Part shown: piece after piece, positions 1-12,009 of the stretch
How the letters are laid out: each line of letters opens with the position of its first letter
How positions within the stretch are numbered: the stretch's first letter is position 1
Assembly: GCA_013416795.1 (NCBI GenBank)
Contig: RQSC01001211.1
Coordinates: 1 to 12,009, forward strand
Reading direction: 5' to 3'
DNA: 12,009 nucleotides
Source of the DNA: Prasinococcaceae sp. CCMP 1430
Lineage: Eukaryota > Plantae > Prasinodermophyta
The notes under the pieces: generated by a model
Databases searched by the model: none
Seen by the model: the letters and a program-made list of their open reading frames with translations, nothing else
What the model was told of the DNA's origin: nothing
Program-made: the position numbers and the translations under genes

Positions 1-54
1 GAAGCCGTCCGACGCGCGCAGCAGCCGCCGCTCGAGCCGCTGCATCGCGTCCAT
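1..54 (-). CDS. Possible 5' part of a gene running off the left edge (MDAMQRLERRLLRASDGF...), product unknown
   Basis: ATG at 54-52 in a GCCGTCGCG-ATG-G context, open to position 1, G/C-ending codons, divergent from UTP14 across an AT-rich island. The frame is also open upstream (IGGVGCGGGLAVA), so the true start may be further 5'. Confidence 0.35.
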   Translation of the reverse strand, partial: MDAMQRLERRLLRASDGF

Positions 55-199
55 CGCGACGGCGAGGCCGCCGCCGCAGCCAACGCCGCCGATGTGGCGC
101 CGACCCCACCCCCGACCACCCTCGCCCCTCCACGCCCGCGTGCAGCCCACGCACGCAGGCGCGCCGCCGGCGGCGCGTCGACACGACGCCCGACGCACT

Positions 200-400
200 C
201 CCCACATCACATCAAAATGCCTCCGATTCCATCCCACCGTTCGCACAACAATTTGACATTCATTTGCATTTTCTACGAGTCTCCCGTTAGTACTCGAGTC
301 GCTATAACCGCAAAGACTCGTTTGATCACATCAATGTCACTTACCATCTCGAGACGTGAGACATCAAACCCTGCATTAAAGTAGTTTGAATGTAGTTTGA
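200..400. promoter_or_regulatory. AT-rich intergenic island, probable (bidirectional) promoter upstream of UTP14
   Basis: Sharp drop in GC relative to flanks. Contains ACATCACATC (204-213), CATCAAAAT (210-218), ATCAAACCCTGCA (363-375), CATTAAAGTA (374-383) and a direct repeat GTAGTTTGA (381-389, 392-400). Confidence 0.55.
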
Positions 401-3276
401 CGTCGATTGCCCGCGGCGTGAGTTGGGGGTTGCGGCGGCGGCTGAGCCGCCGCCGGCCGGGGCTCTGCGCGATCCTCGGTCCATCGGGTGCCGGCAAGTC
501 GACGCTCCTAGAAGCGGGAGGAGGCGGGCGCGGCAAGGCCGGGCGTGGCGGCGGGCGCGGCAAGGCCGGGCGCTCGGCGCCGCCGCGCTCGGATGTGTTC
601 GAGGCGGACGAGCCCGAGCTGCCTGAGGAGCGCGAGGGCGCCGCGGGCCGCGAGGGGCGGTACGACGAAGTGGACAACTTCCAGTACGAGCTCCCGGAGG
701 ACTTCGAGGACGAAGAGATCACCTCCGAGTCCGACGCTCACGAGGACGGCGACGGCAGCGATGGGGAAGGCGACGGCGACCTGGGCGACTTCTTTGGCGT
801 GGCGGAGGAGGGCGACGAGGGCGACGATGACGACGACGAGGAGGACGGAGAGAGCAGCGGCGAGGAGGAGGAGGAAGAGGAGGAGGAGGAGGACTGCATG
901 ACCTTCGATGGCGACGCGGAGGACGACGGTGCCGACGAGGGGCGGCACGCGTCGATGATCGCCGACGTGCTCGGGCGCGGTGCGGATGCGCGCGGGCGCT
1001 CGAGGCGGCGCGACGCCGACACGGTGACGGCGGGCGCGCGCGAAGGCGAGGCGCACCTGGCGTCGTCGGGCGCAGCGCGCGGCGTCTCGGTGGACGACAT
1101 CGCTGCGGCCGTCGGAGGAGGCAGCGCGGACGCGCGCCGCATGCTGCGGCGCGTCGCCGAGCGCGCGCGCTCCGGAGCGGCCGTCTCGGCTCCGCTGCCG
1201 GCCAACATCGCCGCCAGGCTCGAGCGCAAGGCGGGCTACGAGGCCTCCAAGGCCGAGCTCGCGCAGTGGCAGGACATGGTGCAGCGCAATCGCAAGGCGG
1301 AGCTCGAGGACCTGCGCAAGAAGAGCACTACGGAGGGGAGCTCCACCGCCGCGCTGGGCGCCAAGTTCAGCGCCAAGGAGAGCGGCGTCGAGGCCGACGT
1401 GGACGGCCTCCTCGCCGCCGCGGGCCTCACCGAGGAGCGCGCGGCGGCCGCCGCCGAGGAGCTCGAGCTCAACGAGCTGGCCGTCGACGAGGTTGCCGAC
1501 CGCCAGGCCAAACTCGCGCGCATGCGCAGCCTCATGTTCAGGCACGAGGTTAAGGCGAAGCGCGCCAAGAAGATCAAGAGCCGCGCGTACCACAAGCACC
1601 TCAAGAAGGCCGCTCTCAAGGAGGGCAACATGGCGCTCGATGACGGCGCCGCCGACGGGCTGGTCGGTGACGAGGAGTCCCGACGCGAACTCGCGAAGCG
1701 CCGCGAGTTCGAGCGGTTGGAGGAGCGCCTCACGCTCAAGCACAAGAACACCGGCAAGTGGGCCAAGCAGATGCTCAAGGCGAAGCTCGGGGGCCACAAC
1801 ACGTCCGTGCGCCAGGCGGTCGCAGAGCAGCTGCGCCTCAACAAGGCGCTCACGCGCAAGATGGACTCCATGCGCGACGAGGAGGACTCGGACAGCAGCG
1901 CGGACGAGGGGGAGAGCTCCGACGAGGACGAGGGCGGCAAGGGGCGCAAGGCGTCGGTCAAGGCGCTCGAGGAACTTGTGAACGAGGAGGAGGGCGCCGA
2001 GCTGCCCTCCAAGGGGCTCTTCAGCCTGCCTTTCATGAAGCGTGCCATCGAGAAGCGTCGAGCGGACGCGCAGAAGGAGGCGCGCGACATGCTGGAGGAG
2101 CTCAACGAAATGGAGGCCGAGAGTGAGGACGACGACGAGAGCGAGGACGACGAAGATCGCGCCAAGGCTGGCGGCGGCGACGGTCGCGCTGGTGGCGACG
2201 CCGACGACGAGGACGACGAGGACGACGACGACGACGTCGAGGACGACGACGAGGATGAGAGCGTCCCTGGGGCGGGCGCGCGCATGTCCTTCCGCGGTGC
2301 CGCGCCGGTCGCCAAGGCGGGCAAGGTGGGCAAGAAGCGCTCGGCGCCTGGTGCGCGGGCGCGCGCGGCTGCGGCTGAGGAAGAGGACGAGGAGGTGGTG
2401 TACGATATGGAGGGCGGTGAGGTGGTGCGTGCGGATGCGGATGGTGCCACGGGCGCCAAGCGTGCGCGCGGCGCGCGCGATGCGGACTCTGCCGCGGCCG
2501 CAGCGCGCATTGCAGCTATGGCCAAAGCGGGTGACGGCAATCTCGGCGGGGGACGCGTGGCCTCCGTCATGGGGGCCAAGCCCTCGACTAAGGCGGCGGC
2601 GCCGCCGCTTGAGACGGGCCCGGTCAATGCCGCGGCGATCGCGACGGCAAACGCGGAGGCCTTGGAGGCGGACGATCATGTAGGAGCGGAGGCCAGCGCG
2701 GGCGCGCAAGAAGCAGCGGCCCAGCAGCGCTCGCTTCTGCGCGAGGCCTTCGCCGATGACGACGTGGCCGCCGACTTTGCGCGTGAGAAAGCTGCGCTGC
2801 TGGACGAGGAACTCCCGCCGGGCGCCGAGACGGCCGCTGAGGAGGCCGCGGGTATGCCCGGCTGGGGTTCATGGACTGGCGCCAAGAAGAGCGCGCGGCA
2901 GAAGAAAAAGGAGGCGGAGGCTGCCAAAAAAGCTGCCAAGGCGCGGCGCGAGGCCGAGGCCAAGCGCCGCGATGCGGGAAAGTCGCACGTGATCATCTCC
3001 GAGAAGTACGACAAGAAAGCTGCGACGCTGACCGCGCGGCAGGTGCCCTTCGGCTTCGGCTCGAGGGAGGTGTACGAGGCCTCGCTGCGGCAGCCGCTCG
3101 GCCGCGAGTTCAACTCGGACCGCACCTACCGGGATCTCAATCGCCCCAAGCTGCTCACCACGGCTGGCGCGGTCATCGCAGCGCCCAAGAAACCCACGGC
3201 CACCGGCGGGGGGGCCGGGGGCAGCGGCAGGGCCAAGGGCAGCGCGGGAAAGAGGAAACCTCTTGGGGTTAAATAA
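397..3276 (+). CDS. UTP14: U3 snoRNP / SSU processome protein Utp14; intronless from ~511, true start unresolved
   Basis: Plant-type N-terminal motif RYDEVDNFQYELPEDFEDEEI (658-720); ARLERKAGYEASKAELAQW; core ARMRSLMFRHEVKAKRAKKIKSRAYHK; ERLTLKHKNTGKWAK; C-terminal MPGWGSW...HVIISEKYDKKA...YEASLRQPLGREFN; long acidic tracts. The ORF start at 397 is TTG and the first in-frame ATG is at 898. Confidence 0.93.
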   Translation: MTSIARGVSWGLRRRLSRRRPGLCAILGPSGAGKSTLLEAGGGGRGKAGRGGGRGKAGRSAPPRSDVFEADEPELPEEREGAAGREGRYDEVDNFQYELPEDFEDEEITSESDAHEDGDGSDGEGDGDLGDFFGVAEEGDEGDDDDDEEDGESSGEEEEEEEEEEDCMTFDGDAEDDGADEGRHASMIADVLGRGADARGRSRRRDADTVTAGAREGEAHLASSGAARGVSVDDIAAAVGGGSADARRMLRRVAERARSGAAVSAPLPANIAARLERKAGYEASKAELAQWQDMVQRNRKAELEDLRKKSTTEGSSTAALGAKFSAKESGVEADVDGLLAAAGLTEERAAAAAEELELNELAVDEVADRQAKLARMRSLMFRHEVKAKRAKKIKSRAYHKHLKKAALKEGNMALDDGAADGLVGDEESRRELAKRREFERLEERLTLKHKNTGKWAKQMLKAKLGGHNTSVRQAVAEQLRLNKALTRKMDSMRDEEDSDSSADEGESSDEDEGGKGRKASVKALEELVNEEEGAELPSKGLFSLPFMKRAIEKRRADAQKEARDMLEELNEMEAESEDDDESEDDEDRAKAGGGDGRAGGDADDEDDEDDDDDVEDDDEDESVPGAGARMSFRGAAPVAKAGKVGKKRSAPGARARAAAAEEEDEEVVYDMEGGEVVRADADGATGAKRARGARDADSAAAAARIAAMAKAGDGNLGGGRVASVMGAKPSTKAAAPPLETGPVNAAAIATANAEALEADDHVGAEASAGAQEAAAQQRSLLREAFADDDVAADFAREKAALLDEELPPGAETAAEEAAGMPGWGSWTGAKKSARQKKKEAEAAKKAAKARREAEAKRRDAGKSHVIISEKYDKKAATLTARQVPFGFGSREVYEASLRQPLGREFNSDRTYRDLNRPKLLTTAGAVIAAPKKPTATGGGAGGSGRAKGSAGKRKPLGVK
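406..510 (+). other. ABCG-transporter-like nucleotide-binding-domain fragment (Walker A) in frame with UTP14
   Basis: IARGVS...RPGLCAILGPSGAGKSTLL resembles the ABCG NBD start (ILxGVSG..RPGELxAILGPSGAGKSTLL). Walker A GPSGAGKS is at 478-501. No Q-loop, signature motif or Walker B follows. Confidence 0.7.
523..572 (+). repeat. Two identical 23-nt copies (GGCGGGCGCGGCAAGGCCGGGCG, 523-545 and 550-572; 27-nt period) encoding a GGRGKAGR repeat
   Basis: Exact direct repeat read from the sequence; RG-rich N-terminal tail typical of nucleolar proteins. Confidence 0.9.
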
Positions 3277-3351
3277 TACTCGCCCGGTCGGCGACTGCCA
3301 GCAGGCCACGGGCCGCATGTGCGGAGTAACATATGCATTTGTTCATCTTAG

Positions 3352-5367
3352 TTAGGCGTGGACTGCCGTCGCAACCGCTGGGGTCGGGGCAAAGCCGCGC
3401 GGGTCTTCCTTCCAGGGTGTGACGTCAGAGGTCTTGATGAACCAACTGAGAAGCTCCTCGGTCAGATCTGCCTGAAGCGCGGCGTGCTCGGGCGCGCCGT
3501 ACAGGTTCGTGAGCTCGCGCGGGTCCGCCCCGATGTCGTATAGCTCGCTGATTCCATCGGGCCTGCTGACGAGCTTTGCGCTGCCGTTGCGCACCATGAC
3601 CGCGCGCGGGCTCGCGCGCGCGCACATTGGGTCGCTTGCGTGCTCCTGCCAATTTGCGGACGTGAAGCGGCATCCGAAGCTTTCTTCGGCTGCCCTCGGC
3701 CAGTACGCGGAGCGCCTGTCACGCGGCGCACTCCCCATGCCGCCGCTATGCAGAGGCTCTATTTCGGACGGGTATCTAAACCCACCCTCGCTGAAGACAA
3801 AGCGCTTCGGATCGACCGCGGCCTCGCCTTGGTGCAACGCCGCCACCAGGCTGCTGGAGAAGTGCGTGTGCGTCGTGTGCACGCCCACGAGCTCCAGGAG
3901 GGTGGCCATCAAATCTATTTGCTGAACGGGGGATCGCACAACGGCCCCGCGCGCGAAAGCGTCACTGCGCCCTGTTGGCATCGCTCGGTCTGAGGTCAGG
4001 GGGGGTGCGATCACCAGGGGCACTCTCGTGAGCATGTCATCGAGCCCGCCAGGCCACTTCTCGACGAGCCCGGCGTCTCCGGCGAAGTCACCGTGGTCCG
4101 ACGTGAAGGCCACAGCGGTTCGATGCGCGAGCGTCTCATTCTGGTCGGTGCCATTTATGTCCGGCACCGAAAGCGCCGCCATGAGATCATCGAGCTGCTT
4201 GTCGATGCCCTCGATAGCATCTAGATATGCCGCATTGATGCCTGTGCGGGCGGCGCAGCCGGGCAGCGAGCCAAGCAGGCGTCAGCTATGCCCCGCGTGG
4301 GTGCATGCCTGCGATGATGCAAGCGCCAACACCAGGGCTTCCCTCACGGGCATCCCCAACGCGACGCGACGCACCGTAAAAAAATTCATCGGGGAGAGCG
4401 GTCAGGTTCCTGAAGGCGGGGATGCCCGCGGGACCGTAGTACGCGGGCTTCTTGCTGCTTGCGACGGTGACGTTGGTGATACGGGGCCTCAGTGGCGCCG
4501 CAAGCATCACCTCACGGGGGTTGAGGCGAGTCGTCCCGTTGTCCCCTGCATTGAGAGTCCAAGTAGCGATTGAGAACATGCATCGTCAGTAGTGCAATGG
4601 CATGGAGCGCGCAGGCGTCCAGCCTGTGCGCGCGCGACTCTCGACGCACAGAATGAGTAGTAGCCCGCTTCGTCGACTGAGAAGCCTTTGCCGCGGGCGA
4701 CCACGCTCTGATACGGCGGGTGCGCGCCGATGCTTGGCACGAAGAGCGCGAACGGCTCGGGAGGGGGCGGGTCCCTTCGGCGAAGCCACGCGATTGCCGC
4801 CGCTGGCCCGTCCTTCGCGCTCGTTGACAGGATTTCGCTGACGCCTTCTTTCATTGCCTCTTGTGAGAGCGCATCATTCTTGCCAGCCCAAGCCACGTGG
4901 AACCCCGCCCGGCGCAGGTACGAAAACATGTTGGGCTCGCCTGCCTGCAGCAGGTGCTGCTGCGTGCGATGGCCCCGCACGTGCAGCGGCCACCCGGTGA
5001 GCAGCGCGCAACGCGAGGGGGAGCACTGCGTTTGTGAAACGTGTGCCGAGGTGAAAGTGGTGCCGCGCGACGCCAGCCTCGCGAGCGCGGGTGTCTGCGT
5101 GAGCGGGTGGCCGTACACCCCCCCAACGCTCTCCGCGCGCACTTCGTCTGGCAGGAAGAGCACAATGTTGCGCGCCGCGGTCTTGTTCTTCGCGTCGTGC
5201 GCGGCCTCCTTGGCGAAGAGCTCGGCCTCGAACGCAGCGAAGCCCGCGGAGGCCCGGCCAACGCCCGCCCCCGCCTCTTTGGCAGCACCGGCAGCCGCCC
5301 ATGCCGACGCTGCCAACAAGAGGACCAGCGCGCTGAGACGGCTGCCAAGCCACCGTGCGCACGTCAT
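3352..5367 (-). CDS. Secreted Cys-type (formylglycine-dependent, S1 family) sulfatase; join(5367..4650,4545..4375,4241..3352), 592 aa
   Basis: Hydrophobic signal peptide (LSALVLLLAASAWAAAGAA); NIVLFLPDEVRAE metal-binding start; CSPSR = CxPxR motif at 5025-5011; GKND; HPPY; FTSDHGD; VEK; ELYDIGADPRELTNL C-terminal motif. Two GT-AG introns join three ORF pieces in correct phase (total 1779 nt). Confidence 0.9.
4242..4374 (-). other. Spliceosomal intron 2 of the sulfatase (133 nt)
   Basis: GTGCGT donor, GCTGAC branch point (A at 4282), CACAG acceptor. Joins FFY-G|INAAYLDAIEGIDKQL in frame with the 3352..4182 ORF. Confidence 0.85.
4546..4649 (-). other. Spliceosomal intron 1 of the sulfatase (104 nt)
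   Basis: GTGCGT donor, TACTGAC branch point (A at 4586), TGCAG acceptor. Phase 1 joins TTC T|GG GAC (F-W-D). Confidence 0.85.
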
Positions 5368-5869
5368 CCTGGATGCGCCGCAGCTCCGCAGGGCACGTAG
5401 GGGAGTGAAGGGCGCTGGTTGACGGGGCAGATGCCGGCAGCACGCGCGGCGGAGGAGCGGACGACGCCGTCCGTCCCTCCCCTCCTGCCTGAGCGCGCCG
5501 CCTTGCCGGCGCCGCGGCGTGCCCGCGCCCGCGCCGGGCGAGGGGCGAATGTGAGACGGGGCGAGGCGCGCGCGGGCGCCGCGCGCGCGTTTGCGGCGGG
5601 AAGTCGGCGCCGGCGCCGATTTCCGAATTGGAAATCGGTGCGCGCATTGAGGCGGGCGCGCGCGAGGAGGTGGGAGGGCGGGCCCGCAGGGCGAGACGCT
5701 CGCACACCAGCCTGGAGAGCAAGGCAAGGGGAAGGCGCGGGCGGAGCCTTGCTGCGCGCCGCGCTCGCTGCGTGTCAGCTCTGGCGCCGCGCGCGCCCGC
5801 ACTGTGCGTTTCCGCGCCCGCCAGAATGACTGCACGCGGCTGTGGACCGACACCCCTCTTCGTTTACCG

Positions 5870-5945
5870 CTCCCCCAAATTGATTTTAAAACATATCAAC
5901 AAACATTAAAGTACGTAAATAGAATGCATGGTACTCCGTTTTCAT
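5870..5945. promoter_or_regulatory. AT-rich island, probable promoter region of the sulfatase
   Basis: AT-rich stretch upstream of the minus-strand sulfatase; contains CATTAAAGTA (5904-5913), identical to 374-383. Confidence 0.4.
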
Positions 5946-6274
5946 CAAGAGTTGTGGCGGGAGAGCTGGCCACGCGCGCGCGCGTTCCCCCGGCGCGCGC
6001 GCGCGCAGAATCTGCAGCACCTGCAGCCGCGGCGGCAGCCACTCGCGCGCGCCGCCGCAGCGAGGCGGCCGCACGCTTGCGCGACCGACGGGCCCCGCCG
6101 CCCGAGCTGGCGACTCTCCCAATGGCGAGCGACGCGAGCGGCCCTTCAGCGGGCCGCCCGCGCGCGCGCGCCGAGTGGTGCCCACCCGCAGCACCGAGCG
6201 ATCGCTGCAGCGCCGCAGCGCCGCTGCGCACGAAAATCGTGCAGAGGCGCGGGCGCGCCGCGCGGAAGCGAGCG

Positions 6275-6365
6275 CATTATCAAACCCTGCACCTCAAGTG
6301 CCATCAAAATACATCACATCTCAACACAATTGTTTAGGGTCAAACTTTTCAACGAGTGTTTGATG
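6275..6365. promoter_or_regulatory. AT-rich island, probable promoter of the 6622..7534 gene
   Basis: Contains ATCAAACCCTGCA (6279-6291), CATCAAAAT (6302-6310), ACATCACATC (6311-6320), one TTTAGGG (6333-6339) and GTTTGATG (6358-6365), which is inverted relative to CATCAAA. Confidence 0.45.
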
Positions 6366-6621
6366 GGGGTGTTGACCGAGCGCGCGCCTCCTCCAGCGCG
6401 CGCCCGTACAAAAGCCGGATCAAATCATCGACAAGTCTCCTCCTTGGTTGGGGTGCTCGGACGACGTCGCCGGTCGCGGCGGATGAAACCCGAACTGCGC
6501 GCTTGCGTTTTTTGGGGGGCTCTGCCTGCGGGAGGGGCAGCGAGGGAGCGAGAGCGAGGACTGGCGCGGGCGCGCGGCGGCGGCCACACGGCGCGCGCAG
6601 CGCACCAGCACGCCTTCGACC

Positions 6622-7534
6622 ATGGTGCTTCCTTCGTTCGCCGCCGCCGCCGCCGCCGCTGCGCCCGCCGGAAACAGCGCGCGCAAGGCCGCCATGGACA
6701 GCATCTCGTCCGTGCGCACGTATGCGTCGCTCGCCGTGCTCAGCATTCCGTGGATCGGCAGCTACGTCAAGATGGCCCAGCACCGCAACGCCATCCGCTC
6801 GGGCAAGGCGCACCACTAGTGCGCGCGGTCGCATGGCAGGACGGCGGCCTGTCGCCGCCACCGCGCACGGAGGGGCGCGCGCACCCGCGCACCGCGCCGT
6901 CCCCCCTCCCCGCCCGGCGCCTAGCCAGGGTGGGGGTGGGGCGGGGTGTGTGGGGCGCGAGGGACCGCGCGAGGGAGGGGTGTGTGCGGGGGTGAGCGGG
7001 TGGGTGGTGGGTGACGCGCGACCCTGGCGCGCCGGGGTAGCTGCTGGGCGCCTGCTGTGGCCACGCACGCGCTGAGGACCCCGCGCACGCACTACACACT
7101 TGCTCGCGATGGTGTCCGAGAGCCTGATCGCCGATGTGGCGATACGCATGTACATTGTCGTTATGTTCCTGTACGCGCTGCGGATGGCGTGGCGTCAGTG
7201 GCGCGCCTCGGCACGCCAGCGGCGAGAGGCTGCGGAGTTGCACCGCCTGGCGAATGCGCCCCTCGCCCCGTTGGACATGCGCGAGCGCTTAGGCGTCCTG
7301 CAGCCGGACGGTAGCATGGGCTTTGCGGTCATTGACATCCCGGGGGCGAACGAGGCCGAGGCCGATGCTGTCGCGCGCTTTGAGAAGGAGGCCGCCATTC
7401 GCGAGGCGCTGCGGCGGCGCCTGGCGGGCGTTGCGCCTCCTAGCGAGGAGACGCGCGATCTGGAAGACCTCGTTCGCGAGCTTCGGCAACAGACCGGCCA
7501 AGAGCTGTCCGGCACGCGGCAGCGGGAGTCGTGA
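6622..7534 (+). CDS. Hypothetical membrane protein; tentative join(6622..6818,7123..7534), 202 aa
   Basis: Two ORF pieces that both read as plausible protein, each with a hydrophobic segment (YASLAVLSIPWIGSYV; IADVAIRMYIVVMFLYAL), then a charged helical tail. The exon-1 TAG overlaps a GTGCGC donor at 6819. The only in-phase AG reaching the second frame is a GAG acceptor ending at 7122. No family recognised. Confidence 0.55.
6819..7122 (+). other. Tentative intron (304 nt), G-rich, 3' boundary uncertain
   Basis: GTGCGC donor matches the other introns; non-coding G/C-run composition; branch-like GCTGAG (A at 7075); weak GAG acceptor. Confidence 0.45.
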
Positions 7535-7732
7535 GCGCAGTTTTGTGTACCTTCCTGTAAAACAACCAATCAACTAAAGACTTCTATCCGGTCTTTCACG
7601 CCGCGGCGCCCAAGCTCGCCTTGCCAAGACGGCGGGTTGGAGAGATGCAGCCGGTTCCCTCGTACCTCGAGGCCCCTTCGCACGCTTGCGGGTTCAGCTG
7701 CGCACCGCTGACGGTTGCGTCGCCCAAGCGCC

Positions 7733-9028
7733 TCACTCTACGTCGATGCCACCGAGGCCAATACCTTCACCCGTCGAGGAGGTTGTGATGCGTTGCATTG
7801 CCGCCGCTGCCTGCTCGGGCGTGTCGACCAAACGGTCAAAGCACAGTCGCCGGATGGAGTACTCGGAACCGTACCGCTGCGAGCGACGAGCGCGCGCGGA
7901 TATCACGAGCGCATGGGAGCGGCGGGTCGCGTCAGCAAAGGTAGGCACAGCGGCGCAGCTACATGCGCCGCGCTCGTCAACGCGCCCAGGCCACCCGGTC
8001 GACCCCCATCCCGCGCGCGCGTGAGCACGCATGCGCACGCTCACTGAGCACGCGCTACCCACGCACCAGGCGCACGTCCACTCCGCGCTGGTCGATGGTG
8101 ATTATGTTGACTGAGTCCGGGTCCTGATCCTTGTGGTCAGAGTCGAGCGGGTGCTCCAGCGAGGACCCGAAAAGCTCGATCATGGGCGCGCGGAAGGTGT
8201 CGTTGAGCATGCGCAGCGTGGCCTCGCAGTCGCGCGTGATTTGATCGGGCGTCGCGTTGTAGTAATCCTCACAGTTGATCCACGTGACCGTGCCGAAGCC
8301 GCCCACGAAGTAGATGTCATGCAGCGTGTGCATGTGGAAGTACTGGAAGGAGGAGCCCGAGTTGGCGTAGAGTGTGTGGTGCTTGGGCGAGTCGTGCTTC
8401 TGGCGGAAGCACTCGCGCGCCACGCTGGTGCGCTCGGGGTCGACGGGATAAATGTCGCCGAAAAGCGTCACGCGCGCGTTGGCCATGCCGTGCCAGCCAG
8501 GCATCTGCACGACAATGGTCGCGCGCGAGTCCTCGTTGAGGTTGCGCGTGTGGATGGCCAGCGGCGAGAGCGCGAAGATGGGCATGCCCGCGTCGTCCGT
8601 CACAAAGTCCACCACGCTGCCGAAGGGGTAGCCCGCGCGCCGGTGGTTCGAGCGGCTCATCAGCGTGCACAGCTGCCCGTAGCGCGCCTGCTCCATCAGG
8701 TTGCGCACGGCGACCGCCGGCGAGGGAAGCGTGTGCGTGTGCGACGCGCTCGCCACGCCGCCCGTCACTGGGGAGCGGTGCAGCCCGGTCTTGGTGGTCG
8801 ACACGTCAAACGAGTACATGTCCGTGCGGTTGGTCTCAGAGGGGATCGCCAGCTGCTGCATGCCCGACGCGGCATCCTCGTAGAACGCGCGCTGTCGCCG
8901 GCGCGGCTGCGTCTCCTTCTTTTTCTTGGGCGCCACCTCCCCGGCGGCATCCTTGCCGTCGACCCCGGCGTCTGTCAGCTGCTCGCCGCCGCCGCTCGCC
9001 GCGCGCGCCGCGAGGCGGCGGCCGCGGC
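7733..9028 (-). CDS. HugZ/CREG-like (pyridoxamine 5'-phosphate oxidase split-barrel) protein of the green-lineage At3g21140/At1g51560 type; join(<9028..8067,7876..7733); N-terminus lost in the gap
   Basis: SPAVAVRNLMEQARYGQLCTLMSRSNHRRAGYPFGSVVDF...FALSPLAIHTRNL...VVQMPGWHGMANARVTLFGDIYP...DIYFVGGFGTVTW closely follows the plant proteins as I recall them. Splicing restores IDQRGVDVRL|RYGSEYSIRRLCF. The frame stays open to the gap with a transit-peptide-like RGRRLAARAAS. Confidence 0.88.
7877..8066 (-). other. Spliceosomal intron of the HugZ-like gene (190 nt)
   Basis: GTGCGT donor, GCTGAC branch point (A at 7932), CGCAG acceptor, phase 0. Confidence 0.85.
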
Positions 9029-9104
9029 NNNNNNNNNNNNNNNNNNNNNNNNNNNNNNNNNNNNNNNNNNNNNNNNNNNNNNNNNNNNNNNNNNNNNNNN
9101 NNNN
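9029..9104. other. Assembly gap (76 N)
   Basis: Run of N in the sequence; the true length may differ. Confidence 1.
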
Positions 9105-9259
9105 CGCAACGCGACGCCCACCGCCCGGCGGCCCGCCGCCGCACCGCGCGCGCCTCGCACACGCCCGATGCTCCGGAAGCGCGCGCGCGCGCGCGAACCC
9201 GGTCAGTGCTCTGCATGACCGGGTCTCTCCCCGAAATACCCTGCCCTGATGACCGCGCG

Positions 9260-9285
9260 AACCCTAGCCCTAGCCCTAGCCCTAG
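9260..9285 (+). repeat. AA(CCCTAG)4 telo-box/telomere-variant tandem array in the divergent promoter between the HugZ-like gene and PRP18
   Basis: Four perfect CCCTAG units at 9262-9285 preceded by AA (AACCCTAG). Confidence 0.85.
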
Positions 9286-9611
9286 CGATCACACCGGGGT
9301 AAAATCGCGCGGGATGCCACAACGATGATGCTCCATTCGACTGTTGGGGCGGGCTTTTCGGGGCTCGTCCGGGCGGATCGCAGGTCAATATGCATCGCTC
9401 GTAAAACGCAGAAAGTGTTTTCGTGGGGGAACGCGCCGCGGTGCCGCGGGCCCACAGCGCGCGCGCCGCGCGGCGCGCCCACGGCGGGGGCGGCGGGGGC
9501 GGCGGCGGCGAGGGCCAGCGCGCGGGCGGCAAGGCGGGCGAGGGAGGCAGCGCGGGGGGTGTCTCGTCGGCTGGGTCGAAGCAGAGCGAGAGCGCCCGCG
9601 CCGTGGCCGCC

Positions 9612-10718
9612 ATGACCCAGGCGCAGGTGTTCGCGAAGTTGCGCGCGCTCGCCGAGCCGGTGACGTACTTCGGCGAGGTCGACCAGGATCGACGAGAGCG
9701 CCTCGCCAAGAAGCTCGAGGAGCGCGCCGAGGCGCTGGCCGCGGACGAGGAGGAGGGCGTGAAGCGCAACGTGCGCGACGACGCCTTCAAACAGGACGTC
9801 AAGCGCATGGCGGAGGAGCGCGAGGCGCGCAAGCGCCAGCTCGCCGCAGAGGCAGCGACGGGCATCACGAGCAAGGCGCCCGATGGCGGCGGAGGAGGCG
9901 CGGCCGACGGCGCCAAGCAGGCCGCGGGTGCCGCGGGCGCCGCGGAGGGTGCCGGGAGGGAAGCCGGCGGCGGCGTCGACGGCGATTTCGCTGCGCGCGT
10001 CGCAGAGGCGGCGCGCATCGCCAAGAAGCTGAAGGAGGAGGCGGACACCAACCTCGAGGAGGACGATCGCGCGGTGGCCTACATGCGGCGGCTCCTGCAA
10101 GAGTGGGGCACTGAGCTCGCCGAGCAGGGCACGGAGGCGCTCATGACCTCCTTCGAGGGCATTCAGAGCGTGGCGACGCACCGCCAGACCGAGGATTTCA
10201 TCAAGCCGCTCTTCGAGCGCCTCGAACAGCGCACGCTGGACCCGCTCATGCGCTGGAACATCCTGATGATCATCCGGCTGATGCGCGAGCGCGAGTACCT
10301 CAAGGCGAGCGACAAGTACGTGCAGATCTGCATCGGCAACGCGCCGTGGCCCATCGGCGTGACCTCGGTGGGCATCCACGCGCGCTCGGGCCGCGAGCGC
10401 ATCTCAGAGACCAACAAGAACTTCAAGGCGCACGTCATGACCGATGAGACCACTCGCAAGTTCCTGGTGTGCCTCAAGCGCCTGCTCACCTTCGCGCAGC
10501 GTCGCTACCCGGCCGACCCCTCCAAGTGCCTCGAGTTCAACTCGCTGGTCAACGGCTCCGACCTGAAGGCGCTCACGGGCCGCGACATCGAGGCGGAGAC
10601 CGAACACCTGCGGAGCGAGACCGACTTTCGCGCGCACTCGGTCAAGCACTGGGTCAACGAGCCGCCGCCGCCGCCCGGCCAGGGCAAGGGCCGCCTGCTC
10701 AACAAGCCCAACTTCTGA
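9612..10718 (+). CDS. PRP18: Pre-mRNA splicing factor Prp18 (second-step factor), 368 aa from ATG 9612
   Basis: N-terminal PRP4-like/SFM motif (VFAKLRALAEPVTYFGEVDQDRRERL); Prp18 domain with conserved loop IGNAPWPIGVTSVGIHARSGRERI, AHVMTDETTRKFL..LKRLLTFAQRRYPADPSK, and plant-type tail EFNSLVNGSDL. The frame is open upstream to 9405 without an ATG, so a spliced upstream exon is possible. Confidence 0.93.
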   Translation: MTQAQVFAKLRALAEPVTYFGEVDQDRRERLAKKLEERAEALAADEEEGVKRNVRDDAFKQDVKRMAEEREARKRQLAAEAATGITSKAPDGGGGGAADGAKQAAGAAGAAEGAGREAGGGVDGDFAARVAEAARIAKKLKEEADTNLEEDDRAVAYMRRLLQEWGTELAEQGTEALMTSFEGIQSVATHRQTEDFIKPLFERLEQRTLDPLMRWNILMIIRLMREREYLKASDKYVQICIGNAPWPIGVTSVGIHARSGRERISETNKNFKAHVMTDETTRKFLVCLKRLLTFAQRRYPADPSKCLEFNSLVNGSDLKALTGRDIEAETEHLRSETDFRAHSVKHWVNEPPPPPGQGKGRLLNKPNF

Positions 10719-10896
10719 GCGAGCGGCCACACGCACGTGTATGAGATCGCCGCGGATGCGATGCGATGCGACGCGCCTGCTGGTAACGCGCGAGTCGCGC
10801 GTGCGCTCGCACGCGCGACTTCCACACCATTGGCTGCGCGGAGCGGCGCTCGCGCCTCCCCTCGCAGCACGCCCGCGCGGGACAAAGCAGCGTCAA

Positions 10897-12009
10897 TTAC
10901 TTCGCGGCGGTCTTGCCGGACTCGATCATGGCCTCGTCCTTGGCCTTCTCCTTCTCGGCCTGCGTAAGCAGCCTGCCCTTCGCCACGATCTCCTTCCTCT
11001 CCGCGAAGCGATCCACCAGGAAGTCGGCGTGCTCGCGCATGATGAGTGTGAACTGCGCGGGCGCGCGTGGGCGCAAAGGGGGGTGGCGCGGGTCAGCACG
11101 CGCGGCGGGGATGCGTCCAGGGCGCGCGCCCGCGAGTGCGCCACATGCGCGCGCGCGCGCCGCCTCCGCCGCGCCGCACCTTGTAGTGCTCCTCCATGAC
11201 GTCGATGACGCGCTCGCGGAAGGACGAGTCCTTCATGCGCCCGCCATCCTCGTCGCTCTCGAATTCCTTCCAGCCCTTGGCGACGCTCGACTGGTTCGTC
11301 GTGCAGGGCATGCGCATCCACCTCGCGAGCTTTCGGAGCTCGTTGACGGCGTTGAAGGACTGCGAGCCGCCGTTCACCTGCAGCACCGCGCACGTGCGGC
11401 CCTGCGAGGGTCGCACGCTGCCGCTGGTGAGGGGGATCCAGTCGATCTGGTTCTTGAACACGCCGGTGATCGTGCCGTGCATCTCCGGCGACACCCACAC
11501 GTGGCCCTCGGACCAGAGCGACAGGCTTCGCAGCTCCTGCACCTTGGGATGGTCCTCGAGCGCCGGGTCGCGCACGGGCAGGCCGCTGGGATTGAAGACG
11601 CGCACGTCGGCGCCCATTGCCTCGAGCAGCCGCGCGCACTCGTACGCCAGCAGCTTAGAGAAGGAGCGCTCCCGCAGCGAGCCGTAGAGCACCAGCAGGC
11701 GCGGCTTGTGCGTCTTGGTCGCGCCGGGCACAGCGAAGTCCCGCGCCGCGCTCAGGTCGGTGCCGTATGCGCCATCGGCGTCGAAGGCGACGCGCGCCAC
11801 CCAGTCGTCGCCCGGGCCTGATGTGTCCCGGGTGACGCGGATGAGAGGGGCAATGGTGCAGTTGACGGCGGGGATGGCGTAGCCGTTGTCGCGGGCGTGC
11901 TTGAGCACGGCCATCGAGTCCTTGCCCGACACCACGCCCGGCTTGACGATGTCCGCCAGCTTCTGCGTCGTGGCGGCCTCGGCGCGCGCGGCCGCGCGGC
12001 GCGCGGCGC
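10897..12009 (-). CDS. arsH: ArsH NADPH-dependent FMN reductase / organoarsenical oxidase with a chimeric N-terminus; join(<12007..11180,11052..10897), 5' partial
   Basis: [28 protein letters not shown]; [26 protein letters not shown]; [48 protein letters not shown]...NQSSVAK; after splicing YK|[21 protein letters not shown]. These are all ArsH-specific motifs. Confidence 0.93.
11053..11179 (-). other. Spliceosomal intron of arsH (127 nt)
   Basis: GTGCGG donor, GCTGAC branch point (A at 11093), CGCAG acceptor, phase 0; restores the conserved ArsH C-terminal helix. Confidence 0.9.
11855..11962 (-). other. N-terminal fragment of class II (type A) fructose-bisphosphate aldolase fused in frame to ArsH
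   Basis: [36 protein letters not shown] versus E. coli FbaA KIFDFVKPGVITGDDVQKVFQVAKENNFALPAVNCV. Similarity ends abruptly after VNCT. Confidence 0.85.

Follow-up and report, generated by a model that had tools for sequence, protein, structure and literature searches.

Judged from its sequence, the 5' leader of the UTP14 gene in the green alga Prasinoderma coloniale contains a short, non-functional piece of the Walker A region of another gene, which is not a P-loop domain of Utp14 or a new protein domain. As a tentative reading, to which we give slightly less than an even chance, this scrap is non-coding and lies inside a candidate first intron (356-511) that follows an ATG mini-exon (334-355); we infer the splicing of 356-511, the use of ATG 334 and the route by which the scrap arrived. 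Positions refer to the window, which is the whole 12,009-nt stretch of DNA that was analysed.

The UTP14 reading frame and its start

The open reading frame (ORF) at 397-3276 matches the Pfam family Utp14 (PF04615) with E=5.5e-142 and nearly at full length, profile positions 14-729 of 731 being covered, and its composition shows a GC3 of 0.87 versus a GC2 of 0.51. UTP14 is an essential ribosome-assembly gene, and here it is, as far as its reading frame tells, otherwise ordinary and intact. The frame has the following landmarks:

382-384, plus strand: in-frame TAG, which shuts the frame upstream of the long UTP14 ORF
390-395, plus strand: ATG followed directly by TAG, in a frame that differs from that of the UTP14 ORF
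512-3276, plus strand: main UTP14 exon, with its stop at 3274-3276 and the Pfam Utp14 domain at ORF residues 201-931
520-572, plus strand: in-frame tandem duplication of 27 nt, 96% identical, inside the G/R/K-rich N-terminal head
592-720, plus strand: conserved N-terminal Utp14 motifs (DVFEADE and RYD.VDNFQYELP.DFEDEEI blocks), translated
898-900, plus strand: first in-frame ATG within the long UTP14 ORF, preceded by out-of-frame ATGs

ATGs within 55-900 are found at 92, 217, 334, 390, 593, 761, 827 and 898, and only those at 217, 334 and 898 are in the UTP14 frame; none is in frame in 385-897, where an AUG start contiguous with the basic head of Utp14 would be placed. Since the frame runs from TAG 382 to 898 without an in-frame ATG, a co-linear AUG start is impossible. 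ATG 390 and its TAG sit within an 11-nt tandem duplication (378-388 and 389-399). The original prediction had described this TAG, the lack of an in-frame ATG up to 898, the ATG-TAG pair and the positions of the motifs, and every coordinate holds on the sequence; the RG-rich part that it had called a Utp14 tail is actually the N-terminal head.

That prediction had also considered a Utp14 truncated at its N-terminus and starting from ATG 898, the earliest ATG in frame within the ORF, with the Pfam domain downstream of it. Against this stands the comparison with a wild relative (L001, 71% identical), used as the reference for codons: within 586-735, 23 codons are identical, 13 differ by synonymous changes only and 11 change the amino acid, synonymous changes thus making up 13 of the 24 differing codons. 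By this comparison 586-735 is under protein-level purifying selection, and the stretch upstream of 898 (586-897) is shown to be translated. The N-terminal motifs, of which DVFEADE begins at 592 and the RYDEVDNFQYELPEDFEDEEI block spans 658-720, are kept across 28 loci (DV[YF]E...RYD.V...YELP.DFEDEEI), and scanning ribosomes would be caught earlier by three ATGs of another frame (593, 761 and 827). Given the synonymous excess, the kept motifs and these out-of-frame ATGs, the codon-level evidence implies that the translation start must be upstream of 592. The in-frame 27-nt duplication also suits a coding region. ATG 898 is an unlikely start codon for UTP14, and a protein truncated to it is highly improbable.

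The protein of the wild relative starts MARLRKGGKG... exactly at the end of the scrap, its ATG aligning with nucleotides 511-514; hence the scrap sits at the expected start-codon position, which bears out the original suggestion of a captured ABC-like fragment at the 5' end of the gene. Intron positions in the 5' part of UTP14 differ between P. coloniale and the wild relative, which means that intron turnover in this part of the gene is real. The protein collections searched yielded no second UTP14 copy, and no proteins of 165-525 aa matching the UTP14 N-terminus, be they transcript-derived or from wild copies, were found. Exact look-ups of the public gene model (P0001), the Prp18 ORF and the 792-aa and 959-aa Utp14 ORFs returned nothing on record, and a metagenome scan for wild copies of the locus gave distant relatives only among the matches listed.

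The P-loop scrap and the search for its donor

406-510, plus strand: 35-codon coding scrap of a P-loop (Walker A, ABC-like), which shares the UTP14 frame and has no other ATPase motif
433-455, no strand assigned: perfect 11-bp palindrome with a 1-nt loop, which reads R-R-R-L-S-R-R-R and forms a 7-codon insertion interrupting the ABC-like alignment

The codons at 406-510 read I-A-R-G-V-S ... G-P-S-G-A-G-K-S-T-L-L, with a GC3 of about 82%, and from about 511 the frame reads Utp14. The Walker A fragment that had been predicted in this stretch was recovered by Pfam, which on a 39-aa piece of the scrap gave AAA_29 at E=1.1e-4 and ABC_tran at E=3.2e-4, both under the gathering score (ABC_tran, PF00005, reaches 21.8 bits versus a cutoff of 25 and covers profile positions 13-28 of 137 only), and by phmmer against 1.84 billion representatives, with eight matches at E<=1e-3, the best at 1.3e-5. 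Going by these scores, the P-loop reading is more than chance. The original label was 'ABCG-type', and three of the long best phmmer matches are indeed of this type (ABC_tran plus ABC2_membrane), but one is a guanylate-kinase repeat protein, and the PDB matches include EF3 and EttA as well as ABCG2; judged by these matches, the label is weakly specific, and the scrap is best described as ABC-like and probably ABCG-like. The Q-loop, signature motif, Walker B and H-loop are absent from the 35 codons, the whole window has no further ABC motif, and Pfam finds no ABC2_membrane domain after the scrap, the ABCG link being one of Walker A flank similarity only.

An intact parent gene was not found in the protein collections searched, exhaustive phmmer included: the closest library matches are 55-74% identical over 17-29 residues, and a word search over proteins of 527-1678 aa gave generic ABC matches only. 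Codon-pattern scans of GTDB with the scrap returned 0 matches and then 33 bacterial exporters, at about 80% DNA identity over 44 nt, and by these scans a bacterial donor is neither shown nor excluded. There is no second copy of the scrap in the window or in the wild relative. A different in-frame scrap, the N-terminus of a class II aldolase, lies ahead of an ArsH-like gene in the window.

The candidate first intron and competing readings

200-400, no strand assigned: AT-rich spacer with 38-46% GC in a 70% GC genome, between a minus-strand neighbour (ATG 54-52) and UTP14
334-355, plus strand: candidate ATG mini-exon of 22 nt, with 7 codons (M-S-L-T-I-S-R) and 1 base
356-511, plus strand: candidate first intron of 156 nt, phase 1, GTGAGA...CTCCTAG, which takes in the TAG of the UTP14 frame, the ATG-TAG pair and the P-loop scrap in full
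397-402, plus strand: TTGACG, the sole branch-site-like motif on this strand in 1-700, with 5 of the 6 bases of CTGACG

The spacer is probably a shared promoter region, and the GC-rich 5'UTR of the neighbour gene occupies 55-200. Further AT-rich spacers lie in the window at 5831-5970, 6261-6390 and 7521-7610. The 10-mer ATCACATCAA precedes both ATG 334 and ATG 217. A tandem duplication within the spacer (200-322 versus 323-445) was not convincing, scoring 27 versus a shuffle mean of 17.8 (sd 3.1, maximum 30), and an Rfam search over 150-700 gave nothing.

All combinations of ATG, GT and AG were enumerated for splice models, and only one complete model has both a strong genus-type donor (GTGAG/GTGCG) and a pyrimidine-rich YAG acceptor: start at 334 (or 217), donor at 356, acceptor at 511. 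Composition-preserving shuffles yield such a model in 5% of cases with a pyrimidine-rich acceptor and in 10% with any YAG acceptor. The donor GTGAGA at 356 fits the Prasinoderma-type GT[GA][AC]G, the 7 codons and 1 base of the mini-exon put the following intron in phase 1, and the YAG at 511 restores an open frame from ATG 334, the next AGs (514, 520 and 523) all being of the same phase. The predicted fold of 356-511 has an energy of -72.3 kcal/mol (z=-2.5; equalled by 0 of 200 shuffles) and pairs 399-408 with 497-507, so that the scrap is enclosed, the AGs at 422, 446 and 498 are buried and AG 511 is free. Of the options first put forward, the one that fits best is an unseen spliced 5' exon, given that ATG 334-355, donor 356 and acceptor 511 make a complete, if candidate, in-frame ORF.

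The candidate intron, with the scrap in it, would most likely be removed from the mRNA, and translation would begin at ATG 334 in the mini-exon and resume at 512 with the G/R/K-rich Utp14 head. The scrap would probably have arrived as filler DNA in break repair; a possible landing place is a short intron that was already there, downstream of its TTGACG branch site (397-402) and upstream of its 3' splice site.

Several observations speak against this intron. Six introns were used for comparison (three in the window, two in L001 with measured distances, and the second L001 intron by eye); their lengths are 104-319 nt, and CTGACG stands 17-69 nt before the first downstream AG in all six. No CTGACG branch site for any intron exists on the plus strand in 1-700, and the candidate departs from the rule of the genus, with 111 nt from TTGACG to AG 511 and the AGs 422, 446 and 498 intervening. 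A better donor, GTGAGT, lies at 418 inside the candidate intron, and its product would be unproductive; two-intron models with this donor all hit a stop codon. Furthermore, the mini-exon is embedded in AT-rich sequence that does not look coding, the leader that it encodes (S-L-T-I-S-R-Q) differs from the basic N-termini found in other Utp14 proteins, and the public gene model uses another structure. If UTP14 mirrors the neighbour gene, its transcription might begin near 400, in which case ATG 334 would be outside the mRNA.

The lack of a canonical branch site on the plus strand in 1-700 also counts in favour of a fault of assembly or polishing, or a lesion private to the culture, right after ATG 390, with the true genome free of the scrap and having a normal start contiguous with the G/R-rich head. 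By sequence arithmetic, removal of 393-510 places ATG 390 directly before GAA 511, in frame, and gives M-E-A-G-G-G-G-R-G-K..., which resembles the N-termini of Utp14 in other species; the switch from AT to GC falls right at ATG 390, an essential gene stands as assembled without a co-linear start codon, and the public annotation of the same species' genome found a far-fetched start only (MVRQ, not encoded in 1-603). However, a complete splice model exists, at a chance of about 5-10%, and at the junction 8 nt of the left flank are repeated, which suggests templated break repair and not an assembler error. Moreover, the scrap copies no protein in the searched collections, nor the matching GTDB genomes, so that the searches do not show a simple mix-up with sequence from a sampled bacterium or from an annotated gene of P. 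coloniale. Such a fault is the main rival reading, and is considered rather unlikely.

The scrap could instead be translated as an N-terminal extension of Utp14, either from a non-AUG start such as GTG 418 or by way of a 42-nt micro-intron (381-422). It is in frame and open, with the high GC3 given above, and its 21-nt palindromic insertion preserves the frame, but there is a selection bias here, as only in-frame scraps would have drawn notice. GTG 418 lies 12 nt before the 433-455 hairpin, and a hairpin shortly downstream of a weak start codon favours initiation, as Kozak reportedly described in 1990; non-AUG starts are, however, rare among housekeeping genes, and nothing favours TTG 397, the start that had been proposed earlier. 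The micro-intron would remove TAG 382 and link ATG 334 to the frame, and the position of TTGACG before its first AG, at 422, agrees with the branch-site rule seen in the genus. Its splice sites, however, are a weak donor (GTAGTT) and a poor acceptor (GAG), and its 42 nt falls far short of the comparison introns. With a lone Walker A strand being unable to fold as an ATPase, and other Utp14 proteins opening directly with the basic stretch, a translated extension is improbable.

Equally to be weighed is a real first exon beyond the window, as in public model P0001, which starts MVRQ, joined at 603|604, and goes on with ADEPE, or some other upstream exon joined at 511. An MVRQ exon cannot be built from window positions 1-603, either contiguously or with up to two exons, which accords with an exon outside. 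Nevertheless, P0001 cuts through the conserved DV[FY]E motif and omits 79 conserved residues (nt 2083-2319) that the wild relative retains, and it is therefore unreliable; the intron would have to span the start and promoter of the divergent neighbour, and its acceptor is a GAG without a branch site. We regard this arrangement as quite improbable.

Implications and comparison with known systems

The phylum Prasinodermophyta has a single sequenced member, and in its reference genome the essential UTP14 gene, as assembled, has no co-linear start codon that could be used. A scrap that is real and spliced would be a clean natural case of captured DNA turned into an intron at the start of a gene, and if it is an assembly fault, a foreign scrap at a gene 5' end would mislead annotation; either way, the public UTP14 model is wrong at its 5' end and also drops the 79 conserved residues. 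The aldolase scrap of the window points towards a broader and distinctly unlikely proposal, in which a recurrent process in P. coloniale would drop short coding scraps (own, plastid or bacterial) at gene 5' ends, some of them surviving by splicing, and the first UTP14 intron would be born or remodelled from DNA captured downstream of a branch site and ahead of a 3' splice site.

With ABCG-type ABC ATPases the scrap shares a Walker A with typical flanks (R-P-G-L-x-A-I-L-G-P-S-G-A-G-K-S-T-L-L), but unlike an ABC ATPase it has 35 codons only, scores below the Pfam gathering thresholds and has no membrane domain. The gene structure is comparable to that of intron-poor genomes, in which an early intron commonly comes after a short first exon with the ATG: the UTP14 candidate has a 22-nt coding exon and a phase-1 intron ahead of a single long exon, whereas its branch site departs from the consensus and is unusually distant from the 3' splice site.

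Filler DNA is captured at double-strand breaks, as in the NUMT/NUPT-type insertions of yeast and plants, and the scrap resembles it as a stretch of about 100 nt that comes from unrelated coding DNA and lies in a 5' region that is non-coding; the small flank copy at its junction (378-388 and 389-399) and the internal palindrome are like templated repair. Unlike such captures, it is without a donor in the searches (best 55-74% at the protein level) and lies at the start codon of an essential gene, where it may be a genuine insertion or an assembly fault. Introns are also gained by DNA insertion, as with the introner elements of Micromonas and Aureococcus and the break-repair gain in Daphnia. In contrast to introner families, the scrap has no second copy within the window or L001 and the intron is a predicted one; like insertion-born introns, the lineage-specific 5' intron candidate of UTP14 would be largely inserted DNA, and intron positions differ from those of the wild relative.

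The UTP14 frame and its start

The long open reading frame at 397-3276 encodes Utp14 (Pfam PF04615, E=5.5e-142, ORF residues 201-931) and shares 99% identity with the EukProt protein PRCOL_00002788-RA of Prasinoderma coloniale; no second UTP14 copy was found in the protein collection searched, which is weak evidence. The GC content of the window is about 70%, with AT-rich spacers, in agreement with the published composition of the P. coloniale genome (69.8% GC, GC3 85.7%, intron GC 73.5%; PMC7455551, PMC11884799). Upstream of UTP14 lies a divergent gene whose 5'UTR (55-200) is GC-rich and without coding periodicity.

54-52, minus strand: start of the divergent neighbour gene
200-400: AT-rich spacer between the neighbour gene and UTP14

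The 10-mer ATCACATCAA occurs at 206-215 and 325-334, immediately upstream of ATG 217 and of ATG 334, the 13-mer ATCAAACCCTGCA is common to two AT-rich spacers (at 363 and at 6279; regions 361-375 and 6279-6291), and ACATCAA is found three times where 0.34 would be expected; all of these are possible core-promoter or transcription-start motifs. The spacer also contains a textbook-looking minus-strand intron of 72 nt at 344-273 (GTAAGT at 344, CTAAC at 290, AG at 273), which could belong to the 5'UTR of the neighbour gene or be a product of chance in AT-rich DNA.

The coordinates of the original prediction, which had pointed to a UTP14 frame lacking an early ATG, were all correct when the TAG, the ATGs and the motif positions were rechecked on the sequence. 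TAG 382-384 is in the ORF frame, ATG 390 belongs to another frame and is directly followed by a TAG, and, among the ATGs of 55-900, only 217, 334 and 898 are in frame. The interval 385-897 is devoid of in-frame ATGs, so that the start requires splicing, initiation at a non-AUG codon or a true sequence that differs from the assembly. Conserved Utp14 motifs are located at 592 and 658-720. Compared with L001, a Tara Oceans scaffold carrying the UTP14 of a 71%-identical wild relative, nt 586-735 hold 23 codons that are identical, 13 that differ only synonymously and 11 that alter the amino acid, and the DV[YF]E ... DFEDEEI block is present in 28 loci of other eukaryotes, with an ATG and basic residues always a short distance upstream; the region upstream of ATG 898 is, on these comparisons, translated. 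Moreover, the out-of-frame ATGs 593, 761 and 827 precede 898 and would capture scanning ribosomes first. The truncated Utp14 starting at 898, one of the options proposed at the outset, is for both reasons extremely improbable.

The public gene model for UTP14 (P0001, protein PRCOL_00002788-RA) offers no guide to the true start. It begins M-V-R-Q with a junction at 603|604, which interrupts the conserved DV[FY]E motif. The M-V-R-Q exon cannot be built from positions 1-603 of the window; a first exon outside the window is decidedly improbable. The same model omits 79 in-frame residues of an acidic block (nt 2083-2319, plus strand), probably through a spurious predicted intron, because these residues are conserved in the L001 relative.

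A captured P-loop fragment

Codons 406-510 encode the strand preceding a Walker A and then the Walker A itself, only 35 codons of a nucleotide-binding domain, and the piece is broken by a 7-codon insertion.

433-443 with 445-455: perfect 11-bp palindrome, the 7-codon insertion

The 39-aa piece matches ABC_tran (E=3.2e-4) and AAA_29 (E=1.1e-4) in Pfam, both below gathering, and phmmer, run exhaustively against 1.84 billion representatives, returned eight matches at E<=1e-3 (best 1.3e-5); PDB matches include EF3, ABCG2 and EttA. On these matches the stretch is a real P-loop fragment, most like ABC proteins, as had been predicted for the 5' end of UTP14. The narrower label "ABCG-type" fits three of the long phmmer matches (ABC_tran plus ABC2_membrane), but a guanylate-kinase repeat protein and a bacterial-type ABC ATPase also match, so that an ABCG nucleotide-binding domain is a possible source. 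Rather than a domain of Utp14, the stretch is a captured scrap. With its first intron removed, the relative's Utp14 begins M-A-R-L-R-K-G-G-K-G-K-G, and this start aligns to nt ~511-514, the exact end of the scrap; translation of the scrap as an N-terminal extension is improbable.

No near-identical parent was found in the searches made. The closest exhaustive-search matches reach at best 55-74% identity across 17-29 residues, and a word search of proteins of 527-1678 aa gave generic ABC matches only. Among 185,579 prokaryotic genomes none matched a degenerate pattern of 17 codons, and a 13-codon pattern matched ABC exporters of bacteria, 33 in all and several of them from Sphingomonadaceae, with only ~80% DNA identity over 44 nt and no extension beyond. 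Neither the window nor L001 holds another copy.

A possible assembly fault and a second 5' scrap

An assembly fault, or an insertion private to the culture, after ATG 390 is somewhat unlikely, and several features speak for it: with 393-510 deleted, GAA 511 continues the frame of ATG 390, the resulting N-terminus M-E-A-G-G-G-G-R-G-K is much like that of other species, and the switch from AT to GC coincides with ATG 390. A second in-frame 5' scrap, corresponding to residues 3-38 of a class II fructose-bisphosphate aldolase (PDB E=4.3e-7), lies within the same 12 kb.

11849-11968, minus strand: aldolase scrap, ahead of the ArsH-like gene in the same open frame
11096-12007, minus strand: ArsH-like NADPH-dependent FMN reductase gene (Pfam FMN_red E=1.3e-28)

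The repeated occurrence of such scraps is compatible both with genuine break repair at the 5' ends of genes and with a fault recurring systematically in the assembly. Near 11818 the aldolase scrap is followed by an acceptor-like, pyrimidine-rich CAG site, and the reductase part is without an ATG of its own, the in-frame ATG lying within the scrap. In the Prp18 gene (9390-9614, plus strand) the in-frame ATG at 9390 meets a stop at 9402, after which a GC-rich frame stays open and has its first in-frame ATG at 9612, a leader layout resembling that of UTP14. An assembly gap of 76 N (9029-9104) falls within a minus-strand ORF, with a (CCCTAG)x4 microsatellite just downstream (9262-9285).

A candidate first intron and its splice signals

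When every ATG/GT/AG combination giving an open frame into DVFEADE was enumerated, a single model combined a genus-type donor with a pyrimidine-rich YAG acceptor.

ATG 334 (or 217) to 355: candidate exon 1
356-511: candidate intron, GTGAGA to CTCCTAG
512 onward: candidate exon 2

By this model a 22-nt mini-exon would supply the ATG and the scrap may be removed within the 5' intron that follows it, the likeliest of the readings considered, though a tentative one. Composition-preserving shuffles of 200-511 yielded such a model in 5% of cases with a pyrimidine-rich acceptor and in 10% with any YAG acceptor, and the AGs after 511 (514, 520, 523) keep the phase of 511. For 356-511 the predicted fold (-72.3 kcal/mol, z=-2.5) is more stable than those of shuffled versions, and a predicted stem pairing 399-408 with 497-507 encloses the scrap, burying AGs 422, 446 and 498 and leaving AG 511 single-stranded. 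Within the candidate intron there is also a better donor, GTGAGT at 418; spliced to 511 it is in phase with ATG 390, yet TAG directly follows that ATG.

The branch site is the main argument against intron 356-511. CTGACG occurs 17-69 nt before the first downstream AG in all six comparison introns, among them two introns of the sulfatase gene, that at 7531-7728 and a pair from L001.

4649-4546, minus strand: inferred comparison intron
4374-4242, minus strand: inferred comparison intron
7531-7728, plus strand: inferred comparison intron
L001 9047-9365: inferred comparison intron
L001, ending ~11197: inferred comparison intron

Neither CTGAC nor CTAAC is present on the plus strand of 1-700, where the sole branch-like motif is TTGACG at 397-402, 111 nt from AG 511 and with AG 422 as the first AG downstream. 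A short older intron could have had TTGACG near its 3' splice site, the scrap being inserted later between them, which would reconcile these observations. The inferred Prasinoderma introns all have a GTG[AC]G donor and a CTGACG branch site and use the first downstream AG; in this small sample the signals look unusually strict. In the relative's UTP14 (L001 8875-9366), codon 57 is followed by a phase-1 intron of 319 nt that is missing from P. coloniale, and the start, at which P. coloniale may carry an intron, is uninterrupted. Introns have turned over between these close relatives.
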